This document shows, piece after piece, positions 1 to 64,000 of a DNA stretch of 64,000 nt (position 1 is its first letter; every line of letters starts with the position of its first letter). This DNA is from a virus. Taxonomy: Duplodnaviria > Caudoviricetes. The stretch is taken from IMG/VR virus record IMGVR_UViG_3300032007_000061, positions 1 through 64,000 of that record. One strand, written 5' to 3'. Below the pieces are notes generated by a model. It saw nothing but the letters and a program-made list of their open reading frames with translations, ran no database searches and was not told the origin of the DNA. The position numbers were made by a program, and so were the translations under genes.

Positions 1-2228
1 GTAAGTCCTCACTCATTGAGGCTATCAGCTTTGGTATTACTGGTGAAACTTTGCGTAAGGTCAAGGCAGAGGAAATCATCAATGACAGTGCCGAGGAAGC
101 TTGTGTAACGCTGACTTTCGAGAATGATTACGACAACACCACTTTCATAGTGAACCGTACTATTTCTCGCTCATCGGCACAGGTTATTGAGTGTCACAAG
201 TTCAATTCTTCTAACATGGAGATTGAGACAGACAAGACCATCCAGCCATCCGTATTGGACTACAACAAGTTCATACTGGATGAGATTGGCCTTACCAAGG
301 ATGAAATCTATGCCAACTTTATTCTGTGTCGTAATAAGTACACGTCATTCTTCGATGCCAGTGACCGTGAGAAAAAGGAGATTATCAACCGTTTCTCCAA
401 TGGTATTCTGGTGGACGAATCCATTGCAAAGCTGCAAGAGGATTTGGAACCAGCAGAAGAGGATTTGCGTGGTAAGGAGCAGAATGTTTCCCGTGTCAGT
501 GGTAAGATTGAGGCTGTGAACGAGCAGATAGCAGAAGCCAACCAGAAAAAGGAGGAAGCTGCCAGGACCCGTGAGCAGGCTATTGAATCATTGCGTGAGA
601 AGATTGCCAACAAGCGTGAGGAAATCCGAACCACTAAGGAGAAGATTGGTGTTGCCAATGACCGCCTTGATCTGATTGACGAGTTTGGTGACAAGGTTGA
701 GCAGATGGAAAAGGATAATAAGAGTTTTGGTGAAAGCTATGATTACATCAAGGAAAACTTTGAGAAGTTGAAGTTTGAGCCGATTACTGACTATCTGCAG
801 TCCATGTGTGAGCAGTCTCATAAGCTGGACGAAGCCAAGTACCAGATGGAAACTTTGAAGTCCGAGCTGGAAGATTTGGAAGCTGCCTGTGCATCAACTG
901 AAAAAGTCTCTCAGGAAGCCTTGAAAAAGTATGAGGCTGTCAGTTCTTCAACCAATGCAGAGAACGATGCTGACAAGGCTAAAATCGCCCAAATCAATAA
1001 AGAAATAGACAAGTTTGATAGTGAGCTTACCAGAATCCAGAATGAGATAAAGGAAGAGAAGCGAAACTATAATAATTTGGATATGGATTTGGCCAGTGCA
1101 AACAATATTCTGCATGGAGCCATCACCTGCCCCAAGTGTCATCACCAGTTCCTACTCAGTAATGAGAAATCACTGGAAGATGTGCAAGCCGAAAAGAAGT
1201 CCATTGAAGCCAAGATGAAAGAATCGAAGCAGAATATGGATTCACTGGTTGAAGAGAGCGATAAAACTGGTGAACTTGTCGCCAAGAAAGAGAAGGAGAT
1301 TGCCGACATTAAGGCCGGTATCAACGAGCGCAACGATGTATTGCAGAAAGTCTTTGATGAGAAGCGTGTCGCCCAGAACAATTTGAGCGAGCTGCAATCG
1401 AAATTGAACAGTATCAGGAATCAGATTAACACTGTGCAGACAGTTATCGACTCTGCCAATGGTCAGATAGATAATATGCGCAAGCGAATGTTTGATGAGG
1501 TGTTCGGTGTGATTGACAGTAAGATGGATGCTGGTGAGCAATACATCAAGAACCTAAAGGAGCATATTGAACATTGTAACGCTACTATTGAGCAATATCA
1601 GCAGAACATCACAGAGCTGGAGAACAGCAAGACTGGTGACATTATGGATTCGCTTGTCAGTTCAAAGACTCAGTATGAAAAGGAATTGGAAGTTGCCACC
1701 CAGCAGCGAGATAAATCCCAGGCATTACGTGATGAGTTGAAGTTGCAGGAAGCCCATTTCGTAGCATTTAAGACCCATTTGGCCAACCAGAAGATTGATG
1801 CCATTGCTGCCGTTACTAACGGTGTACTGGAAGATATAGGTAGTGATATTCGCATTGAAATGATTGGATTTAAGGTCTTGAAGTCTGGTAAGGTCCGTGA
1901 CAAGATTACGATCAATGTGTTGCGTGATGGTGTTGATTGTGGCAATATCAACAAATTCTCTGCTGGTGAGCGTACCCGTATCAATTTGGCCAGTATCATT
2001 GCTTTGCAGCGTCTTACCAATGCCAATTGTGAGAACGGAAGAGGTCTTGACTTAGCCATCTATGATGAGATTCTGGATGCCTCAGACGAGAGTGGTATTG
2101 CCAGCTATTGCGAAATGATTAACAAAATGCACCTGACATCACTTGTGGTCACTCAGGGCATGGTCTCTGAATCGTATAAGTACCGCATTGTGGTCACTAA
2201 GCAAAACGGTATCTCTACTATTGGATAA
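1..2228 (+). CDS. SbcC/Rad50-like SMC-family ATPase (5' truncated by window edge)
   Basis: Frame is open from base 3 (KSSLIEAISFG, Walker A tail); long coiled coil with CPKC zinc hook; FSAGE signature; AIYDEILD Walker B. Confidence 0.85.
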   Translation, partial: KSSLIEAISFGITGETLRKVKAEEIINDSAEEACVTLTFENDYDNTTFIVNRTISRSSAQVIECHKFNSSNMEIETDKTIQPSVLDYNKFILDEIGLTKDEIYANFILCRNKYTSFFDASDREKKEIINRFSNGILVDESIAKLQEDLEPAEEDLRGKEQNVSRVSGKIEAVNEQIAEANQKKEEAARTREQAIESLREKIANKREEIRTTKEKIGVANDRLDLIDEFGDKVEQMEKDNKSFGESYDYIKENFEKLKFEPITDYLQSMCEQSHKLDEAKYQMETLKSELEDLEAACASTEKVSQEALKKYEAVSSSTNAENDADKAKIAQINKEIDKFDSELTRIQNEIKEEKRNYNNLDMDLASANNILHGAITCPKCHHQFLLSNEKSLEDVQAEKKSIEAKMKESKQNMDSLVEESDKTGELVAKKEKEIADIKAGINERNDVLQKVFDEKRVAQNNLSELQSKLNSIRNQINTVQTVIDSANGQIDNMRKRMFDEVFGVIDSKMDAGEQYIKNLKEHIEHCNATIEQYQQNITELENSKTGDIMDSLVSSKTQYEKELEVATQQRDKSQALRDELKLQEAHFVAFKTHLANQKIDAIAAVTNGVLEDIGSDIRIEMIGFKVLKSGKVRDKITINVLRDGVDCGNINKFSAGERTRINLASIIALQRLTNANCENGRGLDLAIYDEILDASDESGIASYCEMINKMHLTSLVVTQGMVSESYKYRIVVTKQNGISTIG

Positions 2229-2242
2229 TAAACTGAAAGAAG

Positions 2243-2746
2243 ATGCAGACATTAGACACAGAATATGTAAGTCAGTTGAAGCGTGAGAATGTGCTTGCGC
2301 TGGACGTTGCCAGCCATTGCGGATTCAAGTCCGAGCATGGTCATGGCACATGGTATTTCCCACCGACTGAGAGCGCACCCAAGCGTCTTGGTAAGGATTA
2401 CGGCCAGCACAAAGCCTTTCGCATGAAGATATTCGACTTTATTGTTGAGAACGACATCAAGGTTATTGCAGTGGAAGATGTCAGTTTCAGTAAGTTCTCA
2501 CTGGCCACCAGAAAGCTCTCCGAGTTGCGTGGTGTGCTGTTTGAGCTTTGCGAGACGCTTGACATTCCAGTGGTCACATTCAATGTTAAGGACATCAAGA
2601 AGTTCGCTACAGGTAACGGAAATGCCGACAAGGACATGATGATTGCAGCCTGCCAGAACCGATGGAGAATTGACGTGGGTGACGATGACAATGCCGCTGA
2701 TGCCGTTCACATCTTCTTTTATTTCTGTAAACGATATAATTTGTAA
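2243..2746 (+). CDS. RuvC-like Holliday junction resolvase
   Basis: LALDVASHCG, IAVED and NAADAV acidic motifs of RNase H-fold resolvases. Confidence 0.72.
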   Translation: MQTLDTEYVSQLKRENVLALDVASHCGFKSEHGHGTWYFPPTESAPKRLGKDYGQHKAFRMKIFDFIVENDIKVIAVEDVSFSKFSLATRKLSELRGVLFELCETLDIPVVTFNVKDIKKFATGNGNADKDMMIAACQNRWRIDVGDDDNAADAVHIFFYFCKRYNL

Positions 2747-2748
2747 AC

Positions 2749-3093
2749 ATGGGAAAGAAGCTTAAACGACACATAGCCCTATCAGTTGGGCATATAGTTC
2801 CTGAGTATTCAAACAAGCTGATAGACGAGTTCTTCAAGTTTGTTCAGGGCGAATACCATAATTTGACAATTGATGTTAGGGATATTTGCGACCTGGAGCA
2901 GCCAACTCCAGAATATATCGGGAAAGCATTATCTCGTTATACGCAAGTATGGAGGCAGTTCTGTATCATCAACAAGCTACCTGGTGAATCCCAGAATCTT
3001 TTAATGGCCAAAGTTAAAAGAAAATGGATAGACGAGGGTTGGGAGCAGAAGCTGTCAATACAGCGCAAGAAAAGAAAGAGCGTCCAAGTCTGA
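2749..3093 (+). CDS. hypothetical protein
   Basis: Abuts previous gene on the operon strand; no motif recognised. Confidence 0.65.
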   Translation: MGKKLKRHIALSVGHIVPEYSNKLIDEFFKFVQGEYHNLTIDVRDICDLEQPTPEYIGKALSRYTQVWRQFCIINKLPGESQNLLMAKVKRKWIDEGWEQKLSIQRKKRKSVQV

Positions 3094-3659
3094 CTGATGA
3101 AGAGCGCGAGCAGCGTTTCCATGAGTTGATTGATCCTCATTTCGAGTTTATACGGAACCTTGTTTCGTATTACACTGACCATCCGCAGTTTGTAGATGAG
3201 AACTACAATACGCTGTTGTTCGATTTCTACAGGTACATTCACACCTACAATGGTGACAAGCCGTTAAAGACGTGGTTACATTCGGTGGTCAGGAATAATG
3301 TGGGAACCATCAACAAGGAACGGGCTAAAGAAGCGGCCAAGATAGCAGATGCGGAGTTCAATCCGATTGAGAAGTCAAGGAAGCCGGACAACACAATGGA
3401 TTTGGAGAACGGCTTGCTGACATTGGCAGATTCTATCTCAGATGAGGTCTATTCCGCATTGCTATCTCTGCCTCCGCTCAGACTATCAGCTTTCGTATTG
3501 CAGATACAAGGCTATTCTATCGAGGAAATCACCAAGATAGAGTTTGAGCGAGGCCATCTAAACAAATGTTCTGATGACATCATTAAGAACAGGATTTTTT
3601 GGGCAAAGAAAGGTTTACGAGAAATTCTTATAAGTTATGGAGTTAAAAGAAAAATGTAG
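3024..3659 (+). CDS. sigma-70/ECF-like RNA polymerase sigma factor
   Basis: Region-2-like segment (FYRYIHTYNGDKPLKTWLHSVVRN) and region-4-like HTH (LSLPPLRLSAFVLQIQGYSIEEI). Confidence 0.65.
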   Translation: MDRRGLGAEAVNTAQEKKERPSLTDEEREQRFHELIDPHFEFIRNLVSYYTDHPQFVDENYNTLLFDFYRYIHTYNGDKPLKTWLHSVVRNNVGTINKERAKEAAKIADAEFNPIEKSRKPDNTMDLENGLLTLADSISDEVYSALLSLPPLRLSAFVLQIQGYSIEEITKIEFERGHLNKCSDDIIKNRIFWAKKGLREILISYGVKRKM

Positions 3660-4266
3660 TAAGATACAGAAGATGATTGAGGGCATCGTTCAGGTGCTTA
3701 TCAAGAGAGACTGGAAGCTGCCAGGTGGTCCGTCTGTCCTGACAACTATTGAGCGTGGACTGAATCGCATGAAAGTCCTATATCCTTACTCTGAAATGGC
3801 AGATGACCGCATTGTGGATTTTGTCGTTTACCAGTTGTATCGCTATCGTGACATCATCGGCACTTTTGACAAGGGCTGGAATCTTTCATGGTGCTTCTCT
3901 GACAATGCCGTTCAGAAGTACAAGAAGCAGTTTATTGATGCAGAGGGCAAGAGTGGTATGAACTACTACATCGACCAATGGCTGCAAGAGGGTCAGTTGG
4001 ATCGTCAGAAGCTGACAAGGCAAATCAGTGACCCACAAGAGCATCCGATGAGAAAGTATGTCTATATGCCGTCTGAGGAACAGATTAAGAAACATTCTAT
4101 CAAGATGGAGAATGGTCATGTCCTTTGTATGATGCGCACTACTGGTTGGTCGCCGTTCTCAGAGACGTGCAAACAATGTCAGCATACCGATGAGTGTATT
4201 GATTATCTGGAGCATAATGTTCCAGAGCTGCTGAGATTAAGAAGAGAAGAAATCAATAAGAGTTAA
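3637..4266 (+). CDS. hypothetical protein (upstream of helicase)
   Basis: 209-aa ORF coupled to neighbours; C-terminal Cys cluster (CKQCQHTDEC). Confidence 0.72.
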   Translation: MELKEKCSKIQKMIEGIVQVLIKRDWKLPGGPSVLTTIERGLNRMKVLYPYSEMADDRIVDFVVYQLYRYRDIIGTFDKGWNLSWCFSDNAVQKYKKQFIDAEGKSGMNYYIDQWLQEGQLDRQKLTRQISDPQEHPMRKYVYMPSEEQIKKHSIKMENGHVLCMMRTTGWSPFSETCKQCQHTDECIDYLEHNVPELLRLRREEINKS

Positions 4267-4271
4267 AGAGT

Positions 4272-5636
4272 ATGAGTAAGAAAAGTGAAGTCAATGTATT
4301 GTCAGAAGAGTTCCTTGCAGAGTTGTATAACTGTGCTATTAACAATGACCACTTGTGTTCGGTAGTTTGTCAGTATATGCAGGATGAGTTTCTGCCTGAC
4401 AGAGACTACCAGATGTTGAATAATGCCATCAAGGATTACTATCGTGAGCACCACATGGCTCCAAAGTTCAGTATCATCAAGCAGATGCTGGTATCGTCTC
4501 GTGCTGTATCTGAGTTGCTGAATGAGATTAAGGAGCTTGCATCGGGTGCTGACCCTGACAGTATTAGGGAGCAGTTTGAAAGATACCTTAAATTGGTCCA
4601 GTTCAAGCAGATTTTCAAGCAGATTGATGAAAAGTTCAAGAGCGGCGATAAGATGGATGCAGTCAAGGAGTTTGAATTGCAGGCTCAGAAGCTATCCAAG
4701 TTCTCGCTGGCTCCTGACAAGTTCGTAGATGTTGCCGCTACCTTTGAAACCAGATTGCGTGAGAATAAGGAAAGGCATGAGGAAGATAACAAGCTAAAGG
4801 CCGTTACCAGCTTCTATATTGATGAGCTGGATGCACGTAACAATGGTCGTAACTTGCGTACCCAGCTTTCCGTGTTCATTGCTATGTCTGGTGTTGGTAA
4901 GTCTCATTTGGCTCGTTGGATAGGTGCCAATGCAGCATATACCAGTGGACTTGATACTTTGCACTTGCAGTTTGAGGGTAGTGCCAATGAGACGCTGGAT
5001 GCCTATTCAGCTTCTATTGTCCGTTCACCAACACTGGAGTATGAGCGTGGTTATGTCAACCAGCACACCATTGAGGCTTTCCAGAAGCAGGTTGAGAGTT
5101 TTGCTGGTACGTTGAAAGTCCGTGCTTATTCCAAGTTCGGTAAGAAAAACAGCACCATTGATGTCCGAAATGCTTGTGAGGAATACAAAGAAGCATACGG
5201 CAAATATCCAGATGTTGTTGTTGTGGATTCTATGGACTTGTTGGCCGATTCATCTGGTAGGAATTGGGATAACAAGAGCCTCAGATTCATGCGTATTGCC
5301 GTTGCCGAGGATTTGAAAGACCTGGCAGCAGAGATTAACGCTTGGGTTGTTGCTACCTATCAGGCCACCATTGAAGATACTGAGTGGGTCAACAATGAGA
5401 AGAATGTGCTGAATGGCTACAATACGGCTGAATGTAAGGGTTTGCAGCGTCCTTGTACCCATCTTATATCTCTCAATCAGAGTGACCGAGAAGCCAAGGA
5501 ACAGACCATGCGCATCAATATAGCTAAGTCCAGATTCTTTAGAAAAGGCGAGCCGTTCAGAATATGCACTGACTATGAGCATGAGTGCTTCTTCGATAGA
5601 AAACGTACATTGAATTTAGGAAATACTGATGAATAG
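4272..5636 (+). CDS. dnaB: DnaB-like replicative helicase
   Basis: Walker A AMSGVGKS, Walker B VVVDSMD, C-terminal IAKSRF arginine-finger segment. Confidence 0.88.
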   Translation: MSKKSEVNVLSEEFLAELYNCAINNDHLCSVVCQYMQDEFLPDRDYQMLNNAIKDYYREHHMAPKFSIIKQMLVSSRAVSELLNEIKELASGADPDSIREQFERYLKLVQFKQIFKQIDEKFKSGDKMDAVKEFELQAQKLSKFSLAPDKFVDVAATFETRLRENKERHEEDNKLKAVTSFYIDELDARNNGRNLRTQLSVFIAMSGVGKSHLARWIGANAAYTSGLDTLHLQFEGSANETLDAYSASIVRSPTLEYERGYVNQHTIEAFQKQVESFAGTLKVRAYSKFGKKNSTIDVRNACEEYKEAYGKYPDVVVVDSMDLLADSSGRNWDNKSLRFMRIAVAEDLKDLAAEINAWVVATYQATIEDTEWVNNEKNVLNGYNTAECKGLQRPCTHLISLNQSDREAKEQTMRINIAKSRFFRKGEPFRICTDYEHECFFDRKRTLNLGNTDE

Positions 5637-6240
5637 TATGGAAGCTGAAATTTGGAAAGATATACCTGAATATGAAGGGTATTATCAAGTGTCAAATATG
5701 GGCCATATAAGAAGTCTTGACAGGACAATTCAAGATAGGCGTGGGCATTTGTGTTTTTTACATGAAAAGACATTGAAACCAGGAATGGGGACCAATGGTT
5801 ATCATTTTGTGGCTTTAGCAAAAGATCATGTTGTTGTTGAAAGAGGTATTCATGTTCTTGTTGCAATTACATTTTTGGATTGTGAATATCGCAAATATAA
5901 TAAGGTCGTTAATCATAAAAATGGCATTAAAACGGACAATAGATTGGAAAATTTGGAAATTGTAACAATGCAAGAAAATGTCCTTCATGCTATTGATAAT
6001 GACTTGATTAAACGAGGATTTGATAGTAGTCAAACTATTTTGTCTATGGAACAAGCTTGTCAAGTGTATATCATGGTCAAAATATTTGGGGCAAAGCAAA
6101 AGCCATTAGGTGTTCATTATGACGTTAGTGCAACAACTATCAGAAGAGCTGTTAAATGGGTTGAAGGTCATAAGTCAGATAAAAAAGTGTCTGATTTGTT
6201 GAATAGATTAAAATTTAAGTTTGAGCTTCTTGATAGTTAA
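5629..6240 (+). CDS. NUMOD4-HNH homing endonuclease
   Basis: EIWKDIPEYEGYYQVSNMG (NUMOD4), IHVLVA and VVNHKNGIKTDNRLENLE (HNH); visibly AT-richer than flanks. Confidence 0.87.
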   Translation: MNSMEAEIWKDIPEYEGYYQVSNMGHIRSLDRTIQDRRGHLCFLHEKTLKPGMGTNGYHFVALAKDHVVVERGIHVLVAITFLDCEYRKYNKVVNHKNGIKTDNRLENLEIVTMQENVLHAIDNDLIKRGFDSSQTILSMEQACQVYIMVKIFGAKQKPLGVHYDVSATTIRRAVKWVEGHKSDKKVSDLLNRLKFKFELLDS

Positions 6241-6289
6241 AATATAGTTAAAGTGGACGTAAAACGTAAACATTTCCAAAACTTTTTCT

Positions 6290-6297
6290 TACCTTTG
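6290..6297 (+). promoter_or_regulatory. Bacteroidetes -7 promoter element (TACCTTTG) for primase/dnaE unit
   Basis: Matches TAnnTTTG in the HNH-primase intergenic gap. Confidence 0.65.
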
Positions 6298-6308
6298 CGT
6301 CCACTTCT

Positions 6309-6350
6309 AATTTGATGAGCGCATAGTTCCAATTTGATGAGAGCAGATTC
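6309..6350 (+). repeat. tandem pair of 20-bp box (AATTTGATGAGCGCATAGTT / AATTTGATGAGAGCAGATTC)
   Basis: Direct repeats at 6309 and 6331; same box recurs at 29246, 58679, 58704 and 61374. Confidence 0.8.
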
Positions 6351-6377
6351 ACTTTGTAAGAATAAAGTGATGAAGTT

Positions 6378-7415
6378 ATGGAACTTTCAAATGAAGTAAA
6401 GCATGAACTTATTGAAGAGCTTGTATCTACAATAGATGGGGCAAAGTTGGACGGGCTGCAGAAAAACGTAGTTCTCAGTATTTGTCCGTTTTGTGGTCAT
6501 GCTGGATATAAGTATGGTATCTATGTCGGTCCTGAGAGCAAGTACAAGGTGTTCGGGAGTTCTAATTGTTTCAGCTGTGGAAAGAGTTTCAGGACTTTAG
6601 AAGATACGCTGAAAGCATTGGGGCATGAGGAATTAACGCCTAAGAAAACCGTTGAGCTGGATGATGATGCCGATGATGAGCTGCATCTTTTTGAGGATGA
6701 GATTGATGATTCGTTGGTTGAGATTGCTATGCCGAAGGGATATAGGCGAACTTATAAGAACCAGTATTTCAGGTTGCGCGGTTGGTTGTATGATGACTTT
6801 GAGTGCTTTGAGGTGGGAACCAACAGAGGCATGGATAGAAAGCTGGAAGATTATGTCATCATTCCAGTTATTGATGCTGGCCGCTATGTCGGTTGGGTTG
6901 CCCGTCATACATGGAGTAAGGAAGAGATAGATGAGTATAATAGCCGTCATCGTTTCCAGATTCGCAGATACCTTAATTCCACTGAAAAAGAGGGCGGTAA
7001 TGGCTTCTCTAAGCTTCTCTATAATATTGATATGGTCAAGAAGTATGAGACCGAGACCGTCATTCTTTGTGAGGGCGCATTTGATGTTGTAGGGCTGGTA
7101 AGAGGTCTGGAGTTGTACGATAACAAGTCTATAGTGCCGGTTGCCACATTCGGAAAAGCCGTGTCTGAGATTCAGATTTACAAGCTGCAGGAGAAAGGTG
7201 TCAAGACTATTGTTTTGGGATATGATGCTGATGAAGCTGGCAGGGGTGCAATCAATAAGGTTGCCAATGATCTTGATTCCTATTTTGATGTCTATGTAGC
7301 CGCCATTCCAGATGATTTCGGCAAGGATTTCGGTGATATGTCGAAAGCTGAAATGTATGATGTATTCGCTAACCATATTGTTACACCAAGAGAGTTTTAT
7401 TATGGCGATAAGTGA
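6378..7415 (+). CDS. DNA primase (Zn-finger + TOPRIM)
   Basis: CPFC...CFSC zinc finger; ILCEGAFD and LGYDAD TOPRIM motifs. Confidence 0.82.
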   Translation: MELSNEVKHELIEELVSTIDGAKLDGLQKNVVLSICPFCGHAGYKYGIYVGPESKYKVFGSSNCFSCGKSFRTLEDTLKALGHEELTPKKTVELDDDADDELHLFEDEIDDSLVEIAMPKGYRRTYKNQYFRLRGWLYDDFECFEVGTNRGMDRKLEDYVIIPVIDAGRYVGWVARHTWSKEEIDEYNSRHRFQIRRYLNSTEKEGGNGFSKLLYNIDMVKKYETETVILCEGAFDVVGLVRGLELYDNKSIVPVATFGKAVSEIQIYKLQEKGVKTIVLGYDADEAGRGAINKVANDLDSYFDVYVAAIPDDFGKDFGDMSKAEMYDVFANHIVTPREFYYGDK

Positions 7416-7572
7416 TAACGGCAATATAATAATTATTGGCAATGGCAGGAATTTTGGCAAAAGCCTACAGATGCAGGGAGCCATGTTTGAGACTAAGGAA
7501 AGAATAGCATTTGTGGCCCATGATGGCAGTATTCGTTACTCTGAATGGGCTGATGCAGAAGAAATAAAGTAA
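7402..7572 (+). CDS. small hypothetical protein (56 aa)
   Basis: ATG at 7402 in the frame of the ORF-track 7312 ORF; fills the primase-dnaE gap. Confidence 0.45.
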   Translation: MAISDNGNIIIIGNGRNFGKSLQMQGAMFETKERIAFVAHDGSIRYSEWADAEEIK

Positions 7573-7576
7573 GGTT

Positions 7577-9307
7577 ATGGATGAGTTATTGCAGTGGTTG
7601 GACGCAAACCATATTGATTACAATGTTCGAAAGGACGTTATCTTTGTCGCTGGGTGGGGTAAGGCACTATTCCAGGACATGACGAAGCGTGACCATATTT
7701 TCAAGAAAGATAGTGGTGACAATACGGTATTCAGCTGCATCGAGAACACAGATTTCTTGATTGCAGATGAGATATTCTATGTCATATTCAAGTTTGGAAA
7801 TCGTTTCTACTATCAGGATATTCGTGAGAGCAAGCCGAATTTCCAGCTGTTGAAGTATATCGGAGCCGCCAAGAAAGGAACCATTGAGTGTGATTTCTAT
7901 CCACTTGGTATTCATACTGGCTATGAGCTGTTGAATGGTAGTGGCTCGCTTGCTAATTGGTGCAAGAAAGCCAAATTTTTGGGTTACAAGGGTCTTGGTA
8001 TAGCTGACAGATGTACGATGGCTGGTACGCTTGATTTGCAGCGAGAGGCGGCTAAATTGGAGTTGAGCCATGTGTTCGGTTACTCATTGACTATCTCAGT
8101 TGGTGATTCAAAGGTCGGTGCCAAGATTTATGCCAACACCCAGCGAGGATTTGAGAATATGCTGAGAATCCAAAAGGTTGTCTGTGTTGATCGAGAGGAT
8201 GGCATCATTGACTATGCCCAGCTGGTCCAGTATGCTGATGGTAACTGCCTTGTATTCGATAAATGGTCTGGTCAGTGGCTTGTCGAGAACGATGATAAGA
8301 TAGATGGCTTTATGGATGCCTTTGAAGGTTTTGTGTATTTCCAGGTTGACACAACGGAGTTCAGAGCAAACAGGATTGACGAGCAGACTCTGTTTAGCAT
8401 TAAGGCTTTCTTTGAGCATTTTTATATGTTTAGTTCAGTCAGTGGTGAGTTTCGTGGCTATTTGCATGATTTGCGTCCAGTTCTCATTCAAGATGTATAT
8501 TATCTGGATGCGGATGACTGGAAGAATAAGGTTGTGCTTAATAAGGTAGATACTGGAGCGGCGCATGAGCAGAGCTTTAACCAGTATATGAAAACGCTGG
8601 ATGAGCTTTACGATGAGTTCAGGGCATTGTTTTCTGAGAAGTATGGGGATGATGTGTTTTTCGATATGTGTGAAAGCACAGCGGAGATTGCTGAAAATTC
8701 GGATGCAGCATACGATTTGACAGATAATTATGCACCGAAGTATCGAATGACAGAAGATGAGGTTGTCAGGTATGGTGATACTCACACTATGTTTTGTGAA
8801 TTGATTGAGGATGGCTTCAAGGAATTGGTTCCAAAGGGTCAAGAAAAGATTTATAGAGAGCGTGTTGAGTATGAGAAATATGTTATTGAGAGTACGGATA
8901 ATGTTGATTATTATCTGATTACTTGGGATGAGGTGAATTGGGCTAAGAAGAATAATATTCTTGTCGGAGTTGGCCGAGGAAGCGCCGGTGGCTGTGTCAT
9001 TTCGTGGTTATTGCATATTACGATGATTGATCCGATAAAATGGGGATTGTTGTTTGAGCGTTTTCTGCTGCCAGAGCGAGGTGGTTTGGAGCCTGATGAT
9101 GTCACTATCATTGGAGAGGACATAGCTTCCAGTAATTATGTTGAGTTGACACTGGATAATGGCAAAATTTATAAATTTGATGCTGATGCAGAGTTTCGTG
9201 TAAAGCGTGGTGATGATGTCATTGTTGTTTATGCTGATGAGCTTGAAGAAAATGATGATATTATATGGGATAGAAAGGATGAGCTATTTACTATAAATGA
9301 GGTGTGA
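7577..9307 (+). CDS. dnaE: DNA polymerase III alpha, N-terminal fragment (PHP + part of palm) ending in a Hint-like tail
   Basis: PHP motifs GIHTGYELLNG and GIADR; GVGRGSAGG; FERFLLPER followed by an 85-aa intein-like tail. Confidence 0.9.
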   Translation: MDELLQWLDANHIDYNVRKDVIFVAGWGKALFQDMTKRDHIFKKDSGDNTVFSCIENTDFLIADEIFYVIFKFGNRFYYQDIRESKPNFQLLKYIGAAKKGTIECDFYPLGIHTGYELLNGSGSLANWCKKAKFLGYKGLGIADRCTMAGTLDLQREAAKLELSHVFGYSLTISVGDSKVGAKIYANTQRGFENMLRIQKVVCVDREDGIIDYAQLVQYADGNCLVFDKWSGQWLVENDDKIDGFMDAFEGFVYFQVDTTEFRANRIDEQTLFSIKAFFEHFYMFSSVSGEFRGYLHDLRPVLIQDVYYLDADDWKNKVVLNKVDTGAAHEQSFNQYMKTLDELYDEFRALFSEKYGDDVFFDMCESTAEIAENSDAAYDLTDNYAPKYRMTEDEVVRYGDTHTMFCELIEDGFKELVPKGQEKIYRERVEYEKYVIESTDNVDYYLITWDEVNWAKKNNILVGVGRGSAGGCVISWLLHITMIDPIKWGLLFERFLLPERGGLEPDDVTIIGEDIASSNYVELTLDNGKIYKFDADAEFRVKRGDDVIVVYADELEENDDIIWDRKDELFTINEV

Positions 9308-10080
9308 TTATGGAGGAATGGGTTGATATTCATGGTTTTAATGGCTTATATCAAATAAGCAATAACGGCAGAATCAGACGAATTGGTACTAAAATTTGTA
9401 TATTCAAGCCTAAGTATTTGCATGGATTTCACTATGTCAGATTAAAAGAAAATGGCAGGAGAATAGTTTACTGCATTGAACGAATGTTGCCAGAGTATTT
9501 TTCTGACAAGTATCAAATGGTCAACAGATATTCTACTAATTCTAACGATGAACTTTGGATGGATATAAATGGTTATGAAGGTCTCTACCAAGTGAGTAAT
9601 AGAGGACGTGTAAGAAGCGTTACTCATACTATTACATTGAATAATGGTAGAGAGCGAACTATTTATGGAAAGGAGTTGGTATTGCATGAAGGTGGCAATA
9701 ATCAATATCTTCAAGCATGTCTTCATAAAGACGGGAATGTTCAGAATAGGCTCGTTCATCGTATGGTTGCCGAACTGTTTATCGGTGAGATACCAGATGG
9801 CCATGAAATAAATCATAAAAATGCGAATGTTCAAGATAATCGTGTTGAAAATCTTGAAATAGTGACGAGAAAAGAGAATATGGCCCATGCTGTAAGAAAC
9901 AATTTGGTACAGTGTGGAGAAGAACATCATAGTGCAAAATTGACGAATGAAGATGCCATTATGATAAGAAAATTATATAGAAAGGGTGGTATTTCTCAGA
10001 CAGAATTAGGTAAAATGTTTGGCGTTTCACAGAATGTAATATTTAAGATAGTTAATTACGAAACATATTTAGTAAAATGA
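9304..10080 (+). CDS. NUMOD4x2-HNH homing endonuclease inside dnaE
   Basis: Two NUMOD4 repeats (WVDIHGFNGLYQISNNG, WMDINGYEGLYQVSNRG), LVHRMVA and INHKNANVQDNRVENLE; C-terminal HTH. Confidence 0.9.
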   Translation: MIMEEWVDIHGFNGLYQISNNGRIRRIGTKICIFKPKYLHGFHYVRLKENGRRIVYCIERMLPEYFSDKYQMVNRYSTNSNDELWMDINGYEGLYQVSNRGRVRSVTHTITLNNGRERTIYGKELVLHEGGNNQYLQACLHKDGNVQNRLVHRMVAELFIGEIPDGHEINHKNANVQDNRVENLEIVTRKENMAHAVRNNLVQCGEEHHSAKLTNEDAIMIRKLYRKGGISQTELGKMFGVSQNVIFKIVNYETYLVK

Positions 10081-10184
10081 AAGTCCAGAGTATTAAACAC
10101 ATTAAAAAAGCGAAGCTAACAAAGGTCTTAGACTGCTTCGTAGAAAGGGGGTACGTGAAGCGGGCGCATGGCTCGCTTCCGTGA
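10077..10184 (+). CDS. 35-aa IntC-like dnaE linker peptide MKVQSIKHIKKAKLTKVLDCFVERGYVKRAHGSLP (not in ORF track)
   Basis: Hand-translated; ATGA overlap with the HNH stop and GTGA overlap with the next start; ends in SLP, which normally precedes DIDIDF. Confidence 0.7.
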   Translation: MKVQSIKHIKKAKLTKVLDCFVERGYVKRAHGSLP

Positions 10185-12244
10185 AGTCGGATATAGATAT
10201 TGACTTCGAATCAGAAAAACGTCCAGATGTCAAAGAGTATCTGGAGCGTAGGTATAACACAAATGGCTTAGATAGAGTGTTTTCAGCTGGTACGTTTTCA
10301 GCTGAGAAGATTAAGTCTGCCGTTAAGGATGCAGCTCGTATTCGTAAAATCAATGCCGGTACGGTGAATTATATCACTGCTATCTTTGAGGATGATGAAA
10401 TGTCCTGGACTGACTTAATGAATCTCGCTTACAATAACAAGAAAGTATATGATTTCATAGTTAAACATCCAGATTTGTTTGAAGAGATATTGCCAATTAT
10501 CGGCCAACCAAGATCAGCATCTGTTCATCCTTCTGCAGTTATCATTTCACCAGAATATATTAAGGGTAGCATCAAAAATTGCTATGAGATATTGCCTATT
10601 AAGAAGATGGATGGCTTACTGGTGTCTGAATTGACTGGCGTTGATGTAGATGAACTTGGTATGCTTAAATCAGACGTTCTTGCCATTGCAGAGTTGTCTC
10701 GTATCTCCAATATGATTAAAATAATCAATAAAGAGTATGACGCTAATGTGTCTTTGGAGAGCATAGTGCAAGGAGATTTGAATGAGCCAGCTGTTTATGA
10801 TGCTATCAGAAAGGGATTGACGCAAGGTGTATTCCAGCTTTCTGGTGACGGAATCACTCGTTTCATTAAGCAGATGCGTCCAGATAATATCAATGACTTG
10901 GTAGCTTCTGTAGCTTTGTTTAGACCAGGACCATTGGAATCTGGTTCAGCACAAGGTTATATTGATTGTAAGCGTGGTGATGTGGAGCCTGAGTATCTTT
11001 GGGGCACTTATGACATTCTGAAAGATACTTATGGATTCTGTATTTATCAGGAACAAATCAGTAAGGTTGCTCAGAAAATTGGTGGCCTTAGTCTTGGTGA
11101 CGGTGTGAATTTGGTTAAGGCTCTATCGAAGAAAAAGATTGAGAAAGTTCGAAAATTCAAGGATAGGTACTTCGATGGTGCTAAGAAGAATGGATGCCCG
11201 ATAGAAGTTGCTGATAAGATTTGGAGTGTTGTGGAGGCTGGTGCTTCTTATGCGTTCAATATGTCTCACTCAGTAGCTTATGGTTTGACGGCATATATTG
11301 GAGCATGGCTTAAAGTCCACTATCCAATAGCTTTCTTTACGGTCCTTTTGAAGTGGGTTGACAAGGATAAGTTGCCGACACTGATGAATGAAATGCGAGA
11401 GATAGGAAATGCCACCATTACCCAGCCTGACATCAATATCTCAGGAGTTGATTTTGTCACCAACTTCCAGACTAATGAAATCTACTGGTCGCTCAGTCGC
11501 ATCAAGCAGATAGGTGCAAAGCAGGCCAAGTATATTGTTGATGACAGAGAGTTGTTTGGTCGGTACACCAGCTTAGAGCATTTTATTAAGCGCATTTTCA
11601 AGAAGAAGTTTACTGAGAATGATGAGAAGCTGCCAGAATCAGAAAGGTGTCCTGTCAATTCTCGCAGTGTAAAGCACCTCATCATGGCTGGAGCCTTTGA
11701 TCATGTTGAGGGAATCAGTTCTGTGATGGAGCGTTATGGCCTCATCGTGAAAGCCTCAGAGTTGCTTGGGTTTGAGGTTAGCGAATCTCAGTTTCCAGAT
11801 GAATTAAAGGACAAGCACTATTTCTGGTCGCAGCAGCAGATTGACATTGCCGGCATAGGAGCAATTGACTACAAGCGCATCTATGACAATGTGGATAAGC
11901 CCAATGCCGTTAAGAAATACCACTATAGTGATTTGAAAGAGTTCACCAATGACCTTCCAGACAAATATACGGCTTCTATCTGTGCCACTATCGCAGAGAT
12001 TGACGAAAAGACTTATAAGGACAAGCGTACTGGAGAGACGAAGCACTTTGGTAAGGTTATGCTGCAGCAGAACACCGACATGATGCAGCTGGTGATTTGG
12101 AATGATGCCTGGATAGACTGCAAGAAGAATTTCAAGGACAAGCGTGGAAGCATTGTCGTTGCCGTTGTTCAGGTGAAATACTCTGATTATGATGAGAAGA
12201 ACATTTTGCAGATTAACAAAGGGGCTTTTGTAGAGAATGTTTGA
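10181..12244 (+). CDS. dnaE: DNA polymerase III alpha, C-terminal catalytic fragment
   Basis: GTG start then SDIDIDF (catalytic DxD), HPSAVII, KSDVLAI, GVFQL, ALFRPGP, YAFNMSHS; OB-fold C-terminus. Confidence 0.92.
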   Translation: MKSDIDIDFESEKRPDVKEYLERRYNTNGLDRVFSAGTFSAEKIKSAVKDAARIRKINAGTVNYITAIFEDDEMSWTDLMNLAYNNKKVYDFIVKHPDLFEEILPIIGQPRSASVHPSAVIISPEYIKGSIKNCYEILPIKKMDGLLVSELTGVDVDELGMLKSDVLAIAELSRISNMIKIINKEYDANVSLESIVQGDLNEPAVYDAIRKGLTQGVFQLSGDGITRFIKQMRPDNINDLVASVALFRPGPLESGSAQGYIDCKRGDVEPEYLWGTYDILKDTYGFCIYQEQISKVAQKIGGLSLGDGVNLVKALSKKKIEKVRKFKDRYFDGAKKNGCPIEVADKIWSVVEAGASYAFNMSHSVAYGLTAYIGAWLKVHYPIAFFTVLLKWVDKDKLPTLMNEMREIGNATITQPDINISGVDFVTNFQTNEIYWSLSRIKQIGAKQAKYIVDDRELFGRYTSLEHFIKRIFKKKFTENDEKLPESERCPVNSRSVKHLIMAGAFDHVEGISSVMERYGLIVKASELLGFEVSESQFPDELKDKHYFWSQQQIDIAGIGAIDYKRIYDNVDKPNAVKKYHYSDLKEFTNDLPDKYTASICATIAEIDEKTYKDKRTGETKHFGKVMLQQNTDMMQLVIWNDAWIDCKKNFKDKRGSIVVAVVQVKYSDYDEKNILQINKGAFVENV

Positions 12245-13142
12245 ATTTGAAGAATTGTCTGATGAGCAGCTGAAAGAGCTGGCCAGTCTCGATGAAGCGG
12301 AGCGTGACAGGATATATAACCGCCAACTTGCATACTATCGCAGGAACCGTGAGAGGGAACTGAATAGGATGCGTGAGTGGTATCGCAACAACACTGAGAG
12401 AAAGGCAGAATATTATCAGCAGCATAGGGAAGAGTTGGATCGAAGGAATAATGAACGACAGAAAAACGACCCAGACTTCCAGCAAATCAGTCAGTTGAAA
12501 GCCAATCTGAGAGAGGGGCTTAAAAGATTGCCAAGCAGACATCGTGGACGTGTCACCAATGCAGGTTTGAAGAAAATCCTGCAAGAGGAAATAGCTGGCA
12601 GAGTTAGGAATTACTTAAATAAAGACAATATGAAAAAGAGAATCTTATGTATCGTCGGGGAATCGGGCACTGGAAAGACCCTCGCATCCCTGCATTTGAA
12701 GTATCAGTGTGGAGCCAATGTAATCTGTTCCTACACAACAAGGCCGCCCAGAGACACCGAGGTTGAGGGCAGAGACCATCATTTCATTGACATTGTGCCA
12801 CCAGAGGAAGAGCTGCTGGCATTTGCCAATTTCGGTCAGTACAAATACTATGCTATGAAGAGTCAGGTGTTCGGACCTTGCACTGTCTATGTCATAGATG
12901 AGCAAGGCATCAGAGACCTCAAAGAACGTCATGCTGATGAGTATGAAATCTACTCAGTTTACATTACCAGGGATAAGGCTCTGAGAAAGGAGCGAGGCAT
13001 TGATTCCAAGCGTATGAATAGGGATAAAAACAGAAAATTGTTCGATTTAAGTTTTTATAACTATGTTATTGAGAACAATGGCACCAAAAGAGAACTATTC
13101 TTAAATATAGAGCGCATTTATAACGAAATAAAAAACAAGTAG
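12237..13142 (+). CDS. gmk: guanylate kinase-like protein with 131-aa N-terminal extension (kinase domain from ATG 12630)
   Basis: IVGESGTGKT P-loop, SYTTRPPRDTEVEGRDHHF GK signature, VYVIDEQG. Confidence 0.8.
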   Translation: MFEFEELSDEQLKELASLDEAERDRIYNRQLAYYRRNRERELNRMREWYRNNTERKAEYYQQHREELDRRNNERQKNDPDFQQISQLKANLREGLKRLPSRHRGRVTNAGLKKILQEEIAGRVRNYLNKDNMKKRILCIVGESGTGKTLASLHLKYQCGANVICSYTTRPPRDTEVEGRDHHFIDIVPPEEELLAFANFGQYKYYAMKSQVFGPCTVYVIDEQGIRDLKERHADEYEIYSVYITRDKALRKERGIDSKRMNRDKNRKLFDLSFYNYVIENNGTKRELFLNIERIYNEIKNK

Positions 13143-13146
13143 TGTT

Positions 13147-13926
13147 ATGGCAGCACCGAAAGAAAAATCACAGGTCATTACAGCCTTTGTAATGGACTTC
13201 GAGACTGGCGGTTTAGACTGCAAGAAATGCGCCGCCACCCAGATTTCAGTACACGCAATCAGGCTTGATAATTTTGAGGTCATGGGTACGTTCACCAAGT
13301 ACATTTATCCATATCAGAGTAAGCCGGACATTGGTAAGCCCAAGAGAAAGGTTCTCAGGAACAAATATGAGGAAGAGGAAGAGCAGCCGACATTGGAATA
13401 TGGAAAGGTAGCGCTGGAGTATTCCGCTATTACGATGGATATGCTCTATGATAAGGGTGAAGAACTGGAAGCCGTGTGTAACGACTTGATTGATTTCTTC
13501 AAGCAGTACACGCTAACGACTTCCAGAAAGTTGAAGCCAATCTTTGTTGGTCAGAACATTTTGTTTGACCTTGGTTTCTTACAGCAGATTATGACATATT
13601 GCGGCCTTTGGAAAGAGGTTGCCAAGATATTCAGGGGCAGTGAGGATTTCTTCGGGAACTTCCAGCCTTATTATGTTGACACGATTATTTTTGCACAGCT
13701 TGCTTTCTGTCATAGAGACAATGTTACAAGCTGGTCTCTGTCTAACTTGTGCGAATTGCTTGGTATTGAGTTGGACGATGCCCATGATGCCGATGCCGAT
13801 GTCACTGCAACAAAGGAGGTGTTGAGATTGCTAACTGTCAGATCAAGGAATGAAGAGGTGGATGACGCTGATGGCAGCACAGTGGTAACTAAGAAAGAGA
13901 AAACAAGAGAACACTTTAAGATTTGA
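13147..13926 (+). CDS. DEDDh 3'-5' exonuclease (DnaQ/epsilon-like)
   Basis: MDFETGG, NILFDLGF and AHDADADV Exo I-III motifs. Confidence 0.85.
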   Translation: MAAPKEKSQVITAFVMDFETGGLDCKKCAATQISVHAIRLDNFEVMGTFTKYIYPYQSKPDIGKPKRKVLRNKYEEEEEQPTLEYGKVALEYSAITMDMLYDKGEELEAVCNDLIDFFKQYTLTTSRKLKPIFVGQNILFDLGFLQQIMTYCGLWKEVAKIFRGSEDFFGNFQPYYVDTIIFAQLAFCHRDNVTSWSLSNLCELLGIELDDAHDADADVTATKEVLRLLTVRSRNEEVDDADGSTVVTKKEKTREHFKI

Positions 13927-13929
13927 GTT

Positions 13930-14025
13930 ATGAATGGGTTGCTGGAAATTATCGGATGCGCACTTTGTGCGATTGCTTTCGTTATGGTGTTTGAACAAAT
14001 GTATTTCAAAATAAAAACCGAATAA
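13930..14025 (+). CDS. 31-aa membrane peptide MNGLLEIIGCALCAIAFVMVFEQMYFKIKTE
   Basis: Hand-translated; exactly fills the gap; hydrophobic. Confidence 0.45.
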   Translation: MNGLLEIIGCALCAIAFVMVFEQMYFKIKTE

Positions 14026-14028
14026 GCG

Positions 14029-14340
14029 ATGAGTAATGTATTATTAGTGGTATTGCTGGTTATCTGTGTAATCGGCGCGTTGTTTACGACAGTGGTTGCA
14101 CTTGGTGTTGGAGCCATGTGCCAGGAGAACAGGAAGGACATCAAGGAGTTGCAATCCCAGCTGAATGAAATCCAGTTGCAGATGGCTCATGCCAAAGAGT
14201 TCGACGAAGTTGTTACCGATTGCATCAGTGGAATAGGTGCAGCACTGGACGTTATCAATGGTCGTACAGACTGGTTGGCAGACATTGACCAGCAAATTTA
14301 TAACTCTTTTGGCCAAAATAAAGACGTAAAGAAATCATAA
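14029..14340 (+). CDS. membrane-anchored coiled-coil protein
   Basis: N-terminal hydrophobic helix then heptad pattern. Confidence 0.7.
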   Translation: MSNVLLVVLLVICVIGALFTTVVALGVGAMCQENRKDIKELQSQLNEIQLQMAHAKEFDEVVTDCISGIGAALDVINGRTDWLADIDQQIYNSFGQNKDVKKS

Positions 14341-14344
14341 CATA

Positions 14345-14764
14345 ATGGCAGGTAAAGAGTGGAAATTCAATCCGATAACTGGAACGATGGAGCCAGTAAA
14401 TGCCCTTGCACATGGTCTGGAGAAGAAAGTGACGGCCAGTGATGATGTGAAAAAGGTAAATGGGCCAGCCACTGTTCCAGTTATCAAGAGTGGCAGGTCA
14501 ATCATCAAGGACGTGCCGAGTAACAAACCGAATGTTGTTGTCAATGAGCGTGAGGTCAAGTTTCGTGAGAAGAGCGATTTGTCAGTAGTACAGATTACCG
14601 ATTACGACACTAATAGGGTAATGGGCTATATTGCTGGCTATGGCCTTGACATCAACTTCAATATGGAGGAACTGAACAGCATGGATAGGGTTGAGCAGTT
14701 TTTGGAGGGTTTGAAAAAGGCTTTCAGAACCATCATCCTCGAAAAGGCGCTCAGTCCTAAATAG
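14345..14764 (+). CDS. hypothetical protein
   Basis: 139-aa ORF on operon strand. Confidence 0.72.
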   Translation: MAGKEWKFNPITGTMEPVNALAHGLEKKVTASDDVKKVNGPATVPVIKSGRSIIKDVPSNKPNVVVNEREVKFREKSDLSVVQITDYDTNRVMGYIAGYGLDINFNMEELNSMDRVEQFLEGLKKAFRTIILEKALSPK

Positions 14765-14809
14765 TGAAACAGCAGCACCTCTCACTATCATTAATAAAAA
14801 AGATTATTA

Positions 14810-15334
14810 ATGCTGAATACAATGGATATTGACAAGAACACCCAGATATTAACTGATGACGAGGCCAATTTCTGCCTCTTGTACGTTGATGCACCAGCAC
14901 CGCTTGCTGGTAATGCCACCGAATGTTATGTCAAGGTGTTCGGCCTGGATGGTGATGGCGATGCTTTGAGTAAGTCCAAGGCTGCCTATCAAGCAAAGCA
15001 GCTTCTGGAAAAGGAATCAGTGAAGAAGCGGATAGAGGAACTTGAAAGAGTGAACCTCTACGATAGTGCAACATTGAAGCACAGGATTACTGCTACAATG
15101 TTGAAGATTATGGATGAGTGTGCAGATGCGGAGTACAGCGACCGTTACAAGACGAAGCTGTCACCAGCTGCATTGCGTAGTGTGTCAGTGAGTGCAGCCA
15201 AGATGGTTGCAGAGATCAATGGTATTAAAGAAGATACTATCCAGAAGATTCAGATTGGCGCGGAGGACGGTCAGGGCATCACCTTCAACCTTGTCGTGCC
15301 GGAGAAGAAAGACAACATTGGAGAATCACTTTAA
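14810..15334 (+). CDS. terminase small subunit-like protein
   Basis: N-terminal LTDDEANFCLLYV...NATECY...AAYQAKQLL HTH pattern typical of TerS; C-terminal beta tail. Confidence 0.6.
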   Translation: MLNTMDIDKNTQILTDDEANFCLLYVDAPAPLAGNATECYVKVFGLDGDGDALSKSKAAYQAKQLLEKESVKKRIEELERVNLYDSATLKHRITATMLKIMDECADAEYSDRYKTKLSPAALRSVSVSAAKMVAEINGIKEDTIQKIQIGAEDGQGITFNLVVPEKKDNIGESL

Positions 15335-15345
15335 TACATACGATA

Positions 15346-15681
15346 ATGGCAGACAAAACAGTAAACTTCATCACTCAGAACTTCAAGCTGATAGCGACAA
15401 TTGTAACATTCTTGGTCGGCTTATATATTCAACATAGGGCCAATACTGAGAAGATTGAACAGTTGCAGCGTGAGATTTCAAGAATTGACGGCAGGCTCGA
15501 TTCGCAATACTCGAAGCTCGATGAAATAAAGCTCGACAAATCTGTGTTTGAGGCAACTATCAAGCAGTTCTCGCAGATGTCGGGTGACATACGAGATATA
15601 CGTCTTACGCTGGAGGACATGATGACTAATGGGCATTATACTCCAAGTCGTGCGAGACAAGCTAACAGAAACAATGAATGA
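15346..15681 (+). CDS. TM + coiled-coil protein (holin/antiholin-like)
   Basis: One N-terminal TM segment, coiled coil; lies just upstream of the endolysin. Confidence 0.55.
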   Translation: MADKTVNFITQNFKLIATIVTFLVGLYIQHRANTEKIEQLQREISRIDGRLDSQYSKLDEIKLDKSVFEATIKQFSQMSGDIRDIRLTLEDMMTNGHYTPSRARQANRNNE

Positions 15682-15935
15682 TTAAAGTCGGTGATAAAGT
15701 AAAAATCGTCTATTCCTACCAGCTTGCGGACATGGGTCTGATTACACTGGTGAACAGGATGGGCGAAGTTCTCGAAATAAAGGCAAAGGGCACCAAGACA
15801 CCAGGTGTTTGGCTAAGAGTCCTGAATGACATTGATGAAGCGGAAGAATGGTTCATCCCCATCCAGTCTGTAAGGACGAAAGAGTATTATTACAAGAAGA
15901 AAAATATGAAAATTCTAAAATCGTTCGATATATAA
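15678..15935 (+). CDS. hypothetical SH3/KOW-like protein
   Basis: IKVGDKVKIV beta-barrel-type start; ATGA coupling. Confidence 0.62.
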   Translation: MIKVGDKVKIVYSYQLADMGLITLVNRMGEVLEIKAKGTKTPGVWLRVLNDIDEAEEWFIPIQSVRTKEYYYKKKNMKILKSFDI

Positions 15936-16712
15936 ATGGAAACAATAAAGAGGGGTAGCACTGGTGATGCTGTAAGGGTTCTGCAGAGCCTTTTGGGTAT
16001 CGCTGTTGATGGTGTGTTTGGCCCTAAGACAGAGCAGATTGTCAAGCAGTACCAAAAGGCCAATAAACTCGTTGACGATGGCGTGGTTGGTCCTAAGACT
16101 TGGGAATTGCTTCAAAGGGCCAATATTACTATTGTAGATGGCCATATCAACACTCACATAACTCGCTCTCCAAACAGAAAGATAAAGTATATCTCAATTC
16201 ACTATACGGCTGGCAGCACAAGTAAGAAGGGTGCGGCACTATCTGTTAGGAATGTTTTCTTGCAGCGCAGTGCATCAGCCGATTTTGTTGTTGATGATGA
16301 CACGATTGTTCAGATTAACCCAGACCTCAGAAACTACTATTGTTGGGCTGTAGGTGATAGGAAGAACCCCTATACTGGTGGTGGAAGCCTGTATAAAAAC
16401 GCTAACAACAAAAATACCATCAGCATAGAAATATGCTCCAATCTCAAAAAGGGTGCCAGCGCAGCTTTCCCCAACCATGACGGATGGTATTTCACAGATA
16501 AGTCTCTCGACAATGCTGCAAAGCTTGTGAGGTATCTGATGAAGATGTTTAATGTTCCCAAGTCGAATGTGGTCAGGCATTATGACATCACTGGTAAGCT
16601 GTGTCCTGGTATTGTCGGCTGGAACAATGCTAATGTGTATGATGCTAATGGAAAGGCAACCGCAAAGAAGAGCAATTCTGATGCGTGGATGGTCTTTTGG
16701 TCTATAATATAA
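15936..16712 (+). CDS. endolysin: peptidoglycan-binding domain + N-acetylmuramoyl-L-alanine amidase
   Basis: PG_binding_1 repeat (DGVFGPKT/DGVVGPKTW); Amidase_2 motifs SIHYTAG, SIEIC, RHYDITGKLCPG. Confidence 0.87.
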   Translation: METIKRGSTGDAVRVLQSLLGIAVDGVFGPKTEQIVKQYQKANKLVDDGVVGPKTWELLQRANITIVDGHINTHITRSPNRKIKYISIHYTAGSTSKKGAALSVRNVFLQRSASADFVVDDDTIVQINPDLRNYYCWAVGDRKNPYTGGGSLYKNANNKNTISIEICSNLKKGASAAFPNHDGWYFTDKSLDNAAKLVRYLMKMFNVPKSNVVRHYDITGKLCPGIVGWNNANVYDANGKATAKKSNSDAWMVFWSII

Positions 16713-16719
16713 TAAAGGT

Positions 16720-17331
16720 ATGAAAGAGTTATTTGGTTCAATTACATCGAAGCTGGCAGGGATATTCATTCTGGTATTCCTTGCTCTTGTGTGGTATTCC
16801 TATGAGACCACGAAGAAGCTGAATGAGGCCAAACAGAAGTCCGAGACACTGGAAACGACTATCTCTGACATGAATCAGAAGATAGAGCGTTTTGAAATCC
16901 AGATGGATGACAGCACAAGGCTTCATGCAGCTACCGTAAAAAATTTACGGATGACAGCAGACAACATTCAGGCTAAGTACAACGAACTGCTGAAAGCTTC
17001 CAGTATCAAGAAGAAAGACGTGAACAGCGTCGCAATCATTGGCACTGAGGCAAAGGACACGGTTTATGTTCCTACTGAGGTTGATTCCTTTGGTGGCTTG
17101 CAGACTGGCTACAAAGATCAGTTTATCGACATTTCAGTGAATATCAATCCAGAGCGTCTGGCAACCATTGCATACGCTTCCAGGGATTCTTTGTCACTGA
17201 TAGTCACTCAGAAGAAGCACTCGATACTCTTTGGTTTGATCAAGTGGAAGAGCCTTGAAAAGACAACGGTCATCAACCACAATCCAAACGCTACGATTTC
17301 CAGCTTGCAGACTATAGATGTGATAGAGTAA
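16720..17331 (+). CDS. Rz/i-spanin-like membrane coiled-coil protein
   Basis: N-terminal TM, long coiled coil, directly after the endolysin. Confidence 0.55.
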   Translation: MKELFGSITSKLAGIFILVFLALVWYSYETTKKLNEAKQKSETLETTISDMNQKIERFEIQMDDSTRLHAATVKNLRMTADNIQAKYNELLKASSIKKKDVNSVAIIGTEAKDTVYVPTEVDSFGGLQTGYKDQFIDISVNINPERLATIAYASRDSLSLIVTQKKHSILFGLIKWKSLEKTTVINHNPNATISSLQTIDVIE

Positions 17332-17426
17332 TGGAAAAGAAAGTAAAGAAGGGCTTTCAGGACCTGATGAAGAAAGTCGGTGATGAAAGCGAGAAGATGA
17401 AGAAAGTCAAGTCCGTAAGGGCATAG
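17331..17426 (+). CDS. 31-aa basic peptide
   Basis: Hand-translated MEKKVKKGFQDLMKK...; start overlaps upstream stop. Confidence 0.35.
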   Translation: MEKKVKKGFQDLMKKVGDESEKMKKVKSVRA

Positions 17427-17448
17427 TAATAATTAAAAAAGCAAAAAG

Positions 17449-18093
17449 ATGAAAAAGTTAATGGTTTTAGGTTTGCTGGCCTTAATGGTCAGTTTGGTGG
17501 TTGGTTGCAGCTCATGCACCAAGGAGAAAAGTCAGCCGGCAGTTGACAATGTGGCTCTTTCACAGGGAAAGCTGGTGGTGGAGAATTGCGTAAGCACTGA
17601 CAAAGAGTATATGTTTCTCCATCACAAATCAGACTATCGCTGGTTTGAGACTTGCGTACTGATGAAGGACTTTCTGGATTCAGAGGATCAGGACGGTACT
17701 ATAGCTGGTGTCAGCAACATATTCCAGGTTGTTGATGACTTTGAGGATGGCGGTGCCGATGTGTACGTTTATCTAATTTCTCATAGTGAAAACAAAGACA
17801 GCATAGACGTTAGGCATGGATTTTGGGTAGAGGATTCCCCGATGAACGATGAAGCTATCAAAGTCACATTTCAGCAAGCATACGACAAACTGATGGAAGC
17901 CAATTGTCCGAAGCCTCATAGCAGACATTGTGTACTGAGAAAGGAAGTAGGACCAGTTGATGCCAATCCTCAGTATATCTTCGGCAATTCCAAGGCGCAG
18001 GTATATGTAGATGCTGTCACTGGTGATGTCTCTACAGAGAACCCAGCTTTCAAGGGTTGTGGCTTTGGTATGCCTCTTGGGGAATGGCCCTGA
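17449..18093 (+). CDS. predicted lipoprotein
   Basis: MKK + hydrophobic core + VVG-C lipobox. Confidence 0.7.
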   Translation: MKKLMVLGLLALMVSLVVGCSSCTKEKSQPAVDNVALSQGKLVVENCVSTDKEYMFLHHKSDYRWFETCVLMKDFLDSEDQDGTIAGVSNIFQVVDDFEDGGADVYVYLISHSENKDSIDVRHGFWVEDSPMNDEAIKVTFQQAYDKLMEANCPKPHSRHCVLRKEVGPVDANPQYIFGNSKAQVYVDAVTGDVSTENPAFKGCGFGMPLGEWP

Positions 18094-18160
18094 TTTGATT
18101 TAGCAAATTTCTCATAATATTAGATTTAAGGTTAGTAGATTAGTTAGTAGTTTGTTTTTG

Positions 18161-18192
18161 AGAGAGTCACCGGTGATGGCGGCTCTCTTTTT
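18161..18192 (+). terminator. intrinsic terminator after lysis cassette
   Basis: GAGAGTC...GGCTCTC stem followed by TTTTT. Confidence 0.7.
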
Positions 18193-18259
18193 AATTTTTA
18201 ACTGCATTTTTGAAACGTATGATATGTCGATGACACTATAATCTATAAAAAGCGAATAC

Positions 18260-19846
18260 ATGGCGAGAAAATTATATGCACCGAATGTAACCATCAATTT
18301 TGCACCGTCTGAAAGACAGCTGGAGTTGTGGGAGAAGCTACAGCCAGCAAAGTGTGACAAGTGCGGTGGACGTATTGAAATGCGTCAGCATGGGGTGGAT
18401 GAGAAGGGATTTCCAGTATATGAGGCCACTTGTGTTGAGTGTGGCAATACGGACATTCCAGAACAGATTCTTGGTGGTGGAGCAGCTGGTGGAGGAAAGT
18501 CTTACCTTGGCTGCTGCTGGCTTGCTATCAGCTGCATGACATTCCCGAATATCCTGATGGCTGTTGGCCGTCTTACGTTGAAGTCTCTGAAAGAATCTAC
18601 ATGGAGAACCCTACTGAACGTACTGAAAGATTGGGGCCTGAAAGAAGATGTGCATTACCATATCAATAATCAGGCAGGCTCATTGACTTTCTGGAATGGC
18701 TCTACGATATTGATGATGGAGCTTTCACCATCACTGCAGGACCCAGACTACAACCGATTCGGTTCTATAGAAATTACCGGTGCCTTTGTCGATGAGGTTG
18801 CGGAAATACCAGAAAAGGCTATAGAAGTCCTTGCTTCACGTATTCGTTACAGGGTGGCAGAGACGTTTGTTGTCGGTAAACTGTTCATGTCATGTAACCC
18901 GACGCAGGCATGGCCACGTAAGACGTTTGTGATGGATGATGACGGTGAACCAGTCGTATTGAAGAAAGGCTATAGGTATGTGCCGTTCTCAGTGTTTGAC
19001 AATCCTAATGAGGGTTTCCGTATCGTCTATATCAACAGGCTAAAGAAGATACGTGACAAGGCTACCAGGGAAAGACTGCTTTATGGTAACTGGTTGTACC
19101 CATCAGAGAATACGATGGCTGCATACTGGAATTTTGACGGGGAGAAGCACTTAGCCATGAATGTCATGGAAAAGTATTACAATCCGATGAACCCGATTAT
19201 CCTCTCTCTTGACTTCAATGTGAATCCGTATATGTCTTGTCTGGCAGTCCAGATTGATTATACAGATAAGCACGTCTATGTTTTCCCAGAATATGTTGGC
19301 TATGCAAAGGATAAGCTTAACAACACACCGGCAATGTCTCGTCATTTGGTCAAGTCCATGAGAGAGATACGTCATATTGGCGGCATCATCCTCACTGGTG
19401 ATCCAGCCGGACGTGCAAGGTCAACTCAGACAGAACAAGGTGTGAACAATTTCACCATCTTGTCTGATACGTTGAGAAGTGGCGGTTTTAGGACCGAGAC
19501 AAAGCTATTCGATAAGCAACCGTCACAGATAACCAGATTGGAGTTCGTGAATGAGCTTTTTGACGGTTATGAGGGCTGGAATATTGTCATAGATGTGAGG
19601 TGTAGGAGACTGACTGAGGACTTGACCTACCAGAAGAAGAATCCCGATGGAACTAAGGAAAAGAAGAAAGTTCAGATGGATACTGGTGAAAAGGCAGAGA
19701 AGTACGGACACTTGTCAGACTGCCTGGACTATATTTTAACCTATTTCCTCAGAGAAAGCTATAATAAATATAGAAGCGGCTCATCAACTTCAATCGTAAC
19801 AACGGTGTCAGGAAATGGGCAGGTTTATGATTCATTCGGATATTAA
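18260..19846 (+). CDS. terminase large subunit
   Basis: GGGAAGGGKS Walker A, AFVDEVAE Walker B, MSCNP, nuclease LSLDFN and HLSDCLDY. Confidence 0.9.
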   Translation: MARKLYAPNVTINFAPSERQLELWEKLQPAKCDKCGGRIEMRQHGVDEKGFPVYEATCVECGNTDIPEQILGGGAAGGGKSYLGCCWLAISCMTFPNILMAVGRLTLKSLKESTWRTLLNVLKDWGLKEDVHYHINNQAGSLTFWNGSTILMMELSPSLQDPDYNRFGSIEITGAFVDEVAEIPEKAIEVLASRIRYRVAETFVVGKLFMSCNPTQAWPRKTFVMDDDGEPVVLKKGYRYVPFSVFDNPNEGFRIVYINRLKKIRDKATRERLLYGNWLYPSENTMAAYWNFDGEKHLAMNVMEKYYNPMNPIILSLDFNVNPYMSCLAVQIDYTDKHVYVFPEYVGYAKDKLNNTPAMSRHLVKSMREIRHIGGIILTGDPAGRARSTQTEQGVNNFTILSDTLRSGGFRTETKLFDKQPSQITRLEFVNELFDGYEGWNIVIDVRCRRLTEDLTYQKKNPDGTKEKKKVQMDTGEKAEKYGHLSDCLDYILTYFLRESYNKYRSGSSTSIVTTVSGNGQVYDSFGY

Positions 19847-19857
19847 AACGATACATA

Positions 19858-20898
19858 ATGGCATATCAGAGATTTCTAAACGACAAGGACTATCTGGCAC
19901 TCATTACGCAGGAGGGGCTTGATCAGCTTATCCGTGAAGTGCATGACAGAATACCGCAGGCTGAAAGCAGCGCAGAGGTTTCGGTTCTGGAATACCTCAG
20001 ACAATATTATGAGGTTGAGAAAGAACTGGAGAAAGGAAAGGCTATCAGGCCCTATTATGAGCGCATCACATACCCAGCTGGCATCTACTTCAACAAGGAT
20101 GGGTTCATCTATCGCACACTGACCGCTGTAAACGGCTATAAGAGGCCGCAGAGAATCGTCTATTGGGTACTGGTGAATGAACCGCTCACAACCGAACAGC
20201 TCGAAGTCATAAGGCACTATTCCCAGCTCAAAACCTATAATGTAGGCGAAATGGTGCGTTATGGAAGTGATATATGGCGGTGTAACTATCACAATGGCTT
20301 TGACTTCAATGACATCAGAATACCTGGAGTGTGTGCTTGGGAGCTGGTTGATACCGTAGCATGGGCAACCGCAATGGACTATCCAGTATATCAGGTCGCA
20401 TCTTATAACGGAAAGTTCTATATGCTGTTGAAGAAAGACGAGGGCTATGATGCACTGGTTGACCCAGAGGAAAATGACTATTGGGGGGAGATTGGCGCAT
20501 ACGATACCGATTATGAGTATGCCTTTGGAGAAGATGACCATGATTATGTTGTCTTTGACGGCTGTGTGTTCAGGCCCGTTATGAATCCCAATGCAGACAA
20601 GCTGGAAGAGAACGTCAACATCATTCGTGACGATCCTCGCAATCCAAGCCTTGTCAAGCACATGACCCAGCTTGCACTCTACCAGCTTCATGTCCTGATA
20701 AGCCCAACCAATATCTCTGAGACGAGACGCATCCAGTATGAGGATAGCATGGCATGGCTCTATGCAGCATCGAAGTTCAAGATAATCATAGACATTGAAA
20801 GAAAGATAAACAAGGATGACGGTCTGCCTAAAAAGGACTATGCGCTGGCAACATACCAGCGGAATTTCGACCCCTGGCAGAACGACTGGATAATTTAG
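19858..20898 (+). CDS. Mu gp36/DUF1320-like head-tail adaptor with internal aromatic repeat insertion
   Basis: N-terminal DYLALITQEGLDQL...SVLEYL and C-terminal DPRNPSLVKHMTQLALYQLH...RRIQYEDSMAWL flank Y/W-rich repeats. Confidence 0.55.
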   Translation: MAYQRFLNDKDYLALITQEGLDQLIREVHDRIPQAESSAEVSVLEYLRQYYEVEKELEKGKAIRPYYERITYPAGIYFNKDGFIYRTLTAVNGYKRPQRIVYWVLVNEPLTTEQLEVIRHYSQLKTYNVGEMVRYGSDIWRCNYHNGFDFNDIRIPGVCAWELVDTVAWATAMDYPVYQVASYNGKFYMLLKKDEGYDALVDPEENDYWGEIGAYDTDYEYAFGEDDHDYVVFDGCVFRPVMNPNADKLEENVNIIRDDPRNPSLVKHMTQLALYQLHVLISPTNISETRRIQYEDSMAWLYAASKFKIIIDIERKINKDDGLPKKDYALATYQRNFDPWQNDWII

Positions 20899-20933
20899 GC
20901 TTTTAGCAGAGCGACATAAGATTCAAACCTTGT

Positions 20934-20972
20934 GGCCTCGTTCAATCGTGAGATTGGGCGAGGTCTTTATTT
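20934..20972 (+). terminator. intrinsic terminator of packaging operon
   Basis: 14-bp stem (with GU pairs) GGCCTCGTTCAATC/GATTGGGCGAGGTC, GTGA loop, TTTATTT. Confidence 0.78.
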
Positions 20973-21057
20973 GTGTCGGGTGGAGAGGATTCCAACCCCA
21001 AATGTTATTAGTTATTAAAAATTTTAATCAATCGCTTGTTTTAATTAAAAATATTAC

Positions 21058-21065
21058 TACTTTTG
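21058..21065 (+). promoter_or_regulatory. Bacteroidetes -7 element (TACTTTTG) upstream of tRNA-Ser/integrase
   Basis: TAnnTTTG match after an AT-rich spacer. Confidence 0.65.
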
Positions 21066-21091
21066 CAGCCGAAATGCTACAGATAATGCAC

Positions 21092-21463
21092 AATTTGTGT
21101 ACGATTTGTGATTTTCAGAGGTATTTGACAACAAAACTCAGGCTTTAGGAACTTGACGTTCGAAAAGAATAGATAGCACATAATTGCCTGATAATCGGAA
21201 GGTTGGCAGAGTGATCGATCGCGCTGGACTCGAAATCCGGTATACCCCTTTCGGGTATCGGGGGTTTGAATCCCTCACTCTCCGCTTTATGACACCTTCC
21301 AGCACCTCAAACGGTGCTGGATTTGGGTCAAAAACAATTTGATTATCAGTTAGTTAAGGTGTTCTACTGTTCCAACAAAAGCCTGCACCTTTTGTAAGGA
21401 AATCATATTCAAATCACCTAAAAAATGCACATTTCGTACACAAATTAGTAGCAAATTTGTGCG
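21092..21463. mobile_element. attP-like attachment region
   Basis: Inverted 12-bp AATTTGTGTACG (21092-103 / 21435-446) plus 21454-463; two inverted WATCARNNNNTTR sites (21181-193, 21344-356); tRNA in the core; integrase adjacent. Confidence 0.65.
21197..21284 (+). tRNA. tRNA-Ser(CGA), long variable arm, no encoded CCA
   Basis: Anticodon arm CTGGA-CTCGAAA-TCCGG; variable stem ATACCC/GGGTAT; T arm GGGGG-TTTGAAT-CCCTC; discriminator G. Confidence 0.85.
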
Positions 21464-21469
21464 AGTAAT

Positions 21470-22756
21470 GTGATTAAAAGCAGATTAGGTATGATTTCCA
21501 TCAACTACCAAACTTATGGAAGCAGAGGTCTGCAGCTACGTCTCAGGTTCTATCTGGACGGCCAGACCAAGTTTATTAACGTGACGAAGTTGCTGAAAGG
21601 TAACTTGGTGAAACGGCACTGGAATACCAAGAAGAAGTGTTTCTACTCCAGTGCCCCTAATGCGGATGAGAACAACCGCATACTTGAAAATTTCCGAAAA
21701 CCATACGATGAGCGTTCAAAGACATGGATTGGCACACTGGACGGTTTTATGCTTTCCTTTGATGAGACGGCCAATGAAGAGCCAGAGGAAAGGCACACTC
21801 TCAGATGGGTATTCCAGTATTTCATTGACGAAATGAAGCGCAACGGCAGGAATGATGACGGAACCATCAGTGGGGGCTATGAGCCATACGAAAAGACCAT
21901 CAAGCGCATGGAGGAATACTGCCAGGACGTTCGCATCAGTCTCGACAGCCTGACTTTGGAGGACATGACACCTCAGTTCATCAATAAGTTTCTGGAGTGG
22001 ATTGTGAATCGTGGAAATGGGAAATGTCTTTATGTCTCAGTATCTCTTCATGCCCTGCTTAACAAAAGCGATAAGATGGGCTGGTTTGACATAAAGGACG
22101 TGGAGCGATGCAATTGGTTCAAAAAGACTGGTAAGAGCACTAAGAAATATCAGACCCTTACCAATGCACAATGCAAAAGATTTGTGGCCCTGACGAAAGA
22201 AGAGCTGCCCAGAGGCCAAAATACTGAGCTATATCGTGACTTTTGCACCTTTATATTATATACGTGCCAAAGTACGTGTGATGCCGTCTCTCTCCAGTAT
22301 AAGGACATTCAGACTATCAACGGTGTTGACCATTTCGTGTTCAAGCGCAGGAAGATAGCCAGCAAGCAGTCAATTGATTGCTCTGTGCCTATCAATCCAG
22401 TCATGCGAGACATAATGAAACGCTGGAAGCCTTACTCAAAGGACGGCTATATTTTCCCGATAAGGAGCAAGGAAAGGATTGCTTCCAGTGTCATTAACAA
22501 TGGTGACATCAAGCATTTTCTCAGCAAGATCAATACCTGGTTGAAGAAAGTGACCGACATCATCAAGTGTCCTTTCCCATTGCACACATACGTCTTTAGG
22601 CATACTGGCATTACCCACTACATCAGCAAGGGCATACCAGTCATCTATGTGGCGAACCTTGCCGGAACCTCAGTTGAGAATTGCGAGAGTATCTACTACA
22701 ACAACCAAGGAGATACTACCAGCCGTGACAAGGTGCTCAATGCGATTAAATTCTAA
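21470..22756 (+). CDS. tyrosine integrase (Bacteroidetes arm-binding type; probable start ATG 21490)
   Basis: N-terminal arm-binding-like domain, SAM-like core, TYVFRHT and LAGTSVENCESIYY C-terminal motifs. Confidence 0.85.
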   Translation: MIKSRLGMISINYQTYGSRGLQLRLRFYLDGQTKFINVTKLLKGNLVKRHWNTKKKCFYSSAPNADENNRILENFRKPYDERSKTWIGTLDGFMLSFDETANEEPEERHTLRWVFQYFIDEMKRNGRNDDGTISGGYEPYEKTIKRMEEYCQDVRISLDSLTLEDMTPQFINKFLEWIVNRGNGKCLYVSVSLHALLNKSDKMGWFDIKDVERCNWFKKTGKSTKKYQTLTNAQCKRFVALTKEELPRGQNTELYRDFCTFILYTCQSTCDAVSLQYKDIQTINGVDHFVFKRRKIASKQSIDCSVPINPVMRDIMKRWKPYSKDGYIFPIRSKERIASSVINNGDIKHFLSKINTWLKKVTDIIKCPFPLHTYVFRHTGITHYISKGIPVIYVANLAGTSVENCESIYYNNQGDTTSRDKVLNAIKF

Positions 22757-22788
22757 AAAGAAGCTGGAGTGTTTCGCAACAGCCCAGC
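22755..22788 (-). terminator. hairpin/terminator 3 of convergence zone
   Basis: GCTGG..TGTTTCGCAACA..CCAGC; T-rich tail on minus strand. Confidence 0.6.
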
Positions 22789-22860
22789 CCCTACTCTCTG
22801 ACCTGTGACTGGATGGCGAACCACCCAGATTTATATTAACGCTTTATTCAAGAAAATATT

Positions 22861-23094
22861 ATGGCTAAAATTATCAGTACCATCAGCTTTGTAGCATATG
22901 GTGATGACTACGGTGTGACCGTATCGTGTGGTGTCAAGCGTGTATCAGTTAGCTATGACCCAAGAAGAAGCAGTAAGTTTGATTCTCAGATTGCCGTCCT
23001 GAGACAGATGAACCTCAAAGACGAGGAACGTGTCATCAGGGATTTCGTGACGGTAGCGAGAATGGTGCTTTCCAGATACAATGACAGGGAATAA
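22861..23094 (+). CDS. hypothetical protein (77 aa)
   Basis: ATG after A-rich leader downstream of the integrase. Confidence 0.6.
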   Translation: MAKIISTISFVAYGDDYGVTVSCGVKRVSVSYDPRRSSKFDSQIAVLRQMNLKDEERVIRDFVTVARMVLSRYNDRE

Positions 23095-23097
23095 TAG

Positions 23098-23134
23098 TTA
23101 AAGCTGCCAGCGTGTTTCACAACATACTGGCAGC
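23098..23134 (-). terminator. hairpin/terminator 2 of convergence zone
   Basis: GCTGCCAG..TGTTTCACAACA..CTGGCAGC. Confidence 0.65.
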
Positions 23135-23170
23135 ACCCTTCAATCATGTATTAATTCTTAAACTTGGCTG

Positions 23171-23208
23171 AAAAAAGAAAGCCGCCCGTTATTCGCATAT
23201 CAGACGGC
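23171..23208 (-). terminator. intrinsic terminator 1 after tRNA-Met
   Basis: Minus strand GCCGTCTG...CGGGCGGC then TTTCTTTTTT. Confidence 0.7.
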
Positions 23209-23284
23209 CTCACCTGTTTTTATTAATCAATTTTTAATCCGTATAAGAAAAGAAAATCATCATTTTATTGCCTATTCTCAGTAG

Positions 23285-23356
23285 TTGCGGAGTCCAGATT
23301 CGAACTGGAGACTTATGGTAATGAGCCACACGTGATAACCGTTTCACCACCCCGCG
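23285..23356 (-). tRNA. tRNA-Met(CAT), initiator-like
   Basis: CGCGGGG/CTCCGCA acceptor with C1-A72 mismatch; TGTGG-CTCATTA-CCATA anticodon arm; TCCAG-TTCGAAT-CTGGA T arm. Confidence 0.85.
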
Positions 23357-23483
23357 ATATATGAGGTTTGATTATGTATGCTTGGGTACTAACCTCTAAC
23401 TTCCCAAGCTAATCAACGTATTTGAGTCTCAGAGTTCTATATTATTATAGTGAAAAACTCTGGGAAAGGTTAAGCCATTGTCG

Positions 23484-23774
23484 TTAATCTTTGTCAATAT
23501 CAGCGATTATGGCCTTGGAACGCTTCAAAACAGCCTGGAACACATCTTCAAAGAAATCGTCGCTTCCAGTCATAGAGACGTGTGCTGACGGGTATGGCTT
23601 AATCATGGCTATCAGCTTGCTCAGTGACCATGCAGGCTTTGAGTTTGATTTCCTCTCAGTGCTGATTACATAGCCACCTATCTTTGACGTGACCCACAAA
23701 TCAGCAGTCTCGATGGGTATTCCAGTTTCCAACAGTTGTTCAGACTGCTTACTGGTAGTGCATATCTTATCCAT
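23484..23774 (-). CDS. hypothetical phage protein
   Basis: TSKQSEQLL...ETAD...PAWSLSKL pattern seen in Bacteroidetes phage small proteins. Confidence 0.7.
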   Translation of the reverse strand: MDKICTTSKQSEQLLETGIPIETADLWVTSKIGGYVISTERKSNSKPAWSLSKLIAMIKPYPSAHVSMTGSDDFFEDVFQAVLKRSKAIIADIDKD

Positions 23775-23775
23775 A

Positions 23776-24330
23776 TCAATATATTTTACCGTGAAGCCTT
23801 GGTCTGTTCTGGTTGTACTTCATCTTAGTGTTGATGTGCCAGTCAAGATCAATGCAGAACTTGTTGGCCCAATACTTGCAATACTGCAGTGTGGCATGAC
23901 AGATGATAATCTCAGTCCAGCAGTGAGTGATGAGCGTGATAAGCTCGAATGTCTGTTCAGGGAATGTCCTGCAATCGTCTGGCAGCTCATCATTGGTCAT
24001 GGTGCATCCAAGCATATCGTTCTCAGTCATGCCGGTCTCTCCCATGAAGTCGAAGATGCGGATGCAGATGTCTGCCAGCTCTTCTCCGATGGTGCCTTTT
24101 ACATAGGCATCATATCGCTCATTGAAGTCTGGATGGACGTACTCGCGGCTCTCGAATGATTCACGGCCACAATCCGATGTCGGCCAGTGGTCTTTTCTGT
24201 GAGCCTCCATCAACTCGCAGACTTCTGAGATTACCAGCATGAGCCAGTGTTCGTTGCTTCTCTTTTCATCGTGAAAGCCATGTTCGGTGGCTATCTGATG
24301 TGCTTTGTTAATGTTTTCTTGAATGTTCAT
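23776..24330 (-). CDS. MazG-like nucleotide pyrophosphohydrolase
   Basis: SEVCELMEA and EELADICIR (ExxE...ExxD) motifs. Confidence 0.72.
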   Translation of the reverse strand: MNIQENINKAHQIATEHGFHDEKRSNEHWLMLVISEVCELMEAHRKDHWPTSDCGRESFESREYVHPDFNERYDAYVKGTIGEELADICIRIFDFMGETGMTENDMLGCTMTNDELPDDCRTFPEQTFELITLITHCWTEIIICHATLQYCKYWANKFCIDLDWHINTKMKYNQNRPRLHGKIY

Positions 24331-24335
24331 AAGTG

Positions 24336-24602
24336 TTAATCTTGAAATAAAGTGATGTCTTGTTCATGTGATATTGTTACGACTGGCTGGTAGTTCGACA
24401 GCCATGCAGCCTCAATCATTTTCCCATTACACGGTTTGTATTTTTCAGCCACATCTAAGGGAATCGCTGTAAATGAGCCATTCCAGTGTCTGAACACAAC
24501 AGAGCCGTCTTGTATCTGGTCTATGTATTCAACCACTTCACCAGTTTCAGGAACTATATGAAGCGAGAGTTTTTGTTTCTTTGGTGGATCAAATTTTGCC
24601 AT
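24336..24602 (-). CDS. hypothetical protein
   Basis: ORF on operon strand. Confidence 0.62.
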   Translation of the reverse strand: MAKFDPPKKQKLSLHIVPETGEVVEYIDQIQDGSVVFRHWNGSFTAIPLDVAEKYKPCNGKMIEAAWLSNYQPVVTISHEQDITLFQD

Positions 24603-24703
24603 AATGTTCTTTACGATATTTTTCCATACGTTTAATAACTTCCCAAGTGAAGCTTATTTGGGCTGCCATCTTGCGAATGTTCTTGTTCTTGATTTTAGAG
24701 AGT

Positions 24704-24892
24704 TTATCCAGGTCCATCAGCCATCAGTTCTTTAAGTGAGCATTGTTCAAACAATTCCTCTTTCAATCTGGCAAACTTACAGAACCTTACAATGGCATCA
24801 ATCAGAAACCTGTCATCTGTCAATGCTATGAGGTGCTGGCCGTCCTTTGTAGTAACCAGAATCTGTGCTTTTTCAATGTCTCTGGAAGTCAT
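24704..24892 (-). CDS. hypothetical protein
   Basis: ORF on operon strand, overlaps upstream gene end. Confidence 0.6.
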   Translation of the reverse strand: MTSRDIEKAQILVTTKDGQHLIALTDDRFLIDAIVRFCKFARLKEELFEQCSLKELMADGPG

Positions 24893-25439
24893 TGCCCATC
24901 AATTTTGGTAACTCATCTGATTCGCCAAACCTAAGAGCTGGAAATTGACCCTCAACAATCCATTGATGCAATACGTCCATAAGCTCTTTTGTCATAAACT
25001 TGACGCACTCTACCATATATTTAGTGGCTTCATCACCATAGTTATCAAGTCGGCTAAATCTGACAATATCCCTGCATTGATAAGCCATATTGTAGTAGTG
25101 CTCATTATACTTGAAATGCAAGAATATCATTGGAAACGGTTCCTGAGTTTGTGATCCAATCAGAATCTCAAAGAACCCACCAGCACATTCATCCTGGCCA
25201 ATTGTGAAGATGATGTTCTTGATAGCTGCCAGACGATAATGTTTTTGAAGATATTCGATATACTTGATTCGTTTTTCAGTGCCATTGATACCACATATAC
25301 CAATGCAATTTTCTGGTGCGTAGTTTGTGGCAATGAAGAATCCGCGATTAGTCAATTCCTCACTTAGCGATTCATAAAATTTACTTTCTATCATAATTGC
25401 ATCTTTGAGTTTGAAATTATCATATCGGAGGCAAAACAC
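24873..25439 (-). CDS. hypothetical protein
   Basis: 188-aa ORF on operon strand; start uncertain. Confidence 0.68.
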   Translation of the reverse strand: MFCLRYDNFKLKDAIMIESKFYESLSEELTNRGFFIATNYAPENCIGICGINGTEKRIKYIEYLQKHYRLAAIKNIIFTIGQDECAGGFFEILIGSQTQEPFPMIFLHFKYNEHYYNMAYQCRDIVRFSRLDNYGDEATKYMVECVKFMTKELMDVLHQWIVEGQFPALRFGESDELPKLMGNDFQRH

Positions 25440-25440
25440 G

Positions 25441-25764
25441 CTATTTGTCGCCGATTTCTTCTTGTTTTACAAATTTCATTTCAATTCTCATACCCTCTCT
25501 GGTAAGTGATTCAAACGAGAGCTTCTTCTGTTCATCTTCTGGCAATTCCTTGTCAAGATACCAGTCGATAAGGACAAGAATTTCGTTTTCAGTTATCTTC
25601 CGACGATCACTGGTCATCATGTTCGGGTTTTTCTTGCTTGTCTTTGCTATATAAGCATTGAACAAAGCTGGGCAAATTTTATAATCTTTTGCTGCCATAT
25701 TATATTTTCTCCTTTCTCCTGCATCTGTCTGCATAGTATTCAAGTGATTCGACCAATTGGCCAT
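25441..25764 (-). CDS. hypothetical protein
   Basis: ORF on operon strand; internal ATG (MAAKDYKICP) is a possible start. Confidence 0.65.
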   Translation of the reverse strand: MANWSNHLNTMQTDAGERRKYNMAAKDYKICPALFNAYIAKTSKKNPNMMTSDRRKITENEILVLIDWYLDKELPEDEQKKLSFESLTREGMRIEMKFVKQEEIGDK

Positions 25765-25808
25765 AACTCAGGTCTGGGAACTCTCTTATGAGTTCTTTCA
25801 GTTGCATT

Positions 25809-26087
25809 TCAAATTCTTCTTGTCTGTTCATATTCTTTAATTGCTTCTACACCTTGTTTCGTCAAATAATAACCAGTGAAGTTCTTGTCGTAAGTAACAA
25901 GCCCTTTCTTTCTCAATTTACCAACCTGTGAACCAATCTGAAGCCAACCTTTTCTGGTGTAGGCCATGTGCTCGGTCTCAGGATTGCCACCCCACAGCTT
26001 CCAAGATAGCCACTTGGCACAAACACCGTCAAGGTAGGTTCCCTTCTCAATCGGTTTCAGGATTCTATATACGCTATCTGAAATCAT
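25809..26087 (-). CDS. hypothetical winged-helix-like protein
   Basis: GSQVGKLRKKGLV...GYYLTKQG wing pattern. Confidence 0.62.
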   Translation of the reverse strand: MISDSVYRILKPIEKGTYLDGVCAKWLSWKLWGGNPETEHMAYTRKGWLQIGSQVGKLRKKGLVTYDKNFTGYYLTKQGVEAIKEYEQTRRI

Positions 26088-26881
26088 TGCAGCAACTTAA
26101 CTTGTGAATCAATGACTTTCTGGAGTAGTTCAGGCTCCTTGATGAAGCCCTTAATCTGCTCATTCATTTTGCAGATGGCGGTCAAGAGGTCACAGAAGAA
26201 TTTTGCATTTTCCTCAGTATAGGCAATCTCCTTTCTGCCATCCATTCCAAAGCCATCCCAATTATTCTTGTTTGCATCACGAATATCAAATGCTTTCAAA
26301 GTAAAGGCATTTAGACGTTTGCCATATTCACCAAGCTCTTCTATTTTTTGATAGTTCACAAACCAGTAGAATAGCTTTTCTTGACCACTCTTAAAACGAA
26401 TGATTTGCTTATGAAACACTTGTGCATAAACATTGAAGCCAAATGAACCTTCTCCTTTGTCGGTTCCCTCAATCCAATTGGCATATCCGTTACCAGGACT
26501 TTCTTCTTTGGGAACATAATAACCATTCGGAACTGGAACACCACCGCCCATACAATAGCTGCAAGCAGTCCTAATCCTATAAAGAATCACAAACTTATCT
26601 TCAATGATTTCGCCAGAGATAGCTTCTTCAAGAAGATTCTGAAAGTTCTTTTCAAGCTTCTCTAATGTGTCAGCATAAAACGTACCAAGTTTCTTTGTGT
26701 GTCTATTGAACGTATTGCTTAAATCTACACCATAGTCAAGCAATGTTTTCATCTGATCAGCATCAAGTGAAAAATAGAACTGACCATCTTTAGACACATT
26801 GACCTCAACTTCAAACCCAAGTCTTTGGGTGTGGTCAATACTGCTGCTGACAGATATTTTTCTTTTGCCTAATTTTGCCAT
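26084..26881 (-). CDS. hypothetical protein
   Basis: 265-aa ORF coupled to neighbours. Confidence 0.75.
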   Translation of the reverse strand: MAKLGKRKISVSSSIDHTQRLGFEVEVNVSKDGQFYFSLDADQMKTLLDYGVDLSNTFNRHTKKLGTFYADTLEKLEKNFQNLLEEAISGEIIEDKFVILYRIRTACSYCMGGGVPVPNGYYVPKEESPGNGYANWIEGTDKGEGSFGFNVYAQVFHKQIIRFKSGQEKLFYWFVNYQKIEELGEYGKRLNAFTLKAFDIRDANKNNWDGFGMDGRKEIAYTEENAKFFCDLLTAICKMNEQIKGFIKEPELLQKVIDSQVKLLQ

Positions 26882-26883
26882 AA

Positions 26884-27207
26884 CTATTTCAGTTTCATTT
26901 GGAGATAACCTTGCTTTTGATACTTGGTAGCGTACTTATAGAAGAGGTCTGGATGGTCTGTCTTGAAATCACCAGAATTGAATTTATAGCCCTCAGACGG
27001 CGCAGTATAGATAGCTTGCGTGATGTCAGTCTTTACATTAGTCAGCTTCTCGGCAATCATCATGGCCATGATAGCGTCCTTGGCCTGCTTGACCTTTGCC
27101 TCTGCTTTCTGCTGCTCTTCAAATGCAGCGAGATATTCAGCTTCCAGTTTCAGATACCAGTCGGATACTGGAAGCTGCTGCTGTTCCTGCTTCTTAGCCA
27201 TAGTCAA
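26884..27207 (-). CDS. coiled-coil protein resembling YqaJ-exonuclease C-terminal region
   Basis: Coiled coil then FNSGDFKTDHPDLFYKY motif. Confidence 0.6.
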   Translation of the reverse strand: MTMAKKQEQQQLPVSDWYLKLEAEYLAAFEEQQKAEAKVKQAKDAIMAMMIAEKLTNVKTDITQAIYTAPSEGYKFNSGDFKTDHPDLFYKYATKYQKQGYLQMKLK

Positions 27208-27566
27208 TCAATTTTGGTGATAACAGACTGAACTTCGTATGGAGTATAGACGTACCGTGTTGACTTGGTGCCGTCTTTCTTGATAGCATAGATGGTTGGC
27301 CTAAAGCTTCCATCTTCCAGTATCTCAATGGTCTGATGGCCAATAATGCCATATTGTGTTTGAGCTGGAATGGTCTCACCCTTATTGCCCCAATGGTTGC
27401 TAACATATTCTGGTGTCTCAACCTTTACTTTGTCACCAGCCTTGTATGGGCAATGCTCATTGATATAGTCATATCTAAGCTTTGCCAACTCATGCTTTTT
27501 ATCGTCGATGAGTTTTTTAAGCTCTTTTCTTTTTGCGATAAATTCTGTAATTTCCATAATTCTCAC
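27204..27566 (-). CDS. hypothetical protein
   Basis: Coiled coil + CPYKAGDKV SH3-like part + KKDGTKS. Confidence 0.68.
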   Translation of the reverse strand: MRIMEITEFIAKRKELKKLIDDKKHELAKLRYDYINEHCPYKAGDKVKVETPEYVSNHWGNKGETIPAQTQYGIIGHQTIEILEDGSFRPTIYAIKKDGTKSTRYVYTPYEVQSVITKID

Positions 27567-27580
27567 TTATAAGTTAAGTT

Positions 27581-27739
27581 TTACTTGTCGGACCAATAGC
27601 CCTCTCTTGTCTCAGGATCGCAGTTCTCCATCCACCAGTGGAAATTATCATGGACGTGCTGCCCTTCCCTGTAGCGGATGCAAGTGTCTTTCAGCAAGCA
27701 GTTCTTACCCTTGCAATAAGTTATATCGTCATTCGCCAT
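27581..27739 (-). CDS. small Cys-rich protein (MANDDITYCKGKNC...)
   Basis: DITYCxGxxCxxxxxCxRY pattern. Confidence 0.6.
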   Translation of the reverse strand: MANDDITYCKGKNCLLKDTCIRYREGQHVHDNFHWWMENCDPETREGYWSDK

Positions 27740-28085
27740 ATCTTGCAGATTCTTGTGATAGGTAGATAATCTTCTTATTCGCATATTTGGCAAAAGCGCG
27801 TTCTGTCAGTGCGCCCCTGCTGTTCATCCAGTCCTCGCCAATCATGGCAATAGCATCACACTTTGTCAGCATATACAGGTCGATACAAAGGCAAATCTCA
27901 TACCCAAGCAAAGCAAACAGCCAGGGGAAACGGCAAAAGATGAATCTGGTAGGGTTCATCACCTTATAGCCATATTTCAGCAGCTGTTCCTCTGCCTCGG
28001 CGAACCGCTTCATATAGACCTTTCGTGACACTTTCTTCATTCGTCCAGAAAGATACACTTTCTTAGGCTTGTCGGTCTGTTCCAT
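27729..28085 (-). CDS. DUF4406-like (nucleoside deoxyribosyltransferase-fold) protein
   Basis: VYLSGRM, VMNP, CDAIAM...WMNSRGALTE; start moved to ATG 28085. Confidence 0.68.
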   Translation of the reverse strand: MEQTDKPKKVYLSGRMKKVSRKVYMKRFAEAEEQLLKYGYKVMNPTRFIFCRFPWLFALLGYEICLCIDLYMLTKCDAIAMIGEDWMNSRGALTERAFAKYANKKIIYLSQESARYGE

Positions 28086-28245
28086 GATGCGTAATAATTG
28101 ATAGTGCGATATACCATCGTAGCAGTTCAAAGCTGATGGTGTGATAGGTCTCATGTTTCTGGGTGTTCGTAATGCTCTTATACATCAGACAAAACGGCAA
28201 TACCCAGTATCTCAGCTTACCGCCGAAAAGTTCAAATTCCATAAG

Positions 28246-28797
28246 TTATTTCTGTTTGTTATCTTCTTGAATTTTCTTCCTTACGAGTGACCTCGCCTTG
28301 TTTTGCATAAGGCCATACATATTGTCGCAGGTCGTACCCCAAGCGTTCAGTTTCATGTAGCCGTCAGTCCTATCCAAGAAGTTCAATTTCTCCTTTACCT
28401 GCTTGGCCATCTTCTTCAACTCATCAAACTGAACCACCTCCAGAGATTTGCTGATTTTCTTCAAATTGTCGTTAATGTCAAGCACCCCACTCTCAATGAT
28501 GTCGCAAGCCATGTAGATGGTGATATACAGCGTGTTCAATTGCTCGCGCTGGGCATCAGGCATTTCGACATCTTTCAGGTCGATTGTCTTGACAGTAACC
28601 TCATAATCACGTATAAAGACTTCGAATGACTTGCGTCTCAGCTGGTCAAGCTTCTGTTTCTCTTGCATACACTGGACGTACTTGTTGGTACGCTGGTAGT
28701 TCTCGATGTTTTTCAGAAGTCTCTTGGCCTCTGGATGATTCCAGAATAATGAATCGAAAGCCTTTACATCGTCTGGATGGGCTTGCTCAATAGTCAT
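28246..28797 (-). CDS. hypothetical protein
   Basis: 183-aa helical ORF. Confidence 0.72.
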   Translation of the reverse strand: MTIEQAHPDDVKAFDSLFWNHPEAKRLLKNIENYQRTNKYVQCMQEKQKLDQLRRKSFEVFIRDYEVTVKTIDLKDVEMPDAQREQLNTLYITIYMACDIIESGVLDINDNLKKISKSLEVVQFDELKKMAKQVKEKLNFLDRTDGYMKLNAWGTTCDNMYGLMQNKARSLVRKKIQEDNKQK

Positions 28798-28970
28798 AGG
28801 TCAGTATCTTTGAAAGTGATACGTTTCGGTGTGCCGTCTGGGTTCAGCACACTATCGTCATTAGGTTCAGTTTCGTCAATCTTGCTGTTGCTTAATATTG
28901 CCAATGCAAACACACCGACAAACAATCCACAGACGCAACCGGCATAGAATGTAACGACATACCAAAACAT
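28794..28970 (-). CDS. 58-aa membrane peptide
   Basis: Hand-translated MFWYVVTFYAGCVCGLFVGVFALAIL...; TGA overlaps next ATG. Confidence 0.55.
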   Translation of the reverse strand: MFWYVVTFYAGCVCGLFVGVFALAILSNSKIDETEPNDDSVLNPDGTPKRITFKDTDL

Positions 28971-28973
28971 AGG

Positions 28974-29219
28974 CTAATCGAAAATATGCCGTTGAACCTC
29001 GTCTATGATGTCCTGGGTGGTCTTGATTGCATCGGCAGCAGCATCAGTAATGGTAATGCTGAAATCCTTCTCCACGTCCATTACAATCTGCACGATGTCA
29101 AGAGAATCGGCACCATAGCACTCTCTCAGATTAGCTTCCACGTCAATGCCAGCTTCGTCCTCACAAAGGTACTTGGCCACTACTGGCACAACTTTCTTTT
29201 TGATTTCTTCTTGCGTCAT
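28974..29219 (-). CDS. acpP: acyl carrier protein
   Basis: GADSLDIVQIVMDVEKDFSITI phosphopantetheine-attachment motif; 81 aa, acidic. Confidence 0.88.
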   Translation of the reverse strand: MTQEEIKKKVVPVVAKYLCEDEAGIDVEANLRECYGADSLDIVQIVMDVEKDFSITITDAAADAIKTTQDIIDEVQRHIFD

Positions 29220-29245
29220 AATAATTCTGTTTTAAGAGTTAATAC

Positions 29246-29265
29246 GAATATGCTTTCATCAAATT
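29246..29265 (-). repeat. 20-bp box AATTTGATGAAAGCATATTC
   Basis: Between the RNase H stop and the ACP start; matches the other five copies. Confidence 0.75.
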
Positions 29266-29282
29266 ATTACGACATGGCCGAA

Positions 29283-29681
29283 CTATCGCTTATTCCCGAA
29301 GTCAGCCGGATTTTCACCTAATTTTTGATTATTCCAGTGCCTAATCTCGATTTTATCAACCCATAAGGCACAGGCTTTGAGATAGATTTCGGCTTTCTGC
29401 AGCAGCTTATTCCGCTTACCAGATGCCGTCCGTTTCGCCTTGAACCATGCTATTGCCGTTGTGCTGTCTGAGAAGATGACCATTGGCTTGTGTTTGGTGC
29501 GAATGATGTACTTTGCAGCCTCCACAATTGCCAGGAACTCCCCGATGTTGACGGTCTGGTTGCCCAAGTCCTCATAGAAGATATACTCACCAGTAGCGAG
29601 GTCAACCCCCTGAATTTCTGTCTTTCGGTTTTTCTGGGAATGTGCTGCATCCACCACTATACCCTGAGAATAGTCTATCAT
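29283..29681 (-). CDS. rnhA: ribonuclease HI
   Basis: VVDAA, IGEFLAI, FSDSTTA and NPADFG acidic tetrad. Confidence 0.8.
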   Translation of the reverse strand: MIDYSQGIVVDAAHSQKNRKTEIQGVDLATGEYIFYEDLGNQTVNIGEFLAIVEAAKYIIRTKHKPMVIFSDSTTAIAWFKAKRTASGKRNKLLQKAEIYLKACALWVDKIEIRHWNNQKLGENPADFGNKR

Positions 29682-29715
29682 AGCTTACGAATAAAAGCAG
29701 ATTCCTACTCACAAC

Positions 29716-30210
29716 TTAAACTGATGGATGGTCGGCTTTCCAGTATGCAAGCACTATCTCAGCCGATTCCCTAAAGTCGGCAATGACCTGTTCTTGGTCC
29801 TTGATGTCTATGCGTCTTGCAAGTGTCTGGATGATGCCGTCAATCGAGCGTCTGTTCTCCAGCTTGCTATCAGGCTCATAGGTTATCAGCTTGTGGCCGA
29901 ACTTCACTTCCACTGCATACCTGGTGTCATCAATAATCGTCTCAATGGTAGCAGCAAACTTCACAGGCTCCGCGCTAATGGCTACGAAACCCATACATTC
30001 TTTCATCGGAACAAGTGTTGTGTTGTAAAGCACATTCTCCAAAAGCGTCTCTGCCACTCCAGCGTCGGCCAGCACGATCTTCTTCTTGCAACCGTCACTT
30101 TCGTGGCAACCCTTCCACGAGCCGTTTTCCTTTCTCACATACGAAACAAATGCAACTTTGTCTCGCTCACTTCTCTGAAACTTCAAATACGTCTTAATTC
30201 TCTTCGACAT
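29716..30210 (-). CDS. hypothetical protein
   Basis: 164-aa ORF on operon strand. Confidence 0.72.
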   Translation of the reverse strand: MSKRIKTYLKFQRSERDKVAFVSYVRKENGSWKGCHESDGCKKKIVLADAGVAETLLENVLYNTTLVPMKECMGFVAISAEPVKFAATIETIIDDTRYAVEVKFGHKLITYEPDSKLENRRSIDGIIQTLARRIDIKDQEQVIADFRESAEIVLAYWKADHPSV

Positions 30211-30242
30211 AATAATCTGATTTTAATCATTTGTAATAGCAT

Positions 30243-30279
30243 AAGAAAACCCCACACTACATTGAATTATAGTGTGGGG
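30243..30279 (-). terminator. perfect 10-bp hairpin with U-tail; contains CACTATAAT
   Basis: CCCCACACTA/TAGTGTGGGG; TTTTCTT follows on the minus strand. Confidence 0.65.
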
Positions 30280-30321
30280 CAGTCCAGTAGGGTTAGAACC
30301 CGAATAGAATTTTATCAAAAT

Positions 30322-30624
30322 TTAATAGTCCATCAGCTTGTCTCGCTCAATAGCTTCGGGGTCTGGGATGATGAACTTACCATGCTTTCCCCTCTGCTTG
30401 ATGATTTGCACACTCGCATAACCAAGCCCTCTTGCAAGGCTTATCATGCCGGTCTCGGTAATGCTGATGGTTCCAGTAAGGTCTCCGTTGTCGGGTGTGG
30501 CAAAACGATAGGTGTTCTGCCCATCGTCAACGGCTACGGGATTCAGTCGCACGGCAATGAAGTCATGCGGGCTGTCTTGCCAGATATAACGGCATAGCTT
30601 TTCGAAATCTGTTTTGTTGTTCAT
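30322..30624 (-). CDS. hypothetical protein
   Basis: Start moved to MNNKTDFEKL (ATG 30624). Confidence 0.6.
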   Translation of the reverse strand: MNNKTDFEKLCRYIWQDSPHDFIAVRLNPVAVDDGQNTYRFATPDNGDLTGTISITETGMISLARGLGYASVQIIKQRGKHGKFIIPDPEAIERDKLMDY

Positions 30625-30646
30625 AGGAAATCTGCCTTTAATCAAA

Positions 30647-31048
30647 CTATAGTTCCAAAGTGTCTGCGTGGCAGCTGGAACATAGCCCTCCAGTACGCTC
30701 GTAGGTCTTGCCGCTAACTCTCTGTCCGCACACCTTGCAGAAGTGCATGGTCTTGTTGTTCCTGCCATGCAGGATTGAGTTCAGCGTCTGCCTGCTGATG
30801 TTGTACTCTTGCTGGATGGCTTTCATCACCTCTGGGAAGGTGTATGCCTTGTTCTGTGCCACGAGGTATTTGCACCCCCTCGTAAGCTTGTCGTAATCAT
30901 AGCGTACAAGGGTGTCTCGCATGAACTCGGTATTGAGAAGCCTCTGGTCGTTCAGCTTTCTCAGTGTCATTACGTCCACATCGAAAATCTGGGAGGCTTT
31001 CATAATGTCCTGTTCACGCAGGATATATTTAATTTTTGGTGCTTCCAT
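30647..31048 (-). CDS. HTH + C-terminal zinc-ribbon protein
   Basis: YNISRQTLNSIL HTH; CKVC...CSSC. Confidence 0.68.
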   Translation of the reverse strand: MEAPKIKYILREQDIMKASQIFDVDVMTLRKLNDQRLLNTEFMRDTLVRYDYDKLTRGCKYLVAQNKAYTFPEVMKAIQQEYNISRQTLNSILHGRNNKTMHFCKVCGQRVSGKTYERTGGLCSSCHADTLEL

Positions 31049-31367
31049 CAGCTACTTCCTTAACCTTGAACTCCATGACGATGTTTGCTCGGTCAGACAC
31101 TTCCTTGATTTTCTGATAGGACTTTTCGAGCATGAGAAGCATAATACGGTTGCTGTCCTCATGGCTCATGTTCTCCCATCCGATCTTCAATTCCTCTGCC
31201 AGTTGTTTGGCCAGCGGATAGAAATGCTCGTCAGGCTCCAGCTCATTCACGTCATAAATGCTCTCGTCTGGGTCAGCGAAGAGGAACTTCGACAGAGCGA
31301 GATATTCCTGCAGCGCATCGACCATCAGTTGAGTCGGTCTTTCTGTATTGCTTTTCTTCTTTGCCAT
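31029..31367 (-). CDS. hypothetical acidic protein
   Basis: ATG preceded by AGGAG and a CACTATAAT motif. Confidence 0.72.
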   Translation of the reverse strand: MAKKKSNTERPTQLMVDALQEYLALSKFLFADPDESIYDVNELEPDEHFYPLAKQLAEELKIGWENMSHEDSNRIMLLMLEKSYQKIKEVSDRANIVMEFKVKEVADGSTKN

Positions 31368-31460
31368 TTTGTAATCTCCTTTTAATATTATAGTGCAAAA
31401 CTTCCATTTCGATTTACTAAAAAAGAATAAAAGTGTGCATTACAAAACAAAATGGCTGGA

Positions 31461-31871
31461 CTACTCCAGCCACTTGTGTCTATCAGAGAGTTTGATTGAA
31501 CAATGGAAATAACTGAGGATAGCCAACAATGTGTCAATGGATAGCAGGGCTTGTCCGTCCTTTGGCTTGGTATATCTGATACCTATCCTGGGATTCAGGT
31601 CTTTCAGCTCCATGCCATTGTTATGCAGCAGCTGTTCTATCAGTTCATGGCAATCGTCAACAGAGCCAACCCTATAATGCTCGTCAATGTTGTAATCCCA
31701 TACGAAAACACTACAATTGAGCGCATCGGTATAAAGAAACAGGCTTGTCACTGAATACGATGACTTACCAGCTTCAATGGACTGGATGACGTAGGCACTC
31801 AGTTTGTCGCTCTTGATGTCCTTGCCGTCCCTGATGTCGGCCAGCTTCTTTCCAAGTTCAATTCTGTTCAT
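31461..31871 (-). CDS. tandem HTH (XRE-like) regulator
   Basis: Start MNRIELGKKLADIR; IQSIEAGKSSYSVTSL and second LLSIDTLLAILSYF HTH. Confidence 0.68.
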   Translation of the reverse strand: MNRIELGKKLADIRDGKDIKSDKLSAYVIQSIEAGKSSYSVTSLFLYTDALNCSVFVWDYNIDEHYRVGSVDDCHELIEQLLHNNGMELKDLNPRIGIRYTKPKDGQALLSIDTLLAILSYFHCSIKLSDRHKWLE

Positions 31872-31872
31872 A

Positions 31873-32217
31873 TCACCTATTGATGGCTTTCTGGATGGAT
31901 TTGACTGCTGAATTGACATCGCCCTTGACCTCACGATACTCCTTATACTCATCCTTGTACTCAGATAGCGCAGTTTCAAGGTCAGCAGAAGCATCGTACA
32001 GATCATTGACATTCTCACCCATATCGTCGGCTCGCTGGGATAGTGCAAGATTCTCTGAAAGCGCATCCAGCGCATCCTGCTCTTCATCAGCTATCATTTC
32101 CACTTCATTCTGTGAATCAGAAAGCGTGGTCTCGATCTTTTGTCTTGGCTGCTCATCGGAAAGTTTCTCCAATGAGCCAACCACTTTGGTCAGCCTTTTT
32201 CTCCTGTTTTTGTTCAT
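31873..32217 (-). CDS. hypothetical acidic helical protein
   Basis: MNKNRRKRL...DEEQDALD...ENL pattern; -7 element at 32237-32244. Confidence 0.75.
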   Translation of the reverse strand: MNKNRRKRLTKVVGSLEKLSDEQPRQKIETTLSDSQNEVEMIADEEQDALDALSENLALSQRADDMGENVNDLYDASADLETALSEYKDEYKEYREVKGDVNSAVKSIQKAINR

Positions 32218-32236
32218 AATAGTCTTTTCATACCTG

Positions 32237-32244
32237 CAAAGATA
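32237..32244 (-). promoter_or_regulatory. Bacteroidetes -7 element (TATCTTTG)
   Basis: TAnnTTTG on the minus strand 20 nt before the ATG. Confidence 0.65.
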
Positions 32245-32284
32245 AATAATTTTAATTAAATAAAGCGATTAGTTCAATTAAATT

Positions 32285-32422
32285 TTAGTTTAATTGTGAT
32301 TTGAGAGCGTTCATCCGATTGAAATGCACTGCATCCCTATCGAAATAACGAAGGTCATTGCCACAGCAGCGGCACACGTGTTCGCCAACCAGATTGGCTG
32401 GTGTAGAATACAAATTGCTCAT
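32285..32422 (-). CDS. 45-aa peptide (CRCC motif)
   Basis: Hand-translated MSNLYSTPANLVGEHVCRCCGN...; fills the gap. Confidence 0.4.
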   Translation of the reverse strand: MSNLYSTPANLVGEHVCRCCGNDLRYFDRDAVHFNRMNALKSQLN

Positions 32423-32427
32423 AATGG

Positions 32428-33420
32428 CTACTTTTTGATGATGTTATACTTCATGTCTTGCTTCTTGAAAAAATAGGTTATCAAGTCGAGAGGATTCGTG
32501 AACACGGTGCTGCCAATCTCATTGGCATATATCTTATGTTCCTCCATCTGCTTGTCTGTCGGAACGATGTATGCTATCAGAGCGCCGCTACTTGAAATGT
32601 CGATGGATATATTGCGTATGGGGGCTTCCATAGCGACATCATTGTGAATATAGTAAAGCTTGGTTCCGATTGCCAGGTACTCAAATGTCTGAGTGTTGTT
32701 CTGGACGGTCTTGGTGTTCTGTCTCATAGTAACGTCCTCCTTCTGTTTTGTTCGTGTAGCGTCAGATGCTTTCTTCTGTTCATTTCTCTTTTTCCTGTTA
32801 TCGCTCATGCACTGTTTGCAGGTGTTGGCGATATGGTCAACATTACTGCTACAGGTTTGGAACTCTGTCATAGGCTTGATAACATGGCATTGTCTGCACT
32901 CTTTGGTATCTGGAGCAAATGATAGTGCGTATGCCCTCTTTATCCGGCGATCGTAGTCAAACGGCATTTTGGGATTGGACTGCACTTCTTTTTCAGCATT
33001 AATCCTTTCACGTCTCGCCTTTTCTGTTACTCTTCGTCTGGCATTTCTGCACTCCTTGCATTTGTAGTCATATCCGTCTTTGGACTGTTTGTTGTGCTGG
33101 AACTCAGACAACGGCTTTGCTTGGCCACAGCACTTGCAAAACTTATAGCCCTCTGGAATACCAGTTTTTGACTTCTTCTTTTGGGCAGCTTTCTTCTGAT
33201 ATTCCCACTGCATCTTGTTCCAGCATTTCTTACAGCAGTATTTCAGCCCGTCTTTCATGTTCTTGTCCTTGTAGAACTCAGACTCAGGCAGAATCTCGCC
33301 ACAATGCTGACATCGCTTGTACCCGATTGGAACATTTGGGTCCTGGGGGTTGGTCACTTGCCGCTTCCTTGGTGCGGCGATTGTCGTGGTGCTACTTATC
33401 ACACTACTTTCCATAATCAA
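32428..33420 (-). CDS. protein with three tandem C2-C2 zinc-finger repeats
   Basis: CQHC..CKKC, CKCC..CKEC and CRQC..CKQC units, each with xPxSEF. Confidence 0.78.
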   Translation of the reverse strand: MIMESSVISSTTTIAAPRKRQVTNPQDPNVPIGYKRCQHCGEILPESEFYKDKNMKDGLKYCCKKCWNKMQWEYQKKAAQKKKSKTGIPEGYKFCKCCGQAKPLSEFQHNKQSKDGYDYKCKECRNARRRVTEKARRERINAEKEVQSNPKMPFDYDRRIKRAYALSFAPDTKECRQCHVIKPMTEFQTCSSNVDHIANTCKQCMSDNRKKRNEQKKASDATRTKQKEDVTMRQNTKTVQNNTQTFEYLAIGTKLYYIHNDVAMEAPIRNISIDISSSGALIAYIVPTDKQMEEHKIYANEIGSTVFTNPLDLITYFFKKQDMKYNIIKK

Positions 33421-33450
33421 ATTGTATTAAAGGTGAAATGAATAAGATGC

Positions 33451-33479
33451 AAAAAAAAGCAGCCCAAATTGGACTGCTT
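33451..33479 (-). terminator. terminator closing AT-rich moron
   Basis: AAGCAGTCC-AATTT-GGGCTGCTT followed by a T run on the minus strand. Confidence 0.8.
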
Positions 33480-33504
33480 AGATATATTATGAAAGTTATC
33501 TGCT

Positions 33505-34344
33505 TTATTTAAAGAAAGTTTTCTTTTTCTTGGCTTGTTTGGCGGCTTTCTTAGCTTGTTTTCGTTCCCATCTGCTCTCCCATATAGAAGTATCACTTTG
33601 TTGCTTTTTGTATAACTTATGTGTTGACAAGCTATTGATGTGGTAGGTTTCATCATTCCTAAACAACCATTCAATTCTGTTCCAAAAATCCATAGCCTCC
33701 TTTTTTGTTATAGAGTTTTCATTTGTTTCTTTTAGGAACAGTTCTTTTGCTTTATCAATCCCAATTCTATCTTTGATGTAGCTTTTATACACATTAATGC
33801 TTATATTTGGAAGGAGATAATGATAATTGCACTTCCCAGCTTTTCTTTTTATCCAGATTTCCTGCCAAGTTATATCAGAATCAGCATATTGGTATTTATT
33901 ATCAGTTGTATCAAATGGTTGTGAAATTAATTCTATTATGCAACATAAAGAACCTAACGATCCGCCTAAAACACCGATGAAATACAAATAACAATCATTA
34001 TCAGGTATATCTTTTCGGAACAAGAAATTATCACCTGTATTAAGTGTTATTATATCTATGCAGTCCCTAACAAAATTCACAATGCCAGGAATTGCCCAAT
34101 AAAGCGGTAAACACAACAAACCGGCAAAGACAAATGGCACAAGTGGCGGCAAAAGCACATATTTTAAATCACTATCATTTGTTATATAATTTGCAGAATT
34201 TAAGAATACTGCAATATATAACGGCACAAATAATAAGCACATGATATAAGGCGCAATGATACAGAAGATGAGTACGAAGCACCCCAGTCCCATAGCAGCT
34301 TGTGAAGCGGCTTTATTTGGCATGTATAATATTCCGAAGTCCAT
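33505..34344 (-). CDS. multi-pass membrane protein (moron gene 2)
   Basis: About three hydrophobic segments + soluble C-terminus; AT-rich. Confidence 0.72.
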   Translation of the reverse strand: MDFGILYMPNKAASQAAMGLGCFVLIFCIIAPYIMCLLFVPLYIAVFLNSANYITNDSDLKYVLLPPLVPFVFAGLLCLPLYWAIPGIVNFVRDCIDIITLNTGDNFLFRKDIPDNDCYLYFIGVLGGSLGSLCCIIELISQPFDTTDNKYQYADSDITWQEIWIKRKAGKCNYHYLLPNISINVYKSYIKDRIGIDKAKELFLKETNENSITKKEAMDFWNRIEWLFRNDETYHINSLSTHKLYKKQQSDTSIWESRWERKQAKKAAKQAKKKKTFFK

Positions 34345-34347
34345 ACG

Positions 34348-34965
34348 CTAATAAATTAAATCATCATCTTCAATCAAATTGCAACCTGAAACAAAGTGAC
34401 TGTTGCGTTTTGGTTTTCCTTCCCTAATTGTCATGTTATAATCGTCTACTATTTTGCAAAACAAATCATCTTGTTGTTCGCATATAGTCCAATTATTACA
34501 ACGAAATCTTATGCTTATTTCATATTTTTCATCATACCAATGGAGCCTCTTTCTTGATAAAACAACTTTAGTGGACGATTTGATGTATTGCTTAATAAAA
34601 ATGCCGTCACCAATTTCCTTTGCAAACCATTCAACTGGCAATTTATATTTACGGAATTGCCTGTATAAATCTGTAATGTCATACCTTATCGGATATGACG
34701 AATAAATTATTTTTAATAGACCGCCATAGTCATTTAAGTCTTTGGAATTTGGCAAATGAAGACAGAAGCGATATTTATATTTAAGTAACGGATCGAAGTC
34801 GGATATATCATCAAACGTATTAAGAATGAAGTCGGTAACATCTGCCGGAAAACACATTGCCAGCTTACGATATTGTTCATTAAAGTAAACAACATCTGGT
34901 GATACGGATTTCTCAAGTGATACGTAAATCCGTTTTCCTTTCTTTTTTCTTTTTGTTTTAGGCAT
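34348..34965 (-). CDS. hypothetical protein (moron gene 1)
   Basis: 205-aa AT-rich ORF with a basic N-terminus. Confidence 0.72.
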   Translation of the reverse strand: MPKTKRKKKGKRIYVSLEKSVSPDVVYFNEQYRKLAMCFPADVTDFILNTFDDISDFDPLLKYKYRFCLHLPNSKDLNDYGGLLKIIYSSYPIRYDITDLYRQFRKYKLPVEWFAKEIGDGIFIKQYIKSSTKVVLSRKRLHWYDEKYEISIRFRCNNWTICEQQDDLFCKIVDDYNMTIREGKPKRNSHFVSGCNLIEDDDLIY

Positions 34966-35005
34966 TGTTATTGCATCATTTTCATCCAGTTCTCGAAAGA
35001 AAAGC

Positions 35006-35148
35006 AGGGCACAAAGAAAGTGGACCGCCCTCTATGCCATGCAAGGTATCGCCAAACACCCGTAAAAATGCACAGATGGGCAGCCCACATAGTGAACTGC
35101 CGCCTGTGCCTCAATCTCACTGGTTGAAATTTGGCGATTTCTGCATGG
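35006..35148 (-). promoter_or_regulatory. structured 5' leader of moron
   Basis: Nested inverted repeats CCATGCA/TGCATGG, ATCGCCAAA/TTTGGCGAT, GCACAG..GGCAG/CTGCC..CTGTGC. Confidence 0.6.
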
Positions 35149-35167
35149 TGAGACACATTCGTCTGTG

Positions 35168-35175
35168 CAAAGATA
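35168..35175 (-). promoter_or_regulatory. Bacteroidetes -7 element (TATCTTTG) driving moron
   Basis: TAnnTTTG just downstream of the thyX stop. Confidence 0.68.
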
Positions 35176-35233
35176 CGGAATGTTTTGGAAAACTTTACTT
35201 GTTAATGAACAAAATTAAGTTTTCTTAAAACAA

Positions 35234-36085
35234 TTATTCTGTAATATAATTACGCTCTAAGAACTGACGCTGCAAATCGGATGCCAGCAAGTAAGCATCT
35301 GGATGAGCATGAACCTTGTCACAGCGCAGGAAGAAGAAATGCTTCCAGTCTGAAACAAATGCCGTATGTACGAGGTCGGTTGCCGTGTCAAGTGGAAGAA
35401 CGATACGTGCTTGCTGAGGTTTCCAACCACGATTCAGTAGTTCCATGTAGTCCTCTTCGGCATTGAGCATACTTGTAATCCAAATCTCAGTTGCCGAAGC
35501 ATCCTTCTTGCGAGTGACGCGCTTGAACTTACCAATTCGGTCTAACTCCTCATCGTCAATCCACGAGGGTTTCACCACCTTAATCTCATTGCCGAACTTG
35601 TCAGCACTGTAGTTGCAGTAGCGAGTTGATTGCTCGGCGATTGAATCCACACGATGACGGTTGAACTCCCTGCTGATAGCAATCTGACACTGGAAGCGAA
35701 CTGTCACACGTCTTTCGTGCATAGGTCCTTGCTCCACCAGATATTTCAACAAGTCCTCCAGTTTGTTCTCGATTATTACGCGGTAGTTAGTGCTGACAAA
35801 CATACTGCCAGCTTCCTCAATGGCAGACACCTTTGAGTACGGATTCTTGTCAAATGCCTCATAAGCAGTCTTGCTGTAAGGCATCTGCAGATACACGGCT
35901 CCATGCTCCAGCATAGCACCATGACCTGACTTAACCATGTTATCGACAAATGGTTTGGCAGTACCCTCACCAATACGATGGCTGGAAGCATAACAGCTAC
36001 GGCCAGCCTTTTCAATTTGAGCATAAAGGCCATCCAGTCCGGCACCTTGCTCGATAATTTCTACACTCGGTTTAATAATTCTCAT
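35234..36085 (-). CDS. thyX: FAD-dependent thymidylate synthase
   Basis: RHRVDSIAEQSTRY matches the RHRxxSxxxxSxR motif; HGAMLEH. Confidence 0.93.
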   Translation of the reverse strand: MRIIKPSVEIIEQGAGLDGLYAQIEKAGRSCYASSHRIGEGTAKPFVDNMVKSGHGAMLEHGAVYLQMPYSKTAYEAFDKNPYSKVSAIEEAGSMFVSTNYRVIIENKLEDLLKYLVEQGPMHERRVTVRFQCQIAISREFNRHRVDSIAEQSTRYCNYSADKFGNEIKVVKPSWIDDEELDRIGKFKRVTRKKDASATEIWITSMLNAEEDYMELLNRGWKPQQARIVLPLDTATDLVHTAFVSDWKHFFFLRCDKVHAHPDAYLLASDLQRQFLERNYITE

Positions 36086-36103
36086 AATCTAATCTCTTAT
36101 AAT

Positions 36104-36319
36104 TTACGATTGTTTAATCCACTTCAATGCTTCTTTCTCGCTGTCAAACTCTTCAATCCAGCAGTCACAAGTGATATTGTCAAATGCCACCCACTTACCA
36201 GTTTTCTTGTCCTGATAGTAGCCTGCATCACCTTCATAAGCTGGATAGTGGTCGGTGTCATCTTTGCTTTTCAGGATGATGCCGACAATTTCTTCCGCAT
36301 AGTCGTGAGTGTATATCAT
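36104..36319 (-). CDS. small acidic protein
   Basis: WVAFDN..CDCWIEEFDSEKEALKW. Confidence 0.68.
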   Translation of the reverse strand: MIYTHDYAEEIVGIILKSKDDTDHYPAYEGDAGYYQDKKTGKWVAFDNITCDCWIEEFDSEKEALKWIKQS

Positions 36320-36633
36320 AGTCGCTGTGATTCTGCAATCAATAGTTCAACAATCTGTTGTCGCTCACTAACAGAGAGATCATCAAAGTCCACGTCAACC
36401 TCAAAAGCTGGGTAGTCCAGATGACATATAATCGAATCGCCTGAATGGTCATCACCCCAAAAGAAGATGGACTCCAGTTCATATCGCCCATTCATTCCAG
36501 TGACGGCTCCAATCAGACCGCCCATATTACGGCCATTGTCAATCAGAATGGTCCGTACAAGCTCATCCTGCTCTTTCCGAACATTCTGGATATGTTCATT
36601 CAGAATATCGTGCGCACACTCATACTTTGCCAT
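36316..36633 (-). CDS. hypothetical acidic protein
   Basis: Start set at the AACTATG-type ATG 36633. Confidence 0.62.
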   Translation of the reverse strand: MAKYECAHDILNEHIQNVRKEQDELVRTILIDNGRNMGGLIGAVTGMNGRYELESIFFWGDDHSGDSIICHLDYPAFEVDVDFDDLSVSERQQIVELLIAESQRL

Positions 36634-36637
36634 AGTT

Positions 36638-36898
36638 TCATTTTTTATGATAATGAATTTCCCACTCATTCAGATTAGGAATCACGCAACCAACAACAAG
36701 CTCCTGCAAAAAGCCTCTCAGTTTGTGCTTTTCCTCGTCAGTGTTGTTTCCATAAATAGTAGCAGCAGCAATCATTACTTGCCGGACATTGAGACAAAAT
36801 TGCGACCAGTCTTGCGGACATGGCTCCTGGTACATCACTTCATCAAGTTTCTTTTTGACATCGGCAATGTACTTCTCATCGAATTTCTTTTTCGCCAT
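36638..36898 (-). CDS. hypothetical protein
   Basis: TACAACTATG start context. Confidence 0.68.
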   Translation of the reverse strand: MAKKKFDEKYIADVKKKLDEVMYQEPCPQDWSQFCLNVRQVMIAAATIYGNNTDEEKHKLRGFLQELVVGCVIPNLNEWEIHYHKK

Positions 36899-36915
36899 AG
36901 TTGTAGGGTGTTTGA

Positions 36916-37161
36916 TTATTCGTACAAGTCGTATAGTTTGAAGATTATCTCATCTTCATCACACTCATTAAGCCACCAGCCCTCTGGAAGGTCATTGTCG
37001 GCACCATATTCCTCCATCAGGTCTGAAATCTTACCACATAGGCCGTCATCAATCATCCTGAGAGGGCAACGGTCTCTATCCATGTGATGAATAGCATGTT
37101 CAACATCTATCTGCTCCACATTGTCCTTGACATACTGGAGTGCTTTCTGAAAGTCTGTCAT
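36916..37161 (-). CDS. small acidic protein
   Basis: DLMEEYGADNDLPEGWW motif. Confidence 0.7.
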   Translation of the reverse strand: MTDFQKALQYVKDNVEQIDVEHAIHHMDRDRCPLRMIDDGLCGKISDLMEEYGADNDLPEGWWLNECDEDEIIFKLYDLYE

Positions 37162-37511
37162 AGTTTTCTCAATACGTTTTTCATTTCATTGAATACGATA
37201 CAGAGCGCATCAAGCGTCAGGAAGTGAGAGGATTTGACATAATCACCGGCAAACCCAAGCATGAAGAAATCCTGCTCTGGATTCCAGGAAATGCGGTCAG
37301 CAAGTATGGTCTCAGTCTCAAGGCAGACGAACTTACCATTTCGCTTCTTCGTCTTTGTCATACGAATCATCAGCATTTGAGTGAACTGAATGTCAATGGA
37401 CGGGTCAATGCCAGTCTCTTTGCATAGAGCGATAATTGCACAAACAGAGGCCCAACGGAACTTTTCTTTGCCCCACTCAAACTGATCTGCTATAGATTTC
37501 TTGATTTTCAT
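37158..37511 (-). CDS. hypothetical protein
   Basis: ATGA-coupled ORF. Confidence 0.65.
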   Translation of the reverse strand: MKIKKSIADQFEWGKEKFRWASVCAIIALCKETGIDPSIDIQFTQMLMIRMTKTKKRNGKFVCLETETILADRISWNPEQDFFMLGFAGDYVKSSHFLTLDALCIVFNEMKNVLRKL

Positions 37512-37843
37512 TGTTCTTCGTCTTTAATTTCATAACACAACAAGTCATCTGGGAAAGCATAGTTGTCGAATACCTCAGTGAATCCAACAACATTACCGCC
37601 ACAACCATGTATCTCATGCTGCTCAACTGAACCGCCATCATTATCGAAAGGCGCATCAACCTCATTCTCGCCAATCCAAAAGCTCTTAACATTGAGATTG
37701 TTCACAAAGTAGATGCTTCCAGTATGATGATCAGAGAACGAATACACACCAGCGTTCTTCATGCGCTTTGCAGCAGCCAGGAACTCGTCAACCAACTGTT
37801 GCTGGTAGTCGGTCAGCTTCAATAGTCCTTTGTCAGTTGCCAT
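37508..37843 (-). CDS. hypothetical acidic protein
   Basis: Coupled ORF. Confidence 0.68.
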   Translation of the reverse strand: MATDKGLLKLTDYQQQLVDEFLAAAKRMKNAGVYSFSDHHTGSIYFVNNLNVKSFWIGENEVDAPFDNDGGSVEQHEIHGCGGNVVGFTEVFDNYAFPDDLLCYEIKDEEQ

Positions 37844-37848
37844 AATCT

Positions 37849-38373
37849 TTACGTTTTAAGTGTTCCGTTTTCTTTATCGTACTTGGTTTCGATATGAGAA
37901 ATCACATCAATAATCTCACAGATAACATTGAGAGGAAGGTTCTGGACGTACTCATGGTCAGGCTCCGAAAGGCCATCCTTGAACTCCAAACCATCATTGT
38001 AGAGCGTATAGTATTTCAGGTGTTCACCATGCTCTTCGTCAACTTCCAAATAGAGGCACTGGAAAGCCCAATAGGTGAAATGCTCATCCAGTTCATTGCG
38101 CAGCTCATCAGTCGTTTCGCAGTCAAGGTTGATGTCTGGCAGGACGTTATTGATGGTCGGAAAGTAGCAACCACCATTGTCGAAGAAGTTATAGACCTTG
38201 GTAATGGTAACGCCCTCTTCATCGCCCTCATCTATGCCAAACTCATTATAATCGTAGTCCGTAAACTCATCACCATTAATGCGGACAAACTCTTTCAGTT
38301 TGTTCACCAGAATACTCTTTACCAGGTACTCGGTGTCAAGCAATTCTTTTACTCGCTTACTCTTTTCCATCAA
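37849..38373 (-). CDS. hypothetical acidic protein
   Basis: D/E-rich 174-aa ORF. Confidence 0.72.
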   Translation of the reverse strand: MMEKSKRVKELLDTEYLVKSILVNKLKEFVRINGDEFTDYDYNEFGIDEGDEEGVTITKVYNFFDNGGCYFPTINNVLPDINLDCETTDELRNELDEHFTYWAFQCLYLEVDEEHGEHLKYYTLYNDGLEFKDGLSEPDHEYVQNLPLNVICEIIDVISHIETKYDKENGTLKT

Positions 38374-39106
38374 CGTAATAGTCTAAAAGTTGTTGGTAGA
38401 TATTTGTCATTTCCTCACCAAAGACGTGTAGCATCCTATCGTGAACAGATACAGGAAAGTCTTTCATAATGTTGTCGAACTCAGGATTATCGAACCCAAG
38501 CTCCAAATGTGTGAGAGATATTTTTATGCCCTCTTTCTCACACCTGTCATGGAACAACTGGCATTGGCAGTTCCATATCGTCTTATCATCACGAATTGGG
38601 TCCATTGATGGCAAGAATGAAATCGGACCCCATCCGAATGACGGCCACATAGAATGACGCTCACATATCCATCCAGTCGTATCGAACCAGTAGATTTCTT
38701 TGAGACGCTTCTGCTGCAGCTCATTGAATCTCTCCCATAACTGGACGAATCCCATATATCGCTCCAAATCAAGGTTGCGTATGGAATAGAACTCTTGTCT
38801 TGCACAATGACCACAGCAATCTCCACTATTAAGATTGTCATTTGTGAGCGAGAAGTATAACACACGATCGCCATAACGCTCACGGTAAGTATTCCAGTCC
38901 TCAGTTCGCATGGAGAACCTGGGAATGGTGTAACGCTTTGCCTTTGCTATGCGCTTCCATCCAGTTCCATAGATGAATACTTCTTTTGCGTCAGGCTCTT
39001 CCAATGGATAGAATTGCCCGTTCAGTTTAACAGCCACAATATCTTTCGCCATATCTTCTGGATTGGCTCTGTAATTGGGCTTGATGTTAATAAATCTCAG
39101 TTCCAT
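38357..39106 (-). CDS. hypothetical protein
   Basis: Start at GACAACTATG (MELRFINIK); CCGHC motif. Confidence 0.72.
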   Translation of the reverse strand: MELRFINIKPNYRANPEDMAKDIVAVKLNGQFYPLEEPDAKEVFIYGTGWKRIAKAKRYTIPRFSMRTEDWNTYRERYGDRVLYFSLTNDNLNSGDCCGHCARQEFYSIRNLDLERYMGFVQLWERFNELQQKRLKEIYWFDTTGWICERHSMWPSFGWGPISFLPSMDPIRDDKTIWNCQCQLFHDRCEKEGIKISLTHLELGFDNPEFDNIMKDFPVSVHDRMLHVFGEEMTNIYQQLLDYYVDGKE

Positions 39107-39120
39107 AGTTGTCGTAGGGT

Positions 39121-39360
39121 TTAGAATAATCTTTCTTCTTGCGGTAGAGAATTGTAGTAGTCGTAGTCGGAATACTGGTGAACATACTCCAGAATCTCTT
39201 GTTGTCTGCAATTAGGGTCAGTGGCATTTGTTGCCTCCTGCCACTCTTTTCGCATATCCCAATATCCATTAGGTCTTTTACGTCCTAACAGATGATTGCC
39301 AGTCTCATTGTCGCAGGCCACTTGTGATAGCAGCTCTTTTTCATAATCAGTGATAAACAT
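39121..39360 (-). CDS. hypothetical protein
   Basis: 79-aa ORF filling the gap. Confidence 0.65.
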   Translation of the reverse strand: MFITDYEKELLSQVACDNETGNHLLGRKRPNGYWDMRKEWQEATNATDPNCRQQEILEYVHQYSDYDYYNSLPQEERLF

Positions 39361-39371
39361 AATAGTGATTG

Positions 39372-40211
39372 TTAGATAAGTTTGCTTCCGTCACATGATA
39401 AATAATGTTTCTGAATAATCTGTTTTGCTTCAATCATTTCATGCAAATCATCAAGTGTGTACTGATTTTCAAGCGTCCAAAAGAGAAGTCGCTGGGCATC
39501 ATGCTCTGCTACCAGTTTCTTCTCAGTATCGCCATAATCACAGGTTCTCCATGCCTCGACGAAGTTGCAGTTTTTCCACAGCCTGCCGATGGCATGATAC
39601 AAGTCCCAATAGAGATTGTTCCAGCAAACCGCGTCATTGAAATAGAGCCAGATGATGTCTGTATCGAACACCAGGTCATTCCCAAACCGCCAGTAGTATT
39701 TACCACAATCTTTCTGCATGGATTCTGGTAGTCTGTAGTACTGCTCCCATTCGTCGGTGTTGGCATACAGGAACCTCTCGACTGGGCCAGCCTTTCTGAC
39801 TGCATCGGGATAGAAGTCGGACGTGTCGATTTTAGGCTTTACCGTCTCGTGTTCGTCAGGTTCGACCAATATGCGGACATATCCACCAGCTTTCTTCGGG
39901 GTATGGCTATAGACGTAGAGGTCGGCCACGTCGAGCTTGTTCTTGAAGTCATATTCGAACTCATCCTGCATTTTATAGATGTCGCGGTCGGATTCAGACA
40001 GCGAGTGCTCATCATCATTGCCAACGTTCATGATATGCTCGAACAACTCCTGAAATATGCTGTCCTCGATGAACTTACGCCAGCTATACGGGTTAGGACA
40101 CCAATCTGGACACATAATGATGCCGTTCAATCCGAAAAAGTGAACTGATATGAAGCATCCAACAGGCTTTTCTTCATCCTGATAGAGTGGCTGGAAGATA
40201 ATCTCATTCAT
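39372..40211 (-). CDS. hypothetical acidic protein
   Basis: 279-aa D/E- and aromatic-rich ORF. Confidence 0.75.
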   Translation of the reverse strand: MNEIIFQPLYQDEEKPVGCFISVHFFGLNGIIMCPDWCPNPYSWRKFIEDSIFQELFEHIMNVGNDDEHSLSESDRDIYKMQDEFEYDFKNKLDVADLYVYSHTPKKAGGYVRILVEPDEHETVKPKIDTSDFYPDAVRKAGPVERFLYANTDEWEQYYRLPESMQKDCGKYYWRFGNDLVFDTDIIWLYFNDAVCWNNLYWDLYHAIGRLWKNCNFVEAWRTCDYGDTEKKLVAEHDAQRLLFWTLENQYTLDDLHEMIEAKQIIQKHYLSCDGSKLI

Positions 40212-40215
40212 GTGG

Positions 40216-40518
40216 TTACTTCTTTACGATTTCAGATAGTCTATGGTGCACTCCGAATACTATAGCAATATCGAAGAAACATTCTGGTAAGCTGGAATCA
40301 AACTGTCTGCCGGTGTAAGTCTCAATCTGAATACTCAAATCGGCATTTTCTTCTATGTCATACGTCGATGGGTATGTCATCACTATCGGGTCATCAAAGA
40401 GCGGAACATCACCAGCCTCATCAATCTGGATGGCGATGCCGTTCTTGAACTTCATTCTCACTGCCTTTTCCTCGCCGTCTGGCATGGTCAGCAAGATTTC
40501 ATCGATATATGGTTCCAT
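40216..40518 (-). CDS. hypothetical acidic protein
   Basis: 100-aa ORF. Confidence 0.68.
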   Translation of the reverse strand: MEPYIDEILLTMPDGEEKAVRMKFKNGIAIQIDEAGDVPLFDDPIVMTYPSTYDIEENADLSIQIETYTGRQFDSSLPECFFDIAIVFGVHHRLSEIVKK

Positions 40519-40521
40519 AGG

Positions 40522-40758
40522 CTAATCGTCTAATATTCCATAGAGAGAACAACGCTTCTTCTCGATGATCACCATTTTATTGAGCAATCCGTTGGCATTT
40601 GTAATATCATAGCACTTGCCTAATCGAGATTCAAACTGAGTGCTTTCAGAAGTCTCAACCTTGCTCCAATAGAGTTTTTCAAGAATCAGCTTCTTCAATG
40701 CCTCCATAGAACCAGCCGAACCCATCAAATGCAGGTCTTTCTTTGCTAAGTTTCTCAT
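40522..40758 (-). CDS. hypothetical protein
   Basis: 78-aa ORF after a terminator and TATAAT-like site. Confidence 0.65.
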   Translation of the reverse strand: MRNLAKKDLHLMGSAGSMEALKKLILEKLYWSKVETSESTQFESRLGKCYDITNANGLLNKMVIIEKKRCSLYGILDD

Positions 40759-40782
40759 ACCTTATTATTATATATGGTGAAT

Positions 40783-40811
40783 AGAATTGAACCCGCCGGA
40801 GAACCGGCGGG
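40783..40811 (-). terminator. GC-rich hairpin terminator
   Basis: CCCGCCGG-loop-CCGGCGGG perfect 8 bp; T-rich tail on the minus strand. Confidence 0.65.
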
Positions 40812-40820
40812 CACGGTGGC

Positions 40821-41639
40821 TTAGGCGGTTGGCTTTTCGATGATGAAGTTGTTTTCCTCTGTGTTGATGTCGCCGATACCTTTGAGGGCACGGCCAGCAC
40901 GGTCAAGTTCGAGGTCATACGATTCCTCTGTCTCAGCATCGCATTCAATTTCCCAGCCATAGTCTTTGATATTACTACGATTGAAGCACATCACCGTGTT
41001 GTCAGCATAGTCGAACTCGATGGCAATGCCGGCCTTGTTGCACTCATCTATGACGGCCTGCAGACGGTCAACCAATGCGTTCTGCTCATCGGTCAAGAAC
41101 AGGCGACGATAGACACCCTCACGGACGATGCACTCACCAGCTTTCTCCTGAACGATATAGTCATTGTACTTATAGACTTCCTCGGCACTGCGATATATGT
41201 CTGGAATGTCACAATCGAGCTGGGCAGTCTGGCCATCATAGTAGATGGTGACTTTCTCGGTATGCTCTTCCAGTCGCCACTTGGTAGCCTGTCCGTTCTC
41301 ATACACCCAAACGAATGGGCCAGTCTCATCGGTTTTGACCAGATATGCCCTGAACAAGTTCTTCATAATGTCCTCCAGCTTGTCATGGCGTACAGCGTTC
41401 TCCCTGGGGATTGATGCGCCACTGGTAAATGCAGCTTCACTTACATAATACTTACCATCAAGAGCAAGTCTGTGCGTCTGGCTCTCATCACCACCAAGGA
41501 TGAATGTCTGCTCGGCCTTGTCCTCATCAAGATAATACGTGGTCTGTGCCGGCTGCATTGACACCAGCTTCTTTTCGTCCTCCAGATAGACGAACTTGGC
41601 GTTGGCCGTGTTGATCACTTCAAAATTCTTCTGTTCCAT
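40821..41639 (-). CDS. hypothetical acidic protein
   Basis: 272 aa; ACAACTATG start. Confidence 0.75.
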   Translation of the reverse strand: MEQKNFEVINTANAKFVYLEDEKKLVSMQPAQTTYYLDEDKAEQTFILGGDESQTHRLALDGKYYVSEAAFTSGASIPRENAVRHDKLEDIMKNLFRAYLVKTDETGPFVWVYENGQATKWRLEEHTEKVTIYYDGQTAQLDCDIPDIYRSAEEVYKYNDYIVQEKAGECIVREGVYRRLFLTDEQNALVDRLQAVIDECNKAGIAIEFDYADNTVMCFNRSNIKDYGWEIECDAETEESYDLELDRAGRALKGIGDINTEENNFIIEKPTA

Positions 41640-41659
41640 AGTTGTTTGTTGTTTAATAA

Positions 41660-41914
41660 TTATTGTTTTGAGACTTCTGTAATCTCGTAATGTGTCATTT
41701 TGCAGCCGCTCTTTACACGAGCATCAAGAGCGGCTTGGTATTCGGCTTCTGTGTCAAACTCGTTAGCAACACAGTAGTCGTAAGGAGAGTATTTTTCCAT
41801 TTGGTCGCGTATGTTGTCAATCTCTTTAACGGACTTCTTTCCATAGATTGCAACCTTTTCCTTGCAGCCATCATCCCATTCCTCGGTAAAGAGCCATTTG
41901 TATCGTCTCGACAT
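41660..41914 (-). CDS. hypothetical protein
   Basis: 84-aa ORF. Confidence 0.65.
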   Translation of the reverse strand: MSRRYKWLFTEEWDDGCKEKVAIYGKKSVKEIDNIRDQMEKYSPYDYCVANEFDTEAEYQAALDARVKSGCKMTHYEITEVSKQ

Positions 41915-41917
41915 AGC

Positions 41918-42481
41918 TTAACGATTTTCTGGGTCGCTCAGATACTCAACACACTGCTTGACCAGTTCATCGTCTGATTTCTCGTCAGCTTCATCACAAT
42001 CGTCATCCCAATTATCATCGAACCAATACTCAGCGTCATCGGGGTCGATGTCTGGAAGCTGCTTGATTACCTGCTCCTTGAAATAGTTCAGGTGCTGTTC
42101 GCGGAAATCATTGCTCACTTCATCCTCGTCAATCTCATTGCACCAGCAGCTGTCATTCTCAAAGATGCTATTGAGATAATAGTCCTCAGTATCTTTTACA
42201 GCATCGTATGATGACATAGATTCAAGATTCGCATAGCCATTGAACTTGATATAATCATCATTCCAGTTTTGGATATTGCCGAAGTAAACGGCTCTTGCAA
42301 CTTCAATTGCCTTGGACTCAGAGAAGAATGTCTCAAAGAACTCTTCGTCAAACGAGAAGATTTCCTCATCAGGATTGTGTTCCCGACAATACTCATTACG
42401 AATTGAGATTTTGGTGCCGTCATCCAGCTCATCCCAATACTCTTTCCAAATTTCAAACTTAGTTTTCATAACCTGTAGCAT
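41918..42481 (-). CDS. highly acidic protein (DNA-mimic candidate)
   Basis: D/E-rich with aromatic residues; DDYIKFNGYANLES motif. Confidence 0.75.
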   Translation of the reverse strand: MLQVMKTKFEIWKEYWDELDDGTKISIRNEYCREHNPDEEIFSFDEEFFETFFSESKAIEVARAVYFGNIQNWNDDYIKFNGYANLESMSSYDAVKDTEDYYLNSIFENDSCWCNEIDEDEVSNDFREQHLNYFKEQVIKQLPDIDPDDAEYWFDDNWDDDCDEADEKSDDELVKQCVEYLSDPENR

Positions 42482-42487
42482 TTAGAG

Positions 42488-43075
42488 TTACAAATCGTAG
42501 GTATCACGCAGCCAATTGTCAAGGTCGTAAGGGTCAATGAAGAAGTTCTTCCATGCTTCCAGACTTTCCTTGCAAGCATTATAGATTTTGATGCACTCAG
42601 ACACATTTTCATAGCCAAACTCACTCTGGAAGTCATCTATGCTCTGGTTGGCAGATATACAATCAGAAATGAACATTTCGAAAGCCTCGATGCAGTTCTT
42701 TTCCGTCATACTGTCAACATCATTGCGGTAGTCCATAACGCTGCCCCAATAATCGAAAGTATGCGAATTGCAACCAATCTCAAACTTTACAAGGAAATGC
42801 GGATGCTTGTCGCTCTTTTTCTTTTCCCAATCTGGCAATCCATAGCCAACAAATCGACTTGATAGCTTGATTTCGTAATCTTTGTAATGCAGTGTAGTAA
42901 TGGGGTCAAGACTTGCCCCGTTATTCTCTTTGCCCTTGTTAATGAGCCAATCCTGTTCGATGAAGTAGCACTCATTCTCAGGAGAGTAACAAGCGTGCTC
43001 ATCAAAATCGTCGTACTGCTGGTATTCCTGATATTCAGGCCACCCAAGCTTCAAATAAAGACTTGCCATAATCAT
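42488..43075 (-). CDS. hypothetical acidic protein
   Basis: 195 aa; FQSEFGYE motif. Confidence 0.75.
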   Translation of the reverse strand: MIMASLYLKLGWPEYQEYQQYDDFDEHACYSPENECYFIEQDWLINKGKENNGASLDPITTLHYKDYEIKLSSRFVGYGLPDWEKKKSDKHPHFLVKFEIGCNSHTFDYWGSVMDYRNDVDSMTEKNCIEAFEMFISDCISANQSIDDFQSEFGYENVSECIKIYNACKESLEAWKNFFIDPYDLDNWLRDTYDL

Positions 43076-43716
43076 TAACTATAAAGTGTCACAACTCTTC
43101 CGTCACTCAGTTCAACGGCATAATCGCCGTCCAAACACATTCTGCCGAATTTCTCGTAGTCGAAGCAGCTCTCCAGTGTGTCCTTAAACTGACCATCATG
43201 GCCACTGAAAACACCTAACTCAAAAGCCTCTTCTTCTCCGAAATCTTCAACACTATCGTATATAGCACTGATGGCGCCAAAATCGTGATAATCGGTATAA
43301 TTGAAAATTTCGTCAATGTCATCGTCATCAAGATTATACCTGCCACCGATACGGTCTCGCTCATCCTGCATGATTTCGACTTCAACATCACAGCCCTGGA
43401 TGGAATCAATCAGGTTGTTCCACTCATTCATCAAAGCCTCGCCAACCTTGTAGCGATCATCATCAACCTTGATGCCATAACCAAGACCATTCAAGCTTCT
43501 GTCAATCTCTTGCGCTCTGGCCCATTGTTCAGCAGTGAATCCAGTAGTAATATCGTCATAGGCAATATCCCTGATAGGATGGCCGCCACTCCATGCAGCG
43601 CCACAATTGTGAATACTGCTGAAATAATGGCCGCACTGGAACTCAACGTGCTCTGTGTAGATGCAGTTGCGTTCATCGTCATTGTTCAAACGACCTAAAA
43701 ATAGTTTTCTTCCCAT
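43075..43716 (-). CDS. ArdA-like antirestriction protein (C-terminal domain)
   Basis: YDSVEDFGEE...LESCFDYEKFGRMCLDGDY resembles the ArdA C-terminus; very acidic. Confidence 0.6.
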   Translation of the reverse strand: MGRKLFLGRLNNDDERNCIYTEHVEFQCGHYFSSIHNCGAAWSGGHPIRDIAYDDITTGFTAEQWARAQEIDRSLNGLGYGIKVDDDRYKVGEALMNEWNNLIDSIQGCDVEVEIMQDERDRIGGRYNLDDDDIDEIFNYTDYHDFGAISAIYDSVEDFGEEEAFELGVFSGHDGQFKDTLESCFDYEKFGRMCLDGDYAVELSDGRVVTLYS

Positions 43717-43727
43717 AGTTGTAAGAA

Positions 43728-43850
43728 TTAATAGTAAATCTCAGGAATCGTGTCATTCTCAGCTTCCGTAGTGCCGACATTGGCAGTGTAGCCTAAGTCG
43801 TAGTCCTCTGGAAGTTGGCGATGGTGTTGTTTCTTGTCGTTCTGTGTCAT
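43728..43850 (-). CDS. 40-aa acidic peptide
   Basis: Hand-set start MTQNDKKQHH; fills the gap exactly. Confidence 0.45.
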   Translation of the reverse strand: MTQNDKKQHHRQLPEDYDLGYTANVGTTEAENDTIPEIYY

Positions 43851-43851
43851 A

Positions 43852-44181
43852 TCAGATATAATTAGCGTAAATGTCAACGTCATATACATCACAGGCCAGC
43901 AATGGCGGTTCTCCACGATGAGGCAGCGCATTTGGGTTTCTCGGTCCAAATGCAGGGCAATTCGTGAAGTAAGGCTCCGCATCCTCGCCATCCGTAAAGT
44001 CGTAAGTGAGACCAGTAAACCGCTTCTTAGGATGCTTATCCTTGGCATACTGGATGATTTTCAGCTCCCAATCCTGCATGGTCTTAACCTCTTCCTCTGT
44101 GAGGTTATCGCCAATGTCTCCATTCCAGAAGTAGCAAATTGCCCACTCAGGAATCTTCTCGGTTGTCAGTTTCTCAATCAT
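43852..44181 (-). CDS. hypothetical protein
   Basis: IPEWAICYFWNGDIGDNLTEEE...PYF...PAFG pattern. Confidence 0.7.
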   Translation of the reverse strand: MIEKLTTEKIPEWAICYFWNGDIGDNLTEEEVKTMQDWELKIIQYAKDKHPKKRFTGLTYDFTDGEDAEPYFTNCPAFGPRNPNALPHRGEPPLLACDVYDVDIYANYI

Positions 44182-44200
44182 AATGCTATCGTTTTATGTA

Positions 44201-44233
44201 GAAAAGCGATGCCAGCCAGTGATGACCGGCACC
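44201..44233 (-). terminator. hairpin terminator
   Basis: GGTGCCGGTCA-TCAC-TGGCTGGCATC (11 bp with GU pairs) then GCTTTTC. Confidence 0.6.
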
Positions 44234-44253
44234 GCCACCTACAACTACAGAAA

Positions 44254-44592
44254 CTATTCTTCGGGTTTGTAGTAGAAGCTGGCATAGACAGACACCTCAT
44301 CCTGACTTATCTTACAAATCGTCTGACAGTCAGGCTCTCGGTTCATTTCATCCAGCTTACTGATGATGGACTGCTTGGCTTCTTCCACATTGTCAACATT
44401 GCCGTTTGGATAAATCCGTATGGTATGAGAGCCAAATGACCACACCAAAGACACTGGGTGGCTGTTGATGAATCCCATCACGCACTTGTTATCCTCAATA
44501 TATCCAGGTGAATAATCGAACAATGCCTCAAACAAAAAATCCTCCATGATGTCCTTTTGGTTCAGTGGAGCTGGTGTCAATTTTTCTTTCAT
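44254..44592 (-). CDS. hypothetical protein
   Basis: 112-aa ORF coupled to pcfJ-like gene. Confidence 0.65.
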   Translation of the reverse strand: MKEKLTPAPLNQKDIMEDFLFEALFDYSPGYIEDNKCVMGFINSHPVSLVWSFGSHTIRIYPNGNVDNVEEAKQSIISKLDEMNREPDCQTICKISQDEVSVYASFYYKPEE

Positions 44593-45992
44593 GCCGCTTC
44601 TTTAAGAGGGTTTTCCTTGTCTTTCTTCTCCTTGGCTTTCTTGGACTGCTCTGCCTTGTAGTCCTTAATGACTTTCTTGATCTTGTGCAGATTCTTCTTC
44701 ACGATGTCAATAACTTCCTGATGTCGCTCCGAATCAGCGTTACAATGGCCATGAACCTGCCGGATAGTGAAAGTACGAATATCAATCTCAATAGTTTCAA
44801 GGAACTTGATGGGGTCATGCCAATCACCAGTCCTTGCAGAGAGGATAAGCGAATCTGGGTGTCGCTGCATATTGAAATACTCGCAACTATAGACACAATG
44901 CTTCATTTCCTTCCACTCTTTGTAGAAGTCAACCACGCTTTCAAGCGGCTGGATATGAATCTCATCGTTGCCTATATCCATTCCGAAGAACATCTTGCGA
45001 GCATCCTTGTACTGCTTCTCCATCTTCGCAGCTTTCTCCAGACTTTCCATTTCTGAAATGATATCTGTGTACTTGTTGTGCGTCGTTTTGAGGTCTGCAG
45101 GGCAAACATAGAACGGATTGTGCCAGTCCTTACCAAGTCGCAGCAACTGAGGCAGCATATCGAACCACATACCCAAGTCGTTGTTCTTTGGCTCCATTAC
45201 TGGCTGGTACTTGTTCTTGATTGCCAGTCGTATAGAATTGAAGTAAATCTCAGGATTGTTCAGACGGCCATCCTTGAAGAGTGCTTTGAGAATATCCCTA
45301 CGCTCCATTTTCAGCAGCGTCTCAATCATCGGGTATTTCTGCATATATGGAAGCACATCGGATATGTCATAGCGATCCCACTTGCTCCAGTCCACATACT
45401 TAAAGCACTGAGGCAAATTTTCAAGCCAGATGCAGTCGAATGGCGTATCAAGAATGTTATAGCCATAGTAGTAATTTCTGTCTTTTCTCGGACGCTTGAT
45501 ACTCATACCACTCCAGACATTGAACGGGCACCGAACTCTGCTGGGGTACATGGCTTTGCATTTTCCCATCACCACTTCATTCGCATCCTTATCGTACCAT
45601 AGCTGCATCACCTCACTGAACTCATTGTCAACTTTCCCGTCGGCAAACAGATTATGGTCATGCCAGTAATACCGAAGCACCAGCCATTCCTCACAAGTCT
45701 GGGCATCCACAAAGAATCCGTAGTTATTGTACTTCTTTTTCTTCGTGACCTCAGTTTTCAGCTCATGGTTGCAGTGTGGGCAAACCACTTTCTCGCTGCC
45801 CTGACCGTTCCACTCACCACCGCAAACCGTACATCTGTAGGTTCCAATAATCGCATCTTTCTTCTTCGTAAAGAAAGCTGGCTGCTCACCACCTATATGA
45901 TGGATGGCGAATCGTATTGCTGCTCCATCCAATTTTGGAAGCTTGTCGTACAATTCCCAAACACGCTTCTCATTTTTCGTCGTTGGCTGCAT
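44589..45992 (-). CDS. PcfJ-like domain protein
   Basis: CTVC..CPHC; WFDMLPQLLRLGKDWHNPFYVCPADLKTTH; EWKEMKHCVY; ETIEIDIRTFTIRQVHGHCN. Confidence 0.8.
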   Translation of the reverse strand: MQPTTKNEKRVWELYDKLPKLDGAAIRFAIHHIGGEQPAFFTKKKDAIIGTYRCTVCGGEWNGQGSEKVVCPHCNHELKTEVTKKKKYNNYGFFVDAQTCEEWLVLRYYWHDHNLFADGKVDNEFSEVMQLWYDKDANEVVMGKCKAMYPSRVRCPFNVWSGMSIKRPRKDRNYYYGYNILDTPFDCIWLENLPQCFKYVDWSKWDRYDISDVLPYMQKYPMIETLLKMERRDILKALFKDGRLNNPEIYFNSIRLAIKNKYQPVMEPKNNDLGMWFDMLPQLLRLGKDWHNPFYVCPADLKTTHNKYTDIISEMESLEKAAKMEKQYKDARKMFFGMDIGNDEIHIQPLESVVDFYKEWKEMKHCVYSCEYFNMQRHPDSLILSARTGDWHDPIKFLETIEIDIRTFTIRQVHGHCNADSERHQEVIDIVKKNLHKIKKVIKDYKAEQSKKAKEKKDKENPLKEAA

Positions 45993-45998
45993 AGTTCA

Positions 45999-46349
45999 TC
46001 ACTTTAACGTATCCCAATATTCCACAATCTCAGGGTTCCTGAGAATTGATTTGTCGATAATGGCCCATCCTGTCTGGTCCTTACCAAAACAGTCTTTGCC
46101 GTAAGAGATTTGCCAGCAATTACAACCGGCATTGCGTACTTCCTCAATAAATTCCTTTCTGACTGGAGAGAACTGCTGCTTATGATACACATTCAGGTCG
46201 TTCCTATCCAAGTCGAACTCTACCACCCTCCCCTTATGGCTCTGTGCATAAGTAGAAGCATAGAAGGGGCTAACAGTCACCCATATAGGCTGGTCTGGTG
46301 GAGAGCCGAAGTTGTCGTAATGGCAATTGAAGCCCCTATAGACTTTCAT
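45999..46349 (-). CDS. ADP-ribosyltransferase-fold-like small protein
   Basis: KVYRG beta1 and IWVTVSPFYASTYA beta2/helix pattern. Confidence 0.45.
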   Translation of the reverse strand: MKVYRGFNCHYDNFGSPPDQPIWVTVSPFYASTYAQSHKGRVVEFDLDRNDLNVYHKQQFSPVRKEFIEEVRNAGCNCWQISYGKDCFGKDQTGWAIIDKSILRNPEIVEYWDTLK

Positions 46350-46351
46350 AA

Positions 46352-46861
46352 TCAGAACATATTGAAGTCAAACGATGACATATCAGGCACGTCAATCTGA
46401 ACCTGCTTGGTCACTTGCTTGACGGCTTCCTTAGATACCTTGTCGATTGCCAAGTCATCCTCATCCCAATAGTGAATGGCGTAATTGATAACTGGACTCT
46501 TGTCAAGGTCTGCATCCATTCCGCAGCAGATAGCCATGCGCCCTTGTCCTTTGACCTCAAAGGCTTTCTTAGCCATCTGAGTGATGATATAGGCACAGCA
46601 CCGCTCAATGGACTTCTTGGGCTTCTTGTAGGTCTGTGCGAAAACCTCGTCATTGGTAGCTTTCTTATCCAGGTATGCCTTGATAAACTTCTCGAAAGGA
46701 TTGGGTCCTTTCGGCTTGTCATCAGCTTTGGCAGCTTTCGGTGCAGCCTTTGTCTTTGGTTTCTCACTGGCAGGCTTTGGTGCTGTCTGCTGCTGTGTCT
46801 CTTCCTGTGTCAATCCCTCAACATTAAAGTCGGGAACCACAATGTCTTGTTTCTTTGCCAT
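46352..46861 (-). CDS. PcfK-like protein with low-complexity N-terminus
   Basis: FEKFIKAYLDKKATNDEVFAQTY...KSIERCCAYI...AIHYWDE. Confidence 0.75.
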   Translation of the reverse strand: MAKKQDIVVPDFNVEGLTQEETQQQTAPKPASEKPKTKAAPKAAKADDKPKGPNPFEKFIKAYLDKKATNDEVFAQTYKKPKKSIERCCAYIITQMAKKAFEVKGQGRMAICCGMDADLDKSPVINYAIHYWDEDDLAIDKVSKEAVKQVTKQVQIDVPDMSSFDFNMF

Positions 46862-46882
46862 AGTTGTAAGTGGGTTAAATTG

Positions 46883-47248
46883 TTATTTGTCCTGCCAGAG
46901 TTCAGCACGCTTCAACTCCAGCATGGTCCGCTTGTAGTTACGCTCTTCGTATGGAGCGTCATCAGGGTAATATTTCGCACTGGCAATCCATTCATCGTAG
47001 CACTTTTTGCAGAACACACGATTGAGAACCGCCACATAGTAACAAGTGTCGGATGGAAGAATACCGTCATTGCAGTCATCACACACCAGACAGCCACCGC
47101 CACCGATGCTTATCTCTGCAAATCCTGCCAGTACGCCATCAGTATGTTGGCTTGTGGTGATTTCTCCACCGCCACCAAAACCTATCTCCAGAAACTCATT
47201 TCCCTTTGCCTCGATCACAAGGAAAATGCTGTCAACTTTCTTTGCCAT
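46883..47248 (-). CDS. zinc-binding hypothetical protein
   Basis: CLVCDDC...YVAVLNRVFCKKCY. Confidence 0.75.
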   Translation of the reverse strand: MAKKVDSIFLVIEAKGNEFLEIGFGGGGEITTSQHTDGVLAGFAEISIGGGGCLVCDDCNDGILPSDTCYYVAVLNRVFCKKCYDEWIASAKYYPDDAPYEERNYKRTMLELKRAELWQDK

Positions 47249-47540
47249 TTTGTTCTTCTTTAAGTTTTTTGATTGTCACTTTCAACCATGCCTTAATCTT
47301 GTCAACATCACCATAAAGTACAGCGTATGACATAAGGCCGTCGTTATTGAAGCACAACATCACTCCAGGACCAACATCTATAATCCGTCCGCTGTCAAAC
47401 AATGTGCAGTGGTCGCTTGATTCCATGTGGTGCAGCAAATGATGCTTGTATTTGAGAGCCATAAGAGCGTCATGGTTCTTCTGTTTCAGTTTGACGGTGC
47501 CGTTGTTCAGTCCATCAACATTGTATTCACTCAGTATCAT
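47232..47540 (-). CDS. hypothetical protein
   Basis: 102-aa ORF. Confidence 0.62.
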   Translation of the reverse strand: MILSEYNVDGLNNGTVKLKQKNHDALMALKYKHHLLHHMESSDHCTLFDSGRIIDVGPGVMLCFNNDGLMSYAVLYGDVDKIKAWLKVTIKKLKEEQNGKES

Positions 47541-47541
47541 A

Positions 47542-47913
47542 TCACTTTGTTTTTGCTAACAGACGTTCACGTTCATACTTGCAGTTCTTGTCGTAGAACA
47601 AATCATGGACGGCCTCATATACCGTATCGAAAGAAGCGTTCAGCACACCATCGTTGAGATTCGTGCAGATGGTATTTCCCCATTCATCATCAACCTCGAT
47701 ACCAAGATAGTCTGTACCGATGTCATGTTTCAGCTTCTCAATCTCCGCTTCAAACATTGGACCCATATCAGATATGCAGGCATAGCCACCATTCAGCCCC
47801 AAGTCCTTGAAGTTGATTTCAGTGACCATGTGAGCGTCCATTATCTTGCAAATGGCCTCAATCATCTGCTTATGAATCTTCTCCTTTTTCTTATAGAAAT
47901 CAATGTGTCTCAT
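47542..47913 (-). CDS. hypothetical protein
   Basis: 123-aa coupled ORF. Confidence 0.68.
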   Translation of the reverse strand: MRHIDFYKKKEKIHKQMIEAICKIMDAHMVTEINFKDLGLNGGYACISDMGPMFEAEIEKLKHDIGTDYLGIEVDDEWGNTICTNLNDGVLNASFDTVYEAVHDLFYDKNCKYERERLLAKTK

Positions 47914-48176
47914 GTCAACGATTCTCTAAGATATTCTCGTATCTCATCATCAGTCGGCTCACCAGCTAAGAAGCCTGAGTCGCAATAGTAGTAGATGCCA
48001 TTGTCAATTTCAACTGCTTCCGGCACATTATCGTTGTAGTCATCCTCAATGGCTGCCCACAACTCATAGTCAGCAACACGAACATTCTCAGCTTGTCCGT
48101 GATACTCTACGTTCATCAGGTGAACCCACCTTGTGACGTATTCTTTGCCATTGTAAACAATAGGGTCAACGGTCAT
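47910..48176 (-). CDS. small acidic protein
   Basis: 88 aa; IDNGIYYYCD. Confidence 0.7.
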   Translation of the reverse strand: MTVDPIVYNGKEYVTRWVHLMNVEYHGQAENVRVADYELWAAIEDDYNDNVPEAVEIDNGIYYYCDSGFLAGEPTDDEIREYLRESLT

Positions 48177-48179
48177 AGC

Positions 48180-48308
48180 TTAGTCCTCCCAATTAGCAGC
48201 TACAAACGGGTCGGTTGTTATTGTTTCACCCTGGGATTCCAGATGTCTCGCCTCGTCCTCAGTAACCTCGACTGAAACGTGATCTTTTGTCAGGTGCCAG
48301 TAGCTCAT
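48180..48308 (-). CDS. 42-aa peptide
   Basis: Hand-translated MSYWHLTKDHVSVEV...; TACGACTATG start. Confidence 0.5.
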   Translation of the reverse strand: MSYWHLTKDHVSVEVTEDEARHLESQGETITTDPFVAANWED

Positions 48309-48319
48309 AGTCGTATTTT

Positions 48320-49498
48320 TTAGTCACAATACCAAGTTGTTCCGCAATCCTTACATCTGAGGTCGCCCCATCCAACAGAGACTATATGACGATGGCGGCT
48401 CATGTTCATGTCGCCGCAAGTACATTTGCCACTGCGATATGTCTTATTGTATTCGTCTTCACGCTTCTGATGATAGACAAGTTCGCCGTTGGGTTCAACC
48501 TTGCAATCAGGCTCTTGAAAACTGAACTCTGGAGTGTCAACCTTATAATCGCTATATGCTCCAAAAACACGCTCATAACTGTAGGTCTCCTGCTTTGAAA
48601 TTCTCAGGTTCTCACGATTAAACTGGATGGATGTGTCAAGTTCCATATCCTCAGTAAAGCCAGAGCCTTCCCACATATTGATGATTGCAACCATGAACGT
48701 TCCCTTGAATCTTATCGACTTGTAATCATACTTGCCATCAGTGCCATACTTACAGCCATTCTCATCGCCACTCACCAAATCCCATATCGGACAGTTAAAG
48801 TAGATTCTGAGATTGCCGCCACCAGAGGCATTTGCCAGCAACTCATACAAAGTGTCCCTTGTTTTCTTGTCCTTGATATTCAGGCCAAGCGCCTTGCAGA
48901 TTCGCTTGATAGCTTCACCATACACCTTGCTATCCCAGCACCATGTCTCATCGAACCACTCGTTAAGGTCGTAGAACATTCCTGGGTTATCGGTTTTATC
49001 CATCAGTTCTTTGCAGACATCGCCAGAGTCATCATGTTCCCAAAGATACTCACGAAAGCACTCCTTGCAATCATCTTCATCTTCGATGAACTGTCTAACA
49101 GCTTCGATGTGGTCTGCTTCTGCACCATAATGGTCATCAAGAGCCTCATACATATCGTCAAGCTCGTCAAGCACATTTTTCTGGAAAGCTTCCCAATACT
49201 CATTCTCATTATACCACCGTTCCTCCATGTAACTTTCGTCAATGAAGTTTTCAAGGTCAAGGAAGTCGTTTTTCTCAACTGCTTCTGCCACCTGCTTCAT
49301 ACAATACTCCAAGTCATCACGATAATCAATGTAAGTAAGCTGGGGTCTGTACGGCAAATGCTTCTTGAAGTGTTCCTCGATATATGCCCAATCAATTTCT
49401 TTCTGAATGGGCAGTGTCTTAGTTTCCATGGCCAGATTAGCCACATGGTTGGCCGATGTAGAAGTCAGGCCGTTCTCTGAGAAAAATACGTTGTTCAT
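48320..49498 (-). CDS. acidic hypothetical protein (second ATG at 49429)
   Basis: 392-aa D/E-rich ORF with C-terminal CTCG..CKDCG. Confidence 0.78.
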   Translation of the reverse strand: MNNVFFSENGLTSTSANHVANLAMETKTLPIQKEIDWAYIEEHFKKHLPYRPQLTYIDYRDDLEYCMKQVAEAVEKNDFLDLENFIDESYMEERWYNENEYWEAFQKNVLDELDDMYEALDDHYGAEADHIEAVRQFIEDEDDCKECFREYLWEHDDSGDVCKELMDKTDNPGMFYDLNEWFDETWCWDSKVYGEAIKRICKALGLNIKDKKTRDTLYELLANASGGGNLRIYFNCPIWDLVSGDENGCKYGTDGKYDYKSIRFKGTFMVAIINMWEGSGFTEDMELDTSIQFNRENLRISKQETYSYERVFGAYSDYKVDTPEFSFQEPDCKVEPNGELVYHQKREDEYNKTYRSGKCTCGDMNMSRHRHIVSVGWGDLRCKDCGTTWYCD

Positions 49499-49521
49499 AA
49501 CGAATCAAATTATGGGTTAGT

Positions 49522-49554
49522 AAAAATGCCCGCCAACCGATTTGACTGACGGGC
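49522..49554 (-). terminator. intrinsic terminator
   Basis: GCCCGTCAGT..GGTTGGCGGGC then ATTTTT on the minus strand. Confidence 0.72.
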
Positions 49555-49585
49555 CTGTTAATGGGTTAGAATGTGAGAGAATGGG

Positions 49586-49951
49586 TTATGAAATAGCTTT
49601 CGCCCAATGCTTGCGGCGACGCTTGTTCTGCTTGTCCTTTCCAGTACGCATGAGATATTCTCCATACTCCTTTGGACTCATGCCATAGTTAGAACCAAGC
49701 AGCCCCCCCCCCCCTCCAAAGGGAACATAGGGGTTCATAATTCCATTACTGCGAACAGTCTGGTTGGTCATGCGCTGTGCCTGCTGCTGGGTGGAGCGGA
49801 CGGTGCGCTGCTGATTTGCCTGCTGCTGAACAACTGTTGCGCTGTTCTGTGCAGTCTGTTCGATTACTTGCTGTGCGGCTGGTGTAGATACCATACCAAG
49901 GCCAGCGACCATTACACCGGCCATCGTTGCTAACATTGATTTCTTTTTCAT
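49586..49951 (-). CDS. secreted/signal-peptide Gln-rich small protein with G12 tract
   Basis: MKKKSM + hydrophobic core; QQ-rich middle; 12 consecutive G in frame. Confidence 0.7.
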   Translation of the reverse strand: MKKKSMLATMAGVMVAGLGMVSTPAAQQVIEQTAQNSATVVQQQANQQRTVRSTQQQAQRMTNQTVRSNGIMNPYVPFGGGGGLLGSNYGMSPKEYGEYLMRTGKDKQNKRRRKHWAKAIS

Positions 49952-50038
49952 AACCCTTGAAAATTTTAAGTTACACTCTGTTTTATTATAGTCAAAAATT
50001 GATGTTGAAGTTTTACGTTTCTGCCACTTTAACTTTCG

Positions 50039-50722
50039 TTATGTGTGAGTATGCCATTTGCCATCGTAATACAAGAGGCCGCCATTGAGACTGCATTTCT
50101 CTTCACCAGTCCTGCTATCAGTATAGATAAAGGCGAAAGTGAATGAGTGCTGCGAGAAGTCCTTTCCGATGACGCATTTGTGTGTTGAATTAATTTTCCG
50201 ATAGTGCTTGAAGCGTTTCAGAGTATCAACCAGTGTGGTTGTGCCTATTTCCCTGGCATATTTCAGCTGGTCTTTCAGGTAAGCGAATGAACATGAAAGC
50301 TCCAATGGAATCGTGAAGTCGCTGGGCAAAGCACACAATCCGTTCTGCAACTGCCAGCTATACAACGACCATGAACGCACGGCTTCCCACAAGTGCTTGG
50401 CCTCTTCAATCGTTATCTTCGTCATCTGATCGCCATCGTAATAGAACACAAGGTCATCTTTACTGAGAGAATTGACGCAAGCATCTGGAGTTGTGTTGCG
50501 CTGCAGGACCGCATAAAGCCCTTCCTCATTCAGGTCAACGATGTCACTCAGATACTGCTCGCCTATCTTTGCCAAATGGGTATGGCTGGGAGCCACAAAC
50601 CACAGGAACCTTTCATCGTAGTTTTCGAGTGCTTCCATATCATACTTATAGAAGTCGCTCTGGAAGTTGGTCATCACGTCTCGCACCACTTCCGTCATTT
50701 GTTTGATAATACGCTCTTTCAT
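50039..50722 (-). CDS. protein with DUF4120-like C-terminal domain
   Basis: KYAREIG...DFSQHSFTF...NGGLLY..WHTHT resembles the Bacteroides CTn DUF4120 family. Confidence 0.62.
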   Translation of the reverse strand: MKERIIKQMTEVVRDVMTNFQSDFYKYDMEALENYDERFLWFVAPSHTHLAKIGEQYLSDIVDLNEEGLYAVLQRNTTPDACVNSLSKDDLVFYYDGDQMTKITIEEAKHLWEAVRSWSLYSWQLQNGLCALPSDFTIPLELSCSFAYLKDQLKYAREIGTTTLVDTLKRFKHYRKINSTHKCVIGKDFSQHSFTFAFIYTDSRTGEEKCSLNGGLLYYDGKWHTHT

Positions 50723-50750
50723 TGTCGTAGTCTTTTGGGTTAATAAGTAA

Positions 50751-50862
50751 ATGGCCTTAGTGAGCCATCACAGCGGCTGTATCTGTGAGTTCTTCGATGT
50801 TCACGGTCCGTATGCTGTCAGATGCAGCAAGTAGAACATTACCGGCTTCTCACTAAGGTCAT
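50751..50862 (-). ncRNA. candidate structured RNA/DNA element (multibranch)
   Basis: 14-bp closing IR ATGGCCTTAGTGAG/CTCACTAAGGTCAT with internal TGCTG/CAGCA and TCACAG/CTGTGA stems. Confidence 0.5.
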
Positions 50863-50887
50863 GTTAGGTGCTGGGATTTATCGTGCG

Positions 50888-51304
50888 TCAATATTCACAA
50901 TTCGTCAACTTGTTATACTTGTAAAGCGCTCTCTCGTATATCACAAGAGGCTCGTCAAAAGAGTCGCTCAGGCATCCGTCGCAGTCCATCTGGTTAATGG
51001 CGCTGATAAGCACTTCAAGGCTCGGAACCCTGTAATTAAGGATGATTCGCTTGTTCTCGTCACTTACGAAATGCTCCCAGACATAGCTTCCGTTGCTTGC
51101 ATCGATGCAGAGATTGAGTGCTGCATCATAGAGACCAGCCCTCACTATTTCGTACTCATCCACGTCGATGAACTGCCAACCGTGAGACTGTTTCTCTACA
51201 ATCTGAGGTGCTGGGCTGACTTTATGGAAACCTGCGTAAATCAACGTGCAGATTCCTACAAGGCACAATGCGATGATTGCGGCTTTTGCTATCGTATGTT
51301 TCAT
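50888..51304 (-). CDS. membrane-anchored hypothetical protein
   Basis: N-terminal hydrophobic helix. Confidence 0.68.
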   Translation of the reverse strand: MKHTIAKAAIIALCLVGICTLIYAGFHKVSPAPQIVEKQSHGWQFIDVDEYEIVRAGLYDAALNLCIDASNGSYVWEHFVSDENKRIILNYRVPSLEVLISAINQMDCDGCLSDSFDEPLVIYERALYKYNKLTNCEY

Positions 51305-51315
51305 TGTCTCTCCTG

Positions 51316-51552
51316 TTAGAATTTCGTTACACTAAGTCCTTTCTTCGTCATAGACATACTGAACCCTGCATCATGCAGCTCGCTCAATACGGCGCCATTT
51401 GATTCCAGAATCAAGATGTCATAGACACGAGAATAGTTATCGTTGATTGGAACATTGAAAGCCACAACACAGCTATTCGACTGCTTGATAATCTCGATCG
51501 CCTGATTAAAGGCATCCTCGGACATAAGTCCGTTGTTCTTTTCCTTGGTCAT
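51316..51552 (-). CDS. hypothetical protein
   Basis: 78-aa ORF. Confidence 0.68.
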   Translation of the reverse strand: MTKEKNNGLMSEDAFNQAIEIIKQSNSCVVAFNVPINDNYSRVYDILILESNGAVLSELHDAGFSMSMTKKGLSVTKF

Positions 51553-51759
51553 GCTACTGCAATTTGTGCCATACGGCGTGTTTGGTTTGCTCTCTTCCGA
51601 ATATACCGCTCGATATGCTCACGGCTACCAGATGTGGTCACTTTCTGACAAGTGACTAAAGAGGTGAACAGTCCGTTGTTCACCTCTCTCGTCTCAATAA
51701 TACGTGGTCTCATGTCAAAGAGAATTTGAAGTTGAAGTTTCGTTGTTTCTGTCTCTCGG

Positions 51760-52269
51760 TTACTGGATGCAAAGTGCTGCGCGAACGTCTGCCTCGTACT
51801 TCTTGGCGAATATCCAGCCGGCACCGACACTGAGGTAGCGGTTGAAGCGTCCGTGATACTTCTCCATGATAGCCTTGACGGGCTTCGTGTCGCCTACGAT
51901 AGCGAACGACTTCTCCGAATAGTCATGGAACTCCAGACCAAGGGCCTTGATAGCTTTCTTGTCGCTCTCCTTGATGGGCTTGACCTCGGCCTTTGCACCA
52001 TCGGCTGCCTCTGGGACGGCCTCTGCAATCTCCTGCTTGCTGGGCACGGGTGCAGCCTTGGTCTTGGCTGGTGCTCCCTTGGTCTTGGGTGCAGGCTCTG
52101 CCTTTTCAGGGAACTTCGCCTTGAAAGCAGCCGTGAAGCCAGCAATCATGTAGTCCAGAATCTTCTTGCCGTCGGCTTCTGTCTTTGCATTGTTAAACAC
52201 TGCAGCGAACTGTGCGCTGTTCTTGCTCTCCTGTGCCGTCTGTGCAGCACCATTCTTCTTGTTAGCCAT
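51760..52269 (-). CDS. Ala/Lys/Pro-linker protein with YSEK..GDTK..GWIF domain
   Basis: C-terminal DYSEKSFAIVGDTKPVK...RFNRYL..GAGWIFAK domain common in Bacteroidetes mobile elements. Confidence 0.75.
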   Translation of the reverse strand: MANKKNGAAQTAQESKNSAQFAAVFNNAKTEADGKKILDYMIAGFTAAFKAKFPEKAEPAPKTKGAPAKTKAAPVPSKQEIAEAVPEAADGAKAEVKPIKESDKKAIKALGLEFHDYSEKSFAIVGDTKPVKAIMEKYHGRFNRYLSVGAGWIFAKKYEADVRAALCIQ

Positions 52270-52323
52270 AGTTGTAAAAATTAAATGATGAATAAATTGG
52301 GGTTATTAAGTCTGCCCACACCA

Positions 52324-52482
52324 TCAGATGTGAGTTGTGAAATTATACGTGAAAACTACATACATCAGGGCAATAGCCTCGATGATTAGGATGATGTTCG
52401 ACAATACCGGGTGCTTATCCATCCACTTTGCGAATGGAACTATGCAACGTATTGACATGGGGATTTCGTCGTTTTGTTTCAT
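52324..52482 (-). CDS. 52-aa membrane peptide
   Basis: Hand-translated MKQNDEIPMSIRC...LSNIILIIEAIALMYVVF. Confidence 0.5.
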   Translation of the reverse strand: MKQNDEIPMSIRCIVPFAKWMDKHPVLSNIILIIEAIALMYVVFTYNFTTHI

Positions 52483-52494
52483 CGCTGTGTCCTC

Positions 52495-52638
52495 CTACTT
52501 TATCATGTCATCCACCACCATGTCGATATAGTCGTGCGCCAATGTTATGTCAATACTCGTTACCTGTTCGCCATTCTCCTGTTTGTGTAGGATATTACGA
52601 GCTTGCATCAGCAGGTCAATTCGTTCTTTTGTTGTCAT
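52495..52638 (-). CDS. 47-aa peptide
   Basis: Start MTTKERIDLL after GGAGG. Confidence 0.55.
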   Translation of the reverse strand: MTTKERIDLLMQARNILHKQENGEQVTSIDITLAHDYIDMVVDDMIK

Positions 52639-52651
52639 AATTAGTCCTCCT

Positions 52652-53035
52652 TTAGAATATTTCGTTGATAAGTCTGCCCCACAACTTTTCGAGTGATTCA
52701 GCCAGCACTCCGTCAAGGCGCAAGTCATTCCAGCAGTCCTGCTCCATGTCATAGTTCTGGGCATAAAGCTGCTTCTCACGATATACGACTTCCTCACACA
52801 TAAACTTGCCGTTCTCGTCATCATCCAGCTCGATAGGCTCTTGCAGTTTGTGGCTGTTCCCGTTCAGCACAAAGTTGATGTTCTCAATCATTTCGCGCTG
52901 GGCATCAGTCGCACCCTCTGCAATCACAATCTCAGGTTCCTGCATAGCCTCATAAGCAGCTTGCATGGCATCTTCGTATGCTTCTTCGTCAACCAACTCC
53001 AGGTCAGTCATCAGCATATTCTCATCGTTATACAT
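52652..53035 (-). CDS. highly acidic protein
   Basis: 127 aa, D/E-rich. Confidence 0.72.
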   Translation of the reverse strand: MYNDENMLMTDLELVDEEAYEDAMQAAYEAMQEPEIVIAEGATDAQREMIENINFVLNGNSHKLQEPIELDDDENGKFMCEEVVYREKQLYAQNYDMEQDCWNDLRLDGVLAESLEKLWGRLINEIF

Positions 53036-53053
53036 ATTTCGCCCTCCTATAAT

Positions 53054-53566
53054 TTAGATCGCCTGACATTTGCATACGCAAGTCAGTCTGCTGTTCTCGA
53101 ATCTCTTTGTCGTGATATAGTTGCCAATCGTTCCGGCTGTTCCGTGTGCGGTCGGCTTCCTGCTTCCGCTTATTTGCGGCTTCTTGCGACATCTTGCACC
53201 CCTTCCAGCACGAAATATATCGTCTGTCTTTGCAATGCTCAACGGCGCACTCAGGTCGGCACTCTCGTACTTCGACATCACCTGCTCAAAGCTTCCAGTG
53301 TAGTGCTTGTACTCGATTCGCTCCACTTTCCTGCCTTTCACGAGATAGCAATGGCCTCTGTGCTCTGCAATGTTCTGTCTTGTGCAGGGCATGAGAACCC
53401 ACTGCTGATTGCTTGTAAGTCCTGTCAGGACCACCAGAACCGGCTTTCTGCGCAATGAATACTCACCAAGCTCTTTCACGTCAAAGGACATAGTTACACC
53501 ATGCCCCACGTTCAGCGCAAGCTCCTGGAGCCTACGCTGCCCGATTTCCTCTGCAAAATGTTTCAT
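53054..53566 (-). CDS. hypothetical basic protein
   Basis: 170 aa; start 5 nt after a T-loop hairpin. Confidence 0.68.
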   Translation of the reverse strand: MKHFAEEIGQRRLQELALNVGHGVTMSFDVKELGEYSLRRKPVLVVLTGLTSNQQWVLMPCTRQNIAEHRGHCYLVKGRKVERIEYKHYTGSFEQVMSKYESADLSAPLSIAKTDDIFRAGRGARCRKKPQISGSRKPTAHGTAGTIGNYITTKRFENSRLTCVCKCQAI

Positions 53567-53571
53567 AGTGT

Positions 53572-53602
53572 GCCATGCAGGGGAGTCGAACCCCTGCTTG
53601 AC
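53572..53602 (-). other. tRNA-minihelix-like T-loop hairpin B
   Basis: GTCAAGCAGGGG-TTCGACT-CCCCTGCATGGC (12-position stem, one mismatch). Confidence 0.7.
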
Positions 53603-53654
53603 GAGACTGCATAGTTATCCCGCCCCACTTATGGCTACCAGTTGGAGGTTCTTC

Positions 53655-54266
53655 TTAGAACTCCACTCTGTCCTTGCTGACCTCGATGACCTTGCGCTCG
53701 CTGCCCTCAGTCTTGACGATGTAGCAGTGCTCGATTGCGGCCCACTTGTCCTCTGCTTCCTTGGACTTCTCAGCCAGCTTCGTGTACTTGCGTGACTGGA
53801 TGAGGCCAGTGAGGATGGTGTTGACGCTCCACTTGTGCGGGTCGATGAGTGCCAGACGATAGACACTGATAGGCTTGCCGTCTGCTTTCAGGGCCTCTTC
53901 CTCGGATGCGTACACACGATAGGCAGTCTCCTTGTCGTCCTCATCCATGACATACTTTGCCGGCACGTTCTTGAAGATGTAGTTGCCCATCACCTTGTTC
54001 GAGTCGTTCACTGCCAGCATTTCCTCTCTCCACCCCCCGTTAATCAGGGCTGGGGTATAGCCCTTTTTCACACCTTTCGGCGTAACGAAGCGAGGCACAC
54101 CGTGCGCCTCCATCCAGTCCTCCACAGTAAGGCCGTCTGTCTCTGGCAGCTTTCGGGTGTAGATTCCCTCGAACTGCTTCAATACCTGCGATAACTGACC
54201 AGTCAGGTCAAGGATACCACGCTTGCCTTTGTTCTCCTGCTTCACTGTAATCTTAGTCTGCTTCAT
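53655..54266 (-). CDS. first gene of minus-strand array, hypothetical
   Basis: Start MKQTKITV (ATG 54266) right after the structured leader. Confidence 0.75.
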   Translation of the reverse strand: MKQTKITVKQENKGKRGILDLTGQLSQVLKQFEGIYTRKLPETDGLTVEDWMEAHGVPRFVTPKGVKKGYTPALINGGWREEMLAVNDSNKVMGNYIFKNVPAKYVMDEDDKETAYRVYASEEEALKADGKPISVYRLALIDPHKWSVNTILTGLIQSRKYTKLAEKSKEAEDKWAAIEHCYIVKTEGSERKVIEVSKDRVEF

Positions 54267-54533
54267 AATACTCTCGTTTGGGGAGTTGCACCCCTGGCAG
54301 TCCTTTCCTGCCCTTTTGTTAGACAATATCGGACCCATGCAGGGAGTCGAACCCTGCACAGGTCAGAGAGTATAATAGTAGTCACTTTCGTGACTGCTAA
54401 AGCTGTCGATGAACGTCTGCAACTTGTGCGCCTACAGACTTTGCACACCATCACCGCGAACCGCTGTAGCTTTGCGAGGAACCACCCCACTACGGACTAC
54501 TCATGCCTTTGAACGCAATTCGCTCATGCCGAA
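54264..54533 (-). ncRNA. candidate structured leader RNA with pseudoknot and T-loop hairpins
   Basis: H-type pseudoknot GTGTGC/GCGCAC + TCTGTAG/TTGCAGA; TAGCAGTCAC-GAAA-GTGACTACTA; 13-bp TTCGACT minihelix; GGGG-TGCAACT-CCCC. Confidence 0.6.
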
Positions 54534-54549
54534 ATATGTGCAAAGATTT

Positions 54550-56236
54550 TCCGTTTGGTCATAGCTCGCCTGTCTGAACCAGGACGCACCACTATGTACT
54601 CTTGTATCATAGATACAATACACCCCGTACCAATAGGGATTTCACCCCAACACCCGTGAGCGCACTCTATCCCCAAGGGATAGGCTGATTTACTACTTTT
54701 GCCGACAAGACACATAGTGTCCTTATATAGGCATAGCCTATTTGGTTGTCGGTTGTTTCGTGTGGTGTCGCAATAAATGAAAGAACGATTTTGAAACCGG
54801 TGGTGAACTGATTTCGAAAGCAAACATAGGTAGTTTTTCAATGCACTCCAAATTTATTTTCATGTTGTAAGTTCCTCATTTTAAAATGCTTAGATAGGTA
54901 CGTTGAGTGTGCGCGTATAAATAGGTGATGAATGTTGAAGAAAAATACACGTTTCTTTTCTGAAATGTTTACAAAAAGTGTATTAATGTTTTTTACAACG
55001 AACGATAGCGTTTGTTATAAAGATTTTTAACCAAAGAACCGAGACAAGACTAAACACATTTTTACAGAAATTAACAGACCTTAACGGTTCGCGCACGGGT
55101 TGCATAATAAGGTATAATGGTAAAAGTGAAAAAATAGACGTATAAAGAATTAAGACAAAATAGGTGTAAAGTATTTTTACCTTTAACAATTAGGTTCACT
55201 TTTGCGGAAAGTGAACCAAACGAAGGGGTCGAAATCTCTGGAAACACCAATAAATAAAGGAAAAAAGAGGGGTGGGTGTACCCTGCGGACTGGAAGCCAT
55301 ACACAAACTATTTCCGATTTTTGAATTTCGGATTTTCCCACATTTATGTCTCTTCCAGCCATTTTCAAAACACAATCTCACATTCTCACTCTCATTATAC
55401 GTCTTAAAAATAGCCCTATAGGTCGCTGGAAGCCTCTCAGATGCTTTCCCAGACCATCGCCTTAACATTTCCTCATTCCACATTAACAATCTCCTTAGAA
55501 CCATTCTTTTCAGCACCACAAATCTCATCCACTTGAACATAAGTTCAAAACCATGATGGTTCCCAGCACCAACGAAAAATCCATTTTCCCCCATAAAACT
55601 CATCTTGGATGATTCCCAAAAAATTTCTCGGCCAAAATTTCAGATTTCATTTTTGTTAAAACACATATAAAAACTCCCATATACATAAAATACCGAATAA
55701 TGCCCGAATTTCGCACAGAAACGGCCCAAATTTCGATTTTCAGGCTTTCAGCGGGCAACTACAAGGCCAGAAGCCTAAAATGCGCTCAGAACGGCTTAAA
55801 ATCGCCCGATAAATTTTTGCCGCCACAAAAACGGAACTTTGGGAGCTGGCAGAATCGAGTGGCGGCGACCAAGCTCGGCGGCGGCGCGTGGCTAATTATA
55901 CGTGACCTTTTGTTTTGCCTTTAATAGGAGAATCACTTACATGGTCTTTTGCTTACGATAGCCACATGAATATTTTATAAATAAAATGCTGGAAGTTGAG
56001 TAAGATGTTTCTTGAAAGATTCCTTTATGTTCTTAAATGCTTTCTTTTATGCCTTACGGCATGGTACTGGAAGTTATCAGATATTCTAATATTAATGCTT
56101 TTCCTATATTCCTAATGGTTACAAGAAAATAACCTATATGTTATCCTATATAGCTTTATATTTTTTATATATATTTTCTATACATCACCCCAAAAATTGC
56201 CTGAAACCCCTGTGTTTATCGGCATTTCGGCGAAAT
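54550..56236. other. 1.7-kb non-coding control region (origin/terminus candidate)
   Basis: No credible ORF; C-poor then G-poor + strand around 55285; perfect IR GGTTCACTTT/AAAGTGAACC at 55193-55217. Confidence 0.55.
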
Positions 56237-56340
56237 TTAAGACATGCACGTTTGTGCATGTCTTGATGCAAAATTGTGCATGTCTTAAATCTTTACATCA
56301 TTTTTTCAATTTAAGACATGCACAATCCTGCATGTCTTAA
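56237..56340. repeat. five-copy (TT)AAGACATGCA(C) iteron-like array in both orientations
   Basis: Copies at 56237-49(+), 56254-64(-), 56276-88(-), 56311-23(+), 56329-40(-). Confidence 0.85.
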
Positions 56341-56774
56341 CTGTTTTCTTTCTGTTTTCTTCTTTCTTTTCTATCAAATTTTGATATTTCAGAATCAGAA
56401 AGTTCCAATATTGTTTTATCGCACATATACCCCCTTAGTGTAAATCTAAGTCTCGGATAATCTCTCATAATGTCACTCAAACGAATAAGAGCCTTAACAT
56501 TCAATGTGATTTCTGCAGTCATTCTTCTTTTTTGTTTCACATCAATCAAACCAATTTTGTGGATGCCTGAGAATACCTTTCGAAATTTTCTTTCGGACCA
56601 TCCCATCTTTTCATAACCGCAATTTATAATTTCATCATCATTGACGTTTGCATCTTCTAAAAACCACATCATCATTATGAGCTCAGATTCATCAAGGAAA
56701 TACTTCAAGGAGTGTGGCCACATATTGTTGCCACAACCTATAGTTTCCATTGCTTTTCTGAATATTCTGCCCAT
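56337..56774 (-). CDS. winged-helix protein (Rep-like), paralogue 2
   Basis: MGWSERKFRKVFSGIHKIGLIDV wHTH pattern; AT-rich. Confidence 0.65.
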   Translation of the reverse strand: MGRIFRKAMETIGCGNNMWPHSLKYFLDESELIMMMWFLEDANVNDDEIINCGYEKMGWSERKFRKVFSGIHKIGLIDVKQKRRMTAEITLNVKALIRLSDIMRDYPRLRFTLRGYMCDKTILELSDSEISKFDRKERRKQKENS

Positions 56775-56776
56775 AA

Positions 56777-57259
56777 TTATTTTGAGAATTTAGAGTTGAA
56801 TATTTTTTGAGCTGCTTTTATGTCATCATCTGTGATCTGTGACAAATGTTTGTCTTTGCACACTTTTCTAAGTAATTTTGGTGCAAATAGTAAATCTGCT
56901 CCAATTCTTTTTTGTGTGTCATAAATCAACTTATGGTTAATTGTTCTAACCACCATGTGACTTTTTCTTTGCGTGCATATAAAGCCAAGCTTTTCTAACT
57001 TATTGCTCCATTTTATTAGGGTGCCAAGGGACCATCCAGTTATAAACGCTAAATCTGCATTTGTTTCAGCACACTCTTTGAAGTTAAATGTGATATATTT
57101 TTCGCCAATACTGACTGTCTCACATTTTTTCAAGAGAATGTTGAACAAATGAAATTCCTTAACTGTGAGGTATTCACTTAAATCTGGCACAATTTTTATG
57201 CCGCCACTTAACCCCAACACAAAATTTTCATACTCACTAAAAACCCTTTTGATTCGCAT
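56777..57259 (-). CDS. winged-helix protein (Rep-like), paralogue 1
   Basis: TGWSLGTLIKWSNKLEKLGFIC wHTH pattern; AT-rich. Confidence 0.65.
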   Translation of the reverse strand: MRIKRVFSEYENFVLGLSGGIKIVPDLSEYLTVKEFHLFNILLKKCETVSIGEKYITFNFKECAETNADLAFITGWSLGTLIKWSNKLEKLGFICTQRKSHMVVRTINHKLIYDTQKRIGADLLFAPKLLRKVCKDKHLSQITDDDIKAAQKIFNSKFSK

Positions 57260-57433
57260 AATTTATTGTTTTTAATTTTGAACTTGATATTTAATTATAG
57301 TGATAAAAATAGCCAAAAGTTAGTTATGAGATTTATTTTTTCACTATTTTAACCATTGATTCTAAATAAATCGTTTAAAATATAACTATATTATTATAGA
57401 GTCATAAATTTATATGATTTGATTTTGAACTTG

Positions 57434-57479
57434 TCTCTCAGCGGAGAGAACAGTGCCCTGCCAGGCACAGGGCATTTTT
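57434..57479 (+). terminator. double hairpin with + strand U-tail
   Basis: TCTCTC-AGCG-GAGAGA then TGCCCTG..CAGGGCA TTTTT. Confidence 0.55.
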
Positions 57480-57548
57480 ATTAGGAAATTGTTTTAGGTT
57501 AGTAGTAATATTTATAGTTTTAGGTTTTTAGTTATTGGTAATAACAGA

Positions 57549-57586
57549 AGCACCACTCCAATTGGGAAATCGGGGTGGCGCTTTGC
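57549..57586 (-). terminator. hairpin after the 57587 ORF stop
   Basis: Minus strand AAAGCGCCACCCCGA..TTGGAGTGGTGCTTC. Confidence 0.6.
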
Positions 57587-57814
57587 TTAATTGGAGAAGC
57601 GGTTCTTTGGAGGTACCGATGTCTTTTCAATCGGCTTGCACTCCATCTGGTATTCAACCTTGATGTCGGGCTTGAAATAACCGCAATAACCATCACGCTT
57701 CACGGCTTTCCTCAGTTTCATGCAGTAGCCTTTCTTCATCCTGAAATTGGATGACGAGAATGACTTGCAGTATTGGCAGCAGTCATCCACATACGCTTCA
57801 TCGTGATCATCCAT
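57587..57814 (-). CDS. Cys-rich small protein
   Basis: CCQYC...GYC...GYCGYF. Confidence 0.65.
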   Translation of the reverse strand: MDDHDEAYVDDCCQYCKSFSSSNFRMKKGYCMKLRKAVKRDGYCGYFKPDIKVEYQMECKPIEKTSVPPKNRFSN

Positions 57815-58118
57815 TAGGCAATATGAAGTTTATGCCTTTGTTTTTCTTCCAGTTCTTATCGAGCTTCAAGGATTTCTGGAAGAACTCTACCAGCTCATTC
57901 ATATACGTTTCTTGGCACCTGCCTTTATAGTAGTAGATGCAGCCGTCAATCTTGGTGCAGTCCTTTGTGGTTACTGCAGGAACCATCATCTTTATTTCAC
58001 CATTCACCATTTGAGGTTGCGGATGCAGGTCTCTCAGTCTGCAATCGAGAGCAACAACCCTGATACCGTTTGGTAGGTCCTGGTATTCAAAGACGTATTT
58101 GTGATTCGGGTCTATCAT
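57807..58118 (-). CDS. hypothetical protein
   Basis: 103-aa ORF. Confidence 0.68.
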   Translation of the reverse strand: MIDPNHKYVFEYQDLPNGIRVVALDCRLRDLHPQPQMVNGEIKMMVPAVTTKDCTKIDGCIYYYKGRCQETYMNELVEFFQKSLKLDKNWKKNKGINFILPNG

Positions 58119-58121
58119 AGC

Positions 58122-58658
58122 TTAATCGTATTCTTCGTTTTCAATCGGGTCACTGTTAATCTCGAATTGTGCTCTGATGTCCTTGTAGTTTTCAGGCACG
58201 ATGCGGTTGATGTTCTTGTCTTTGAGTTTCTTCCTCAAAGCAGTCAGTCCACCAGCTTTCCACTTAGCACTCATCTGGTCCAGGACGGCTATTGCATCCC
58301 AATCAATTACCTTGTCACGCTTCTTTCCAGCCACCTCATAATGGATAATGCCCATCTTTTTCAGTCTCGCAAGCGTATTGGCTATTGAGATATGAGTGAC
58401 ACCGATGGCCTTTGCCATAGTCGTAGTCTTGATGATGCAGCACCCATGTTCACGTTGATGTCTCAGAATGATTGCGAACACTTTCATTTCACTGCCGGAC
58501 AGATATTCGAATAGTGCTTCCGGCATAGGCATGGTCCTGCCATTGAACACCGTCTCATCCCTCACAGAGACAACAGTCTGGTATTCAAAGATTGGCAGAC
58601 GCACCTCCCCATCCATTTCTACGATGGGGTTTTTCTGCTTGATTCCCCTGATTTTCAT
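58122..58658 (-). CDS. winged-helix protein (replication/regulatory)
   Basis: LSGSEMKVFAIIL...TMAKAIGVTHISIANTLARLKKMGII wHTH. Confidence 0.75.
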   Translation of the reverse strand: MKIRGIKQKNPIVEMDGEVRLPIFEYQTVVSVRDETVFNGRTMPMPEALFEYLSGSEMKVFAIILRHQREHGCCIIKTTTMAKAIGVTHISIANTLARLKKMGIIHYEVAGKKRDKVIDWDAIAVLDQMSAKWKAGGLTALRKKLKDKNINRIVPENYKDIRAQFEINSDPIENEEYD

Positions 58659-58678
58659 TCGTTTTGCTATATGAGAAC

Positions 58679-58723
58679 GAATCTGTTTTCATCAAACTAT
58701 AACAAAACTGCTTTCATCAAATT
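58679..58723 (-). repeat. tandem pair of 20-bp box
   Basis: AATTTGATGAAAGCAGTTTT (58704-23) and AGTTTGATGAAAACAGATTC (58679-98). Confidence 0.8.
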
Positions 58724-58729
58724 GTGGGG

Positions 58730-58819
58730 CAAAGATAGTGGTTTTTGTTCAAATTTACAAGTTTTGATTAAAAAATATTTTATCCAATGCCAATTTTCGG
58801 TATATTTTGCATACCTTTG
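58730..58819. promoter_or_regulatory. divergent Bacteroidetes -7 promoter pair
   Basis: TATCTTTG (minus, 58730-37) and TACCTTTG (plus, 58812-19). Confidence 0.65.
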
Positions 58820-58844
58820 CACCGAAATTGATGATGCGCATATT

Positions 58845-59711
58845 ATGAGCAAGACCAAGGAGCAGGTCAACAGATACCTGACACATTGCAGGTTCCCAGA
58901 AGATGATTGGGCAAAAATTCTTCTCTATTGCAGGAAGAATAACTTGGGATATGCTCACAAGTCGGCGCATCCGAAATCAGAATCCACATACGAGCAGTTT
59001 ATCCAGTGGTTCCGAACTGGATATGGGTCTGGTGATGTCGTAAGATATGGCCACACAATAGGAATTTTGTCATCATGCACACCAGACTACAGTGCTTTTT
59101 GCGTTTATATTTCGTATGATGGCGAACTGGTTGTGTCTGACTTGCAGATTTCAACTGACAGGATCATGGCACCAGCTGAAAATGATGCGAAGAAAATCTA
59201 TAGCCAATTGAAGCTGCAGGGATTGGATTTCGATGCACGGTTAGCAAGGATTTGCGAGAAGAAATTACCAGCACCTCACATCAGAATCGCTTACCAACAC
59301 GGCGGCATCACTGGATATGGCATTATAGAACGATATGATAGTGATGTGGCTCATTTCATTTTCGGTGTGGAAAATGGAGAATTATTGCAGCACTTCGACA
59401 TACCGCTGCATGAACTGACAACCAACACCATTGACAAGCATGGAATAGCTGTCATTACAAACGCTCTTAATGACGCTCTTTTACGATGGAATCCTGAGAC
59501 ATATCAGCTTGAAAAAATGCGTCCAAGGGTTAAGGTTGGCGAAACATACTGGTATATCACAGATAAGTTCTCAGTTTCCAGTGCCATTGAGAATAAGGCA
59601 CCGACCAATGATGCCAGGTATGAGCGAGGAAACTACTTTATCAACCATTCTGATGCAGTTGATTTTCTGGTGGCAATCCAGAAAGTGCGAAAGGATATGG
59701 AAAAAGAATAG
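58845..59711 (+). CDS. hypothetical protein (only + strand gene in right arm)
   Basis: Start moved to MSKTKEQV after the -7 element; SH3-like GDVVRYG and VGETYW segments. Confidence 0.75.
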   Translation: MSKTKEQVNRYLTHCRFPEDDWAKILLYCRKNNLGYAHKSAHPKSESTYEQFIQWFRTGYGSGDVVRYGHTIGILSSCTPDYSAFCVYISYDGELVVSDLQISTDRIMAPAENDAKKIYSQLKLQGLDFDARLARICEKKLPAPHIRIAYQHGGITGYGIIERYDSDVAHFIFGVENGELLQHFDIPLHELTTNTIDKHGIAVITNALNDALLRWNPETYQLEKMRPRVKVGETYWYITDKFSVSSAIENKAPTNDARYERGNYFINHSDAVDFLVAIQKVRKDMEKE

Positions 59712-59729
59712 GTGACGAATAATCGCCAC

Positions 59730-60557
59730 CTACGCAAAGTCTTTTTTCACAGCGTGTTCGTACCAGTAGTTGTCGGCTGTTTCATCATCAACATTATCCA
59801 CTACTGATTTTTGCCCGTTTGCCTTGTTCCACTCCCGAATCTTGTCAGCAGAAAACACGCAAATCGAATCCGCAATCTCGGCCATTTTTACACGGTCATT
59901 CCATGTGCTGCGAATCTCTTTGAGGGTTATATCATCAACATATTTCTTGGCCTCCTGATACCAGTTGGCAATGTATCTGTCATTGATATTCTCGTTGTTT
60001 CTGAGAGCTTTTGCCATGTGAAATGCCCATACATAGGCCAACACCTCCATGTCAGTCAGCTTATCCCAGCCATCATTCTCGTCATCATAAGCAAGATAGA
60101 TAATCTTTTTGAGATAGATGCTGTCATTCTTCAATGCCGTGCGCTGATCAGTGAAGTTGGTTGGGTTATCCTCGACATTCTTCACACCGGTTCTGCATAT
60201 CGAATAAGTGCCGTCATAGATTGGGAACTGGAAAGCATCATGCAGCTTCTGTTCGTCCAGGTTGTTCGCCTTTCTGATAGTGTAAGGCTTTCCATTGATG
60301 TCAATTGGCAGGCCGTTTTCTTTGGCCTCTATGAAGTCATTGACTGCAGAGGCATAGAATCTGTCAAACACGTCCACTGGAACCTCTTTACCCCAGATAA
60401 ATGGATTTTGGTCATCTTCGGGGTCAGAGTGTATAAGTTCTGTCAATGCAGAAATAATGTAGGCTGCAAACAGTTGGTAGGGGTTCCTGCTTATTTCTCT
60501 TGTTCTTTCGGTAAACAGATAGATGTCCGTTTCCGAATAGCTTGGGTATTCTTTCAT
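59730..60557 (-). CDS. hypothetical protein
   Basis: 275-aa ORF. Confidence 0.78.
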   Translation of the reverse strand: MKEYPSYSETDIYLFTERTREISRNPYQLFAAYIISALTELIHSDPEDDQNPFIWGKEVPVDVFDRFYASAVNDFIEAKENGLPIDINGKPYTIRKANNLDEQKLHDAFQFPIYDGTYSICRTGVKNVEDNPTNFTDQRTALKNDSIYLKKIIYLAYDDENDGWDKLTDMEVLAYVWAFHMAKALRNNENINDRYIANWYQEAKKYVDDITLKEIRSTWNDRVKMAEIADSICVFSADKIREWNKANGQKSVVDNVDDETADNYWYEHAVKKDFA

Positions 60558-60925
60558 TTTCTGAGACAGTTAATTGCTTTTTGTAAATCTGAAATGTACT
60601 GCGTACCACGTCTGATGGCCATATAGACTGCATCACGCTCATTTTTCTGAGGCTTGCCGTGCCTTGTGTACGATTTAAGTTCTTCCATGTGGTTTGATAC
60701 CTCCACAATCATCATGTTAAGAATCTCTGAATGTGTGTGTGCCGGAATAGCATCTTTCTCGAATACAGACTTCGGCACCCAGCTTATACCGTCATCAGGA
60801 TCATCAACCAGATAACCGTCATTTCCGTGAGTCAGGTTGGTTATCTTTTTGCCGATTATCTCTTCTGCATTTGACTGGAACATCGGTTCTGCGTCAACGA
60901 ATCTCACTCTTTTGTATCTCTTCAT
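60554..60925 (-). CDS. hypothetical protein
   Basis: VDAEPM...GYLV...ISWVPKSVFEK pattern. Confidence 0.7.
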   Translation of the reverse strand: MKRYKRVRFVDAEPMFQSNAEEIIGKKITNLTHGNDGYLVDDPDDGISWVPKSVFEKDAIPAHTHSEILNMMIVEVSNHMEELKSYTRHGKPQKNERDAVYMAIRRGTQYISDLQKAINCLRK

Positions 60926-61107
60926 TTCTTATGCAGCTTTTTGGCAAAGTGTTCACATTCATTCTTCTTCAAATCCAACGGAGCAGAAGATAAGATGGAG
61001 AAAACAGAATAGTCCACCCCACTTATCTTGTCCGTTATGTTTCTGGCGCACCTCTGGCAGACTTTGTGCCAGGGGTGGCCATAGCATAGTGTGTGGTCCT
61101 CAATCAT
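60922..61107 (-). CDS. small Cys-rich protein
   Basis: LCYG..CQRCAR..CEHF; ATGA couplings. Confidence 0.62.
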   Translation of the reverse strand: MIEDHTLCYGHPWHKVCQRCARNITDKISGVDYSVFSILSSAPLDLKKNECEHFAKKLHKK

Positions 61108-61352
61108 AGGATTGTCTTTTTACTTGCAATAAATTCCTTTGCCTCATCCTCAGTATTGAAGAAAGCATCCTTATCAATAAGCAAGTCATTCTCGCTCTTG
61201 ACTTTCTCCAATGTCTGAACTCTTGCGTTTACCCATTGAGACAGAAAACTCTTGACTTGTACGGCAAAACCGCATTTCTTGTTGTCCGCATAAACAGGAA
61301 CAACTCTGTACTTGGTCTCGAAGAACCTCTTAAATTTTTCCCACATAATCAT
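61104..61352 (-). CDS. hypothetical protein
   Basis: 82 aa; preceded by the 20-bp box. Confidence 0.65.
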   Translation of the reverse strand: MIMWEKFKRFFETKYRVVPVYADNKKCGFAVQVKSFLSQWVNARVQTLEKVKSENDLLIDKDAFFNTEDEAKEFIASKKTIL

Positions 61353-61373
61353 TATTTTTTTATGGTGAATAAT

Positions 61374-61393
61374 GATTCTGCTTTCATCAAATT
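61374..61393 (-). repeat. 20-bp box AATTTGATGAAAGCAGAATC
   Basis: Immediately after the stop of the 61395-61973 gene. Confidence 0.78.
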
Positions 61394-61394
61394 G

Positions 61395-61973
61395 CTATAC
61401 GTCCAGCGTTTCAAAGCCGTCGTAGTGTTCTATATCCAGTATGTTACAGAATGACGGACATTTCTCATTCCCAACCTGCCATGTCTTTGGAACCATGTTG
61501 TATGGCCCTTTCCCATATTCTTTTCTGACATCATATCTCAGGCAGTGATAGCGATCGAAGCATCCGAAATTCTCACAATCGAAGAATCCACGTTTCAGGC
61601 GATAGTATATGCGTCTTGTTATCCACCATCCTGTATCTGGCAGCAACTCCCTGAATTGTAGTGGAACCTCGCCTATTTTCCAGATGTCATTGCTCTTCTT
61701 GATGGTGTTGTCTTTTTTTAGGATATACTTCATGTGGCCACCACCAAGCATATCTCCTGGATTCAGTACGGTTTGTGGTGGCAGGAAGTCATAGCACACA
61801 CCAGCGATTACCTCTCTGTTAGGACTTTTCTCCTTGATAAACCTTAACCAACTCGCACAATCATGGCAAACAAGCCCTTTCCATGCCTTGTTAAAGGCAA
61901 GGCCATCGGTAGTGCTGGTGAAATCCCAGAACATCTTACCGCAACAGGGGCATTTACGCTGGTGGGTGCTCAT
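61395..61973 (-). CDS. Cys-rich hypothetical protein
   Basis: CPCCG..CHDCASW; CENFGCFDRYHC. Confidence 0.75.
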   Translation of the reverse strand: MSTHQRKCPCCGKMFWDFTSTTDGLAFNKAWKGLVCHDCASWLRFIKEKSPNREVIAGVCYDFLPPQTVLNPGDMLGGGHMKYILKKDNTIKKSNDIWKIGEVPLQFRELLPDTGWWITRRIYYRLKRGFFDCENFGCFDRYHCLRYDVRKEYGKGPYNMVPKTWQVGNEKCPSFCNILDIEHYDGFETLDV

Positions 61974-62557
61974 ATTTCTATCGAATTGAATACGCTGCCT
62001 ATCTCATTACTTCTCAGTCCGATGTAAATCTTCGTTGTCTGGATAGACTGGTGTTTGAATATCTGGTTGAGGATGACCAGTGATTCCTCAGTGCGCCCCA
62101 TCTTGTTATACACATATCGCCCGAAAGTCTTTCGAAATGTATGGCTGCTGAAATTGCCGACCTTGATATTGTACTTTTCTTTCAGCCCTTTCAGCATACG
62201 GTCAATGTATTGGCGCGTATAGATTTTATTTGTTCTATTATTTATAAATATGTACCTGTGCGCATTAGGCTTTTTCATTTTCTTGTATAGTTCAGCCAAA
62301 TGCTCTGATGTGTTGGAGCCGATAGGTATGGTTTTCACCTTACCAGTCTTTTTCTCCTGAACGGTTATTTCACGTCTATCAAGCACCTCACTCCATGTCA
62401 GCTTCAATACGTCACTGATTCGTAGTGCGAGACAGAATGAAAGGATGCAGTAAGTACACCATAGGTATTTACCATCATCTTCTAAACTCTTCACCAGCCT
62501 TTGATACTCTTCAAATGGCAGGTAGTCTGATGTTGTAATGGAACCTCGTAAACTCAT
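61970..62557 (-). CDS. XerC/D-like tyrosine recombinase (catalytic domain only)
   Basis: ALRISD, EKKTGK, SHTFRKT and KHQSIQTTKIY: full R-K-H-R-H-Y set in 195 aa. Confidence 0.9.
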   Translation of the reverse strand: MSLRGSITTSDYLPFEEYQRLVKSLEDDGKYLWCTYCILSFCLALRISDVLKLTWSEVLDRREITVQEKKTGKVKTIPIGSNTSEHLAELYKKMKKPNAHRYIFINNRTNKIYTRQYIDRMLKGLKEKYNIKVGNFSSHTFRKTFGRYVYNKMGRTEESLVILNQIFKHQSIQTTKIYIGLRSNEIGSVFNSIEI

Positions 62558-62580
62558 ATTATTTGATTTTGATTCGGCTG

Positions 62581-62588
62581 CAAAGGTA
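62581..62588 (-). promoter_or_regulatory. Bacteroidetes -7 element (TACCTTTG) for recombinase operon
   Basis: TAnnTTTG 24 nt before the ATG. Confidence 0.68.
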
Positions 62589-62701
62589 GGAAAAATATTT
62601 TAGAATTTGATAACATTTTGCATAAAAGTTTGGTTAAATATTGTGAACGATATTATAAACCATTGAGAACGTGACAGTTAAATATTTCCTAAAATACTAA
62701 C

Positions 62702-62732
62702 AAAAAGTAACGGGCAGCCAGAAAGCCACCCG
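62702..62732 (-). terminator. terminator after dut
   Basis: CGGGTGGC-TTTCTG-GCTGCCCG then TTACTTTTT. Confidence 0.68.
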
Positions 62733-62765
62733 AAACCTAACACATCGAATATGGGAATGATTGTA

Positions 62766-63209
62766 TTACTTGACACCAGAGTGTCCGAATCCTTGCTCTC
62801 CACGTTCTGATTCATCCAGTGTTTCAACCTCAATCAGTTCAGCCGTTTCGTGCTTTGCGATAACCAGCTGTGCGATACGGTCATTAGGTTCGATGAAGAA
62901 CGTCTCATTGGAGAGATTGATGAGCAGTGCACCGATTTCGTTTCTAAAACCGCTGTCTATTGTGCCTGGAGCATTGAGAACGGTGATACCATGTTTTAGT
63001 GCAAGTCCACTGCGAGGTCTTACTTGTGCCTCATAACCGATTGGCAGCTGAATCTTAATGCCAGTAGGAATCAGCTTGCGCTCCATTGGCTGTAACACTA
63101 CTTGCTCACTGATGTTTGCTCTCAGGTCCATTCCAGCGTCTGTAGGAGTTGTGTAGGCTGGAAGTGGATTGTTTGATACGTTGATTACTTTAACTTTGAT
63201 TTTTTCCAT
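62766..63209 (-). CDS. dut: trimeric dUTPase
   Basis: [25 protein letters not shown] and [10 protein letters not shown] motifs. Confidence 0.95.
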
Positions 63210-63601
63210 TGTTTACTATGTCTTGCTGTTAATACTTGGAATCTGTTCTTATATTGGCTTTCAAGAATCACCTCATCTTTCTTCATGTTCCTGGTTGCAT
63301 AGATATGACGATCAAAACCCATCTGCTTGTCAAAATCCAATAATGTGAGCGCGTTCAAATCATCTACGTCTATGATATAGTCCTCTGGCACTTCACGAAA
63401 ATAGAAGCCTTTGGACGAAATCATCTGACCATTGCAGCAGCGTAGGAGAATCTGGTGCTTTGAGCCGGTTATCTTTTCAGCAGCACTATACGACTGGAAG
63501 ATGCCAACCAGCTTCAATGAGCGGTCAAATGCCAGTACCCTGAGAGGGTTTCTGAATCTTTCTGCCAACTTAACTTGTTTCATTAGCGTTTCGTGTATCA
63601 A
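63185..63601 (-). CDS. NUMOD1-like DNA-binding protein
   Basis: [16 protein letters not shown]...ILRCCNG...KGFYFR. Confidence 0.6.
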
Positions 63602-64000
63602 TTATTTCTTGTAGGACCTCATTTGGAACCCTTGTTGCTGCAAGTGTGGCCACCAGTCCATCACTGATTGCAATTCCATTTTCCATCAGTTCCCATATCA
63701 TCTGATTGAAGTATGCGAAAACGTCTGGATTGGAGAACTGCAGAAACAGGATTGCGAGGTCTTTGTGCATTAGTATATGGCCGTCTGTATTCAAGTAGAA
63801 CAACTCTCTTTCATCCAGTTCAAGCCTTGTTACCAGAGCCGATATGAACACTTTGCATATCCTGCTGAATATCTTGTAGTCAATAGGCTCCAGCTTTTCC
63901 TCTTCATAATAGCATGTCGCGTCGAATACAGACTGGCCGTTTGCGAGGCTTCCGAACTTTAATGACGGGAAGTCGGCAATCTCTGTTTTCTCACATTCCA
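63570..64000 (-). CDS. KilA-N/APSES-like protein (5' end beyond window)
   Basis: Frame stays open to the window edge (..ADFPSLKFG..VFDAT..); MHKDLAILFLQFSNP...ELMENGIAISD. Confidence 0.6.
   Translation of the reverse strand, partial: ECEKTEIADFPSLKFGSLANGQSVFDATCYYEEEKLEPIDYKIFSRICKVFISALVTRLELDERELFYLNTDGHILMHKDLAILFLQFSNPDVFAYFNQMIWELMENGIAISDGLVATLAATRVPNEVLQEIIDTRNANETS

What the first reader, a model, noticed from the sequence alone, without database searches (positions are those of the whole stretch)
54264..54533. 270-nt pseudoknotted leader heading the 31-kb early arm
Seen on the minus strand after an AATCTTTG -7-like site: GAGCG/CGTTC and GTGGGG/CCTCGC hairpins, then an AAAGCT/AGCTTT + GATG/CATC helix enclosing an H-type pseudoknot (GTGTGC-aaag-TCTGTAG-GCGCAC-aag-TTGCAGA). 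A GAAA-capped 10-bp stem follows, then ATACTCTC/GAGAGTAT closing a domain of three hairpins right at the ATG. Inference: an undescribed large structured RNA (riboregulator, antiterminator or ribozyme) controlling the whole accessory arm.
Basis: partly seen in the sequence, partly recalled or inferred. Interest (0 to 1): 0.72.

Follow-up and report, generated by a model that had tools for sequence, protein, structure and literature searches.

The report
Large structured phage leader RNA
A conserved, intricately folded RNA leader of about 550 bases matches no catalogued RNA family; it opens with a host-style anti-termination signal, ends in a tRNA-like four-way junction one base before the first gene's start codon, and heads the main leftward operon of an uncultured, probably Bacteroidota-infecting, phage.

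Summary
The flagged 270 nt are real structured RNA, but they are only the 3' half of a leader of about 551 nt (window ~54817-54267, minus strand). I collected about 11 divergent lineages (45-75% identity) from metagenomes, always upstream of the same 203-aa gene. Covariation strongly supports the 3' four-way junction next to the AUG: 25 of 28 pairs have compensatory changes. It also supports a hairpin with an invariant GCGCACAAG loop.

Pseudoknot stem 1, GAGCG/CGTTC and AAAGCT/AGCTTT are replaced by a covarying long-range helix, a K-turn-like motif and further helices. The "-7 site" AATCTTTG is one strand of that long-range helix. The GAAA hairpin is a lineage-specific insert.

The real promoter is at 54852-54821, the only full TTTG-N20-TAnnTTTG site on that strand of the window. 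It is followed by a hairpin and a boxA-like element (GUUCUUUSA). The same motif lies upstream of 16S rRNA in half of the sampled Bacteroidota genomes.

Best reading: an rrn/nut-like processive-antitermination leader fused to a new large structured RNA. Its tRNA-like end probably governs processing or translation of the first gene. There is no Rfam match. Function is inferred, not shown.

The parts
54821..54852 (-). Predicted Bacteroidota-type promoter: TTTG (54852-54849), 20-nt spacer, TATGTTTG (54828-54821). The predicted start is about 54817.
   Evidence: It is the only TTTG-N18-22-TAnnTTTG match on the minus strand of the 64-kb window. The same motif lies 552-625 nt before the AUG in L002, L019, L022 and L031.
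54793..54815 (-). 5'-terminal hairpin GAAAUC...GGUUUC, in a boxB-like position just before boxA.
   Evidence: It is present in the full-leader MFE. It is kept with changes in L002 (UGAAAC/GUUUCA), L019 and L022 (GAAAUC/GAUUUC). It is not evident in every lineage.
54776..54787 (-). boxA-like element CGUUCUUUCAUU. The consensus in relatives is CGYUCUUUGA.
   Evidence: GYUCUUU(G/C)A lies 407-643 nt before the AUG in 12 of 14 lineages. GTTCTTTGAAA(A/G) lies 80-216 nt upstream of 16S in 12 of 24 Bacteroidota genomes. The gamma-proteobacterial consensus is GYTCTTTAANA (PMC5725501).
54707..54741 (-). Tandem hairpins with a UAU triloop closed by C-G: AUAGGC-uau-GCCUAU at 54741-54727 and AGGACAC-uau-GUGUCUU at 54723-54707.
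   Evidence: A pair of such hairpins occurs in every lineage. The stems are entirely different and the loop is constant. There are 29 hairpins against 2.2 expected from shuffles.
54567..54683 (-). Rest of the 5' domain. It contains hairpin CUAUCCC/GGGAUAG (54683-54667), a T-loop-like GGGGUGAAAUCCC (54648-54636), a third UAU hairpin (54618-54602), and a bulged-U hairpin GCG-U-CCUG...CAGG-CG (54587-54567). A possible ACACC/GGUGU long-range helix joins 54768 to 54650.
   Evidence: RNAalifold on six lineages and the single-sequence MFE. The bulged-U hairpin covaries (CCUG/CAGG, CCCA/UGGG, CCG/CGG, GCA/UGC). ACACC/GGUGU is invariant among the six type-1 lineages, so it is untested there.
54440..54544 (-). 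Central domain. It contains the long-range helix UUUGCACAU (54544-54536) / GUGUGCAAA (54448-54440) and a K-turn-like motif (CAUGA 54528-54524 opposite GGU-GAUG 54455-54449). It also contains helix Pb (54523-54515 / 54464-54456), hairpin Pe with conserved loop AAAGGCAU (54513-54500), helix Pc (54500-54496 / 54470-54466) and a variable hairpin Pd (54490-54474).
   Evidence: Per-sequence parse of 13 sequences. Pair counts on the type-1 clade give the long-range helix 98% paired with 4 compensatory pairs, Pb 100% with 5, Pc 97% with 3, and Pd 58%. The MFE of the whole leader recovers the same helices.
54415..54439 (-). Hairpin GUCUGUAG-GCGCACAAG-UUGCAGAC. The 9-nt loop is invariant apart from one C-to-A change in L029.
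   Evidence: There are 10 different stem versions, all paired, and the loop is constant. The hairpin abuts the long-range helix with a 0-2 nt linker.
54374..54414 (-). Variable linker that includes the GAAA-capped hairpin (54398-54377).
   Evidence: The distance from the hairpin loop to the T-loop ranges from 36 to 98 nt among lineages, and the lengths are not multiples of three. The GAAA hairpin is absent from L002, L024, L022, L025 and L004.
54268..54373 (-). 3' four-way junction. It has a closing stem (54373-54366 / 54275-54268) and H1, a 13-bp stem with tRNA-type T-loop GGUUCGACUCC (54364-54332). A linker carries UGUCUAAC (54331-54313). H2 has loop GAAAGGA (54312-54296), and H3 is a 4-bp stem with T-loop-like UGCAACU (54294-54280).
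   Evidence: H1 is 12-13 bp in 11 lineages. G-U cells outnumber A-C cells 52 to 15, which favours this strand as RNA.
53655..54266 (-). First gene of the array (P0001, 203 aa). Its AUG (54266-54264) lies one nucleotide after the closing stem.
   Evidence: Translation. There are 52 homologues and no family assignment. The AF2 model has pLDDT 93.5 and no PDB neighbour.

Best explanation
The region is the 3' half of a conserved 5' leader RNA of about 551 nt, transcribed from the minus strand.

Order of elements: a Bacteroidota-type promoter, a small hairpin, a boxA-like element, a 5' domain with tandem UAU-triloop hairpins, a central domain, and a 3' four-way junction. The central domain is closed by a long-range helix and contains a K-turn-like motif and two conserved loops (one invariant). 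The 3' junction carries two T-loops, and its closing stem ends 0-3 nt (usually 1 nt) before the AUG of a conserved 203-aa gene.

Proposed mechanism, inferred and not shown:
- boxA recruits host NusB/NusE and the other Nus factors to the polymerase, as at rRNA leaders and lambda nut sites. This would make transcription of the long, densely packed early array resistant to termination.
- The large folded RNA that follows is a phage-specific part of this leader. Its constant-loop hairpins are likely protein or tertiary-contact sites.
- The tRNA-like 3' junction sets expression of the first gene. It would do so either as a site for tRNA-processing enzymes that detach the leader right at the AUG, or as a structure that gates ribosome access to a start codon that has no Shine-Dalgarno sequence.
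For: Shown:
- The fold is significant for the 270 nt (z = -4.27) and for the full 554 nt (z = -3.93).
- Homologous leaders occur in about 11 lineages at 45-75% identity.
- Covariation supports the 3' junction, the central helices and the UAU hairpins.
- G-U exceeds A-C by 52 to 15 in paired cells, so it is RNA of this strand.
- The linker length is variable and non-triplet, and no ORF is conserved.
- Every one of 16 or more loci with a P0001 homologue has a 1.5-2.7 kb gene-free upstream region.
- There is a single full-consensus promoter on this strand, at the right place.
- boxA-like GYUCUUUGA occurs in 12/14 lineages at a constant position. It is identical to the motif upstream of 16S rRNA in 12/24 Bacteroidota genomes.
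- The AUG follows the closing stem by 0-3 nt in all lineages.
- In the L031 lineage, a second copy of the 3' module precedes another gene (E = 2.8e-6).

From established knowledge: boxA binds NusB/NusE and nucleates antitermination complexes, and can also repress translation of a downstream gene (PMC5725501).
Against:
- The window's own boxA has a C where the consensus has G (GUUCUUUCA).
- GYTCTTTSA also occurs nine more times in the window, mostly inside genes, so the 9-mer alone is weak. Its conserved position is what counts.
- The boxB-like hairpin is not evident in all lineages.
- Antitermination sites described so far are short. Nothing explains why about 480 further structured nucleotides would be needed.
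- The 3' junction is not a tRNA by ARAGORN or Rfam. H3 is separated from the closing stem by 2-4 nt, unlike a T arm.
- The partner of the invariant loop is unresolved.
Confidence: 0.5

Rival explanations
1. The folded RNA is mainly a stable, trans-acting large non-coding RNA, in the manner of the phage-associated ornate RNAs ROOL and GOLLD. It would be cut out of the 5' end of the operon transcript by tRNA-processing enzymes acting at its tRNA-like 3' module. Its job would lie elsewhere, for example as a scaffold, cage, decoy or ribozyme, and not in cis control of the operon.
For: - Its size (about 500 nt) and ornate architecture with a K-turn-like motif, T-loops and invariant loops.
- The H1 stem is 12-13 bp in 11 lineages, the length of a tRNA acceptor plus T-arm stack, with a perfect tRNA T-loop.
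- The closing stem ends about 1 nt before the AUG, so cleavage there would release a discrete RNA.
- Further tRNA-like modules lie between downstream genes.
- ROOL and GOLLD are phage-associated and lie near tRNAs (literature list; that detail is from my own knowledge).
Against: - There is no terminator or independent 3' end, and it is always fused to the same gene.
- There is no sequence or structure match to ROOL, GOLLD, OLE, HEARO or raiA in Rfam.
- No expression or processing data are available.
Confidence: 0.2
2. It is a sensing leader, either a riboswitch or a T-box-like tRNA sensor. The K-turn and T-loop elements would bind a ligand or an uncharged tRNA and switch translation of the first gene.
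For: - K-turns and T-loops are hallmarks of T-box stem I and of several riboswitches (own knowledge).
- The structure abuts the start codon.
- The loops are conserved.
Against: - No match to T-box or to any riboswitch family, even at E <= 10.
- No conserved alternative pairing that would sequester the AUG. AUG pairing is seen only in L004 and weakly in the window.
- The T-loops here cap ordinary hairpins; they do not form the interdigitated T-box module.
- The downstream gene has no metabolic annotation.
Confidence: 0.08
3. It is a DNA-level element, such as a replication origin, a packaging site, an operator array or an attachment site with tRNA-gene remnants, and not an RNA.
For: - It lies in a 2-kb gene-free zone next to iteron-like palindromes and a replication-initiator-like gene.
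- The phage has an integrase next to a tRNA-Ser gene.
- The T-loop sequence equals a tRNA 3' part.
Against: - The helices keep pairing through G-U on this strand only (52 G-U cells against 15 A-C cells).
- Stems vary freely while loops are constant, the opposite of protein operators.
- Long-range helices about 90 nt apart covary.
- The 5' strand of H1 pairs with the 'acceptor-like' strand, which a tRNA remnant would not do.
Confidence: 0.04

Closest known systems
rRNA-operon leader and lambda nut antitermination sites (boxB / boxA / boxC; NusB-NusE-NusA-NusG, SuhB or N)
   Same: A boxA-like element lies a few tens of nucleotides after the promoter, next to a small hairpin, at the head of a long transcription unit. 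The motif is the same as in Bacteroidota 16S leaders. As with lambda nutL and gene N, the site is followed by a structured leader and the first gene of the early operon (PMC5725501 discussion).
   Different: About 480 nt of conserved, covarying structure follow. No N-like protein or boxC was identified. Nus binding is untested. The window's boxA deviates at one position.
RNA-only or RNA-centred processive antiterminators (HK022 put, Bacillus EAR)
   Same: They are cis-acting folded leader RNAs, with two hairpins in put, that would act on the polymerase for a long operon. The tandem constant-loop hairpins here recall that layout.
   Different: put (about 70 nt) and EAR (about 120 nt) are much smaller. 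There is no sequence or structure similarity (EAR is in Rfam and gave no hit). put was not tested directly.
tRNA-like modules in mRNAs and long RNAs (tRNA minihelices, mascRNA of MALAT1, mitochondrial tRNA punctuation, thrS operator, yjdF riboswitch)
   Same: There is a perfect tRNA T-loop on a 12-13 bp stem, a second T-loop hairpin, and a GG-containing loop that could dock on the T-loop like a D-loop. The module is placed exactly at an RNA/mRNA boundary, so cleavage after the closing stem would leave a leaderless or near-leaderless AUG.
   Different: It is not a cloverleaf by ARAGORN or Rfam. There is no CCA and no anticodon-type loop. The long T-loop hairpin sits in the D-arm position. Processing is not shown.
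Large ornate bacterial and phage RNAs (GOLLD, ROOL, OLE, HEARO, raiA)
   Same: It exceeds 500 nt, has many conserved helices and tertiary-motif signatures, is phage-borne, is associated with tRNA-like sequence, and has unknown biochemical function.
   Different: It matches none of these families. It is fused to a coding gene as a 5' leader, behind a boxA.

Membership tests
tRNA (Rfam RF00005 / ARAGORN) | Cloverleaf with a 7-bp acceptor stem, D arm, anticodon arm with a 7-nt loop, and a T arm contiguous with the acceptor 3' strand. | tested here: not met
   ARAGORN finds only the two genuine tRNAs at 21197 and 23286. The Rfam tRNA model gives no hit in 53800-55200 even at E <= 10. H3 is separated from the closing stem by 2-4 nt.
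tRNA (Rfam RF00005 / ARAGORN) | T arm: a 5-bp stem plus a 7-nt loop UUCRANY closed by G-C. | tested here: met
   GGUUCGACUCC is present in 17 of the 18 aligned sequences at the tip of H1 (L009 and L026 deviate slightly in flanking bases).
tmRNA | tRNA-like ends, a tag reading frame and pseudoknots, as detectable by ARAGORN or Rfam. | tested here: not met
   No tmRNA call and no Rfam hit.
boxA-dependent antitermination leader (rrn / nut type) | boxA sequence matching the host consensus. | tested here: met
   GUUCUUUGA occurs in most lineages, and GUUCUUUCA in the window (8 of 9 positions). The Bacteroidota rrn leaders sampled carry GTTCTTTGAAA(A/G). The gamma-proteobacterial consensus is GYTCTTTAANA.
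boxA-dependent antitermination leader (rrn / nut type) | Promoter-proximal position in the nascent RNA, with an adjacent hairpin. | tested here: inconclusive
   boxA lies about 30 nt after the start predicted from a consensus promoter. The hairpin is present in the window, L002, L019 and L022. The start site is not measured, and the hairpin is not clear in every lineage.
boxA-dependent antitermination leader (rrn / nut type) | Binding of NusB/NusE and read-through of terminators. | not testable with these tools
   This needs binding assays and reporter or Term-seq experiments.
   Stem 2 covaries. The stem 1 strand pairs instead with 54544-54536 in all lineages, and is not complementary to the loop outside the window's clade.
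K-turn | Canonical stem, 3-nt bulge, then tandem G.A / A.G pairs. | tested here: inconclusive
   The sequence signature ...GC | GRU | GA.. opposite ..UGA | GC.. is present in the type-1 lineages and L005. Other lineages have UA in place of GA on the unbulged strand. The three-dimensional kink cannot be tested.
Known Rfam families (T-box, riboswitches, ROOL, GOLLD, OLE, HEARO, raiA, EAR, self-cleaving ribozymes) | Score against the family covariance model. | tested here: not met
   Nothing reaches gathering thresholds in the window. Nothing relevant appears at E <= 10 in 53800-55200, or at E <= 0.5 in 10 homologous loci.

The most novel reading that the evidence does not exclude
A new class of large ornate phage RNA in which a Nus/boxA antitermination leader is fused to a tRNA mimic. 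Host tRNA-processing enzymes (RNase P or RNase Z) would cut precisely at the start codon. That would be tRNA punctuation producing leaderless mRNAs in phages of Shine-Dalgarno-poor Bacteroidota. Alternatively, the tRNA-like junction would recruit or position the ribosome directly, in an IRES-like manner. Related T-loop modules between downstream genes would do the same along the operon.
Probability: 0.2. Interest if true: 0.9.

Novelty: new variant of a known kind. Interest (0 to 1): 0.7.

Why it matters
Conserved RNAs of more than 500 nt with complex structure are rare, and several have turned out to be ribozymes or unusual assemblies. This one comes from phages of gut and rumen Bacteroidota-type hosts, whose transcription and translation signals differ from the textbook models. 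Those hosts use no Shine-Dalgarno sequence and their own promoter type.

If the boxA reading holds, it would be the first nut-like antitermination system described for such phages, and it would give a handle on how they express 30-kb early arrays. If the tRNA-like end is processed or read by the translation machinery, it would reveal a new way to start translation or to punctuate operons in bacteria.

The family is well enough defined (about 11 lineages, a covariance model and a clear architecture) to be tested at once by structure probing, RNase P/Z and NusB/E assays, and reporters.

Tried and rejected
- blastn against 50,697 phage records: no match.
- IMG/VR scans with exact 3'-domain strings: only one close relative.
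- Pattern scan of 185,579 species genomes: one hit, which is an ordinary tRNA neighbourhood in a Flavihumibacter MAG (12.6 bits). No prophage copy in reference genomes was found with that pattern.
- Rfam: nothing.
- P0001 function: no Pfam or PHROG family, no Foldseek or VIA-align PDB neighbour for a confident model, and no usable Atlas hit.
- Partner for the invariant GCGCACAAG loop. GUGYGY at window 54663-54657 fits in four lineages at one alignment column, and UGUGCC fits in five others at a different column. No single conserved partner was found, so this stays unresolved.
- An alternative pairing of UGUCUAAC with the 5' strand of H2 appears in some sequences. It is not possible in the CCCUUG-type lineages, so I rejected it as a conserved switch.
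- Coding explanation. Stop-free stretches of 56-144 codons exist in single leaders, but they are not conserved in frame or length, and the indels are non-triplet.
- Literature search for a boxA variant with UUUGA found nothing in the held library. I tested this directly on Bacteroidota rrn leaders instead.

Full report
**What is at the coordinates**

The segment folds far better than shuffled versions (-102.5 kcal/mol, z = -4.27, 0/200). The ATG is at 54266-54264 and opens a 203-aa ORF, P0001. Neither Rfam (gathering thresholds on the whole window; E <= 10 on 53800-55200) nor ARAGORN reports anything there. The window is an IMG/VR virus record of 79.9 kb.

**Relatives**

- blastn against phage records found nothing, and IMG/VR held one close relative.
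- P0001 has 52 homologues in metagenome protein collections. I fetched the DNA around 11 of them. Every locus has a 1.5-2.7 kb gene-free region upstream of the gene.
- A degenerate pattern built from the conserved loops retrieved one more locus from IMG/VR and 11 loci from JGI metagenomes, of which 10 were true relatives.
- This gives 16 distinct full-length upstream sequences in about 11 lineages at 45-75% nucleotide identity.
- The same pattern found no copy in 185,579 species genomes, apart from a chance tRNA.

**The 3' domain is real**

- In every lineage, a closing stem of 6-9 bp encloses three hairpins.
  - H1 has 12-13 bp and is capped by the tRNA T-loop GGUUCGACUCC.
  - A single-stranded linker carrying UNUNUAAC follows H1.
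  - H2 has 5-6 bp and a loop containing AAGG.
  - H3 has 4 bp and a loop U-R-N-R-A-N-U, the T-loop pattern.
- A covariance model (R1) realigned 18 sequences.
  - 88.1% of cells pair, against 63.4% in shuffles.
  - 25 of 28 pairs have changes on both sides.
  - The covariation score is 0.614, against 0.20 for shuffles and <=0.215 for slid controls.
  - That alignment is fitted to the model. The independent loop-anchored parse shows the same stems.
- G-U cells outnumber A-C cells 52 to 15, so the pairing belongs to RNA of this strand.
- The AUG follows the closing stem by 0-3 nt, usually by a single U.

- UCUGUAG/UUGCAGA is a genuine hairpin. It has 10 stem versions, all paired, and its 9-nt loop GCGCACAAG is invariant apart from one C-to-A change in L029.
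- The proposed partner of the loop, GUGUGC, instead forms a 6-9 bp long-range helix with UUUGCACAU at 54544-54536. The helix has nine different versions, all complementary. Within the window's clade it is 98% paired with four compensatory pairs.
- Inside that helix are several further elements:
  - a K-turn-like motif: stem, a GRU bulge, then GA opposite ..UGA;
  - a short hairpin presenting the conserved loop AAAGGCAU;
  - helix Pc;
- The GAAA-capped stem and the 3' strands of AAAGCT/AGCTTT and GATG/CATC lie in a linker whose length ranges from 36 to 98 nt. They are absent from several lineages.

**The RNA is about twice as long as reported**

- Conservation with relatives extends to about 54790.
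- Every lineage carries two tandem hairpins with a UAU triloop closed by C-G, whose stems share no sequence. There are 29 such hairpins against 2.2 expected.
- A bulged-U hairpin also covaries.
- Folding 54817-54264 alone recovers nearly all the comparative helices (z = -3.93).

**Start of the transcript and boxA**

- The only full Bacteroidota-type promoter (TTTG-N18-22-TAnnTTTG) on the minus strand of the 64-kb window is at 54852-54821. The same motif lies 552-625 nt before the AUG in four other lineages.
- A small hairpin (54815-54793) and then CGUUCUUUCA (54787-54778) follow the promoter.
- GYUCUUU(G/C)A sits 407-643 nt before the AUG in 12 of 14 lineages, including distant ones.
- I checked the motif against hosts of the likely phylum. 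In 12 of 24 Bacteroidota genomes with enough upstream sequence, GTTCTTTGAAA(A/G) lies 80-216 nt upstream of the 16S 5' end.
- The gamma-proteobacterial consensus is GYTCTTTAANA (PMC5725501).
- The 9-mer alone is not specific: there are 10 matches in the window against 3.9 expected. The argument rests on its conserved position.

**Interpretation**

- Shown: a conserved, covarying leader RNA of about 551 nt. It matches no catalogued family and is always fused to the same first gene.
- Inferred: it is an rrn/nut-like processive-antitermination leader, with boxA plus a hairpin at the 5' end. It carries a novel large folded RNA whose tRNA-like 3' junction governs processing or translation at the adjacent AUG.
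- The parallel with lambda nutL and gene N is notable. There, a boxA site is followed by a structured leader and then the first early gene, and Nus factors also repress translation. P0001 itself has a confident model with no known fold.
- Modular use supports a function tied to gene starts. The L031 lineage has a second copy of the H2-H3 module before another gene. A different conserved T-loop element lies between genes 1 and 2.
- Rivals are a processed trans-acting ornate RNA, a sensing leader and a DNA element. The last is disfavoured by the G-U asymmetry and by the pattern of constant loops with variable stems.

**Limits**

- No expression data could be obtained.
- The host is inferred from the promoter type, from the integrase domains and from the boxA variant.
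- The tertiary partners of the two conserved loops remain unresolved.
- Whether the leader controls the whole 31-kb array is untested.

Noticed in passing
window 53567-53654 (-): A second conserved structured element lies between gene 1 and gene 2. It reads GGUA, then a 5-6 bp stem (GCCAU...AUGGC here; GCCGU/ACGGC, GCGUG/CACGC, GCAAGU/ACUUGC and GCGAG/CUCGC in relatives), with a hairpin stacked directly on the 3' strand, followed by ACAA/ACAC. The hairpin carries a tRNA T-loop in 5 lineages (53597-53577 here) and other loops in 6. The layout is tRNA acceptor/T-arm-like, and the element ends 5 nt before the next ATG in the window.
   Followed up: partly
L031:4416-4559 (also L014, L016, L032): A second copy of the leader's 3' module sits 11 nt before the ATG of another gene about 1.4 kb downstream (R1 E = 2.8e-6). 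It has the UUUUUAAUC linker, H2 with a UAAGGAG loop and H3 with a UGAGAGU loop. H1 is replaced by a branched stem with a T-loop-like hairpin.
   Followed up: partly
window 56220-56340 (-): Repeated palindromes TTAAGACATGCA..TGCATGTCTTAA lie directly downstream of two small genes. One of these genes weakly matches a replication-initiator-O-like PHROG (E = 2e-4). They look like iterons or an origin at the far end of the 2-kb gene-free zone.
   Followed up: no
window 55193-55217 (-) and block 55130-55336: A 10-bp hairpin GGUUCACUUUCCGCAAAAGUGAACC lies inside a block conserved across L004, L005, L007, L009 and L011, about 400 nt upstream of the leader promoter. L007 keeps it as GUUUCACUUACUGCAAAAGUGAAAC. 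It may be a terminator of the upstream unit or a regulatory site.
   Followed up: no
window 21197-21285 (+) and 21470-22756 (+): A tRNA-Ser(CGA) gene lies immediately upstream of a tyrosine integrase with Arm-DNA-bind_5 and SAM_5 domains. This suggests a temperate phage with its attachment site at or near the tRNA.
   Followed up: no
window 53655-54266 (-): P0001, the first gene behind the leader, is conserved (52 homologues). It gives a confident AlphaFold model (pLDDT 93.5) but has no Pfam or PHROG family and no PDB structural neighbour. It is a candidate for a leader-binding or antitermination protein.
   Followed up: partly
window, whole: GYTCTTTSA occurs 10 times against 3.9 expected (0/100 shuffles reach 10). 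Four copies are on the minus strand within the early array (25168, 40394, 42333, 54778). It is unclear whether these are extra boxA sites or a codon-bias effect.
   Followed up: no
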